NCBI GenBank assembly: GCA_030248215.1
Contig: JASANG010002570.1
Coordinates: 186,001 to 250,000, forward strand
Origin: Enoplolaimus lenunculus
Taxonomy: Eukaryota
Length of the DNA stretch: 64,000 nucleotides
Direction of reading: 5' to 3'
Positions 1 through 64,000 of this stretch are shown here, piece by piece (within the stretch, counting starts at the first letter, position 1; every line of letters starts with the position of its first letter). The position numbers and the translations under genes were made by a program. The notes below the pieces were generated by a model. The model was not told where the DNA came from and did not search any database. It worked only from the letters and a program-made list of their open reading frames with translations.

Positions 1-83
1 CGCCCCTTAAAGTAACACTGGTGGCCCGTTTGAAAATACTTAATATCTGTGAAATTAAATTTTAAATTTTAAATTTTTTTAAG

Positions 84-3000
84 GTAAAATGCGGTCACTT
101 CGTTTATTCTACGGCGATCCTGAAGGTCCGACAGGCTCCGGGCAGCTTGTAATTGCGACTCCGGAATCTCGATACAAAATTTTACATTTTCATCACGGGG
201 GACTCGATAAATTGGCGTCAATATTCGAACAATGGAATGTGCTCAGGGCCAAATCAAAATGCGGGGTATTAAACGAAACGTTTGTGTTCATTTAACAGCC
301 TGCCCTGAGGGGGTCAGAGAAACTGGTGGACTTTGGCAAGCTTAGGTTTAGGCTTAGGCTTATTAAGCAGACCCGTATAAGTAATTAACATCAAACGGAA
401 TATGTGTTGAGATAGGTCCAGTACCGCATCTTGGAATTTGTACCAAATGACGTGAGGGGTGGTTTGTTGAGCTTGTGAGAGACAATAGAAGGATATACGT
501 ATAAAAATAATTTTCACGAAATTTGCGGAAATGTTAACAACAGGGGCGGAACAGTATTAACAGTATATTCTTGAGCCTAAGCCTAATCCTAATCCTAAGC
601 CTAAGGCTAAGCCTACGCCAAAAAATAGTCTAAAGCTTTTAAGCTTACTCTATTTCAGTGCCACACAAAATGTTCCACCCGTGATCTTTATTTGAGCCAA
701 ATCTGCTGTGTCGGTCGTCGCCACGGTTCTCAACTACAATTTACAGTCGTTTGTGATCCGCGACGTCACACGGCAGCGTCCAATTTTGAACACAACAGCG
801 AACCGCAATTTTGTTTAACCCTTTCTCACATGAATATTTTCTATCTCACCTGAGACCTACTTTTATGCTAGGATTCGAACTTCAGTGACTGGAGTGGGAG
901 GCGTATATACCATCACAGGAGTTTGACGCTCGAGCCCGAAGGCGCTCTCACGTCTTGTGGTGATTTAGTACTATGTGTACGTGTTGCAATTGTTAAACAC
1001 GGTGCGATATATTTAACGTGTATACACTGCGCTGAGTTGCCTGTAGGCAACTCAATGTGAGAAGAGGTTAACATTAACGTTTTGCAATTTATTTTTAGCA
1101 ATCACCAACTGGACTTCCGGATACGTTGAGCAGCAGGCAATTTGCAATCTGTCGTCCGTCGCTTGACGAATCTGACCAGCATTGCGAAGAAGGTTTGTAC
1201 GAACAAGTGACGTTGGAGTTTTGGCAGAGTTGCATTGATCACAACGGAACGATTGTGGATCCACCGAGCTTAAGAAAGGTCGGAAGATATTTTCTTACAC
1301 CCACACCAGTAGCCAGCTCACCTTGCTACGGTGGCGGACTAAATATTTTTCAGGAGGTGCATACAAGGGCTTTCGATGACTTACAAGCTAGGTTGAAGAT
1401 TTTCAAAGGGGTCCAGCGGTAAAAAATTTTCAGAGTAGGGGGCCGAGTCCCCCTCCCCCAGCCCCTGTCGCAACGAATCCGCTTACACCTATGTCGCGTT
1501 TGCTTAAGGTCTAGCCGATGAAACCTAGTGTTATTATATACTTGCTTTACTTAACGCGGAATGGAAACAACTCTTTATGCTACATTGATTGATACAACAG
1601 TTATCAAAATGTTACTGTTTGGAGATCTTATAATACATTAATAGAACCAGAAAATGACCCTAGTTTGTCACTTAAATCTCGGTACCCTTAGAAACTGTCG
1701 AAAGATTGACTTTCAATCACAAATTTCAGACTTCAGTAAACCATCAAATATGACACTGTTGCGCTAAAACGCTAAAAGCGATGAACATAGGGCTTATTTT
1801 TTCTGAAATCAGGGGAAAATTTTACAGGATCGGACTCAGTTCGTCCTGATTTAAGCACTAAAAATGTTTTACATTTGTCATCATGTAATACATTTAAGGA
1901 AAACTATTGTAGTTTCTCACAAATTCTGAACCAATAACTAAATTGATTTGGCTGAAGTATAAATCAACTTTCGCTGGTCATTGATCAGTGCCGGAGCAGC
2001 CACCCCCATACCCTCTTTCGAGGGCCCCCACCCCCAAAAAAGACCCCACCCTAACAACGTTTTAAACAAAACATTTCAAAAATATTTTGATCATCGCAAA
2101 GGGCCTTTACTCCTTAATTTTGGAGGCTCAACTCTAGCCTGCCACGGCACTGCCTTTGATTATTAATATTTTTGTCATATTTTAGGCAATATTTTTCGGC
2201 GGTGTAGAACCTTCGTTACGACGGGATGCTTGGCCATTTTTGCTTGACGTCTATCCGTGGACGTCCACACGGGAAGAACGCGAAGAAATTAGAAACGATT
2301 TGTGTTTGCGGTATCAGAACATTCGTAATCAAAGGTAAATCATGTCTGCTCTTCGAGTTAAAACGGTTCGTTCTAAGGATTCGTTGAGTCCAAGTCCTTG
2401 AGCTGTAGATTCTGCTCTTTTAGTGTAGCACCAATCACCAGTTGAAAGTCAACGATGGGTTTCGGAATTCGGGGTACATTTTGTCAATTTCATTTATGCA
2501 AATTGCACAATGTCATGCGTACACCAGGTGACTTTTGAGGGAGTAATGTGCAGTGTACTGAAGCGTTTTTTGGCTTCAGTGCGCCACACACTACCCCTCT
2601 CAAAAGTCACCTGGTGTACGCATGATATTGTGGAAATTGCATTACGCTGCTATGAAGGGTGTAGCAGTCACGGGTGGTTTTAATGGTACAAACCACCTCC
2701 TTCTATGAGATTTTTGTAAAAATGATTTTTAGATACTTTTTCAGTTTGTAGCGCAATAAAACCTCACTTTCGAAAGTTTCATAGAACGTGACTCTGTGAT
2801 CGAGAGCGCTGGTATGAGTGAGTATTAATAGGCCAACTAACCTACCTTTCAATAGCCAGGTTACATCTGTTTGCTGCTGAACGGTAATTTAGGTCTGCAG
2901 CAATGACATGTTCATTGTTTGAGTGCGTATTTACTGGCTGTAAATGCTGAACCACAGTCCAGTCCGCCACACATCGGTATACGTGCTGTAGGAACCCGAA

Positions 3001-6000
3001 TAAGAATGGGAGAGGATTTTGTTTTAGTCCCTCCGTAAGGTCTAACTAGAGTTTGTAAAATAAGCGGCCCATGTAAAAATCAGGGGCGGCCCAAAAGATC
3101 ACGGGCGGAACATTTTTACCTGCGTGGGACTGCAATGAGTAAGCTTAAGCTTTAGACTAATTGTTTGCTTTGGTTTAGGCTTAGGCTTAGGCTTAGGAAT
3201 ATGCTCATTCTTACGCTTAGGCTTAGGCTTAGGCTTAGGAATATACTTATACTACTGTTCCGCCCCTGTTTATTTACATGGCCAAAGAAACAAACGCAGA
3301 AGAACGGCGTAGACTTTTCTGAACAGAATTTTAATCTATAAATAATACTTCGTAACCAATCAGTTCTGCCCAAAAGAAAGAATATAAAAAAGAAGGGAGT
3401 TGAGTCCGGTGATGCAGCTTCAAGATTGGTGCCCCTGTTTCGCTGAACGTCTGCTAGGTCATTGGCTCCGATAACCAGTGACTGAAACTTTATCGTTGTT
3501 ACTCGCGTTATTGATTTGATCGATCACGAACTTATTTCTTCTGCTACGCTAGATTAACGTTTAAAGATGTCCTTTCAACCGTACCGCTTTAACTTTCATC
3601 GTCGCCAAGAATTACGTATTGCTTCGTGGAATGTGCGAACTTTATTACCGTCTGGTGCTACTGATATTGTTTCACGTACTCTTTCCCGACATGACATTAA
3701 CATTGCTTGCTTATCAGAAACTCGTTTTCCTGACAGTGGTTGCAAACCGATATTACCATGTTTTAAAACTGACAATCGTCGCCAACGTTTCACCGACAGT
3801 AACTTTCGTTATCCGTGTACAGTTTGTTTGGGTAATGCAACTCGTGGCTCAATTGGTTGTACGAAGTGTGGACTTTGGTGTCACTATACGTGTGCTGGTT
3901 TCGACTGTATACGCACTGCCCGTGCCTCTGCTGCCGCATGGAAATGCATCGTCTGCCGTGATGAAGAAAAAGCGAACGAAGACCTGCCAAAGAAGAGCTA
4001 CACCTTGTACTGGTCAGGACCGTCCGATGGAAGCGGAAATCATGGGGTGGGGATCGCCCTAGAACAATCGTTGGCAAGTTGCGTCAAAGCGTACGACTTT
4101 ATTAGCCCCCGAGTGATGCGCATCCGTGTCAAGTGCCGTCCCTTTAACCTGTGCATTGTGTCCGTCTACGCTCCTACAGAAACCTCCACAGACGCCGTGA
4201 AAGATCAGTTCTACAGTGAAGTCGACACTGCACTAGCCGGCGTTGCCAAGTCTGACTTCCTGATCGTCGCCGGCGACTGGAATGCCCAACTCGGTCCGCG
4301 ACACCCATGTGAAGGCAGCATGCTGGGCCCGTTCAGCCTGGGCACCAGAAGCAACAATGGAGATCGGCTAGTCTCGTTGATTGGTCAACAACGGCTGTTC
4401 GCCACGAATACGGGATTCAAGCATAAGCGCCGCCATCTTGCCACCTGGATGTCTAATGCCGGGAATGCCGAGAACCAAATCGACTTCATCCTGGTGCGTG
4501 ACCGATGGAGAACCTCAGTGCTGGACAGCAGAACGTTCTGGGGCAACGAATGGAGCTCCGACCATGGTCTTGTCCGATGCCGTGTGAGGATTCGCTTCTC
4601 CGCGTCCAAATCCCGCCCGATGAAGAAGCGATACGATGTCGATCGTTTCAAGGTCGTGGAAACGCGAGAAGATTTCCGGCAGACCTATGTCCGTGTCGGA
4701 ACCGCCCACAATGTTGATGCAGATGTGGAGCAGAGGTGCGCACTCATGGCCACAAACCTGAACCAGGCCTGTTCCGAGACGCTCGGTGTCCGCCGCATCA
4801 ACCGCTCTGGTTGGATCTCAAACGAAACGATATCACTGATGGACCAGCGAAGAAGTCAGCCAAAGTGCAATAGACTACGAAATGCAGTCAGACGAGCAGT
4901 TGCTGGCGACCGTGAAGTCATGTGGACCCGATTCGTGGTCGATGCAGAGCAAGCAAACAGGGTCGGTGATTCGCGAAAGCTGTTCCAGATGGTCAAGTCC
5001 CTGAACAAGAAAGGCTGTGCCCCCCCGACGCTGAAAGACCGAAACGGCATTTTGATTGATGGGAAGCAAGCGAAGCTAGACAGATGGGCTGAGCACTTCA
5101 AGGAGTTGCTTAACCGACCAAGCCCAGCAAACCCACTGTCCGCCGAAGACCTTGGCACCCCGATCCCCGCCACCTGCATTCGCGTGGAGCCGCCTAGCCT
5201 GGAGGACGTCAAGAAGGCAATCAGATCGACCAGATCAGGAAGAGCAGGTGGAGAAGATGGTCTACCGCCCGAAGCCTACAAATACGGTGGTGAGCCGGTC
5301 GCCACTGACCTGGTGTCCCTTTTCGAAACTATATGGCGCAGCGAGTCGATCCCATCCGACTGGGAGATCGCCGAAGTTGTCCCGCTGTTCAAGAAGGGCG
5401 ATAAGAGCATGTGTAAGAACTACCGGGGAATCAGCCTCCTCGACATCGCGTCCAAGATTCTAGAAGCAGTCCTGATGGACCGCATCAAGCAATGGCGCGA
5501 CCCGCTTACCCGTGAGAACCAAGCTGGGTTCCGGGCTGGAAGAAGCTGTGCCGACCAGATCTTCACCCTGCGCCAAGTAATTGAAACACGGAACGAATTC
5601 GGGCGAGCAACATTTATTGGCTTCGTCGATTTCGCAGCAGCCTTCGATAGCATCGATAGAGATAGCCTGTGGCTGATAATGGCGGCTTCTGGAGTCCCGC
5701 AGAAGATTATATCGATGTTCCGGGCCCTCTACCGATCGACGAAATGCCGTGTAGGGGTATACGGTACCGCGACCGACACCTTCGAGATCCACACCGGTGT
5801 GCGTCAGGGAGGCATCTCTTCACCCATTCTCTTCAACTGGTGCGTGGATTGGTTGCTCAAAGTGTCCTTCGATGACCACGATGACGGGGTCCTGATGGGT
5901 AGCGAAACCGATGACAGCTCCGTCCTGTCCGACCTGACGTTTGCGGACGACATAGCCGTGCTCGCTGAAAGCCCAGAGCAGCTCCAGAGAATGTTAGATC

Positions 6001-9000
6001 GGCTGGATGAGAACGCGAAGCGCATCGGCCTGGTGATCAGTACGGCGAAGACGAAGATCCTGTGCTGTGGCACCGAAACAAGACCGAAAATAAGCATCGC
6101 CAGAGAAACCATTGAAGTGGTGGTCGACTTCACCTACCTTGGCAGCTCAATATCCTCTTCCGGCGATGGGTCTACCGAAATCCGCACCAGAATTGCAAAG
6201 GCGTACAACGCCATGCTGGCGCTGAAAGCTGTGTGGGGAAACCGGAACCTGTCAAAACAGCTGAAACGCCGGATCTACATGGCCTGCGTTCGACCGGTGC
6301 TCCTCTATGCCTGTGAAACGTGGCCGATCAAGGCTAACCACGAGCGGCGACTGGATGCCTTCGACCACCAAATGCTGCGCTGGATACTGCACGTCTCCTA
6401 CCGTGACCACGTTACAAACGTCGAAGTTCGCAGGCAAATGGGCATCAAGGAAACCGTTTCGGAGTCGATCCTCAAGCGGCGGCTATATTGGTTCGGGCAT
6501 GTCGCGCGTATGGAAACCGTTCGCCTACCGTTCAAATCTTTGTTCCACCCTATTCCGGCTGATGAGGGATGGCGTCGGCCCTTCCGAGGAGTGCGCAATA
6601 CATGGCAACGCAAGCTGTTCAAGGATGTTAACTGTCGACCTGTCCATGATATCGTAAACCGAAATGCGGCTGTTTTCAAACGTGACTATCTGACTCTTTT
6701 ACGACAATTGGCTATGGACAGAAGTGGCTTTGTGTTATTGGTTGATAAAATCGCGAGCTGCAAATGACCCTATGGGTTACGCAAATGATGATGATGATGA
6801 TGAAGTATAACATGGGAAGATATAAAAGTAAATAACAGTCCGTAACCGAATAGCAGGTGCTTACCCTCGGAGAGACAAATTAAATATCAATCCAACCCGC
6901 CCACATTTCAAAGCATGGCTACGACCCTGGGTAGGATCAAAGAGCAACGCATGTGAGTTATGTGTATTATACAAAGCTTGGTAAGTGGCATACTCCTGTC
7001 TAGAGTCATCATTACACGGTTCTTACGTTCTAAATTATAAATGTCAGGGGGTAAATTTGCTTGCTCGCCCCAATGTTTAAGGGTTGCGCTTTGGTTTTTT
7101 GACCCGCGCGGCATCGCTGACTGTAGCTGTGATAAATTTTTTTGCCATATCAGATTCAGAATTTCCACATTTTAATCGTATAGGCCTATACTTGTTGTGA
7201 TATAAAAATTCTGCATCAGTCATCTATTAGATTATTTTGGATAAAGTTAACTTGTCGATAATTGATTGTAGTTTAGCTTTACAGAAGCAAAAAAGATTGC
7301 CAATTTGTTCAAGCGACGTTTTTGAGAATTGTTTCCAGCCAACACACACCCTAAATCAATATTACACTTTTTAATATAAATTATCCGTATAATCACAAAT
7401 TTTGTATATAGTTTTTGATTCCGATTCCGATTCCGATATAAATTTGCTGTTCCGATTCCGATTTCGGTATAAATTTGCTGTTCCCATTCCAATTCCGGTA
7501 TAATCCAGTTCCGCTTTGCACCCTGAAGTATAGTGCAACCCTAAGTGAACTGAAGTCTTCTCAATAATAAAATCGATATTTTCAGATTGAAAGAAGCGTT
7601 CAAATCGAAAAAAGGCAGCAATTTATGGTCAAGTATTGAAGCGACCGTAAGCAAAGACGTTGTCCGAACTGACAGACGAAATCCATTCTACGAGGGTGAC
7701 AACAATCCTAATGTTGATATCATGAGGTGAACATTTCAATAATTTTTTGGAACCAGAAGTGGGGGCGTAACGTCGAATTTTGATACAGAACGCACTGACA
7801 TTTTATTGAATAAAGTTTTATTTCAACATCATTGGGATACGGTAGGTGTAGCCAAATGTAAAGACCATTGGAATAGGCTTCACAAAATTGTTGGCCAGTG
7901 TAAAGAACAGGGGCGGAACAGCACTGTAAGCATATTTCTAAGCCTAAACCTAGGCCTAAGCCTAAACGTAAGAATGAGCATATTCCTAAGCCTAAGATGC
8001 CTAAGCCAAGCAAAAAAAATTAGTCTAAAGCTTAAACTTACTCTATTGCAGTCCCACAGAAAAACGCTCCGCTCCCTAATCTGTACATGGGCCAAATTGT
8101 TAATAAAACTTACAGTCGTAGCCCAATAAGAATGAAGGAGAAAAACGAAATATTGGCCGTGTTTTATAGACATATCCTAGTCAACTTTGCATGTCAGTTT
8201 CGGGAACTCGGCTACATCCAAGGTATGTCGGATTTGCTCGCTCCAATTTTATTCGCTCTTCGCGGCTCAGAATCGGACGCTTATTGGTGCTTTGTGGGTT
8301 TGATGAAGCGAACAACGTTTGTCGTTTGTTCACCTGTCCAGTCACCGGCCAGTTGCACGACAGCATCACAGCCAATCAGAACGCGAGGTTTGCCGCAGTC
8401 ACCACCAGTACATCAAGAAGCTGGACAAGTATCTGAAATTGATACAACGTCAAATTCGATGGATAAAAATTTGGTAAATATTACTTTAGTTTTTTTGCAT
8501 GTGTAAAATTTAGGATGTTTAACGGTTAAATTTCAGCTTCGAAACCAAGAAATAGATGATGTGAGCAGGGTGCGACCCGAAATTTCGGTTCCGGTTCTGG
8601 CAGTATTTTCACATTTTGGTTCCGGTTCCTGTAAATTTTTACCGAAAATAAAAATTTCGGTATTAAAACTTGGTTAGTGGAAATTGAGATGTTTTGCTAA
8701 AAATGACAATAAAAATTACATAGACTTCATTAGTATAGTATGCAAACCTTGACAATCGCCGAAAATAAACAAACCATCGAAGGTAGATTTTGCTTCTGTG
8801 GATTATGGAGATGTAAACTACAGCAGATAAAGTGAAAAGCTATCTCCAACTAGGGATATTTCCGCCAACAATATTGCAAAAAACAATTAAAATTAATTTT
8901 TCGGTTCCAGTTCCGTTTCCGGCCGGTTCAGGTAAATTGTAATTCCGATTGCAGCCTGGGTGTGAGAATATTTCTTACAGGAATTGAAAATTAGGCAACT

Positions 9001-12000
9001 TTCAATGTTTTTGATGTCGGAAATTTTTGTAGGATATTTAATTGGGGGAGAGATTGCAACTTGAAAGCCCTGAATTGGTGTTAATAGACGTATGATAGAC
9101 AGATTTCGTTTAACGGTGAATAAAATATAACATAGAATTATGTTGATGCTGTCAAACAGTTTTAGCTTGGGCCGTTGGGGCACGGTAATTACATACATTA
9201 ATTATTAATAAAATGGTTGTTTGCCATACCACTGTTAGGTATAAACTCGTTTAGGCCAAATGAAGTGTCCTAACAACTTTCAATTCCTCAATCAGGTCTA
9301 CGCTTCCTGCCGTCCTAACTACAAGTTATGTGTGTAGAAGCTCAAATATTTTGTTATATTTGAAATAACATTAAGTTTGAACAACCTAAATTTTCATTGT
9401 AAATTTCGGTGAGTTCATTTTAACTCAGAATGGCTTGAATCTACTCAGAGCTGTGAGCTCTGAATTAAGTCTTTCAGGGTTCAGAATTCTGAATTGATTG
9501 AATGCATTCTAAATTAATTAATTAACCCAAAATTAAATCAGCGGACAGTGAGTTCGGGGTTACTGTTATTAACTCAGAAATAGCCAAAAATAACCAATTC
9601 TACTTCTGAGTTAATTAATATACTCATCTGAATTTACAGTGTATATCTTTGCCAGGAAATCTTGCGCGAACTGTTACGGCTGATGTACCCAGCATTTCAC
9701 GAGTATCTATTCACGTTGAGTCGAAGTCACCTAAGCTGTGTCGATGCATTGGAACTTTTGTTTACCCATCGTTGGATCCTTCTATGCTTCAAACGCGAGT
9801 TCCCAGAAAAGGTTGGTCAGCGCTCACGAATTGTTTTGTTTGATTTCCGCTTCTCGAAAAATATTACAGTTGAGTTGAAAAATTCAGTTCAAAATTGAGT
9901 TGAAGTGTTCAATGGCAAAATAGACGAGTTCGGGTTAACAAGCAGCCTCTAAAAGACTCAGAAAGACGGAGTATATACTCATATTATCCGGCAATGTGAT
10001 TACTAAGTAAATAATAAGCATCATGAACTATTAATATATACATGTCATGCTTGTGTTAGGATGTTTGACAAATATGAAAATTTACTCTTTGCTGAATTTT
10101 TCCTGGAATCATTTTTAATCAGTTTTTAAATTTGCAAGCATGACAGTAACCCAAAATGATTACGGGAAACAAACCATGACCCGATGCCTTGTACTGGCTC
10201 ACCTTCCTTACTATTGTTGCTAGCGTCGTTACAAATCAATAGGCAAACTTTTATCGATTGAAACTTCTTAGATGTAAGGGTGCCGACCGTCTCCGTACGG
10301 CACCGTCCGTCACAGTGCGGTATCATACGTGAATTTCGCACTACGATACCGTATGGTGACGGACGGTGACGGACGGCGCTGTACGGACGACGGACGGCGC
10401 TGTACGGGCGACGGACGGCGCTGTACGGGCGACGGACGGCGCTGTACGGGCGACGGACGGCGCTGTACGGGCGACGGACGGCGCTGTACGGGCGACGGAC
10501 GGCGCTGTACGGGCGCGACGGACGGCGATGTACGGGCGACGGACGGCGCTGTACGGGCGACGGACGGCGTCGCACCGTGACGGACGGCGTTGTACGGGCG
10601 ACGGACGGCACCGGATGGGTAACGGACGACGCCGAACGTCAACAAATGCATAGCGCAACACAAAATCTACAAAACCAAGAACTGTTGACCTGAAATATGG
10701 TCATTAAATGCTAAAAGTCGCAATTAATTGCGAATTCTTCTCGATATTTAAGCAACGCACAGTCTACATTCTTGCAAACAAATCAAAAAAACAGCCTATT
10801 CCTAAACAATGAAAGACTATAAGTAAATTGTTAGAATTTTTCTGTTTGAACCAACAACTTTCAGGCAACAACAATTAACCTAATTAGAACAGTTTTGGAA
10901 AGTCAAAACTGTAAATTAAGCATATCCCTAAGGCTAAGCCTAACCAGTCATAAAGTATAAAACCTAAGCCTAAGCAAAAAAATATGGTTAAATTAAGCAT
11001 ATCCTTAAGCCTAACCCTAACCATTCAAAAAGTATAAACCTAAGCCTAAGCAAAAGATATGGTTAACATCTGAGCCTATTGTTGTGGAGTCTGACCAGAA
11101 AACGGAACGGCCCCAAAAGTAACATGGGACAGTAGGGTCAAAGACCTTTGACAGAGCATCCGTTTTATTATTATGAAACGAGAAAAAATCCCTTTTCACA
11201 AAAATGAAAACTTGCTATAAAACTTGGATACCTATAGTTTTAAGGTCAAAATCCCAACGTGGACTTAAAGTATTTGGCCCATGTATAGATGGGCGGAACG
11301 TTTCTCGGTGGGACTGCAATAGAGTAAGCTTAAGCTTTTAGACTAATTTTTTGCCTGGCTTAGGCTTAAGCTTAGGCTTAGGAATATGCCCATTCTTACG
11401 CTTAGGCTTAGGTTTAGGCTTTAGGCTTAGGAAAATGCTCATTCTTACGCTTACGCTTAGACTTAGGTGTATGCTTAGGAATACGCTTATAATACTGTTC
11501 AGTCGCAGGTTCTTTACATTCGCCAAGTATTTAAATATAGTTTTCATAAAATTTGAAATGAGTACGCAAAAGCATTTCACCGCTGTTCAAACATATACGC
11601 CCTGTAGGCCGTCTCGATACGACTAACAATTCCCATTAACAAGGCTTGTTTTCAGCAGGCGATGGCTATCTGGGAATCGTGTTGGTCATGCACGGAAACG
11701 CGATATTTTCATCTGTTCATTTGTCTCGCAATTATGATGGCGTACGGTCAAGACGTTATTGATCAAGCGTTGGTCCACGATGAAATTCTGCTTTATTTTG
11801 CATCACTTGCAATGCATATAGACGGCGAAATGGTGCTTAAAAAGGTGAGTTCGTAATACAACTGATCCGTTTGGTTCAGGTGTGACCGCTACTATTTTGA
11901 CCCTGTTATAGGTCTGCACGCTAAGCTCAAGCATAAGTCTAATTATCAGCCTACTGTTGCGACCGGAATAAGAGTCGGTTATGAAAGAGCGGATTCGATT

Positions 12001-13186
12001 TGGTGTTAAAATCAATAGAAGTTTGAGTTTTGTCTAAAAGAACGAATATAAAAATAAGGATGTTGGGTTAAACTAAACATGGGAAGACTTGAAAATAAAT
12101 AACAGTCCGTTAAAGGTTTCGTCGATAACTAACACCAGGACAAATGCATGTGCTACCACAATATTGGGTAGCAACCTACAAGCATGGTGCAGTGGAGAAA
12201 ATTTTAGCCCTTTCACTCATAGAGTATACTATGAGCAACTAAATACAATAATGTACGAGCATGACACACACTGTGAGCAGCGTTTAACGTTTATAACATA
12301 TATGCGCAGTGCAAAATCTCCACAAGACGTGAGAGCCTACTCGGGCTCGAGCGTCAAGCTCCTATAGCTCAGTGGTCATCATAAACGCCTCCCACCCGTG
12401 AGACTGGGGTTCGAATCTTACCTTGAAAATACATATCATATGAAACTGAAAATATTCATGTGAGAAAGGGTTAAATAAACCGTTCAATGTAAATTCCAAT
12501 GAGTTGATTAATCAATTCAGCTAGCGAGTTGGTTATTTCTGAATTAATACCAGTAAACATTAACTCACTCTGAGTTGATTTGATTCTCACTCTGAGTTGA
12601 GCTGACGCTGGGTGAGTTGATTAATTAACTCAGAATGAATTGAATCAATTCAAGTTTCTGAGTTCTGAAAGTCTTAACTCAGACTGAGTGATTCAACTTT
12701 CTGAGTTAAAATCAACTCACTGAAATTTACAGTGTTGCAGCTTCTAATTTTTCTTCGCTAAAAACTTTTTTGCTCTATATATTGCTTAATACAGGACCCT
12801 CTGGATCATGCCGCTGTACCCTCGTGGTGTATATATTTTGGCCTCACGTAGGACGTCATCTCGTTTCTGGATCAGCACATGCACCCCTGAATACTCCAAT
12901 GAGAAGTAAATTCTTATACAAATTTGGTATCGATTGCTGTTTACAGGCTCGCGGATTACTGTACCAATTTATACGACGCGACCGAATTCCGTGCACCCTT
13001 AAAGACGTTTGCAGTCAACTGCAGTCTTGCTCAATGCAGTTTGCGCAACAAAACGCAACAGTTTGCAACCGGAGCGATTCAGTGAACAATTCATCAACAC
13101 ATCACGGATGGGAAGGTGGAAGCACTCCGAAAATTGAATGCGTTCAAGTTCACGATGATAAGAAACCCTGCTGTGGAGCAAATTAA
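84..13186 (+). CDS. TBC1D16: TBC1 domain family member 16-like Rab GTPase-activating protein, spliced; 5' end lies upstream of the window
   Basis: Phase-consistent GT-AG exons: 84-265, 1099-1278, 2186-2334, 7586-7726, 8170-8473, 9656-9811, 11656-11844 (NAGNAG acceptor, alternative 11659), 12947-13186 (stop). Peptides MRSLRLF..GQLVIATPESRYKILHFHHGGLDKL, AIFFGGVEPSLR..WPFLL, KDVVRTDR (R-finger), GYIQGMSDLLAPI (Q-finger), LLFTHRWILLCFKREF, YFHLFICLAI and ARGLLYQF resemble TBC1D16. Confidence 0.9.
819..1067. mobile_element. TTAA-flanked MITE (piggyBac-like termini) with internal tRNA-like segment
   Basis: TTAA|CCCTTTCTCACAT ... ATGTGAGAAGAGG|TTAA; internal GGATTCGAAC (B-box on the minus strand); subterminal hairpin GAGTTGCC-TGTA-GGCAACTC. 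Confidence 0.7.
2497..2645. repeat. Short fold-back (palindromic) element
   Basis: CATGCGTACACCAGGTGACTTTTGAG at about 2514 is inverted as CTCAAAAGTCACCTGGTGTACGCATG at about 2599-2624. Confidence 0.65.
3066..3283 (-). mobile_element. Telomeric-repeat MITE (GGCCCATGT TIR family)
   Basis: TIR GGCCCATGTAAA..CAGGGGCGG / CCGCCCCTG..TTTACATGGCC; internal (TTAGGC)n. Confidence 0.75.
3406..6802 (+). mobile_element. Full-length RTE-clade LINE in the TBC1D16 intron 2335-7585, same orientation as the host gene
   Basis: About 160-bp 5' UTR, intact ORF, very short 3' UTR with a small stem-loop (TGACCC-TAT-GGGTTA, 6765-6779) and an (ATG)6 tail at 6785-6802. The 5' boundary is inferred from an empty-site-like repeat copy at about 12036-12110. 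Confidence 0.85.
3567..6767 (+). CDS. Non-LTR retrotransposon single ORF (1066 aa): AP endonuclease with inserted PHD finger, plus reverse transcriptase; RTE clade
   Basis: APE motifs WNVRTL, ACLSETR, YTLYWSG, GVGI, VYAPT, GDWNA, NQIDFIL, SDHGLV. RT motifs NYRGISLL, QAGFR, FVDFAAAFDSI, GVRQGG.SP.LF, FADD, FTYLGS. RTE-type C-terminus LLYACETW..RRLYWFGHVARM. No stops or frameshifts. Confidence 0.95.
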   Translation: MSFQPYRFNFHRRQELRIASWNVRTLLPSGATDIVSRTLSRHDINIACLSETRFPDSGCKPILPCFKTDNRRQRFTDSNFRYPCTVCLGNATRGSIGCTKCGLWCHYTCAGFDCIRTARASAAAWKCIVCRDEEKANEDLPKKSYTLYWSGPSDGSGNHGVGIALEQSLASCVKAYDFISPRVMRIRVKCRPFNLCIVSVYAPTETSTDAVKDQFYSEVDTALAGVAKSDFLIVAGDWNAQLGPRHPCEGSMLGPFSLGTRSNNGDRLVSLIGQQRLFATNTGFKHKRRHLATWMSNAGNAENQIDFILVRDRWRTSVLDSRTFWGNEWSSDHGLVRCRVRIRFSASKSRPMKKRYDVDRFKVVETREDFRQTYVRVGTAHNVDADVEQRCALMATNLNQACSETLGVRRINRSGWISNETISLMDQRRSQPKCNRLRNAVRRAVAGDREVMWTRFVVDAEQANRVGDSRKLFQMVKSLNKKGCAPPTLKDRNGILIDGKQAKLDRWAEHFKELLNRPSPANPLSAEDLGTPIPATCIRVEPPSLEDVKKAIRSTRSGRAGGEDGLPPEAYKYGGEPVATDLVSLFETIWRSESIPSDWEIAEVVPLFKKGDKSMCKNYRGISLLDIASKILEAVLMDRIKQWRDPLTRENQAGFRAGRSCADQIFTLRQVIETRNEFGRATFIGFVDFAAAFDSIDRDSLWLIMAASGVPQKIISMFRALYRSTKCRVGVYGTATDTFEIHTGVRQGGISSPILFNWCVDWLLKVSFDDHDDGVLMGSETDDSSVLSDLTFADDIAVLAESPEQLQRMLDRLDENAKRIGLVISTAKTKILCCGTETRPKISIARETIEVVVDFTYLGSSISSSGDGSTEIRTRIAKAYNAMLALKAVWGNRNLSKQLKRRIYMACVRPVLLYACETWPIKANHERRLDAFDHQMLRWILHVSYRDHVTNVEVRRQMGIKETVSESILKRRLYWFGHVARMETVRLPFKSLFHPIPADEGWRRPFRGVRNTWQRKLFKDVNCRPVHDIVNRNAAVFKRDYLTLLRQLAMDRSGFVLLVDKIASCK
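7893..8093 (+). mobile_element. Telomeric-repeat MITE with perfect 8-bp TSD
   Basis: TSD AAATTGTT on both sides; TIRs; internal GCCTAA repeats. Confidence 0.85.
9395..9641. mobile_element. CACTGTAAA-terminated MITE (AACTCAG-rich family)
   Basis: Ends (CA)TTGTAAAT...ATTTACAGTG. Related copies at about 12484-12733, 45030-45278, 46543-46788, 58621-58872 and 59097-59348. Confidence 0.65.
10362..10615 (+). repeat. GC-rich 21-bp minisatellite (GACGGACGGCGCTGTACGGGC)n
   Basis: About 10-12 tandem units; related GACGG-rich sequence at about 15625-15700 and 54730-54880. Confidence 0.9.
11276..11524 (-). mobile_element. Telomeric-repeat MITE with perfect 8-bp TSD
   Basis: TSD AAGTATTT on both sides; (TTAGGC)n core. 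Confidence 0.85.
12205..12474 (-). mobile_element. Related TTAA/CCCT MITE subfamily with tRNA-like A/B boxes
   Basis: Ends ATGTGAGAAAGGGTTAA; TAGCTCAGTGG (12365) and GGTTCGAATC (about 12408) on +; sister copy in the opposite orientation at about 43780-44045. Confidence 0.65.
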
Positions 13187-13337
13187 TCCATTAGGCACAG
13201 AGTATATGACCAATGTATAGAACAGGGCCGGAACAGTAGTGTAAGCATATTCCTAAGCCTAAGTCTATAAGCCTAAGCGTATGGATGAGACTATTCCTAA
13301 GCCTAAGCCTAAGCAAAAAAATTAGTCTAAAGCTTAA

Positions 13338-14509
13338 CTCGTTCTCACATGAATATTTTCTATTTCTCGTGAGACCTACTTTTATGCTAGGATTCGAACT
13401 CCAGTGACTGGAGTTGGAGGCGTATTCCATCACCACTCAGCTATAGGATCTTGACGCTCGAGCCGGAGGGGGCTCTCACGTCTTGTGGTGATTTAGTACT
13501 ATGTATACGTCTTGCAATTGTTAAACACGGTGCGATATATATTATTTAACGTATATACACTGCGCTAAGTTGCCTATAGGCAACGCAGTGTGAGAAGGGT
13601 TATAGATAGTAAACTGAAAATTTTTCGCTTATCCCTTTAACCCTTTCTCACATGAATATTTTCTATTTCCCCTGAGACCTACTTTTATGCTAGGATTCGA
13701 ACTCCGGTGACTGGAGTGGGAGGCGTATACCATCACCACTCAGCTATAGGAGCTTGACGCTCGAGCCCGAGGGGACTCTCACTTCTTGTGGTGATTTAGT
13801 ACTATGTATACGTCTTGCAATTGTTAAACACGGTGCGATATATATTATTTAACGTATATACACTGCGCTAAGTTGCCTATAGGCAACGCAATGTGAGAAG
13901 GGTTATAGATAGTAAACTGAAAATTTTTCGCTTAACCCTTTAACCCTTTCTCACATGAATATTTTCTATTTCCCCTGAGACCTACTTTTATGCTAGGATT
14001 CGAACTCCGGTGACTGGAGTGGGAGGCGTATACCATCACCACTCAGCTATAGGAGCTTGACGCTCGAGCCCGAGGGGACTCTCACGTCTTGTGGTGATTT
14101 AGTACTATGTATACGTCTTGCAATTGTTAAACACGGTGCGATATATATTATTTAACGTATATACACTGCGCTAAGTTGCCTATAGGCAACGCAATGTGAG
14201 AAGGGTTATAGATAGTAAACTGAAAATTTTTCGCTTAACCCTTTAACCCTTTCTCACATGAATATTTTCTATTTCCCCTGAGACCTACTTTTATGCTAGG
14301 ATTCGAACTCCGGTGACTGGAGTGGGAGGCGTATATCATCACCACTCAGCTATAGGAGCTTGACGCTCGAGCCCGAGGGGACTCTCACGTCTTGTGGTGA
14401 TTTAGTACTATGTATACGTGTTGCAATTGTTAAACACGGTGCGATATATATTATTTAACGTATATACACTGCGCTAAGTTGCCTATAGGCAACTCAATGT
14501 GAGAAGGGG
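13338..14509. repeat. Head-to-tail array of four TTAA-MITE units, period 303 bp
   Basis: Units start at 13338, 13641, 13944 and 14247; near-identical; whole array flanked by TTAA (13334-13337 and 14510-14513). Confidence 0.9.
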
Positions 14510-15173
14510 TTAAATTTTGAAAGTACATTCCTAAGTGTAACATTGTATTATCGCTCAAGCTATTGACACAAGACAAATAAACGTTTAATTCAACGGATAA
14601 TTGCAGTACCGGATATATATCAGTAACGAAGGGCGGCGGAGCTTGGGTTAAAAACAAATAACAGTCCGTAACCGAATAACAAGGGGGGTGGTACCCTGTG
14701 GAGAGGCCAAATAAATACCAGTCCCCCTCTTATTCGGGTCACTACAGTAGGCGCCAGTGTATAGAATAGGGCCGAACAGCAGTACATGTATATTCCTAGG
14801 TCTAAGTCTAAGCCAAGCCAACGCGTACGAATGAGCTCAAGCCAAAACCAAAAAATTAATCTTGAAGCTTTAGCTTATGCTATTGCAGTCCCGCAGTTTA
14901 ACGTTTCGCCCCTGAATGGATCGTTGTAACGAATGAACTATTATGCTTTACACGGTTGGGCTGAACTATATTTTCGCTTGAAATATACGTGTAGGAAACC
15001 CCGTCAGAGCGTGAACGGATCAAAACATTCCGGTTGCAAGCATTGCTTCAAATTTCAGACCGAAAATCGCTCATTCGAACATAAAATCTAAGAGAACAAA
15101 TTTATTCTTGATACACGTCGAACTGTATCACAAATAAAATTAATTTCAAGACATCATTTTAAATGTGCAGCAC

Positions 15174-15539
15174 CAGAGTACAGCCTGAGGTCTGCCTCTG
15201 CCTTCGGCTCCGGCAGAAAATCGGCCTCCGGTTCCGGCTTCGAATTTTTGCCGAGGTTGCGGCAATTTCGATAGTAAAATTTTGCATAATTTTGCGCAAT
15301 TTATCTGTTTAGTCGCGCGTTTCGTTTTATATTTTTGTCACAATTTTCATGAAAATTGTCGAAAATTTGCAGGAAATTAGCGTAAACCAAGCAACTTAAC
15401 AACATTTTGCAGATACTGGCTAAAATTAACTATTTAACCATCAGTTTTATTTACCTAATTTCGCCTCATCTCCGGCTCCGGCAAGTTTCGTTGACATCCG
15501 GCTCCGAATCCGGTATTTTTGACCTCCGGTTGCACTCAG
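15174..15539. mobile_element. hAT-like MITE (CAG termini, 8-bp TSD, CCGGCT-rich subterminal repeats)
   Basis: TSD TGCAGCAC on both sides. Sister copy 43164-43431 with TSD CGTTTAAC/CGTTTGAC. Fragments at about 8567-8960, 26522, 35690, 50660 and 55752. Confidence 0.75.
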
Positions 15540-16020
15540 TGCAGCACCTATCAGCATAGTTGTTAATTGATCTTATAACCTTTAAGGTTGGCGTTATCTG
15601 TTTAATAAATTTTAATGTCATCCGCTGCCTTCCGTTCTGTCACCGCGTCGTTGGGCACGCAAATTACTCGCGTCCGATGCCGCACGGTGATGGACGGCGT
15701 ATCAAGACAAATAACGCTCTCTTAATGAACAGCGAGCTTCAAAATTTCACACTGTTTTATGCATCAATTGGCCCATGTATAGAACAGGGCCGGAACAGTT
15801 GTATAAGCATGTTCTTAAGCCTAAGCCTAAGCAATAAAGTTATAGTCTAACGCTTAAACTGACTCTATTATAGCCGCGCCGAAAAACGATCCGGCCGCTA
15901 CTGTGCTGAATCGGAATTACAGACTCGCCACAGTCGTAGATCGATTACATAACAACCTATCACTATCAAACATGACATGTGTTTATATACAGTTTGTTGA
16001 GAATGACGTTTATTGTTTGG

Positions 16021-19000
16021 CTACGACCATATGTCTTGAAGATATCTTCCTTCCGATTTCAGCGATTCTAAATATTCTTTCGCTTCGTTCAAACTTGAAC
16101 CTAAAAACCCCAAAATGAGATTAAACAATCCGCCATATTTTGCCGTCTGACAAAGCAGTATACTGCTGAAAATTCATGCTTCAAGTAGCGCATTACATAA
16201 GGTTTGGTCCGTAACTTATTTATAATTAAGGCGTTAACAAAAAATTGCTGGATAGTCCGGCTAATTTGAACATACTGTTTTCCAAAGTGTAACAGGTGAC
16301 CCGTCTCCGTTTCCGGTAAAAATCGGTATACGTTTCCGTTTCTGTTACAGAAATAACGGAAATAGTTATTTTTATGCTCAAAACTTGTTTATAAGTTACG
16401 TATATCTCGCAATTTTTCATTACAGATATACTGCAATTGTTCAAAATGAAATAAATATTACGAAATTCTTTCTTCAAAATTTTACAAACACCGGCGAATA
16501 TTTGCACGTCTCAAATGTGTTGGCAGAAAAATAGAAAAACGTTTGAAACTTTCATACCTCAATATCTGATTTTTGTTTCCGATTCCCTTAGCTCGATCAC
16601 TATCCATTTCCGTTGCCGTTATTACCATCTGTTTACACCCTGCTCATTTCTAAATAAAGAGTGATTTGAAACTAATATTAATCAAAGTTGCGAGGCCATT
16701 CGATTTTAAAACCATCAAAAGACCTAATCCCAAACAAACTGACAATCCTTTGGCATTCGCACTGCCTTAGGTTTAGTTTGCACTAGTCTGACTAAAATTA
16801 AGCTTACGCTTACGCATACTCTTAGCCTCCTGTCCGTGCGAAGTCTGTTGTTGTTGTTGTGCGTTCGAACGTCTGGACGCTAGGGCATCATTGACGGCCG
16901 GTGAAACGCCCGCTATGTTCCAACATTTTATACACGTTGGTCGGGCGTTTCCATAGGTCGTCAACCGTCGCGTTTGCGATAAGGAACTTCAATCAGTACG
17001 GCGTAAGTGCGGGGCAGACTTGCACAACTCGTCGGGCTTCCTCCGGATGAAGAGGAGGTACCTTCCAAGTAGCCGACAGGCCCTTACTTCGAGATCTGTT
17101 TAAGTACATTGCCCCTTTAACCTTAATTTATATCTCCTTACCTTTATGCTCCTGTAATATTTCAATCCACGCATTATAAACGTCATTTGCCATTCCGGAC
17201 GCATCTCCACAAACATACAGCCGACATCCGTGAGTGCTGTTGCTCGATAGCAGCTCAACTAACCGTTTACCATAGATTTTCATTGCATTTTGAACGTACC
17301 CAGTAGTAACTGTATAGTTTTCTGGCAATTCAACACCGTTATGCAAATGAGATTCCTGTAGCAGCTTAGCTATGTCATTAACGTTTACGTTTTCGTTCTT
17401 GACCGAATCTGTTGAATTTTTTGATCCGTTTGATGCTACTGTACCTTGCGCCAGATCAGCCGCCGCAGGATCTTGAGGTACGTCAGGCCGTGAGAAACTC
17501 ACACTGAGATGTGTTAAAATGTTCGTTTTCAACAAATGTTCCAATTTGTTCCTAAAATACATAATATAAGTGTAATCATTCAATAACTACAACGTTATTC
17601 TTCCATTGAAATTTTGCATTTATACATCTAAAAAATCAGAGTGGTAACCTCTGCCGAAAATAACGAAAAAATAATACAAACGTGTTTTGCGTCATTAGGT
17701 CAAGTATGACACAAGGAATCTGGATCTACAGCATTTTTTGCTTTTCCTCGAAAAGTTAAATATTTGCCCTAAGTCGTTCACTTATAACTAAGTCGGCAAA
17801 GAAGCTTAATAAAGACATTATCACAAACTACAGACACAAATTTGCGAGCAATAATTCTGGCTTACCTGTATATGTAGTCATATCTGGCATTCCGGCATCC
17901 GAAAAACAACCATCGTTCCGTTGCGAGTTTCTGGTCAGTCTGCTCGCCCAAAATACCGTCTAACTCTTCTAAAAAACCTAAATACGGTGCTAAGCCAGTC
18001 CCAGGTCCAATTAGCACCATTGGAGTCTCAGCTGCATCCATATGATCGTCTGGTAAACTAAACGATGTCCGCTTTTTCAAAAACACATCAACAAGTTGTC
18101 CTGGCTCGATTGTGTTACACAAATATCCGCTGGACAACCCATTTCGATCGTAAAACCTTCCACCAGTTAGGTCAGCAGGTATCTGAGTCCGATTGAGAAC
18201 AAACCGAATTTTGCCATAGGGCAGTGCATCATCTGTCGCTGTCACTGAACCGGTAGTATCAGTTGATAATACTGACAGAGAACTGTCTGTCCTGGCGCTT
18301 GCGTCTTCGTTATCTGACACTGTGGGAAAATTTTGCAATTTTCTCACTATTCTAGTCGTTTTTCTTACGGTGCTAGACGTAGTTCCACTGGTCGATGACG
18401 CGACTGAGTACGGTCGTGGCTGTAGTCTAGGCAAAAGTTCGACGAACCGGGCGACAGGTACTCGAGACGAGACAATAGATGGAAATGCGTGGATGACGTC
18501 CAAGAGGCCAAGTCTTGGTTTAAGAATCAAACGAACAAAATCTGCTGACGCTGAAGTTGCACATAAACGAAGCATTGCAGATTTTTCGCTGTTCGATGTG
18601 GCATAATCAGCCAATGCCCGAAACAATGTCTAGAAAACCTTAGACAAACGTTAGTTCAAGTATTTTACAGTGACATCTGCCAGAGCTTGAATCAATATAA
18701 AGCAATGCGAAAAACGGGATCAGTTACGGATCAAAATGTCCATGTTACTTTAAGGGGCGTAAAGGTTTTTGGTGGGTCTATAAATTCTAGATTACAATTT
18801 TTTGGTTAGTCTTAGGCTTAGGTTTCGGAACACATTTCTGTAACGCTTAGGCTTAGGCTTAGGCTTAGGAATACGCTTAATCTACTGTTACGCCCCTAAA
18901 AGTAACATTGGCCGATCAAAATGTAAGCGAAAAAACGCAGTTATTTTTTGAAAACAAATTTTTTTCTGAACAAAGCAACAACAGAACTAATAAATTAGTT

Positions 19001-22000
19001 CAAGTATCCATCAGTTACTGCGACCCATACTGATTTGTACAGATGTACGCCCATATTCTCAAACGTCTGTAGCGCCTATTGCCAGTTGGTGATAAGTCAT
19101 GTGACGTTCGAGGCAGAGAACTGCGCTATCCTAAATTTAGCTCACATACACTGTCAAGAATACGGCTACTGAACGTACCTTGCTCACAGGTTTTCTAAAA
19201 TCCAAACACCATGTAAACAATTGTGTGAGCGAAATCTGGCCGTTCGCAGGCAAAAACGCTGGGACTTTTGCGTTTTTCTTTTCGGTTTGTTGCAAAACAG
19301 CAATTGTCACCGGTTTGATTGCATCTGCTGGCGAAATGTGTAACGCACGCAGGAGACAGTCGACTTCGTTTGTTGGATTCGGACATATAAAATATAACGC
19401 GTCTCCAGGGAAAACTTTATGAATCTAAAACAGATATTTGAAAATTTGTGAATCAGCGCTGTGTGTTTCTGAACGCTGCAAAATTCGGAGCGAAAGTTGG
19501 AAACTGGAATCATTGAAAATTCTAGCAGCTCATTGAGCACTGAGAATAATTTTTTAGTAAAATGAGATACGCATTGTGGGCAACAGATCACACACCACTC
19601 CTTGAAGCTCCTAAAAATTTAAAAAGATGACTGTGCATTGTTTACACAAACACCCACCTACATCTCAGTGCTAAAAAATCAATCAAACTAACCTCTAACC
19701 TGATCCAAGGGACTTACCAGGTCAAGGACATCAAATACAAGTTCGTATTTTTCTTTGCCAGCTTCAGGACCAGTCAACAGCCGTCTAGAAATCAATCTGG
19801 CCGGAGAAATCGTCGATGCAGCCGATGCAAACGCAACCCCATTTTCTATTAGTTTCCCACTAAGGCGCAAGTTTGCAGACGGTTCAATCTACAAACAATA
19901 CTAAAAATACGCAAAAAATAAAGCTAATAAAAATACGCAAAAAAATAAAGCTAATAAAAATACGCAAAAAATAAAGCTAATAAAAATACGCAAAAAATAA
20001 AGCTAATAAAAATACCCAAAAATAAAGATAATAAAAATATGCAAAAAATAAAGCTAATCCAATTATAATTGTTATAATAATTCTCTGCTGGATTACGCAA
20101 AATACACTGCACAAAACTCTAAAAAAATGTGGTCAGAGCAGCCAACAAATTCGTTTTTATGCAGCTGTCAAAAACCTACGACATAATACTGGCTAAATTT
20201 CGAGTTTTATTACTAAAAGCAAAGAAATCAAATCGTTCCAGTTTACTGGTTAAACTTCAGCGTGAACCTAACCGTAAAACTAGCTTAAACCCTAAGCATT
20301 CCCTATCGAGGTGTACGGTAACCTTACTCCAACTACTTTTCAAGTATCATGAAATTTCCAATTAATAACCTTTATAACAAAATTTCATTGTAACTTACCG
20401 TCGAAGCCTTAGAATCACTCAACGTGACTTCCAAATACGGTGCAGCAGCTTTCGGTACCTTGACCGTATCTATCGGCTCTGCCAAGGGGCCGTGTCCATA
20501 TAGTCGAAGCAAAACAGGGGGCGTACCACACGAACACGAATTTGACGCCGGGAACGTATCCAAACTGCACCCACCTGTATTTCCATTATCCGAAACTTTG
20601 TTCGCTATAACCTTTGGATTTCTATCAGCATCTGGGATGCTCGACGCATCTGTGTCTGGCGCTGGCTTATTTCCTTTTAGCTTGGAACTTTGAACCAGAC
20701 TTTTTTCTGACGTGTTCACAGGATTATTTGGCATATCAATTATATTTTTACTACTGTCCATAATGTTTTCATCAGCAATGTAATCGGCGTCAGACAGCGC
20801 ACGTTTTACTGCCGACACAAGGCCTTCAAGCCACGGTTCCGCAACCAAATCGGTCCTGAAACAAAAATGCTTTTCGCAACAAACACAGCAACTGAACACT
20901 TTTTCATTAAACCATTCCTGCAGAAATATTTCTACTTCGTCTGAGATACTATAATAATAATAATAATAATAACTGGCTTCTCCACAGCGGGGGGGCAGCA
21001 CTTTTCGAAATTTTCATTTCCCCCGGAGAAAATTTTGCCGCCCCCAGGAAAGACCCCCCGGCGAATTTTCGGCCGCCCCCCCGCAAATTTTTTTGCTGAG
21101 GCCCCCCAGGACTTTTCTAGGCCAAAAATTTTCAATGTTAAAACGTAAAGACCTGGACTTCTTTTGAGGCGGACATTCGACAAAATATGATCTTATATTA
21201 CGCTGAGTACTCATAATTTTTAATAGCGTTACAAATACCCGTAGTAACTAATACAATTCAATAATGTCCTGAAAAAAAGCACAATTATATAAAGACCGTT
21301 TCAGGGCATACAGCATTCGAATGTACCTTGCAGCAGCAAGTTTAACCCGCCTGAGCCTTATGATGAACTGGAAACTCCTGGGGACCCCCCAGGAATCGCC
21401 CCCCAAGGCGGAAATTTTCAAGCTGTGGAGAAGCCAGAATAATAATAATAATAATAATAATAAGAATTCTAGAACAGCGACCGTAGTTAATACAAAAGCA
21501 CATAGAAGCCTTCGCGAAAATTTTGCGGCGGTCACGTTCGACCTCGAATTCACGACGTACGAATCGTCATTTGAGAAATGATTCCTGGTCAACCTTTAAA
21601 AAAGTAGTTTTCTGTGAAAAACAAGCCATGTATTCTAAGTCATTTTACAGTTTACTATCTCGAAACAAATTTCCCGTGAATTGATTGAATTTTTGCCCAC
21701 CGGGTGCAATTTTTTAATCAGTGGGATTTAGTTACCCAGTCAGCACATTTAAGGGCATACAACTTTAGGCCCATGAATAGAACAGGGCCGGAACAGTAGC
21801 ATAAGCATATTCCTAAGCCTAAGCCTAAGCCTAAGATTAAGCCTAAGCGTACGGATGAGCCTATTCCTAAGCCGAACCCTAAGCCTAAGCAAAAAATACT
21901 CTAAAGCTTACACTGACTCTATTATAACCCCTCCGGAAAACGATCCGACCCTGTTCTATACATGGGCCCAACTTTATATCAAACACTTACCCAACTTGAT

Positions 22001-23632
22001 CGTCACAATATTTGACAGCGTAAAATGGCTTCGCATTCAATTCAATCAGTCGTCCGTAAATCCGTTTCGGACATCGATGAAAACTGTTGTAATTGCTATC
22101 TCCAAGTCCTGAAAATGTAAAAAAAGTCAATCAAATTTACTCAAATGCCCATTGGCCTACTCGATACTACCCACCTTTCAATATTTAAACAGATGTTGTT
22201 CACAGCAAGCAACGTCTGTGGTAATCCTTTATAATTTACAAAGACTCAGCACCAAACTCCTATAGCCAGTTCCTGAAACAAACAATTAACTGTAGCAAGA
22301 GTTGATGATGACTCAGACAAGAGTACGTAACTTTACTTAACTTCATACCAGCTCACGTTGCGTTTTGCCCGCTTCCACCCCAGTTTAGGGGTTACTTCAA
22401 CTACGCATTGTATGCCTATCAGCAAATTTACCCATACAAACGACATAGCATACGGACCAATCATAACCCACGTTGGATACATTCTTTTATTCATCTAATC
22501 AGCTCAAACCTAAAAACGCAAACCGGCACCGGTCCAAACATTCGGGTTCGTTTGTTTTACTGTGCAATTTTCGGTAAAATTTTGCCGCGTTATCCGGTGG
22601 ATCACCGTCGCCAGTACTCGAACAAATAACAATCGCTAAATGTTGGCTTTTAGAATCGTGAGGACGACAAAGCTGAAACCAGCAAACGCTTAAAAGATTT
22701 AAGAATTTTAATTCGATTAGAACTAGGATTAGTTAAACAATTTATTGCTTCAGACCAAACTTATAATGTTATTGTAATCTCGGGAAAGCATAGCTTTGAG
22801 CAAAACTACATGCGAACATAAAGCGCGACAATTTTTAGACTACCTCTAGGATACAGAGTTAATTATATATATGTCGTAGGCCAATCTGCTATTCAGGCCA
22901 ATTACCAATTGGTCTAGGCCAATCTGCTATTCTGTGCAAATAGCAGTTTGGCCTAGGCCAAATAGCGATTGTGTAGCAGAACAACAGTGTTGTAAAACCA
23001 ACGCTGATTGGTTAACGGTATTGCGTCTGCCCAAATAATCAAATGTGATTCGTCTATAAGTTTAGTAGCAATTAGCAATTGGCTTGAATACCAGATTGAC
23101 CTACGACATATATTCTAAAGATTGTTAAAGCGTTTTTGCCTAGTCTCGTAATACATTTCAGGGGTGTATATCTTGTTTCCGTCTTTGTACATACGCCCCT
23201 AATTAACGCGCTCAGCATTCTAAACGTCTATAACAGAATCACGAAGTGACAAACTATAATCTATGCTATATTTGTTTATATTATTCCAATCCTTGCCACC
23301 ACATTACTGTTTATAATTTTCTTAACCCTAAACCTCATCCTATAATCCAACCATTATGTGTAGAGGACCTTTTTGTGGGCGGAAAATAATTATGAATGCG
23401 ATCTGAACTATGTATATGAGAATAATTTCGTCTAACCTCTGTCAGATCGTTAACATCGTTCAGTTCACATCGTTTAACTTCAACAGCCAATGACGCGTCT
23501 TCTATGCGTTCGTGAGCGATTTCTGCAATCGATTCTGATTGGCCAGTTTGCGATCCGTACGCAATTAATATTGTCGAACCAGCAAACGATTGGTTCGTGT
23601 TACAGTTTTGACTTGACTCGGCACTATACAAT
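16021..23632 (-). CDS. MTRR: Methionine synthase reductase (diflavin FMN/FAD/NADPH oxidoreductase), spliced; start codon not resolved
   Basis: Minus-strand phase-consistent exons: 23632-23437, 22672-22510, 22108-21991, 20855-20399, 19888-19718, 19424-19179, 18629-17866, 17551-17142, 16100-16021 (TAG). Motifs YGSQTGQSESIAE, SSTGDGDPPDNA, LGLGDSNY, DDQVGTDLVAEPW, FPGDA, LPRLQPRPYS, IGPGTGLAPY, WLFFGCR, YVCGDA..MANDV and C-terminal RYLQDIWS as in MTRR. No N-terminal membrane anchor seen, unlike cytochrome P450 reductase. Confidence 0.9.
18737..18913 (-). mobile_element. Telomeric-repeat MITE (GTTACTTTAAGGGGCGT subfamily) with 8-bp TSD
   Basis: TSD GATCAAAA on both sides; (TTAGGC)n core. Confidence 0.8.
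19903..20057 (+). repeat. AT-rich ~27-bp tandem repeat (AAAATACGCAAAAAATAAAGCTAATAA)
   Basis: About 6 units immediately next to the MTRR exon acceptor at 19888; it supplies T-rich sequence on the minus strand. Confidence 0.85.
20973..21437. mobile_element. 465-bp non-autonomous TIR element inserted in a (TAA)n microsatellite
   Basis: Perfect 16-bp TIR CTGGCTTCTCCACAGC / GCTGTGGAGAAGCCAG; (TAA)n at about 20950-20972 and 21438-21463. Confidence 0.8.
21768..21968 (+). mobile_element. Telomeric-repeat MITE (TAGAACAGGGCCGG subfamily) with perfect 8-bp TSD
   Basis: TSD CAACTTTA on both sides; TIR GGCCCATG.ATAGAACAGGG / CCCTGTTCTATACATGGGCC. Confidence 0.85.
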
Positions 23633-23859
23633 CTGAAAGAAAATATGCCGCAAACAAAGTTTATGCTAAAACTGTTTTTAAACACAAAATTAGAACATCT
23701 TACGGTGGACGTTGGTTGCTCTGGTACCGCGCTTACTAAAAGAGGATTTATTCATTAAAAACTCGCGCATCACACAGCTTGACGTTCACAGTGCTATTTC
23801 AGACAAATAATTTTTGTCTTAATTACAACTAAATTAATATTTATCAACAGTGGATATTG

Positions 23860-24290
23860 ACAAGAGTGTGCAACTCTTGGGGACACGCATGGTACAAAAT
23901 GCACCACCGAGTGTTGCGTTTTTGGCAGACTCCCCTTGTTTGATGGGGGGTGCCTCACATAAATACCCCAAAATTAAACTATAAGGGGGCCATCTTTGAC
24001 GCCGCGTATATAAAGTGTCATGGTTCGCACCGGTTTTACCCCCTAAATAAAGGGGGGTAGGGCAAAAACGCAACGCGTGCCAGGTACACACAGAATCTGC
24101 CCCGTTGCACACTCTAGTTAAATAGCGATTATGTACTCTTGATATAATCAATAGTCGATCGGTAATCACTCTTTTTACAACAGTGTGCAACTGGCTACAT
24201 TCTGCGTACAAAACAATATACGTAACGCGCGTTGCATTTTTGGCGTACACCCCCTTATTTGGGGTGGGGTTGAAATTCGCGCAAACAGAG
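23860..24290. repeat. Dispersed repeat family (CAAGAGTGTGCAACTCTTGG...)
   Basis: Closely matching copy at about 42486-42685; partial copy at about 46230-46320. Confidence 0.65.
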
Positions 24291-25801
24291 AAAAGAAAAT
24301 TCATAAAATGCTAATGGAAAAATGTGCTCGATTTATATTCTAGAAACTAAGTTAATTTTTCTTCATACGCTTCACGTGTATTACATGTGATATCGACCCT
24401 CCCTGTTCGAAGTGAGGGGATGGTAGGGCGCAAAAACACAACGAGTGCTGGTACATTTGATACCACGCGAAATCAGACAGTTGTACACTCTTGTCCAAGA
24501 GTGATCATCCACACTTGATATAATCAATAATTGAGCGTGGTTGTTCACGTTCGAAAAGAATAGTTATGTCTGCCGATGTGGACAACTGTTCGAGGGTGTA
24601 TTGCCAAAGTTTTCACAATTTGTGCCATACTAAATATTTTATCATACGTTTCCAGATACTGAATTTGATTCAGAATTTTGGCATCCCAAATGGTGTGTTT
24701 ACACGATTACAAGCGATAAAATAGCGTTAAATATGAATTTTTCGGTAACAAGTATTTTTTGTTTTCCGGTTCCGGTGTTTTTTGGCATTCCGGTTCCGGT
24801 GATTTAGAATTCTGGTTGCACCCTGGCTGTGCTATATGCAATACTGACGCAAAATTAGCTAACCTTTAACGAAACAATCACTCACTTGTACATATATACC
24901 AAATTCGAATACGAATATAATTAAGCGACTCAATGCTTGAATCAGCAAATATATTAACAAAATAACCAAGGAAAGCCAAATGGTTTAAAAAATCAACTCC
25001 AACATCAAATATCACAGCTCAAACACGTCAAAAACCCAACTTTTGAAAGTCTTCCAACTCGCAACAGTTGACATTCAAATGATCACAATTCTGAACTATT
25101 TTAGCCTGAATCTCAGCAGCCAAAATACGACTTAAGCCTTTTTAACTCCCCGCTGACTATTTCAATACAATCAGGAACGTTGTCACGGGGGGCGTTGGGG
25201 TGCAGTGCCCCCCAAATTTGGCTGGTACCCCCCTCAAATATACTGGATCTAAAAGTAAACAACCTTGAATTGCAATTGTAGAGGCCCTCAAAATTATTCA
25301 GTGCCCCCAATAATTTTCTGCGGACGCCCCTGAAAACATCGCCGCTGGATTTGTTATAAAATACGGACCAATATGTTTATAGAATAAGGCCCCAAAAACA
25401 ATATGACACGGTTGAAGCCTAAGCGACCTCGTTAGTCCTACAACAATGTTTGGACGTGGTTTTCCAACTGTGGGTAAAATTGAATTGCACTCGCCAACTT
25501 ATATTACAGCTGCACAAAAATCTTTAGCATTTCTTAGCCAAATTTTGTTAAAATTTGGCCCAGAAGTTTACCGCACAGATTTTCATAATTCAAATTGCAA
25601 AAATATGCGTTTAGAAAATATATTTTTGCTACAACATTAGTTTGTAGCCATCACCCAAAAATCTTATCTGCTGTAAAGCATAAATCGCCAACTGTTACAA
25701 ATACAATCAATAACAAAGATCCTGGTATAATAGAAAGCGCCCTGCGCAGTTCCAGCTGGTTACAGCCTGATAAAGCCCCCCTGGACTCTACCATTATGAC
25801 T

Positions 25802-25997
25802 GGCCCATGTTACTTGTAGGGGCGTCCAGGTTTCAGGTGGGTCTGTAAAACAGTTGGCATAGATTCTAGATTACAATTTTTTTGCTTAAAGCTTAGACTT
25901 AGTCTTAGGAACACACATTTGTAGCGCTTACGCTTAGGCTCAGGAATGCTTACGCTTAGGCTCAGGAATACTTACGCCCCTAAAAGTAACACAAGCC
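25802..25997 (-). mobile_element. Telomeric-repeat MITE, degenerate
   Basis: GGCCCATGTTAC / GTAACACAAGCC termini; imperfect TSD TTATGACT/ATATGTCT. Confidence 0.7.
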
Positions 25998-28768
25998 ATA
26001 TGTCTCAAATACACGTCAGTTACTACAGAGAATACAAATCCTAAGTTTCTACCATCAGTCGTATTCTCAAATACATGTAGCAGCTTCGGCCAAATTAACC
26101 ATTTTTCTAAACCAAAGCCTAAACCCGAGCCTAAATCTAAATGTAGATGACGTGTACAAAATCCAAAATTTCAACTAAAGCATGAGCTAATATATACAAA
26201 CTTAAAAGTAGTAATAAGTTCTACGAATCTTTATGCCGTCAAAAACATGTTCCGATATAGCGAGTGAACATGACAACGAATATGCCCCAATATTATAAGT
26301 CTATAGGCTTATTAATAGGTGAAGCAACTATATATATTCAAAAACAAAAAAAACTAATTTTGATAACGTCAACAAGTTCTCCATAAGCTTTCAGCCAAGA
26401 AGCAAATGGAAAGTATAACGCTCAATTAGAAACAGTACTTATCAAAGGCTAGATTTACATAGTGCACAAAGCATGTGTATTGGGGAGCATACCATAGCCA
26501 GAAAACAGAGTACTACGGTACCAGGGTGCAACCGGAGGTGAAAAGTACCGGAGCCGGAGGTAAACGAAACTTGCCGAAGCCGGAGGTTAGGCGAAATTAG
26601 GTCTGACCTTTCTGCTTTATTTAAGCACCACATTTTTGTCTTGTAAATCAGTAAACATTTATCAGGTTCACTAGACTACATTCTAGGTTTGTCAAAAACA
26701 CTTTATCGCAGAACAACTTACCACCTTGAAACTTAAACCCAAACAAAATCAACACAAACCTGAACTACAAGTCGTCTACTTACCGTTGATTCTATTTATA
26801 ACTGGCTTACAATTTATGAGTAAATCATGGTTTAGGCTCGTTATAATGATCCAATTTTATATCCCGCTGGTATAAACGTAAAACAGCAAACCTCCAAAAA
26901 CGAAAACTACACACGTGTTTTTAATTCTAATGATGCACCAAGAAATTCGCTCATTATAAAACTTTACGCCATAGTCAAAAACAAATAATTTACTATACAA
27001 CATGGCAGAAACTCAAAACTTAACACCCATGCATCATATTTTAAAAACATAACACTATCAGTATAACAGTAGGTATAACGGCAATTATTATATTGAGACT
27101 GCTTTTATAAACTGTACATAAACTATTGTTAACATAGTGAAAAATGCATATACTTCCGCTACTTTGCATATTTCAACACTAACGCAGGTTCAACATACAG
27201 TGAGTGGTCAGGGTGCAGTCGGACATCACTTTCCGGTAAGCATCAGTGCCAGTTTTCATTGTGAAATAGGCGGAAATATTAGTATTTTTGTGGATAGATT
27301 TTACAATTTACAATATACGTAATTTTACATCAAACGTTTTTGATAAACGTACAATTTCGGTACAAGCTGGGTCCTGTTTAACTGGTCAGAATTTCGGCAA
27401 TAGTTACTGTTGTTTTAAACAAAAAACTCAGTAGCCACAAACCGCTCGAATATATCATATAAACGTAGTTTACACATCGAAACTACATTACAACTAAAAA
27501 ACCGCACAAAATAATGCTTTTCACGCGCAAAAGGTACGCTTTCAATGCTAAAGAACACTAAACAGGAGCAAAATCTCAACTGGAGGACATCCGGCGGACA
27601 TTGCGAATTGGGTAGCTCCCGTCGAGTGAGCAACAAAGAAAAACCAGTTTATTTGGAATTGCACTGAAATACATGTCGTTCAATGTCACCCGAAGCTGCA
27701 CACAAAATTTGTTTTGTTTCATGTTGGTACGAAGACCCTAATAACACCGAATGACAAAAACGTCATCAAAATATATAGCGCAATCCTTCCTGCTTTAGAG
27801 AACAAACTATAAAAATCCGACACTATGACATCATCATGACAATATACTTTAATCATACTTCATCCATGATTTATTTCAGCAGTAACAACACAGCGATCAA
27901 GAACCTTATTCTTCTACAATTGAGACGTTGGTTCATCAGGCTGCAAAATCGATAATATTTACTTACGTATACGCAGGTACTAAGTTTTTATGATACAGAA
28001 ATGTTGCAGTACATTTACGCCGATGGCTTTTAAAATATTACACTTTAATATTTTACGACGACTTGGTCCACAAAATATTCAAACTTTCCGTTATATCAAA
28101 ATTGAAAGCAATAGTCAGTACACATAACCAAACTAAACAACCCCACATACTGATTAGGTAAAATTTTCAACAATTATCTTTCTGCCGTTGTCATCCAACG
28201 CTTTCAAGAATAACTCGGTCAAAACATTATTCAGTAGCAATCAATGCAGGCTAGTGAAGATGCTTCCAAAATTCTTTAAGTTTGAAACAATGACCCAGCC
28301 GTAAATTGCGTTTGGAGCGACTTATCTGCATGCTATTCAACCTGTTATATTTAGAACGTCACATGGTTTTCAGGACTGACTATGAATCCGTACGTACATC
28401 GTGCAACACTTGCGCCTGACGTAAGTTACATATAGATGACGTTTGAATCACCTAAAATCAAATAGCCTAACCCTTATACTTCAAACACAAGACAGAGGAG
28501 GACATTCGCGGAAAACGGAACATTTTAATCCCCCCGGAGACTTTTGACATTTTTGATAATAAATCCTTAACGAATGAACAAAATGAGACCTTTTTGCTCT
28601 CATTTTATTACCCGAACATGCCAAAAATGTGCTACTCTGTTATAACGTCTCCGTTATAAAAACAGTAGTTAAAATGTAGAATGTAATTTTATCCCTTCGG
28701 AAAGTACAATTGACACTTTAAACGTTTATATATGCCGTTTTATCTAGTTGCAAAACCATAGAAGCGAC

Positions 28769-29802
28769 TGTCAGTCTAGGTAGGAACCGGGACATCAGAC
28801 CTTTCAACTAAGCAGCCGGAAAGCGAGCCTCCGGAGCGGGGATTGAACTCTCAGCATATGGATCCTAAGCGAATATTCTACCACTGCGCCACGCAGCCCG
28901 CCTGTCTAACTGCATTTTTAGTCGACTATATGTGTCGACCGTATGCTGCCAGCAAGCATACAACACAATGTGCATTGCATTTATTGCATACACACTGGGA
29001 CAAGCATGTCTCACATGCTTACATGCCCTTATTTTCAACAAGGTCGTCCCTTGACCGTCCATCCTATTTTCGACTGGATACCATGGTCATAGCGCGGCAG
29101 TTTACCATTGCCCTCATGGCGAAGCCCATGTCAGTCTACGTACGAACCGGGACATCAGACCTTTTTACTAAGCAGCTGGAAAAGCAGGCTTCCGAAGCGG
29201 GGATCGAACTCTCAGCCTACGGATGCTAAGCGAATATTGTACCACTGCGCAACGCAGCCCGCCCACCCAACTGCATTTTTTGTCGCCTATATGTCGACCC
29301 TATGCTGCCTGCTACCAATACAGTGCACTGTACTATATTGCATGTGCACATAACGGACAAGCATGTCTCACATGGTCTTATTTTCAACAAGGTCGTCCCT
29401 TGACCGTCCATCCTGTTTCTTGTAAGCAGTGAGACATGGTCCGGGTGCAAATGCAATAAATGCAATGCACATTGTGGTGTACGGGCGACACATGTAGTCG
29501 ACGAAAAATGCATTTGGAGAGGCGGGCTACGTGGCGCAGTGGTAGAGCGTCCGCTTAAGGATCCGTAGGCTGAGAGTTCGATCCTCGCTCCAGCCCGCTT
29601 TTCCAGCTGTTTAGTTGAAAGGTCTTATGTCCCGATTCCTACTTAGACTGACATGGGGGCTACACCGTGAGCGCAATGGTAAACTGCCGCGATATGAACA
29701 CGGTATTCAGTCGAAAATAGGATGGACGGTATCCCGCTCTAGCCCGCTTTTCCAACTGCTTAGTTGAAAGGTCTGATGTCCCGATTCCTACCTAGACTGA
29801 CA
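28769..29802. mobile_element. TGT...ACA fold-back element with 5-bp TSD (Ginger/TDD-like termini) built from repeated units with tRNA-like heads
   Basis: GCGAC|TGTCAGTCTAGGTAGGAA ... TTCCTACCTAGACTGACA|GCGAC. A ~360-bp unit is repeated directly at about 29129 and inverted at about 29480-29730. tRNA-like TGGCGCAGTGG...GTTCGATCC at about 29530-29585. Confidence 0.7.
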
Positions 29803-31507
29803 GCGACCATTAGTTTCCTGAATAACAGGTCAAAACCAAAACAAGCGCGCAATTTTATAGAAGTACCTAGCAGATAAAACTGAAATTGATCAACCGTTTT
29901 TTAGACTAATTATAAGTTGGGACAGGATTACATTTCGCCAAAACCAAAAACTACAATTCAAATTTGAACCAATATTGGGAGAACGCCCTAAAAATTCCCC
30001 TCATTTACAATGAGACGATATGATAACCTTAAAACATCGAAACATTAAGACTCTTGCCCTTTCATATTTATCACTCTTAACAAAACATAACATAAATAAG
30101 GCAAATGTATGCCCAAAAGCTAACCAGCTTAATGCATACGTTCTTTCCACAACTTCTCCAATACGGACGAATGTTTTAATTACGTTATATAACCAATGTT
30201 AAAAGTTGATGATTTTCTCGATATGTGCGCACATCACCAATAAAAGTGTTCGATCTCACTGTACCGCTATAAAGCTCTGGTTCAGTACTCGGCCTGTTAC
30301 AACAGTATATTCAATAACTTAGAACTTTATTAAATTCTATGTATCACAGTAAAATAATTGTGCGTGACTGCCAAATTGCTATATTGCGATGCTATGAAAA
30401 ACATCTGTTCAGAATTCCACTACACTATTCGCTCACAAATGACCAATAATATAATCGATGGTCTTCAAATCTCTATTTCTGCACAAACTAGAATTTACTC
30501 AAAAAGTAATTTATACATTTCGGGTCTACGTAGAATCAGTTTTGAAATTTTAAAACAGAAATGGTGATGCATAAGCTTCGGACCTTGAAACGGACGCATT
30601 AGCACCGCGGCAAGCAGTCCAACTTTCCGGCTATATTGTGTTCTTTTTACTGTAACCGTAGGTATATATACGTCGACCCATATATAGACAAAAAACGTAA
30701 ATGCGTTTCGTATTACCAACGTGGGCAAACGTTTCATAAATTTAAACGTTACTGTTACTCAGCATTGCTTAACAGTTTTAAAATTGTTAAAATTCTGACA
30801 ATAGAAACGAATTTCAATTTTCTTAGTGTAAAATAGTCTTCCTGGAACTTCACTATAACGAAGTAAACGCTAAGTTTTTTGTGCGCACCTCTCCTCCTCC
30901 ATTTCGGAAATCCAGAATTATGGGTTTCGCTGCACTAGCTAAGTGTTTCCACAAAAGCATCGCTCAAAGAGTTTTACGTTAAACAGTTTCGTCATCTTGA
31001 ACCACTTCCAATAGATTTAAAACGAAATTTGAACTCAAAAAATCATTTTCTTCTGTCATCAATATGCGTAGGTAATGCTCTGTATTTCTATGTGATGTTT
31101 GCACTAGTTTTACTTTTTTGGCAAAATAATAATCGAGTCAAAGCGTATTGATCTTGTACGATTTGGTTTATCATTGAGTAGTGCAGGAAGCACAATTTAT
31201 CGTTAACTATATTAAGGTTTAATTTTTAACTAATATGCTTCGACTGAGTGATCTTTATACCTTAACTATAAATAAACGTATGCAGAAACTTGTGATATAT
31301 GCAACATATAGAACTTTTATTAGTGCATGTATTGAAAACACTGTGTCTGATGTTTTGATTTGTCGAGTTCTACCATCATTTGCCTGCGCGCATCTTTCAT
31401 GCTGCAATTGCTCATAAGCAAAATTCTGTTTCGTTTTTCGCGACAGAACACATCCTACGCTCGACTTTCTGTCGTTTTTTACATTCATAGGCTTTGTTTT
31501 TAGTGCT

Positions 31508-34500
31508 ATGATTTTTCAAACTTTCTGTATCTTACTTTTATTATTCGTCAGTTGTCAATTTATTGTAAAAGCGCAGAATAACGCAGGACAACCACAACCT
31601 GATGACGTCAAAGGTATACGTGTTTGAAGTTGCAGATGTTTCGTTTCCACTGTTACACGACAAAAATCTAAACTAAAAACTTTAAGATTTTAACTCAACT
31701 CACAAACCGAGACCCTGAGGAAACATAAAGCTGACCAATGAAATAGTGGACTCAGAACATTGAGCTTTAGGCTAATGATAACAGGTTAAAGCTTTATGCG
31801 GGGTTCACGTTATAACTGGGGCAGTCGGGTCACGTTTTGTCACATGTCGATTCGACATCAACATAAATTTTTGTTACCATCATATGATACGGACAAGCAA
31901 AAGTCGAATATCATGTGATATTGCTATACAAAGCACGGGTATTCATGTTATCTCAGCATACAAGTGTTCGAATGTCACGTGACATAATCAGACATATTGT
32001 TGAATATCATATGATATTCCAAATTAACAGCATATATGATATGATATTCAAAGACGGATTTGCAGTATCATATGATATTCCATTATGTAGTTTAAGACGT
32101 ATACAATCCGCTATAATTTTGAATATTCCCTTCCAAATTCGAATTTTTCTGCCAAAATTTGAATTTCCCGCCAAATTTTGAATTTTTGCGCCAAAATTTG
32201 AACTTTCCGCCATAATTTGAATTTTCCCGCCAAAATTTGAGTTTTCCGCCAAAATGTGAATTTCCCGCCAACTTTTGAATTTTCCGGTCTAAATTTGAAT
32301 TTGCCGCCGAAATTTGAGTTTTCCACCAAAATTAGAATTTTCCCGCCAAAATTTGAGTTTCCCGCCAAAATTTGAATTTCCCGCCAAAATGTGAATTTCC
32401 CGCCAAATTTTGAATTTTCCTGTCTAAATTTGAATTTGCCGCCAAAATTTGAATTTTCCCGCCAAAATTTGAATTTCCCGCCAAAATTTGAATTTCCCGC
32501 CAAAATTTGAATTTCCCGCCAATTACATGTCGATTAGTATCATATGATATTCCAAACCTAGTTATGCAGCTGACTCAGTAGACATTTTCAAAATGATCAT
32601 ATGATATTGACAGACAACGTAGGGAATATCATATGATATTGAAAGACAAAACGTGACCCATACGTGACGTTAGCAGAAAACCACTGTTTTTTGAATATCA
32701 TATAATGTTACCCAATATATACAACGTGACAAAACGTGGCCCAGCTGCACCATTTATAACGTGAACTCCGCATTAGGCCTATGCTTTACTAAGCACGATT
32801 TTATGCTATATTAATGTTGCCGTTATTAAGTGAAGTATACAGTTTAGAAGTAGCAAAATAAAAAATTTATTAATTTGCAAGTATATGTATAATTTGAAGC
32901 TAAAACCGGCCAGGAAATCCCTTGAGAACAAATACTTAAACTTGACAATACAACCGAAAAGATCTGTCACAATACCAGGAAAACGATACTCATTGAAATA
33001 TCAAAAAACACATTTGAAATTAAATGATTTTCATGTATTGAGTTTCGCAAAACAACTTGATAGCTTTCCGTTTCATGTGCCATTAGTTTTGTTCAATATC
33101 TTGCTAATAGCGACACAAAACGTGCGAACTATTCGCCCGGCCCATGTTAATTATGGGGGCCTGCCAACTGACTGCCTAACCTTAAAGCCTAAGCCGCCCA
33201 ATCGAGAACCGTGTCTGGCTGCTCTCAAAGTGGGCTGGTAGGGACCCTATACTTGGCATAGTTCATTCGATCGACATGTAAGAAAATATGCCAGCTTAAA
33301 TATAAATATTGTTTTACAATGACTTTTAATTGCTGCCTTGTTTATTATGTTTAATAATGTTTTCAGATGAGCGTCTTGATATTTTTCTTGACAAAATAAA
33401 GTTCAAAATGGAACCAGGAGAGCAGGTTGGCTTTATTTTTATCTTTGTATCTGAATACGCGGCTGACCGCCGCCCATCAATTGTGTTACAAGGCTCAAAA
33501 TCAAAATTTATCAAGGTTCGGAACTAAGTTTACTTTGAAGACATAATGCGTGTATATGTGAAATCAAGTCCAATATTTTAATTGAAACTTTATGTTGTGC
33601 AGAAGACTAAATGAACATTTTGAAATGGATGGCACATTTAATAAACTGTTGTCCGTGGCTAAAATTACGGTTCTTTTACACCTTTCGCCACCAGGCTCAG
33701 GTTTACGTTCAGACCTAGGGTTTAGGTTTGGTTCCGGATAAGGCTTTCCAAAGCCCTAGCCTTGACCTAAGCTTTAAAGCTTGACATGAACCAGAAACTA
33801 AGGCTTAATTTTAAATGTGGGGCACACTAAATAATTGTCAAAAAATTTCAAGACTTCTATTTCCTTAAATTTTCGTGTCTTGTATTTCAGACATTAATTG
33901 CATTGAACAGCTCAGAAATTCGGTTCTTAAATTAAACGGTTAAAAAATAAATTTCTTATATTTAAGAAATTACTGTTGCTAATTAATAAGACATAAATTT
34001 CTTCCTTTCAAGAAACAATTGTCTTATATTCGAGACTAGTTTTCCGATTTTTATGTATGTATAAAAACTGTTCTGTTGATATTCTTAAGAAAGTATATAA
34101 ACAATCAAATTTCAAAGATATTTCGACTTGAGCTCAGTCTCCGCCAACCTATTAAGTTTACGTCTTGGACGTACTTATGTTGTAAAATTAGAGTATTGGG
34201 TTGAGCTTTTAGCCCCCAATTTTGGAGTCGGTTCCCATGGAAAATCTCTGTATTTTAATATTGCAGACATTCTTGTCTTATATTTCAGAAATATTTTTCT
34301 TGATCGTTCATAAAACAATGACAATTCTTTTAAATTTTAGACAATATTTCTTGAACACAAGACAATTGATTTTACGTGTAGAACCGAAATTTCAAGTAGC
34401 AGCGTCCAGCACGTACCTTCTATCTACACGGCCCATCCATGGATGAATGACACAGTGGCATATGATTTATGTCGATTTTAAATTGAATTTCGTTCAAATT

Positions 34501-37500
34501 AAAATCTTTTTGACAAATTTTAGATTTAAACTTTGCCAAAACTTACGATAACGAGACAGCGTATGCGATTCAAATCACAGTATATCTTAGTGTTCATGTT
34601 TCAGGGTATTCGTGGACCCCCAGGACGTCAGGTACTAATTTATTTCGTGAATGCTTGCAACAAAGATTAGCATAAAGAATTATATAACGTTAAGATATTA
34701 ATTTAATCCAACCATTACTGTCAAATTTCCCTGCTAAAAAGAACAATAACAAAGATCAGGGCCGTAACAGTAGTACGAGCATATTACTAAGCCAAAGCTT
34801 GAGCCTAAGCCTTACTGAAGCATAAGGCTAAAGATAAGCCTATATCTAAGCTAAAAATTAATCTAAACGATGGCATTACTCCTTAGAGGTCTCACGGGAA
34901 AACGGTCTGCCCCTGATTTATACGTGGTCAAAAGCTTTGATTCAACGCAAGTTTAAAATCATTTGTATCAAAATAACAGCTACAAATACTTTTATAACTC
35001 TGAAGTGTAGTTTTGTTAATTTAAAAATACCTTTTGTTCAACAATTGATCAACTGCTCGGAACTTTATACGGAAGCGATACGTACAACTGATCTCGTACA
35101 CTCCAAAAATGGTAAGTCAAATTGACTCTCTCCGAAATAGGTTCTACGGGACTACATAAACTGAGTCAAATTCGCCTATGCGAAAGTCAAATTCGACTGA
35201 CTGAACAGCGCGTTTCACTTTGGCGGAGTCGAATTTGACTCAGTTTGTGCATTTCCAAAAAGCCTATTTCTGAGTGAGTCAAGTCGAATTTGACTCAGTT
35301 TGTGTATTCCCAAAAAGCCTATTTCGGAGTGAGTCAAGTCATATTTGACTCAGTTTGTGTATTCCCAAAAAGCCTATTTCGGAGTGAGTCAATTTGACAC
35401 ACCATTTTTTGAAGTGTAGTTCTCGAATGAACGAACGACTATATATCAAGGTATTTTTAGGGTAAACGTGGAATTCCTGGACCTCGCGGTAATCGTGTAA
35501 GTCCCAAGTTATAAGTTGTTCCACCTTCAAATCCATTTCATATGTTTTAGTCTAACTTTGAATTTCAATAATATAGTTTGTCAAAACTAAAATTCCGTAT
35601 ACTGAATTCAACATATTAATAAGAATGTATATGTTAACTTTCGAACACATGGCCTGTATTGGAAGGAAAATGATAATAATATATCTGGGAGAAGCCGGAT
35701 GTAATAAATACCGGAGCTGCAGCCGGAACCGGATTACAATAAATTTTGCCGGAACCGCAGCCGGAGGTGTGAGACCGGATGTGAGCTGAAATTAGCTCGT
35801 TAAAAAGATATTTGAGTTGCTAGCAAATATTTGGGCCAATGTGTGTAAAGTTTTGTTAAATCTTTCAGTTTTACGCTTGTTTTTCTATGAAATTATATGA
35901 TATATTAAAGATTTCTGAATATGAGTCATCCACGTTATACTGTCTACGCTACTGTAAAAAATTGTACCCATATGCAAGTCTCTAAGTTAACAGTAATTGC
36001 GGTGTTTCCTAATTAGATATCCAAAGGTCGTCCACATCAAGGGTGCAAAACCACACAACCGGCAGGCCCTTTGAACGGCGTATGCTACGTCACATTATCG
36101 CGCATACATATGTCAGTTTGTCAATACATCTTAGAAAGAACAGCTGTTTTGTCCTGAGTCAGTCAGAAAGGACTCCGGTTTTTGCATCATGCAGAGTCTG
36201 TCCGAAAGGGCTCTGTTTAGGGACGTATCACAACAATTCATCGACCAACAGCTCTTCGACCGACAATTTGTAGCCCGACATTTCGTTGACCCGACAACTT
36301 ATCGCCTGACATTTAGGTGCGATAATTTGTCGACTGACAACTTACAGACCCGACAACTCGTCCACCCCGACAACTCGCCGCCCCGACAACTCGTCGACCC
36401 AAAAACTTGATGCCCGGACGACTCGTCGGCCCATTAACTTGTCGCCTGCCTGTATGTACGACAACTCGTCGACCTGACAAGTTGTCTTGGTGACAGCTGT
36501 CGGGGTCGACAAATTGTTGGAGCGACGAGTTGTCTGTGTCGACGATTTGTCGAGACGACAAGTTGTCGGGGTCGACGAGTTACAAGTTGTCAGGGTCGTA
36601 GATTCGCTTAGCAATTATTTAGAGACAGTTCGAACTAATCCTTATTGCCAGACACTTTATCCAAACGAACTCATATTGTCAAACATTGTGTTCAAACTGT
36701 GTCCACATTGTCCCTATTCCTTGGACTACCGCCAAAACATACGAGCTTAGTATACTAGCTGTGAAGTCAAATGTTATACGAACAATAATGTCTTGTGCCG
36801 CAATTGCAGCTAAGTATACGGACTTTTTTACAGTAGCGTAGACAGTAAACGTGGATGACCCACAACCGAACAACTGTTCCATCTACAAAACAAAACACTC
36901 CCCAAAATATCGGGATTCAGCCAGCGTATCGAACAGGGCGGTAACAGTAGTATAAGCATATTCCTAAGCCTAAGCTTAAAGCCAAAGCATAAGAACGAGT
37001 TTATACCTTAGCCTGTAGCTAATCCAGAAACATGTCTAACGCTCAAGCTTACTCTATTGCAGTCCCGCAGAAAAACGTTCGGTCCCCTGATCTTTACATG
37101 GGCCCAACGGTTGATAGATTAACGTTTTTTCCATGTCATACCCAAAAATTATCCAATATGATAACGTTAACGATAGCTTCATTGGCGACAAATTCACATG
37201 TTTCAGGGTAAACCAGGAGTTAAAGGTCCCGTAGGACCACAGGGGCACCGGGTAAGTACAGGATGGGATTCGTAGTTTGAAAATGTTTACATGATTTAAT
37301 AAAACTACAAACTTTTCCATTTGATATTAACCAACAACGGTATCAGTTCCCCTTGTTTTGTGAATATCATGATTTATTTCTGTCAACTGTGACGTATATA
37401 TTGAATCTGTGGGACAATGTAAAGAACAGGGGCGGAACAGTATTTATAAGCATATTCCTAAACCTAAGCCTACACCTAAGTCTAAGCCTAAGCGTAAGAA

Positions 37501-40500
37501 TGAGCATATTCGTAAGCCTAAGCCTAAACCTAAGCCAAGCAAAAAAATAGTCTAAAGCTTAAGCTTTACTGTATTGCAGTCCCACAGAAAAACGTTCCGC
37601 CCCTGATCTTTACATGGACCACTCTGTGCAAGGCCGTATATACACTCAAAATAATATTTGTAGTATTTAAGAAAAAATTTCTTACATTTGAGAAATATGC
37701 TTAGAAAGGTGCACTTGAAAAGTATTTCTGTTATAACAGAAATGTTTTCAAAAAATGTTCTGAAATAAAGTCTGAAAATAAAAGTTTTCTTGTTATTTTT
37801 AGAAAAATTGTCTTAAATATCAGCAAAACTTTTCAGATTTGCCACTGAAAACACTTTTCTGAATAAATTCAGAAATACTTTTTTGTGTGATACACAAATC
37901 AAGCACTAGGGGTAAAGTAATCATTATTGATTCAATATATCTGTGGAATCGTCTCAAATCCTCTCTAAAATCATGGATCTGCCATACTGCTGCCTTTTAG
38001 AAATTATGGTTATAAATTGAACGCAAGACCGTTTTGCTTTTAGGGAGACACTGGACCGAAAGGCGAAATCGGACCACCAGGAGAACCGGTATGATGTAGT
38101 TTGACGAAAACTATTTAAAATCTCAAAGGTCAAAGAAACAAGATATTAATGCAGGGTTTACAATAAGGAGTGACTCGATATTGAAAAATGTAATTCAGCT
38201 TGAATATAAAATTTGGAACAATTTTCAATTCCGGATGAATTCTATTAATATGGGCAGTGCGGAATGCATTGCAATAACTCAATACCAGTTTGCAAACTAA
38301 GAAAAATTTTTTAATCAGTTTGCAGACTGATTTTAAATTACAACATTTAAATTATATTCTAGAATTAAATTACTGCTAGCTGGGTTTCAAGTAACAATTG
38401 GTTTGCAAACCAAAGCCTCATTCACAAACGCAAGTTTTTGTAGCAAGAACTGGCAGCTGCAACTTGCACGAAATACTTGCAGCCAGCAAATATTTTCAAA
38501 CGAATATTCAGATTGACCAATCAAACTGCATGCAAGAAGTTCAAGCGACTTGCAACTGCTTTCACTGGTGCGAATTAAATTTAATAGCATAAATTTTAAT
38601 CAATAATTTGCAGCTGCAATAACTTCAAAGTTGCTTTGTGACCAAAAACTTGCACGTGTGAATAGGGCTTACATTTAATCAATCAACATTCTGTTGCGAA
38701 TTGAATTTGGATATATTGGTGAGTTTCTCTTGTGGTAAATTTATCGAAATTTTACAGAATTCAGTTTTCAAACTGAAATAAATTATTTGATAATTTTGTT
38801 AATTAGTAAGAAAGGCTGGAATATTTCTACCATCATGTCACTCTTTACTGTGGACCCTGCATAAAATTGTTTGCCCAACTGTACGTTTCGTAGATTGAAC
38901 TGGATATAAATTCTAAAAGTTGCAGTAAAAAGAGTTCAACTTTAGACTTTTAAAAACTTGACTATTGCGTTTGTGTAACATTACCAACGGCTTTGGCAAC
39001 ACACATTCGTGCTAAAAATGCATAAGCATTTGTTTCTATTTTATAATTTTTCCGGCCCATATATAGAACAGGGCCGGAACTGTAGCATAAGTATATTCCT
39101 AAGCCTAAGCCTAAGCCTAAGCCTAAGCCTTAGCCTTAGCCTAAGCGCAAGGATGTGCCTATTCATAAGCCTAAGCGCAAGGATGTGCCTATTCATAAGC
39201 CTAAGCGCAAGGATGTGCCTATTCACAAGCCTAAGCCTAGGCCTTAGCCTAAGCGTAAGAATGAGCCTCTTCCTAAGCCTAAGCAAAAAACCTAGTCTAA
39301 AGCTTGAGCTGTTACAGCCCCGAAGGAGAACGTTTGGGACTTGTGCTATACATGGGCCATTTTTCTGCTACTTATGTAATTAACAACGAAGACCGATACA
39401 CATTTGTTAAAGGGTCAACCAGGTCCAATTGGATCGCCAGGAGTGCCGCAAATCCGCATACCGCCGCCTCCTGTAAGTTCGATTATTCATATTAAAGATA
39501 GGGTTCATCATCTAAACGGTCAATTGCAAAGGACCAATTAAATTCAAGCAACATATTTTCTGTTTTGCCATTGGATGATTTCAAAATAATATGGTCAAAA
39601 AGTGTCATACTCAAGATTTTTCCAGCTGAAATTTCTGGCTATTAAGTATTTGTTTGGTAGGCACAAACCTATAATTAAGCATGGCATCATACTAACTATA
39701 AATCAAAGTTCTTGTAGATTTGCCTGCATATAAGCGTAAGCTTTAGGCTTAGGTGTATGGCTAAGCATAGGTAAGTCTTTTACCAAACCTGTTAAGCTTA
39801 AACCTCATCCCGTGTGTGCGTAGCATATTTTGAGGGAAATTTTATTTTTAGGGAGACCCTGGTCTACCAGGACTGCCAGGCAAACGTGGAACACAAGGGA
39901 GACAGGTTAGAGCGGATAAGCATCCAATTCGGCTATAGGCAAGAATTATTTGCAAAATAAGCAACAAAATACAGATTTTTTGCTGCAGTTCTGCGTATAT
40001 ATGTCATAGGCCAATCTATTAGTCAGGCAAATAACTAATTGTCGTAAGCCAATCTGCCATTCATTGATGTAAAACACCGATTGGTTATCCGTACTGCGTC
40101 TGACCAAATACGCCAACGTGATTGGTTACCGGTATATATGCAGCTTCTGACCGCTAACCAAACCTGATTGGTTACCTGTACTGCGTTTGAATGAATATTC
40201 AAACCTGATTGCTCTATAAATTAAATGCAGTATAGCCTACGTTAAACTGCTATTACACAAAATAGGGGTATTGGCTAATTGGCCTGCGACATATATACAT
40301 ATATCTGTCTTGGGTACACCACAGACTCTGCGAGTTTCACCCCAAGAACCAGAGTAAATTAGATTGTACCAAAATCTTAATTTACACTAAATTATCAGGT
40401 TCCAGTCTAATTTTTCATTTATTTTTAGTTAAATTTTCACTCGAAAACGAGCTATTATTCAACCTGTGTTGCAGTCAAATAAACTTTCAAAGTACATACT

Positions 40501-43500
40501 ACAGACATACAACTTTTCAAATGAACTCGAGTCGGTTGCTAAAATAAATATACGAGAAAGATATCGCCACGGGTTCAAAGCTTGCATGCAGTTTTAGCAA
40601 AACAACTTCAACTAAATTATTTACTGTTAGATTCGTTAAAACTAAATAATTGAACAAAAATTGAAATTTAAATAATAGTTCAACTGAATGAACGGTAGAA
40701 CTCGATTTATACACCTCCATATTGTGTCAAAATCTAGTGCTACCAACACAACCCAATCGCCCTTGGGGAACCCGAGTTAGGACAAGCGTGAGTCGGACAA
40801 GCAAAAAATGTTTTTACAGGGTCCACCAGGACTACAAGGACCACAAGGAGCCGATGGAAACAAAGGCAAGCCGGTAAAACAAATTTGTTGGGTAGAAAAT
40901 TAAAAATTTGGTTTAGATATTCTAGTACTGTACTCTGCATTGTGTCATAGCCTAAGCCTATACGCCGAAGCCTAAGCAAAAAATGTACTCAAGAATGTAA
41001 GCCTATTCTGTTACAGACGCACCAGAAACCGGGACGGCCATAAAAGTAACATGGACCAAAGAATCGATAATGACTCACAGACAAGAGTATGCAACAGGGT
41101 ACAATCTGTATACAAAAGAATTCGCCGCAGACTGTATCCAGCGCGCGAAGTGTTTATGCAAGACCCCGGGTGCTTACGGGGTTACTTCGCAATAATATTT
41201 ACTAGTTGATTTTTACATCAATCGAATTGTATTTTCATAAAGCAGGCATATTTGTTGTCTGTTGTAAGTAAGTTTGTTCAATTGGCCAAATGCTTAGACT
41301 TAGGCTTAAGCTTAGGCATAGGCTCATCCTTACGCTTAGGCTTAGGCATAGGAATAGGCACATAATTACGCTTAGGCTCAGGCTTAGGAATAGGCACATA
41401 ATTACGCTTAGGCTTAGGCATAGGAATAGGCTCATCCATACGTTAGGCTTAGGTTTAGAAATAGGAATGGGCTTATACTACTGTTCCGGCCCTGTTCTAT
41501 ACATGGGCCGTCCGAGTTAACTCGCTGAAAACGGATGGGGGGGTTGGGCAAAAACGGATCTTGTGTTGAGGCATTGTTTTTACGTGAAAGCGCGGAAGTT
41601 GCATACTTTTGGCCACAGAGCCACCGTCGACTACAGGTTTTAGGAACTCGATACCATGTCGATAAATTTTACAACATCTGAAATCTGATGGTTTTTGTAT
41701 ACCTGCCCAGCAATTATCCACACTAGTCGTTTAGGAATAGGCTCAGACTTACGCTTTAGATTTACAAAAACATTTACGTTTACCGAATACTTTGCCTAAA
41801 TCTTTGTCTAAACGTTAATTTTAAATGTAGTAACAGTGCACAAACGCCAAAATCTGTGAATTTGATAATGTAATTCAGCCACGGCTAATAATCTCAAACC
41901 ATTTTAACAGGAATCCTTTTAAAAAGTTTTCGCTAAGTTTGAATTTGAGAATAACCATTTAAGAATGGTAATGTTAATATAACAAAATCATTGCTGGACT
42001 TATTAATTCAGGGAGCTCCCGGACGTCCAGGACCAAAAGGAAATAAAGGATCACAAGGACGCAAGGTGTGAATGCAATATAATTTAGGTATAAGTGGAAA
42101 AAAAAGTGAGTTAAGGCTTGCCTACAACCTGGCACGCTTAACTTTGTCCCGCGTTACGGTATCCCTGAGACAAAAAAACGTGGTAGAAAGGGTTTACCGT
42201 AACGCTTGGGCACAAAATTTCGCATTCAAAATTTGCGTTACCGTAAGACAAAAACGTGTTACGGTAGCGCAAACGGTTGACTCAAAGTTAAGTGTGCTAC
42301 GGTTTTAGGGAAGCCTAAGCCAATTTTGATTCCCTTTACACCAATATTAAAGTAAGATATCGCATGAATGATGACGGCAGTAATTATGGAGGAGCGAACG
42401 GGGAGCCGCCCCTCTGAAAATATCTTCGACCCCCTCTGGTCGATAAACTTTTCGACAAACTAATACAAGCAAGATTGGATAAGGACAAGGGTGTGCAACT
42501 CTTGGGGTCACGCATGGTACAAAAAGTACCACCGGGCGTGGCATTTTTGGCCGACCCGCCCTTGTTCAGGGGGGTCGCTATCACATGAATACCCCTAAAT
42601 TAAACTATAAGGGGAGCACGTTTGATGCCGCATAAATAAAGTGTCATGGTTCGCACCGGCTCTACCACCCATCTAAATAAAGGGGAACTGAGGTTGAATT
42701 TGGAATGCGCCGAAATGTTATTTGCCTTGTAACAGGTCAGAAACCATCACATCACAGCTATCCGTTGACACTTTGATGCCAACAATATTTTGAATTTTTT
42801 TCTCATTTCAGTGATTTCAGAAAATATTCGCTGTTCGCTACATCCGTATCACTTGTTGTTTCAGGGACCACGTGGAACCCGCGGCAACGACGGAGATCCT
42901 GGAAAACGAGGCAAACCGGTATTTGTTAACTATATTTCAATTTCAATTGCTAATAAACAACATACAAACGTATCTGTTAACCGTTCGGAATATAGTAGAA
43001 TTGAACCCGGGCAAATTGATGATAATTCGCTCACAAAGACCATTGCGCGATACTGAAACCAAAGCTAAAAACTAACAACGATTGAACGATCCAGGTGCAA
43101 ATGGGAAATTTTGGACCTCATCGCATGTTGTGAATTTTTTCAAAACCTGCGTTCACGTTTAACCAGAGTACAACCGGAGGTCTGCCTCCGGCTCCGGCTC
43201 CGGCAGAAAATCGGCCTCCGGCTCCGGCTCCGGTAAAATTTTTGCCGAAAATTCGCAGATAATTCGCGTAAAATCAAACAAATTAACAACATATTGCAGA
43301 TATTGGCTAAAGTTAACTAGTTAACCATCATCGTTACTACATAATTTCGCGTCAACTCCGGCTTCGGCTCCGGCAAGTTTTGATGACCTCCGGCTCAGGC
43401 TCCGGTATTTTTCACCTCCGGTTACACCCTGCGTTTGACGGCTCCTTTGATCACACAAATTATGTTTTGTTCAACTTTACTTTGAAAATTTTTTAATTTT

Positions 43501-46500
43501 GAAACTATGAATATGGTTTTAAAATAGTTGCGTTTTGTCAACCTATGGCCTATTTTATAGGGTAACAAAGGCAAAACCGGACCGACAGGAATGCCAGGAT
43601 TAATTGGTCTAAAGGTAAGCCCGAATCTTGCTGTCAATCAATGTTTATTTGAAACGTTAGTCTATCGCAAGTCTGAAACAATACTGCCGAACAAAGACGA
43701 ATGCCGTGTTCTGTCGATATTATTTCAGCCCTGTCATAGAGTTATGGTTATTGTTTTTCTGTATCTGGTTAAGTGCTTAACCATTTCTCACATGAATATT
43801 TTCAATTTCATATGAGATGTAATTTCAACATAAGATTCGATCCCCATGTCTCGGGTGGGACGCATTTACGATGACCACTTAGCTATAGGAGCTTGCCGCT
43901 CGAGCCCGATGGGACTCTCACGCCTTGTTAACAATTTGCGCTGCACATACATGTTAAAATTGTTAAACACTGCTCACACTGTTCGCGCTGCTCATATATT
44001 ACTTGTATTTAGTTGCTCATAGTATACTCGATGAGTTAAAGGGTTATAGATACTAACTGAGAACTTTTCCATTAATAATTATTGAAAAAAGATTTTATAA
44101 ATTTGTAAACTCGAATGCGCTTGTTTTTTAAGCGATGTTTATCAAAAGTGTTCTAGTTTTACTTTTTGATAAGAGCAAACGTTAAGTTGTCAAACCAAAC
44201 TTTTGCATGGTTTTATTTCCTGTTTTGAGACCCATGGTCCCGTCTCGGCTTTTTAAATACGAAACCCCTTTTTTGCTTGTGCCGCTCACACACAAAAAAG
44301 TATTTCAGAATTTATTCAGAAAAGTATTGTCTGTGGCAAATATGAAAAGATTTTCTGATATTTAAGACAATTCTTCTAAAAATAACTGGAAAACGTTTAT
44401 TTTCAGACTTTACTTGAAATTTTTTGAAAACTTTTCTGTTATAACAAAAATACTTTTCCAAGTGCACCTTGCTAATTATATTTCTTAAATGTAAGAAATT
44501 TTTTCTAAAATATCAGAAATATTATTTTGAGTGCAATATGCGCGAAAAGAACTATTTTACGTTCTGCTTTCAGGGTGATATAGGGCCGAAAGGGGCAAAA
44601 GGACCTAAAGGTTTAGCTGGGCCGTTGGTAAGTGTTAATATCGCTACCAATACCGTGAACCTAAAAGTTTACAGGTTAATTTTACATTTGATTTTTAACT
44701 CTCCATGCATGCTGCACATCCTCTGACAAGCAGTTTTAGCATGTCATTTTATAATCTGGCAGGGACGTGGAAACTGGATTTTAAGGGCGTCAAACAATGA
44801 CGAAGGAGCTAAACCAAGACAAAAGGACCATCTCGTTAACCAGCGGTTACGTCCGTAGTCAGATCCGCCAAAATTCCGGATAGAGGTCAAGGCCCATGTT
44901 ACTCTAAAGGGCGTCCAGGTTTCTGGTGGGTCTATAAAAGAGTACGTTTAGATTCTAGATTACAGTTTTTTGCTTAAGCTTAGGCTTAGGCTTAGGCTTA
45001 GGAAAACACTTTTGCAAGGCTTAGGCGTACACTGTAAATTTTAGTGAATTTATTTTAATTCAGAATGAGTTGAATCACTCAGTTGCGATAGGACACTCAG
45101 AACTCAAAATTTTGAGTTGATTCAATTTATTCTGAGTTAGTTAATCGACACATCCAGAGTCAACTTAACTCAGAGTGAGAATCAACTGAACTCTGAGTGA
45201 ACTAATGTTTACTGATATTAATTCAGAAATAACCAACTCGCTAGCTGAATTGATTAATCAACTCATTAGAATTTACAGCTTAGGCTTAGGCTTAGGAATT
45301 CGCTTAGTCTGCTGTTAAGCCCCTTAAAGTAACACTGGCCAAGATCAATATAGCATAGTAAATAACACTTCGTGACCAATGCGAGGGAGAAGTCAAACGC
45401 AAAGCTTAAGCGGATTTTATAGTTCTCATCGAACCCCCCACATTTTTTGTACGGTTATCGACTGTCAGAATCAGACACTCTTGTTCCTCTGTGTAATGCT
45501 CTTGGTTATATACAGTTGAAGCTAACTAAAAATTCTGCTTTTAGGGTCCATCTGGTCCGCAAGGTGTTTCTGGCGAAAAAGGACTTCCTGGCGAAAAGGT
45601 AAGTGATTTTGTGTAGCAATCGTTGAAATGTACATAATCATTCAATTTGAGTTAAGTCAGTTAATAATTTTGACCAGTCGAGTTCGCATATTAGACCATG
45701 TATAGAACAGAGCCGTAACAGTAGTATAAGCATACTGCGTAGTAGATTTTAATTTGTTCCTTAGAAATCATAGCCGATGTATAGAACAGAGCCGGAACAG
45801 TAGTATAAGCATATTCCTAAGCCTAAGCCTAAGAAGCATAAGCCTAAGTGTAAGGATGAGAAATTTCCTAAAAGCCTAAAATTAATCCTAAGCATAAGCA
45901 AAAAAAGTTAATCCAAAGCTTAAACTGACTCTATTATAGCCCCGCCGGAACACGATCCGGCCCTGTTCTATACAGCGGACGAAGTTTTTATACTTGAGAG
46001 TCGGCTGTAAAAGCATTGGATCTAAGAGTTTCGGGATTCGAATCCTAGCTCGAAACGAGATCTCAGTTGAAATTGGGACTATCCGTACAGGAAATGGTGG
46101 ATGAAAAATTATTTAATTTATTCTTTTAATAATGCAAAACAGGTACTGGGGAATGTTTGAAAGTATGAACTTTACGGAACCAATTAGTTTTGTCTTCAAA
46201 CTTTTGTAATACCAAGAGTGGATGATAAAACAAGAGTGTGCAACTGGGAATATTCTGTGTACAAAAAATGTACAAAGTGCAGGTTGTGTTTTTGGTCTGC
46301 CCACGACTTATTTGGGGGAGTTTCATCAATCTCACACGCTAACATAACCGCATAACAAAGCTGTTTCGCTTGTATTTTAAAAAGCGTGTAAATTTTGTGT
46401 TCCAAGCGCCGTGAACCAGGGCCGGAGCAGCCACACCCCATACCCCCATTTGAGGGGAGGCACGCCTAAAGGGGCCCCTACCCTAACCGGTTGAAACAAA

Positions 46501-49500
46501 AACCCAATAGAAACCTGGACGCCCCTTAAAGTAACATGGGCTTAAATTTCAGTGAGTTGATTTTAACTCAGAATGAGTTGAATCACTCAGTCTGAGTTAG
46601 GACTATCAGAACTCAGAATTTTGAGTTGATTCAATTCATTCTGAGTTAATTAATCGACACATCCAGAGTCAACTTAACTCAGAGTAAGAATCAGCTCAAC
46701 TCAGAGTGAGTCAATGTTCACTGATATTAATTCAGAAATAACCAACTCGCTGGTTGAATCGATTAATCAACTCATTGGAATTTACAGTGTTTGCTCGCGA
46801 GTTTACGGGCCTTCGCCCTGCAATTTGAGGGGAGCCCCGTCCCTGCCCGCTCCAGCGCTGCCAAGCACCCCCAACTCCAAAATGGAGGAAAACGAAGCAA
46901 TGTGCGCCGGTACTTTTCCTTCCAAGCATTTTTCGTCCAGTTACACACTCTTGTTTTGAGTCAACACTGACGCTTGGCCACCCACTTATGCGTAATACCT
47001 TACATTCCCCCACTCCAAACATACTGGGAGACCCCCTACGACGTGGTCCAATTCAGAAATTAATTAAATTATCGTCGTAATCAAAACACAAAGGGGGTAA
47101 AGTTTAATTTTTCAAAAATGTTTTTTCTGTTTCAGGGACCTCAAGGAATAACTGGAGGCGTGGGAAATCCTGGTCCAAAAGGCCCAAATGTACGTAAACT
47201 GAAAGATGCTAAATTTGACGCGAAATTTGGTTTACTTGAGAATCGTACTGGCATATGACTGCGGAACATTTTGTTTAAATTTTCCATTTCATACTCTGTA
47301 AAAACACTCTACATAAAATCGTTAGTTATATTTTACTAACTTTTTTTAAGTATAAGTGAACTAAATATTGAGTAAATCATTGCTTAAATAATGTAAATCA
47401 CTGAAACTATATACTGCTATCATTTCCTGACTAAATAAGTAAATGTAAAGCTAGAATTTTGTGTTTCCTTAGCGAATATTCAGTGTATTTTTTCTTCTGC
47501 CTAAAATCTTGTGTATAATAATTTCAGGGACCTCATGGCTTCAAAGGCGAAACAGGACAAACAGGTTTACGAGGACCAAAGGTAGCAGAAATGTAGTACA
47601 ACATTATTTTTGATTCGTTTAGTGCTGTTAGTTTTGTTAACTTGAGTATTAGTTTTTGTACTAATAAATCTCGGCAAAGTATAGTCAGCTACTATACTCA
47701 TACATTACTGTTTATTGTTCTAATCCTGTCTACGCCTAGGTGATCCACCCGCATGGTGGGGACTCAGCTTAGTTTACCTTGCGACGCTTTCGCATCTTAA
47801 GTGTTTTTCTTCTCATTTCTCTCAATCTAACGCGCGTTATCTCGTTCTCCGTCTTTCTGTCTTAGGCCTAAGATCTCGCTTCCCTGTTTTGGTCTTAGTA
47901 TTCCGTTCTGTTTTGCGTATGCTTTCCATGGGTTAACCCGCATTTTTCGTATCTCTCCTGCTCGAGTGCTTCTAGTCACCCGCGGGTTTGCGAATTGTTA
48001 AGCAGTTTTACCTGGACTCGCAGATTTCGTGCGCGTCAGTATTGAACGGAGTGAGCATTGAATTAGTACACACACGTTTTAGCCTACTAGTATAGAGTGA
48101 ATTCATTAGCCGGCCTAAGGTTTTGTAATACGCGTATGGAAACGGATTTAGAGTTTAGAGTTTTATCATAATTTGGTGCGAGATTCAGGATAAAGGAAGA
48201 TTTATAGTTTCTGAGTAGCCAAATTCGATCCTGCAGTTTTATCTCAACAGTGCTCGCAGATCATTATCCTGCTCGCACAGTTTTGCTATATGTATTTTGG
48301 CGTTGCCTATGTAGGCGATACGAGTTATTCTAGTCAGATCCGATGCAGCGTTTCGCGGAGCAACGCTGTCAGGCCGGGTGTGTGACTTTGGGAATTGGTA
48401 GCTTGTCGGGGCGCTTAGGCTTAAGGCGTTTACCTGGGATCCCCGACCTAAGTTAATTGTATTGGGGCTGGGCGAAGTTGCTCGTTCCCGAGCCCATGTG
48501 TGGCTTGGCAAGCGTTGAGCTAAGGGGTGCTGCGTATTTGTCGGATCCTCGTAACTCTCTGTGTGTCGCGACCACCTGGTAGACCTACCCCAGTCACGGG
48601 CTTAGCAGGATTCGCCGTGTTCGATCTAATTTATCTCGCATAAGCAGAAAGTTGCCGAGGGTAGGCGGCGTCCCTAACTTTCTGACTTATAGACTCTCTC
48701 TCTGAAATTGGCTCTACGGGACTACAGAAACTGAGTCCAATTTGACTCCGCCAGAGTCAAACTCGACACACTTAGTCGCACGTTTGACTCTGGCGGAGTC
48801 GAATTTGACTCTGTTTGTGTAGTGACATAGAGCTTATTTCGGATGCAGTTAATTTGACTCACCATTTTTGCAGTGTATGCATAGCATTAGGCTCATTAAA
48901 TGTCAACACCTTTTCCGTTGCGTTTAGCTAAGCCTACGCTTTTGACCTTAAATGTGAAGAATGTGTTCAAAACACCGGAGATTCTTAGATTTGGGCTCGC
49001 ATTGTTTCATTTCTAAATTAGTATTTCTGACTGCCTAAAACTTTTGATAACCATTTTAGTTTCAGATAATTTGTTCTAAAAATTGGTGTCTGTCTTACCG
49101 TCATAAGGTTACGCTTATAAGCAATATGATATTTTTTGAAAAATATATATTCGTGGAAAAATATGTTTTATTTAAGCGATTTTAGGGAATTCTTGGACCA
49201 TCAGGGCCTATCGGACAACAGGGTCCAGCGGGAATTAAGGTATGAATATGTCGTGTCCTATGGACCCTTTTCATTTATCAACTGAGATTCGCCATAAACC
49301 ATGATTGATTGAACCAGAGCTCAAGTCACGGGCGTTCCCACGGGGGGGGGGGCATTGGGTGCCCTACACCCCCCAAATTTGGCTAGTGCCCCCACACCCA
49401 AATTGACCCGGTTTAAAAGTAAACAATCTTGGGTTGCAACTGTAGGGGCGCCCCAAAATTATTCGGTGTCCCCTCGAAACGTAATTTTCTGCGAACGCCA

Positions 49501-52500
49501 TTGGCTCAAGTGTTCATTTCGACACGAATTGCGACCAAAAACACATATTCTATTAGCAAATTAGAATCGACTTGCTTTGTAGTATATTTCAGTTATAAGT
49601 TAAACAACAATTTAGGTTTAAGACACCTTTGTGGCTAATGTTAGCGTATCATTGTTCGACATTCGACTTGTGTATAGCACCTATCGACAGTTGGCTGTCC
49701 ATCTTGTAGCTTTCGAACTGGTCACAGTGCAAAAGTTAAAATTTCAGCACATTTTTCGACTCTGAATAAATTCTATTTCTGTGTCAATTTTGAGATGTGA
49801 AATTGGAACAATTCATCAATTTCGGTGTCAATTTTGAAATAAAAAAATTGGCATGAGTTTGTCTCAGTTTGAAAGCCTATCGCTAACCGGTAATTCAGTG
49901 ATATACGCGCATTTGAAAATAAGGACACTAAACTTATTACAATTTTAACCATTATTTCAAGGGAGATCGCGGACGTGCAGGAGTGCCAGGAATCCCAGGT
50001 CCAAAGGTTGGTTTTCAAGCGTTAGTCGTTTACCTTTGTTTCATTTGACCTTTTCCAAATTTAGGTTCACAATTTTTTTGGTGTAAATTTAGTTTAATAT
50101 TTTAGTAATTTTTAAACCAGTGGAACAATAACTGGTTGACAAAGTACACCAAAGTCGTCTAAAAAATTCTGAGTCTAAAATTGCCTAAAAACAGTTGCAT
50201 TTATCATAAGTTGGGACGAACTCGGTTGTACGAGATGGGCGGAGTAAGAATATTTGGCCAATGTAAATAACAGGGGAGGAACAGTATTTTAAGCATATTC
50301 CTAAGCCTAAGCCTAAGCCTAAGCCTAAGCGTAAGAATGAGCATATTTCTAAGCCTTAGCCTAAGCCTAAGCCTAAGCGTAAGAATGAGCGTATTCGTAA
50401 GCCTAAGTCTAAACCTAAGCCAAGCCAAAAAAATTAGTCTCAGCTTAAACTTACACTTTTCTAGTCTCACAGAAAAACGTTCCGCCCCTGATTTTTACAT
50501 GAGCCGAATATTTCTACAAATGGGTAAGGATAATAAAGTTTACTACCAAAATTTTAAACCTCATTTTTAAATTGTTTAAAACGGAACGCAACCGACATAC
50601 TAAAAATGAATTTCGCACAGTTTCCTTGTGTTACTGCAATAATGTATTACTCATAAACCATGGTGCAACCGGAGGTCTGCGTCCGGTTCCGGCAGAAAAT
50701 CGACGTCCGGATCTGGTTATGGTAGAATTCAATGCGCAAGGTTCTGGCGATTTCCGTTGTGAAATTTCTAGTAATTTTTACAAAAATTACAAAGTTCGGT
50801 GCGTAGTATTAAATACTATTTTAACGGCTGTATTTTGGCTTCATCACCGACTTTAGCGAGGTTTGTCGACCGCCTGCTTGACGTCCTGTATTTTTTGACT
50901 TCCGGTCCCACGCGTCCAGAAACAGACTACATTGAACAAATTGAAACATTTCTTTCAGGGTCCTACAGGACAAGATGGCCTTCCTGGACATAAAGGAGAT
51001 ACGGTATTTTTGGTTTGATTGTACTTTTTGTGAATGTTTCGATCAAAGTCCTCATACTTTCGTATATGTGAGATAAGATCCGGATGTAATGGTATCTTGA
51101 TTTTAGTTTTTCCGGCCCATGAAAAGATCCGGGGCGGAACGTTCTTCTGTGGGATTGCAATGGACTGAGGTTAGGCTTTAGACCACGTTTTGTTTAGGTT
51201 TAGGTTTAGGTTTAGGGTTTGGTATCAGCCCTTTCTTAAGCTTAAGATTAGGAATATGCTAATACTACTGTTACGGCCTTGTTCTATACATCGGCCGTTT
51301 TTAAATTATAATTGAAAACACATCAAAGAGTCTTCTTCACACGTTTTTCTGTACATCAAAGAGTCTTCTTCACACGTTTTTCTGTACATCAAAGATTCTT
51401 CTTCACACGTTTTTCTTTACATCAAAGATTCTTCTTCACACGTTTTTCTTTACATCAAAGATTCTTCTTCCCACGTTTTTCTTTTCATCAAAGATTCTTC
51501 TTCCCACGTTTTTCTTTACATCAAAAATTATTCTTCCCACGTTTTGCTTTACATCAAAGATTCTTCTTCCCACGTTTTTCTTTACATCAAAGATTCTTCT
51601 TCCCACGTTTTGCTTTACATCAAAGATTCGTCTTCCCATGTTTTTCTTTTCATCAAAGATTCTTCTTCCCATGTTTTTCTTTTCATCAAAGATTCTTCCT
51701 CCCACGTTTTTTTCACAAAGATTCTTCTTCCCACGTTTTGCTTTACATCAAAGATTCCTCTTCCCACGTTTTTGTTTACATCAGATTCTTCTTCCCACAT
51801 TTTTCTTCACATCAAAGTTTCTTCTTCCCACGTTTTTCTTTACATCAAAGATTCTTCTTCCCACGTTTTGCCTTACATCAAAGATTCTTCTTTCCAGGTT
51901 TTTCTTTGGCAAACTGCTTTTACAGCGACATTCAATTGGTTTATGCAAATCAGTCATTTCACTGCGTATTTACTTATACTTGCAGAGATAATCATCGACA
52001 AACGATCCTCGACAATGTACAATTTCGCAGGGTGGGGCACTGTCGGTGAACGTGGACTGGTTCCCATAAGAGTAGGGGGTCGGGCAAATAGCAGCGGCGC
52101 TGGGTTCTTTAATCTTTGATTTGGTAGAGAAATACCAATTAGCATACCTTACATTTAAACCAAAGACAATTTTTGTTCTTTCTAATTATAATTTAGAAGG
52201 CATTTTAAGAGGGACTTAACTAAATTGCGGTATTCGTTTTTAGGGCCACCGAGGACCACCAGGCGTACCTGGCGAACCTGGGGCTTTTGGAAAACCGGTA
52301 AGCTGGACGTGTATTTTGGGTACGAGTGGTTGTTGTGGTTGTGCTAATAGCATTTGTGTTTTGGAACCAGGCACGTAGCCGGCTCACTTTGCAATGGAGT
52401 CTGAAAATTTTTTAGGACGGGCATACAGTTGTTTTCGATGACATACGAGCAAGGTTGAAAATTTTCTGTGGCAATGCAAAATACTTCCAGGGGATGCTGA

Positions 52501-55500
52501 TACCGCTGACGTCCTTTGACTACGGGCCCGTTTGGATGTTACTGAAGCTTTACAGTATTCCTTTTCACAATTTGAATTTGAAGACCATCTATTTTAGGGA
52601 CACGATGGCGAACGTGGCCCCGCTGGATTGCCTGGACCTCGTGGTCCAAAGGTAACACAACTTTCGTGGGATTTTACATATGGGCAATTAGTTGAAATCT
52701 TTGTACGCGAAACGATACAAAGTGCTTACTACAGTGTTTATGCCAATAGTCACGCGGTTGAACAATACAGAACACACCTACAAACCTAATTCCAGGGTTC
52801 GAATTCTGGCTTGAAATTAGGGCCAATAATCCTAATTGTAATAGCACCTATCATCAGTTAGCGATATGTTTTCAAACCGACGAACGTTATCAATTGCAGA
52901 TCTCAAAATTGATGCAGAAGTAGGGCAAATCAAACGCAAACAATGAGCTGAAATCCGAACTTCAGCATGTGCTGGTTCCAACGTTACAAGACCAATCACC
53001 AACTGGTGATCCGTACTACACACATTTGAGAATAATGGCTTAGGGCACAAAATTGATATGTGTATATTAGTGTTTTTGTATTTAGCTTGATTTATGGAAA
53101 TACCTGTCGTTTCATGTACCTGTAACTTTTTTGCAATTGATTTTATAGGGACCACCTGGACAGGAAGGCGACCGTGGTTTGGACGGCAAGAAAGGATCTA
53201 AAGGCGTTGTAAGTGTACTTGGTATATAAAACGGATCTACGATAATTCGTCGTTCGACAACGGACGCTCAAAAGTGTCCGAACGCCTATGAGTAAATCTA
53301 AGCATTATACTAAGCATAAGCCTAAGCGCAATGATGGGCGACGATTTGTCGAGTCGATAAAATTTCACATTACAAGTTGTCGGGCAACGAATTGTCGTGA
53401 TATGTTATAAAATATAATTATTCACATGGAGCGGTAGTTGCGAACGCTAAATCAGCTTAAGCCTGCCATTAATTTATTCGCGTAACTTTTTATAAATTAG
53501 CGGGGTTATTTGATTTTACAAATCTATTCTTCGGATCGTCTTTGAGAGCCAATGGCTGTTAGACAAGTATATTTTTTGTGAGAGACACTCTTTGGCTCAT
53601 ACGGTTCCGCGGCGTATTCCTATACGAATCTTGTGCAGCGGAGCGGTGCTCGGAACGTCGTGGGTTCGATCTCCACCACTTTTCAACCTTCACGTTTCAG
53701 CTTAGGCTTAGGAATGTTATTAATCTACTGTTACGGTCGTAAAAGTAGCATTGACAGAAAAGGCCATAAATTTAACTTGCGCTTCCGATATCGCACAGGA
53801 CCTGAATAGTCCAAATCCAGTTAGTATTGTCGCTAAATTTAGATAAGTTGCATACTAATAAGAGGGGGTAATAAGGGGGGCCCCCATTTTGAGTTTTAAT
53901 CAATAGGAGTTCGTATTCCTAATAAGAGTCCGTAAGCGGATACACTTCCTAAACCCTAATTAGAGTCCATAAATGTCAATTATCCCTAATTGTAGTGCAT
54001 AAATGACTCCAGGCCCAATTAAAGTTGAGTTTTAAACTTTAAACCATACTTAAGTTTTGAAAGTACATTCTTGTATAACCTTGCATTATCGCTCAAGCTT
54101 TTGATACAAGACAGGTAAACGTTTAATTTAACAGATAATAGCAGTACCGGATATATATCAGTAACGATGGGTGGTGGAGCGTGGGTTTAAATAAATAACA
54201 GCCCGTAACCGAATAACAGCGGGGTACCCTGTGCAGAGGCCAAATAAATATCAGTCCGCCCTCTTATTCGGTTCGCTACAGTACTCTTCTCAAAGCGTCC
54301 ATATTTGCTTAACTGGTAATTTTAGCCAGGAGCTAAAGGTGCCCAGGGCATGCCGGGCAAAAAGGCGCCGCACGGCGAAGACGGACGCCCCGGAACACCA
54401 GGGCTCGCCGGGGTTAAAGGCGCTCCCGGCCCTCGGGGCAGTCCAGGAGTGAAAGGGACACCAGGCCGAAACGGCTACGATGGATATCCTGGATTTGCTG
54501 GATACAGGGTAAGTGGTATGCGCGAATTCAGGATTATTTTCGAAACAATGGGAGGGTAAGGCTCAGTTAAAAAATGCGCAAAAGATGCAATTGTAATTTT
54601 AAAGGAAATTTTTTGCGTGTCTTACAACAAATATTTTTCACTTTTGCTTTATGTTACTTTAAGCGGTGTCCAGGTTTCTGGTGTGTCCATAAAAGAGTAG
54701 CTTTAGATTCTAGATTACATTTCTATACTTGTCGTGCGGTATCGGACGGCGTCGCACGTCAAAATGTTTTTGACGATGACAAATAAGGCCGGAGGGTGGC
54801 AGCCGGTGATGAACGGCGCCGGACGGTAATAGATAGTGACCAGCCGGCGCCGGACGGTAACTGACGGTAACGGACAGCACCGACAAGTGTAGCGCCTCCT
54901 TTGATCTCATGAACCGTTCAAATATTCGCCGGCAAAATTTCGTTGCTCCAACTTGTGCTTAACCTATCCAGTGTTTTTCATTATGTGCCCACTTCATAGC
55001 GTTTGCCCAAAAAAGGCCGAATTTTTGCAAAATTTATCGCATATTTGAGCTTCTCATGGCCTTCCGCAATCATTCCTTACTTTGAATTATTGTGATAATT
55101 TGGTTCAAATAATGATAATTTTATGGGTATTTGACTGCAAATTTTTCAGTTATAATATCTGTTTTAGCACCCTGACTTGTCTCTGGGAAGGTGTCAGATA
55201 AGTTATTTATCCATACTCCGAACTGATAATTGAATAGCAAATCATTTACCTTTAGTTTCCACCAATGGTGGATTCATGGGGGGCCACTCCGGCCGTGCCC
55301 CCACCCCCAACAGCATCTCAACATAAATTATACAGAGTGTCAATTGCTGTTCGACGCTGTTCCGAAAATAGCAGGCAGTTCTAACTTATATTTTGCTTTT
55401 TCAAAACTGAATTGGCTTCCGGATCCGAGCGTTTAAATTTGTGCCTGTTTGAAACCAAATCTGAACTTATGTTGCCACACTGTTGTTTAGATCTAAATTG

Positions 55501-58500
55501 CGTTGATGCGTTAGTTTTATTTGTGATTCATCTCAATTGAACGAACGTAAAGAAGTCAATTTTATGGCAATAGTTCGTGGTTTGTGTGTCGGTCAAAAAT
55601 ACGTTTATTTCCTGTGAAATTTTGGACCTCCCATTGTGAGATCCTGGATCCGCCACTGGTTTCCACTGTCATTGCTGGCCGCGCCGTTCGCAAGTTGAAC
55701 GAAAATTTTAGACTTTAATGTCATTTAAATTATTTGAATTTTGTGCCGGTACCAGGGTGTAACCCAAAGCTAAAAATATCAGAGCCGGAGGCAGACCCCC
55801 CGGCTGTGTCTTTACAGGAATGATTGATTATACAAATCGTTTCACAACTTATAACCGTTAGCCATGTTGTCAAGTTGTCAACTATGTATACACTGCAAAA
55901 AATGGTGAGTCAAATTAACTCGTTCTGAAATAGAGTCTTCATTACTACACCAACTGATAAAAATTCAACTCCGCCAGAGTCAACTTCGACTCACCGAGCG
56001 ACACAGTCGAATTGACTCAGGCAGAGTCGAATTTGGACTCAGCATTGTGTAGTCCGGAAAAGCCTATTTCGGAGAGAGTCAATTTGATTCACCATTTTTT
56101 GCAGTGTAGCATCTATCATTTAGTTATCAGTAAATTTCCAACCCAGAAAGACATCAAATGCTGTGGATTTGAAAATTGGCATACTACAAGGCATTTGTAT
56201 ACAATGCGCTAAATTTCAACGCTCACAATTTCTTGGTTCAAATGTTACAGAAAGAATCTATCACCAGCTGGTGATTGGTGCTAAACACATTTTAGAATGC
56301 GAGTAAAGCCCATGTATAGAAAAGGGCCGGAACAGTAGTATAAGCATATTCCTATGCCTAAGCCTAAGCGTAAGCCGAAGCGTAAGGATGAGCCTATTCC
56401 TAAGCCTAAAGCCTTAGACTAATCCTATTCCTAAGCCTAAAGCCTAAGCCTCAGCCTAAGCCAATTCCTAAGCCTCTAAGCGTAAGCGTAAGAATGAGCC
56501 TATTCCTAAGCCTAAGCCTAAGCCTAAGCCTAAACGTAAGCGTAAGAATAAGCCTATTCCTAAGCCTAAGCCTAAGCGTAAGCGTAAGCGTAAGAATGAG
56601 CCTATTCCTAAGCCTAAGCCTAAGCCTAAGCCTAAGCGTAAGCGTAAGAATGAGCCTATTCCTAAGCCTAAGCCTAAGCGTAAGCGTAAGCGTAAGAATG
56701 AGCCTATTCCTAAGCCTAAGCCTAAGCCTAAGCCTAAGCGTAAGCGTAAGAATGAGCCTATTCCTAAGCCTAAGCCTAAGCTTAAACAAAAAGTTAGTCT
56801 AAAGCTGAAACTGACTCTTTTACATCCCCGCCGGAAAATGATCCGGCCCTGTTCTGTACATGGGCCATACGAGTACATTGCTTAAAGCTTATGTGTGAGA
56901 GTTTGAAATGTAAATATTAACTGATCAGAAACAGCCGGATTCAACTGAACGTTAGAGATTAACGAAAATTGCATCGTTCAGTGCGTTCGGGTTCACCTTT
57001 GTGCCAGCTTTAACTTTAGGTACAATTTTGAGTCATTCTAATAATTTCTTAATAAAATAAGCGTTAAACAAAACTTTTTTTTTGAAATATTAAAAATATT
57101 TGCTAAAATCCGCTATTTTAGCTACATAATTTCGCTTCATCTCAGGTTGTGGCAAATTTTATTCAGCTTGAAGTCGGGTATTTTTCACATCCGGTTCCAC
57201 GCTGAAAACTGATACTACAGTTGAATCGTTTGATTGTTTTACAGGGCGAGCCGGGCGATCCTGGAGCACATGGACTTCTTGGAGTTCGAGTGAGTCGTAG
57301 TTTTGAATTTTTTAACAGAGCCTTAAACTCACAACTCGAAAATGTGGAGTCAGTTTAGGCCGACGGGACTTCTGGCCTCTTTCACAAGCAGCTGAAAACG
57401 CAGGCACACAGCGGATGGCTCGAACTAGCGACCTACGAATTTCTAAGCCAACGCACTAGTACCACTGCGCCACACACCCACACTTCTCGAACTCGTTATA
57501 TCGCTGACTAAATGTCGACACGTGTGCTGCCTGCATGCAAACAATTGGATCCGTAGCCAGAGAATGATCAGTGGAGCTCAGCCATCCCTGGAAGAATTTT
57601 GTTCCCCCTAGAAAATTTTCAACCTTGCTTGCAAGTCATCGAATACCCTTGTATGCCCGTATAAAAAGTACAGGTAACAAAATTACCTCTGAACAACATT
57701 GGAAGTAACTGAAATACTAGTCAATGTGGTTTCAATATTTGCAATCGACCCCCAACATATTTCTTGCAAAAATGTCGGATCGCAACTTAACATCTTTAAG
57801 AACAATGCATGAACAAACCCTATACATTCTTCTTGATACTATACATATTAACAAAATTCTACTATTTAGCTTGCATCTGCAACCAAGAAATTTTGATAAA
57901 TGGTTTAGATACAAAGGTGCATACCCATTATAAAATGCGATTTTAACGGGGTCAAATAGTTTTTCGTCTGTGGATGCAAATACCGGAAGCGCGGTTCCGG
58001 GACCAACAGGATACGGTCCGGTAATTAATACCAGACGCGATAATGCTCTCTGCTAGTAACTCATGGTGCTACTGCTAAGTGTTAATATATATGTATACAG
58101 TGATTTACAAGACACTATTTAGAGCGTAGCAAAATACCGTGGCCAATGTTACTTTTAGGGGCGTAACAGCAGATTAAGCGTATTCCTAAGCCTAAGCCTA
58201 AGCGGTGCAAAAGTGTGTTCCTAAGCCTAAGCCTAAGCCTAAGCCTCAGCGTTGCAAAAGTGTGTTCCCAAGCCTAAGCCTAAGCCTAAACCTAAACCTA
58301 AACCTAAACCTAAACCTAAACCTAAACCTAAGCCTAAGCCTAAGCCTAAGCAAAAAATGTAATCTAGAATCTAAACCTACACTTTTATAGACCCACCAGA
58401 AACCTAGACGCACCTAAAAGTAACATGAGCCCATACGTGGCGTAGTAATTTGCCCTACGGCAACACTGCGGTCTAACAGTGTATGTTAAAATTCCAGGGG

Positions 58501-61500
58501 GACCGTGGAGAGCCAGGAGTATCAGGCCAACCAGGTCAACCTGGATCAAGTGGAAAACAGGTAAAAATATCCAATTTAAATGAAAATGTTTGGTTGAAAT
58601 AAATACAATACAAGATTCTGCACTGTAAATTCCAGTGAGTTGATTATAACTCAGAATGAGTTGAATCGCTCAGTCTGAGTTAGGACTGTCAGAACTCATA
58701 TTTCTGAGTTGATTCAACTCATTCGGGTTTAACTGGTCAACTCTCCCGGGATAAACTCAACTCAGAGTGAGAATCAACTCAACTCAGAGAGAGTTAAAGA
58801 ATATTGTTATTAATTCAGGAATAATTAACTTTACGTCTGAGTTGGTTTATTAACTCATTGCAATTTACAGTGTGCCTTTACGTCATGTGTTCACATTTTT
58901 CAAATTGCACACCAACGTAAAAATAGCAGTTGTTGCCTGAACCGGGGTTGAGTTCTTCTACATTCCCCCATATTTAAAATCGCTTAGGCTTAGGCTTATG
59001 CTTAGACGAAAGCTTAGACGAAGGCTTAGGCAAACGTTTACGCTTAGCCTAAGACATTTTCAAAAAAGATGAGGTTTAAGCATGGGCCCAAGCATACCCT
59101 GTAAATTTCAGTGAGTTGATTTTAACTCAGAATGCGCTGAGTCACTCAGTCGTAGTTAGGACTATCAGAACTCAGAATTTTGAGTTGATTCAATTCATTC
59201 TGAGTTAATTAATCAACTCACCCAGAGTCAACTCAACTGAGAGTAAGAATCAACTCAACTCAAATTGAGTTATTGTTGACTGATGTTAATTTAGAAATAA
59301 CCAATTCGCTAACTGAATTGATTAATCAACTCATTTACATTTACAGTGTAAGCTTATGAAAGGCAGGGTTCAAGAACCGAATTATTTTGATTAACATTTT
59401 CTGATTATGAATAGTTTATTTTAGGGCAGTCCTGGCGAACCTGGACCATCGGGTCCTCAAGTAAGACACATAGGTTTTGTTAAATTAATTTTTGGTTACA
59501 TTTGAAATCAGCCATCAGATAGCGGATGAGCTTCAGAAACTTGACTGATCTTTAATTTTAGTTGAAGACTATAACGTTAATAAGGCAACCGATGTTCAGC
59601 TAACATTTCAGCTTGTAAACGCGTTCGCAACCGGTACTAATTTTAAACTTAGAGTCGTAATTTATTAATAAAATTATTCAAAAATTTAAAATTTCAACTA
59701 TATTCTCGTTCCTGTCTTTCAGACCTTAATTTGAGTGAACTCAAAAGTTAATTTCGTATGTTGTTTAACATTGGCTTGGTTTCTGAAACCCTATTTAAGT
59801 AGGACTTCCTACTTAAGTATGTGCCGATTGAGTCTTATTTAGCGTATTTATCGTTTCTTTGACCTGGGCTTATTTTAAGTAAATACTTAAGACACAAACC
59901 CAGGAACCTCTTTTGTATAAGGCGACACTACTGCTTGTTTCTGATGACAACGGCTCAATCTTGGCACTTATTTGTTTTTGTTCAAAACGTTAAGTATTTA
60001 CTTAAATCAACAATTTAAGTAAATGAGTAATTAGTTAAACAACACATTTAAATATATACAAAAGTACACTGCAAAAAATAGTCAGTCAAATTGACTGTCT
60101 CCGAAATAGGCTTTTCCGGACTACGCAAACTGAGTCGAATTCAACTCCGCCAGAGTCAACTTCGACTCACCGAGCGACTCAGTCGAATTGAGTCTGGCAG
60201 AGTCGAATTTTGACTCAGTTTGCGTAGTCCGTAAAATCCTATTTCGGGGAGAGTCAATTTGACTCACCATTTTTTGCAATGTAAGGTTTCAGAACCTCAG
60301 TCATTACCAGCCCAGCCAATAAAGTTTACATTTTTTTGATATCTGAAATATATAATTCCAAGGTGTTAGCTACGAGTGTACGTTAAATACGGTTTTTAAT
60401 ATTTATCCTCAATTTTAGTTAGATACCTGCGGGTCGTAAATATGTGAACCATGTAACCAGTTTATAGGGCCCTCCCGGTGCACGCGGAAGCCCAGGATCA
60501 CGTGGTCTTACGGTAAGATTTATTTATTACAACGGACGTGCACTGCAAAAAAATGGTGAGTGAAATTGACTCTCTGCGAATCGGGACTACAAAAGTTGAG
60601 CCACATTCAATTCTGTCAGAGTCAAATTTGACCCACTGAGCGACTCGGGTGAACCGAATTTAACTCTGGTGGAGCCGAATTTGACTCAGTTTGTGTAGTC
60701 CGGAAAAGCCTATTTCGGAGAGAGTCAATTTGACTCACCATTTTCCACAGGACAGAGCGAGCTCAAGCTACGTATTGTGTATCAATTTGCATACCCAGTT
60801 CAGAAAATGTAGGCTTTTTAGTATATACTCTATACGAGAAAATGATTAAGCTGACGCATACTACTTGCTTTTTACACAAGATGGCTGCGATCTTTCTGTA
60901 CACTGCAATAAATGGTGAGTCAAATTGACTCTTTCCGAATTAGGCTTTTGGGGACTACACAAACTGAGTCAAATTCGACTCACTGAGCGACTCGGGTGAG
61001 TCTAGTTTGACTCAGTTTATGTAGTCCGGAAAGCCTATTTCGGACAGAGTCAATTTGACTCGCTATTTTTTGTAGTGTGGTCAATTATGAGTTTCTGCCT
61101 GCTTTTTACCATACAGATTCGAAGTTGCATGTTACGACCAATGTAAAAAACAGGGGCGGAACAGTATTATAAGCATATTAATATCCTAAGCCTAAGCTTA
61201 AGCTTAAGCCTAAGCGTAAGAATGAGCATATTGTTAAGCGCAAGCCTATGCCTAAGCCAAGCAAAAAAATTAGTCTAAAGCTAAGCTTACTCTATTACAG
61301 TCCCACAGAAAAACGTTCCGCCCCTGATCTTTACATGGGCCCATGTGACAACGGCATAGTTATACAATGGACCAGAATATATAAATACATGTGACACCCA
61401 CCCTTGCCATTTTTGCGGTTCTGAAAATTTCGCGATGCGAACTGTTCATAGGGTTTTCGTTCTGTACTTTTAAGCTAAATATGACTCTTAAAAGGTATTC

Positions 61501-63844
61501 ATGCCGATCAATGAATCCTTTGATCAGCCACAGTGTGAAACGAAAAGGTCTTCTAGAAATATATTTCGAATATAGTCACAACATTTTCAATTCTATTTTG
61601 AGCGTGTAGGTCGCACGCTTTGTGGTTGAAAGACATTCAAACGTTTCAGGGTTTGCAAGGATACAAAGGCGAAAAAGGACTTCCTGGAAAGCAAGGCCCG
61701 CCTGGACCAACGGTGAGTATTGATACTTTGATCGCTTGTACATTTCCTTTCCCCATAGGCTAAGGCTTACAATCACGGTTAAGCTTTGAATTATAGGCTT
61801 AGGCTGATGCGTAGATTTAGGAAAAGGCGTATGTATTAAACCTACTAAACCAAATCCTAAACCTTTCTTTAAGCGTTTACCACAACTTAAACCTAAACTT
61901 TAATGGGGGGAGTGTACAAGAGTCATACTGTAGTGACCCGAATAAGAGAGGGGACTGATATTTATTAGCCTCTCCAGAGGGTACCCGTGTTATTCGGTTA
62001 CGGATTGTTATTTATTTTTAACCCACTTTTAGTTACTGGTGTATATTCAGTATTGCAACTATCCGTTGAATTAAACGTTTATTTGTCTTGTATTAAAACC
62101 TTGAGCGATAATTCAAGGTTATACTTAAGAATGTATTTTCAAAACTAAGTATGTTTCAAAGTTTCGAGCTCAACTTTATTTGGTCCTGGAATCATTTATG
62201 CGCTACAATTAGGGATAATTGATATTTATGGGCTTTAATTATGATTTAGGAACTCTATCCAATTACGCACTCTTATTAGGGATACGGACTTCTATTGATT
62301 GGGACTCAAAATGGGGACCCCCATTTAGTACACCCCTCTTATTCGGGTCACTACAATAAACTGCAATCGTTTTGTCATATCAATATTTTGAAAGCACACG
62401 ACTTGTATATTTGTTAAATTAAAAAATTGATGAATTTTCAACCGTCGCTTTAGTTTTACTGGTTTGAACTGTCAAATATAAAATTAAACCAGAACTCATG
62501 ACATTGATATTGGTTTCTGGCTGGCTGTTTTATAATTGTTGTATTTCAGGGACCTCCTGGCAAAGATGTAAGATTTTGATTTATAACCAACCTATACAAA
62601 AAACGTATCTTGAGCCAAGATTACTGCTGGTTTCAGCATTAAGTGCAAACTAAATATCAAGGAAGCGCTTTTAACAAGTCTTTTGAATATGGACCAATGT
62701 TACTTTAAGGGGCGTAACAGTAGATTATACGTCTTCCTAAGCCTAAGCCTAAGCCTAAGCCTAAGCCTAAGCCTAAGCCTAAGCCTAAGCCTAAGCCTAA
62801 ACCTAAGCCTAAGCCTAAGCAAAAAATGTAAAGGCCCACCAGAAACCTGGACGCCCCTTAAAGTAACATGGGCCACCTTTTGGGTCATAGAGATCAAACA
62901 TTTTTATGGGATCATATTATTTTCCCACTGAACCTAATTTGTGGCCACGCTCCTGGTTAACCTTACTTGATATATTTCACTAATTCACTGTTTTCAGGGC
63001 GAACCTGGGCCTCAGGGCACGCCTGGCATACCGGTAGACACTTTTTATTGAATTTAATTAGGCAAGCCAGCCGCTGAACTTAATGGTGTCAGTTAGAGCG
63101 TGTAGCCATAGAGTGACCAAGGCGGCTCTGCCCCTGGAAAAATTTTGCTTCCCCTAAAAAAGTTTAAACTTGTTTGTAAATCATTGCAAACCCGCGAATA
63201 CCCCTCCTAATTATTTTCCACCCCAAGCCCTCAGCAAGGTGGGCCGGCTACGGGCTTGAGTCAGTTTTTTTACCAAGAGTTGAAACTTGTTTGTAGTCAG
63301 GGTCCAGGTAAAAATTAGGGGCGGAACGTTTTTCTGTGGGACAAGAAATGAGTAAGCTTAAAGCTTTAGACTAATTTTTTGCTTGGCTAAGGCTTAGGCT
63401 TAGGCTTAAGAATATGCTCATTCTTACGCTAAGGCTTATGCTAAGGCTTTGGCTTAGGAATATGCTTACAATACTGTTCCGCCCCCGTTCTTTTTACAGT
63501 GGCCGAAGTCAGCAATGTGAATTGGTTCAACGTCAAAAATTTGTTGGATCGAATCGGATTGTTTCTGGATCAGGGCGATGAGTTACGTTTGTACCAGTCG
63601 TTCAAACAACAACTTTTTCACTGTTGGTATTTGTACCCATAAAGAAAAAACAGCTATTGTATATATAGACATATATAATATATAATATATATCTATATAT
63701 TGCAATTAATGCAGTGTGTGCCTTTGGCTAAATAGTAGCCCTTATTATGGCGCAATACCGTCATCTTCAACTGTGATGACTTTGAAATATTGAAAAATAC
63801 TCTTAAATTGATTATAGGGGCCAGATGGTAAACCTGGACAAAAT
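31508..63844 (+). CDS. Secreted collagen alpha chain with fibrillar-type exon organisation; continues beyond the window
   Basis: Signal-peptide exon 31508-31613 ([23 protein letters not shown]), exon 33367-33425, then Gly-X-Y exons: 34605-34631, 35461-35496, 37207-37251, 38044-38088, 39413-39472 (ends in linker QIRIPPPP), 39852-39905, 40820-40873, 42012-42065, 42865-42918, 43561-43614, 44574-44627, 45545-45598, 47136-47189, 47528-47581, 49186-49239, 49962-50006, 50959-51003, 52244-52297, 52598-52651, 53149-53208, 54326-54508, 57245-57289, 58498-58560, 59425-59460, 60468-60512, 61650-61712, 62550-62567, 62998-63033, 63818-63844. All AG/GT-bounded; the Gly-X-Y exons are phase 0 and mostly 54 or 45 bp. 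Tiny exons may have been missed. Confidence 0.88.
31797..32774. mobile_element. TIR element containing a ~20-bp minisatellite
   Basis: ATGCGGGGTTCACGTTATAA..CACGTTTTGTCAC is inverted at about 32725-32774; (TTTGAATTTCCCGCCAAAA)n at about 32136-32522. Confidence 0.75.
35099..35416. mobile_element. CACT(G/C)CAAAAA-terminated MITE (GAGTCAA-rich family), 2-bp TSD, CACTA/EnSpm-like termini
   Basis: TA|CACTCCAAAAATGG...CCATTTTTTGAAGTG|TA. Copies at 55891-56106, 60067-60281, about 60541-60750, 60901-61078 and about 48690-48875. Confidence 0.7.
36226..36597. repeat. Inverted arrays of a ~16-bp CGACAA(CT)CGT unit
   Basis: CCCGACAACTCGTCGA-like units in the left half and their reverse complements (TTGTCGGGGTCGAC) in the right half. 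Confidence 0.7.
37412..37620 (+). mobile_element. Telomeric-repeat MITE
   Basis: TSD AATCTGTG/ACTCTGTG; TIRs; GCCTAA core. Confidence 0.8.
37643..37889. repeat. AT-rich CAC...GTG-terminated dispersed element
   Basis: Reverse-oriented sister copy at about 44287-44533. Confidence 0.6.
39054..39358 (+). mobile_element. Telomeric-repeat MITE with internal 30-bp duplications
   Basis: TSD ATTTTTCC/ATTTTTCT; (GCCTAA)n plus a tandem 30-bp unit AAGCCTAAGCGCAAGGATGTGCCTATTCAT. Confidence 0.8.
44891..45340 (-). mobile_element. Telomeric-repeat MITE with a nested CACTGTAAA MITE (45030-45278)
   Basis: GGCCCATGTTAC / GTAACACTGGCC termini; the TTAGGC array is interrupted by the CACTG element. Confidence 0.75.
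47716..48690 (+). mobile_element. Possible LTR-retrotransposon remnant (5' LTR, primer-binding site, leader)
   Basis: 18-nt PBS-like TGGTGCGAGATTCAGGAT at 48174-48191 shortly after ...TATCA; base composition differs from the flanks; no gag/pol ORF. Boundaries approximate. Confidence 0.4.
50256..50505 (+). mobile_element. Telomeric-repeat MITE with perfect 8-bp TSD
   Basis: TSD GAATATTT on both sides. Confidence 0.85.
51114..51296 (-). mobile_element. Telomeric-repeat MITE with TTAGGT variant repeats
   Basis: TIRs present; imperfect TSD GTTTTTCC/GTTTTTAA. Confidence 0.7.
51328..51905 (+). repeat. 33-bp minisatellite (ACATCAAAGATTCTTCTTCCCACGTTTTTCTTT)n
   Basis: About 17 tandem units in a collagen intron. 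Confidence 0.92.
56307..56866 (+). mobile_element. Expanded telomeric-repeat MITE with higher-order repeat
   Basis: TIRs retained; the core is amplified as ~54-60-bp units of (GCCTAA)n(GCGTAA)nGAATGAGCCTATTCCTAA. Confidence 0.85.
57410..57480 (-). repeat. tRNA-derived head (SINE-like or pseudo-tRNA)
   Basis: Minus strand GTGGCGCAGTGGTA...GTTCGAGCC; related to the heads in 28769-29802; no clean cloverleaf. Confidence 0.55.
58141..58431 (+). mobile_element. Telomeric-repeat MITE with mixed GCCTAA/ACCTAA arrays
   Basis: GGCCAATGTTACTTTTAGGGGCGT / GTAACATGAGCC termini. Confidence 0.8.
61136..61341 (+). mobile_element. Telomeric-repeat MITE
   Basis: TSD CATGTTAC/CATGTGAC. Confidence 0.8.
61928..62356. 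mobile_element. TA-flanked MITE (Tc1/mariner-like)
   Basis: TA|CTGTAGTGACCCGAATAAGAG ... CTCTTATTCGGGTCACTACAA|TA. Relatives at about 53850-54283, 14514-14748, 11952-12110 and around the RTE (about 2986-6900). Confidence 0.75.
62692..62874 (+). mobile_element. Telomeric-repeat MITE with about 14 near-perfect GCCTAA units
   Basis: TIR ATGTTACTTTAAGGGGCGT / ACGCCCCTTAAAGTAACATG. Confidence 0.8.
63301..63504 (-). mobile_element. Telomeric-repeat MITE
   Basis: TSD GTAGTCAG/GAAGTCAG. Confidence 0.8.
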
Positions 63845-64000
63845 GTGAGTAAAACAATTAGATTTCATACTTATGCTCGCGTTTCAACTTGGCTTCAACT
63901 TCATTCATTTAAACATCATTTGTAAGGATAAAGTTTCAAGTGTGCGAAAATATAAACAACCCGTCTTATAGGAGAGTTGTGAATTTTGCTCGCAATCTGA

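Follow-up and report, generated by a model that had tools for sequence, protein, structure and literature searches.

PHD-bearing LINEs of the CR1/L2/Crack type were reportedly the subject of work by Kapitonov and Jurka in 2003. PHD fingers are common in the ORF1 proteins of CR1/L2 elements, and in some cases ORF2 or a single ORF begins with one (available sections of PMC4120745); they are also placed between a 2A peptide and the APE endonuclease (available sections of PMC3708506). The PHDs of retrotransposons have been called widespread and likened to chromodomains, for which targeting is known, while targeting by the MBD of CopiaMBD is proposed (PMC6673714, in the part available). For RTE elements, the accessible text on RTE-2_OV of octopus (PMC9115989) and on the plant An-RTEs (PMC5850137) describes no PHD insert in the APE. 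Likewise, no PHD inside a LINE APE was described in the literature searched, much of it available in part, a statement that Repbase, Dfam or closed papers could overturn. PHDs on LINEs are already known; a PHD inside the APE fold is, as far as this literature goes, a new arrangement. We describe it here from an RTE-type element of Enoplolaimus lenunculus, found in a window of 64 kb (the whole stretch of DNA that was analysed; Table 1). The PHD-in-APE architecture is real and conserved, and of this we are all but certain.

Table 1. Features of the PHD-bearing element, in positions of the window
Feature	Position	Strand	Basis or remark
RTE-type element, whole, ~3.4 kb	3407..6803	+	both ends approximate (within a few bases); flank match to empty repeat copy
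5' untranslated region, ~160 nt	3407..3566	+	a typical separate ORF1 would not fit
Single intact ORF, 1066 aa, APE(PHD)-linker-RT-C-terminal region	3567..6767	+	no stop or frameshift
APE endonuclease, N-terminal part (N22, metal-binding E51, strand SGCKPI before the insert)	3621..3752	+	Pfam, AlphaFold, alignment
Expanded loop aa 63-143: linker helix, PHD finger, exit helix	3753..3995	+	AlphaFold model, spacer comparison
PHD finger aa 82-130, C4HC3, Y82 and W104 at cage-wall positions	3810..3956	+	Pfam, PDB sequence matches, model
APE endonuclease, C-terminal part (YTLYWSG to SDH; Y201, D237, N239, D306, H333)	3996..4565	+	Pfam, structure match
Reverse transcriptase (RT) domain, aa 611-859, FADD at 792	5397..6143	+	Pfam RVT_1
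3' tail of ATG/TGA triplet repeats	6784..6803	+	read from sequence

The element and its surroundings

Two traits of the RTE clade are present in the element: one ORF with APE and RT, without a separate long ORF1, and a 3' tail of short tandem repeats. The assignment to RTE is our assumption, made from this architecture and from motifs known for the clade; no relative from the aa 15-200 search or the full-length profile search described below carries a clade label. The flanks of the element (left to ~3405, right from ~6800) correspond to a host repeat that is present at 12026-12110 as a single uninterrupted copy and looks like the empty site; the left flank matches it at a BLAST E of 9e-5, and related pieces of the repeat family that hosts the insertion lie at 14649, 54189 and 61952. 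No target-site duplication of at least 8 bp without mismatch was found at the element ends, where 8-mers with one mismatch are the best candidates, and the duplication may be very short or decayed. Self-BLAST of the 64-kb window revealed one copy of the element only.

Matches to exons of a TBC1D15/17-like RabGAP lie on the plus strand at ~1200-1280 (E only 0.66) and ~8100-8310 (E 2e-10); the element probably sits in sense orientation in an intron of such a gene. An abundant, dispersed repeat of ~200 nt with TTAGGC units occurs on both strands (3094-3290 and 7891-8082, and e.g. 11291, 37417, 50253, 56310, 61141 and 63310). TTAGGC is the telomere motif of nematodes, and repeats rich in it would fit a nematode host. 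TTAGGC-containing inverted arms around the element were considered as the terminal repeats of a composite element and rejected, given that the repeat to which they belong is scattered through the window. Other features noted are exons of an FAD/NAD-binding diflavin reductase on the minus strand (17131-18629), presumably methionine synthase reductase-like, a palindromic MITE-like inverted repeat at 2515-2625 (read by eye), and tandem-repeat arrays at ~10130-10700 and ~51300-52100 that give spurious long ORFs.

Along the first 165 codons of the main ORF, the +1 frame (3568-4062, plus strand) is stop-free and hydrophobic, with a best 19-aa Kyte-Doolittle mean of 2.16 and an ATG at 3631; this frame has no Pfam match. 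Two types of synonymous shuffle put the probability of finding no stop at 0.05 and 0.003. In the main ORF, third positions over the same stretch have a strong excess of T (62 T to 25 C vs 140 to 331, p 5e-13), and other stop-free +1 stretches of ~128 and ~131 codons are present further down the main ORF. This frame may represent an overlapping ORF of membrane type that has stayed hidden, or it may simply result from the T bias.

A zinc finger within the endonuclease and its carriers

In the protein of this element (P0001), the Pfam domains are Exo_endo_phos, which extends over the insert (aa 19-333), RVT_1 (611-859) and PHD (84-130). The preliminary description had claimed a PHD finger inside the endonuclease domain of an intact ORF, and this agrees with 1066 uninterrupted residues and a finger located between Glu51 and the YTLYWSG strand; all eight C4HC3 ligands that it listed (C84, C87, C98, C101, H106, C109, C127 and C130, nt 3816-3956) are found where it put them. 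It had further expected an Exo_endo_phos profile split by a PHD. The spanning endonuclease match appeared as predicted, but on the insert of P0001 alone PF00628, the only zinc-finger family listed, reaches E 2.7e-4 and 21.3 bits, under the 24-bit cut-off, which is cleared in the relative P0156 (24.3 bits). The possibility of a RING was likewise considered at the outset: no RING family matches P0001, P0002, P0155 or P0156 up to E 1, and the His is the fifth ligand and not the fourth, as in the C3HC4 pattern of RING. The best PDB sequence matches to the finger are the PHDs of Pygo2 and Pygo1 (E 5.5e-5), and the Foldseek and Z matches given below are also PHDs, which upholds the original identification.

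The AlphaFold model of aa 12-348, made with an alignment of 50 rows, has a mean pLDDT of 94.9, and ten-residue blocks across the insert range from 80 to 94. The insert, made up of a helix, the finger and the exit helix, is bordered by strands at aa 57-62 and 145-150. The model matches the endonucleases of L1, TRAS1 and R1 and the ExoIII/APE enzymes with a Foldseek E of 3e-12 and Z 22-24.6 (L1 EN variant 2v0r: Z 24.2, rmsd 2.7, 226 aligned; TRAS1 EN: Z 24.0), and the predicted EEP fold carries the catalytic N, E, Y, D-x-N, D and DH of an APE-type endonuclease. Model residues 68-127 align with the BPTF PHD at Z 6.4 (rmsd 2.2, 57 aligned), a value in the range where chance matches occur, and the Z of 5.2-6.4 for the insert against the PHDs of BPTF, MLL4, TAF3, MLL3 and Pygo is modest for a small domain. 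A model of the insert only is weak (mean pLDDT 50), with PHDs as its top Foldseek rows (best E 0.06). In the full model the finger is predicted to fold as its own unit between the strands that flank the insertion, with the active site left intact. Structure prediction had been proposed at the start as a check, and it puts the finger in the expanded loop aa 63-143 of a predicted intact APE fold. The catalytic motifs and the RT, described from the beginning as intact, are so: each of the four finger carriers introduced below has N22, E51, Y201, D237, N239, D306, D332 and H333, and RVT_1 covers aa 611-859. By profile alignment the insertion site corresponds to about K55-W59 of L1 EN. The DNA-contact loops of L1 EN are aa 117-120 and 193-202 in the available part of PMC8565326; because the K55-W59 equivalent is absent from them, the graft probably lies off the cutting cleft.

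A search with aa 15-200 against 1.84 billion representatives yielded 271 matches at E <= 0.001, of which 150 were listed. Among these best 150 of 271, P0002, 44% identical to P0001 over its whole length, is the sole one to align in a single stretch across the insert. Another match, P0014, starts within the last part of the finger; P0155, from the same cluster, is a full-length protein that includes the finger, and P0156 was found by a profile of the insert. The intact carriers are P0001, P0002, P0155 and P0156, the latter three 44-51% identical to P0001 and with the same insertion site, which shows that the insert is kept in diverged members of the family, a point on which the first reading had been made to depend. 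A word-index protein search with P0001 aa 15-200 had no match among 459 candidates, although relatives exist; as the index misses members, four carriers is a lower bound. A full-length profile search (92 matches) retrieved P0156 alone of the three known relatives and no further carrier, and in metagenome contigs, scanned with P0155 as well as with the insert profile, no locus could be confirmed. The same-site finger in three independent elements at 44-51% identity leads us to reject a chance in-frame event in one copy or an assembly artefact, for which the single copy in the window might speak and whose probability we consider negligible.

The length of the spacer from the Glu51 motif to YTLYWSG was measurable in the 232 of 245 gathered proteins that had both flanking motifs; this set consists of search matches to the element, near-duplicates included, and is not a random sample of RTEs. 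The spacer has 89-91 aa in the four carriers (91 in P0001). In the remaining 228 proteins it has 4-26 aa (median 12), the nearest sisters, P0157 and P0158, having 23 aa; the net insert therefore amounts to ~68-79 aa. The assertion that the two motifs are elsewhere only a few residues apart does not hold for this range, and in particular not for the 23 aa of the sisters.

Both trees, each midpoint-rooted, recover the four carriers as one clade: the APE tree, calculated from the part after the insert only (52 rows; rows covering <150 aa and P0152 left out), with a support of 99/90, and the tree of the RT region (49 rows, namely the most similar of 101 usable and a few distant ones; P0014 and P0154 dropped as near-copies) with an SH-aLRT of 96. 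Because this clade nests among many rows without insert, a single, ancestral gain of the finger is the simplest reading of the trees. The PHD lineage is small and old. A composition break at the insert edges, as after recent capture, was looked for and rejected, since third positions are T-rich in the N-terminal APE and the PHD alike (Fisher p 0.81). The best outside matches of the four-member PHD profile among the gathered proteins are PHDs borne by transposable elements, P0061 (38.6 bits), a LINE-type protein with a 2A-like motif followed by PHDs, and P0151 (33.7 bits). The matches suggest a LINE as donor, and we infer that the finger probably came from a pool of PHDs already on other LINEs. 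In a protein-cluster atlas, clusters combining PHD_Pygo with Exo_endo_phos were found (best 0.91, 166 shared features). The atlas does not show the order of their domains; they may correspond to LINEs of the known type with an upstream PHD, or could hide further cases inside the APE.

Conservation of the finger and its possible role

The eight zinc ligands are invariant in all four carriers, and the linkers that flank the finger share 15-30% identity among them. Judged from this alignment, conservation of the finger is beyond chance, with every ligand retained despite so low a linker identity. Invariant columns among the four make up 29% of the PHD, 11% and 0% of the two linkers, 34-35% of the APE and 46% of the RT; at non-ligand positions the identity of the PHD (0.34) is lower than that of the APE (0.54) and the RT (0.61).

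The K4me2 cage of Pygo1 has W366, Y341 and D352 as walls and V350 and A356 as base, E360 and I357 are also needed, and the histone face of Pygo is acidic (PMC2726290, available part). The carriers possess two aromatic walls only, Y/W/W/W at 82 and W/W/Y/W at 104, and the assignment of aromatic-cage residues in the preliminary description is sustained in so far as Tyr82 and Trp104 align with Y341 and W366 and are aromatic in all four. Small base residues (S/A/S/A) and I/I/L/V match A356 and I357, and an aromatic divider, Trp in this element, stands two residues before the His as in readers of H3K4me2/3. The acidic lip or Arg2 pocket of such readers is lacking: A91, at the position of Pygo D352, is invariant, position 99 (Pygo E360) is T/T/S/R, V350 is deleted, and aa 80-132 are basic, with net charges of +5, +6, +8 and +6 in the four carriers. 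The absence of an acid after the third Cys, first noticed in this element, thus extends to Thr, Ser or Arg in all four. According to the accessible text of PMC3241642, readers of H3K4me require between two and four aromatics and often, though not always, have an acid in the Arg2 pocket, RAG2 being without it; neither Pygo nor RAG2 has an acidic Arg2 pocket, yet both bind H3K4me (PMC2726290, PMC3241642, both in part), which leaves room for H3K4me binding by the finger. Loss of the D352 and E360 equivalents and the basic finger speak against a plain H3K4me3 reader.

Our preferred reading, tentatively held and a little short of an even chance, is that the finger tethers the element to chromatin via its pocket, helped by DNA contact. 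The protein-RNA complex of the element would be held to chromatin near the cut site: the aromatic pair would accommodate a methylated lysine, for instance H3K4me, and nucleosomal DNA would be gripped with the aid of the basic surface. Together, pocket and surface would lengthen the residence of the nickase on certain nucleosomes and in this way bias, without dictating, the start sites of target-primed reverse transcription. That a LINE lineage has equipped its nicking enzyme with a methyl-lysine reader and picks its insertion sites by histone mark appears doubtful to us. The gathered set contains 228 relatives without the insert, which therefore is not needed for RTE mobility in general.

The basic charge of +5 to +8, the invariant Ala118-Arg119 and Lys126 of the carriers and the loss of the acidic pocket residues could be those of a nucleic-acid clamp that binds target DNA or element RNA and assists nicking or the transfer to the RT, without specificity for any chromatin mark. 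A precedent is the basic VIN3 PHD superdomain, which binds DNA and RNA weakly and does not bind H3 (PMC9640981, available part), and the related PHD inside the RT of P0151 suggests that several places near nucleic acid will do. However, an electrostatic clamp would not obviously need the aromatics at the Pygo cage walls, which are kept in all four carriers with swaps of aromatic for aromatic only, and we consider this explanation rather unlikely. By analogy, the finger might bind a non-histone protein, either a host factor or the element's own protein part, to assemble, regulate or shield the complex: its nearest solved relatives, the Pygo PHDs, possess a second face for protein binding, e.g. 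of BCL9 HD1 (PMC2726290, in the sections available), and the helix after the His-Cys pair keeps the Ala-Arg motif; we regard such a partner as distinctly unlikely.

The finger may, on the other hand, be a tolerated passenger in a length-tolerant loop, whose ligands persist solely because the endonuclease would be damaged by an insert that does not fold. The loop indeed varies from 4 to 26 aa in relatives, most relatives are without the insert, and non-ligand positions of the PHD are less conserved than the enzyme cores. Yet a clean deletion would restore the ancestral loop, and no finger-less member of the clade was found, all four retaining the finger; surface aromatics are moreover kept across ~50% divergence. 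A mere passenger is, in our estimation, quite unlikely.

With regard to the chromatin tether, PHDs of retrotransposons have long been proposed as chromatin readers, with no direct test cited in the literature covered, which was available in part. The finger studied here shares a small, well-modelled domain with the nuclease, and the close sisters without finger offer a clean with/without comparison for the question whether a PHD steers LINE insertion. The case also points to a loop of the LINE endonuclease that has taken up an entire folded domain while the catalytic residues were retained, a matter of interest for engineering retrotransposon-based gene insertion. Most descriptions treat ORF2 as structurally constrained (PMC4120745, available part), and the PHD-in-APE lineage is a lasting exception to this constraint.

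Comparison with described elements and PHD fingers

As in RTE-clade elements, one ORF with APE and RT is combined with a short 5' UTR and a triplet-repeat 3' tail (PMC9115989, PMC5850137, available sections), but the APE is here split by a PHD. Plant An-RTEs have target-site duplications of 8-20 bp (PMC5850137, in part), whereas none was found for this element, and the zinc finger of octopus RTE-2_OV is a C2H2 finger outside the enzymes (PMC9115989, in part), in contrast to a PHD within the APE. With the CR1/L2/Crack LINEs the element shares a PHD on a LINE protein, at times on the same polypeptide as the APE (PMC4120745, PMC3708506, as far as available); in those elements, which belong to different clades, the accessible accounts place the PHD in ORF1 or upstream of the APE and not within its fold. 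The earlier generalization that LINE PHDs occur mainly in ORF1 of CR1/L2 is correct in that they are common there, but in the same partial sources they also lie upstream of the APE in ORF2, and one is found inside the RT of P0151.

The RTE-like protein P0151 resembles the carriers in that the same kind of PHD (aa 742-787, before the F-x-YLG motif) is inserted in a catalytic domain of an element with a single ORF. This domain is, however, the RT, P0151 forms a distant branch in both trees, and the four carriers are without an RT insert. If histone-mark-guided insertion were true, the two cases together would amount to an independent recruitment of the same reader by RTEs into two different catalytic domains.

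Among PHDs, those of Pygopus (PDB 2xb1, 2vpd; PMC2726290, available part) are the best sequence and Foldseek matches, and the positions of Y341, W366, A356 and I357 are kept; unlike them, the finger has V350 deleted, Ala in place of D352 and no E360, and is basic instead of acidic. The integrase chromodomains of chromoviruses and the MBD of CopiaMBD likewise represent modules of chromatin-reader type on the integration enzyme of a retrotransposon (PMC6673714, in part). Those are LTR elements with an appended module, whereas the module described here lies within the APE and its role is predicted; if insertion is indeed guided by histone marks, the element would provide a natural chromatin-guided nickase and a non-LTR counterpart of the chromoviruses.
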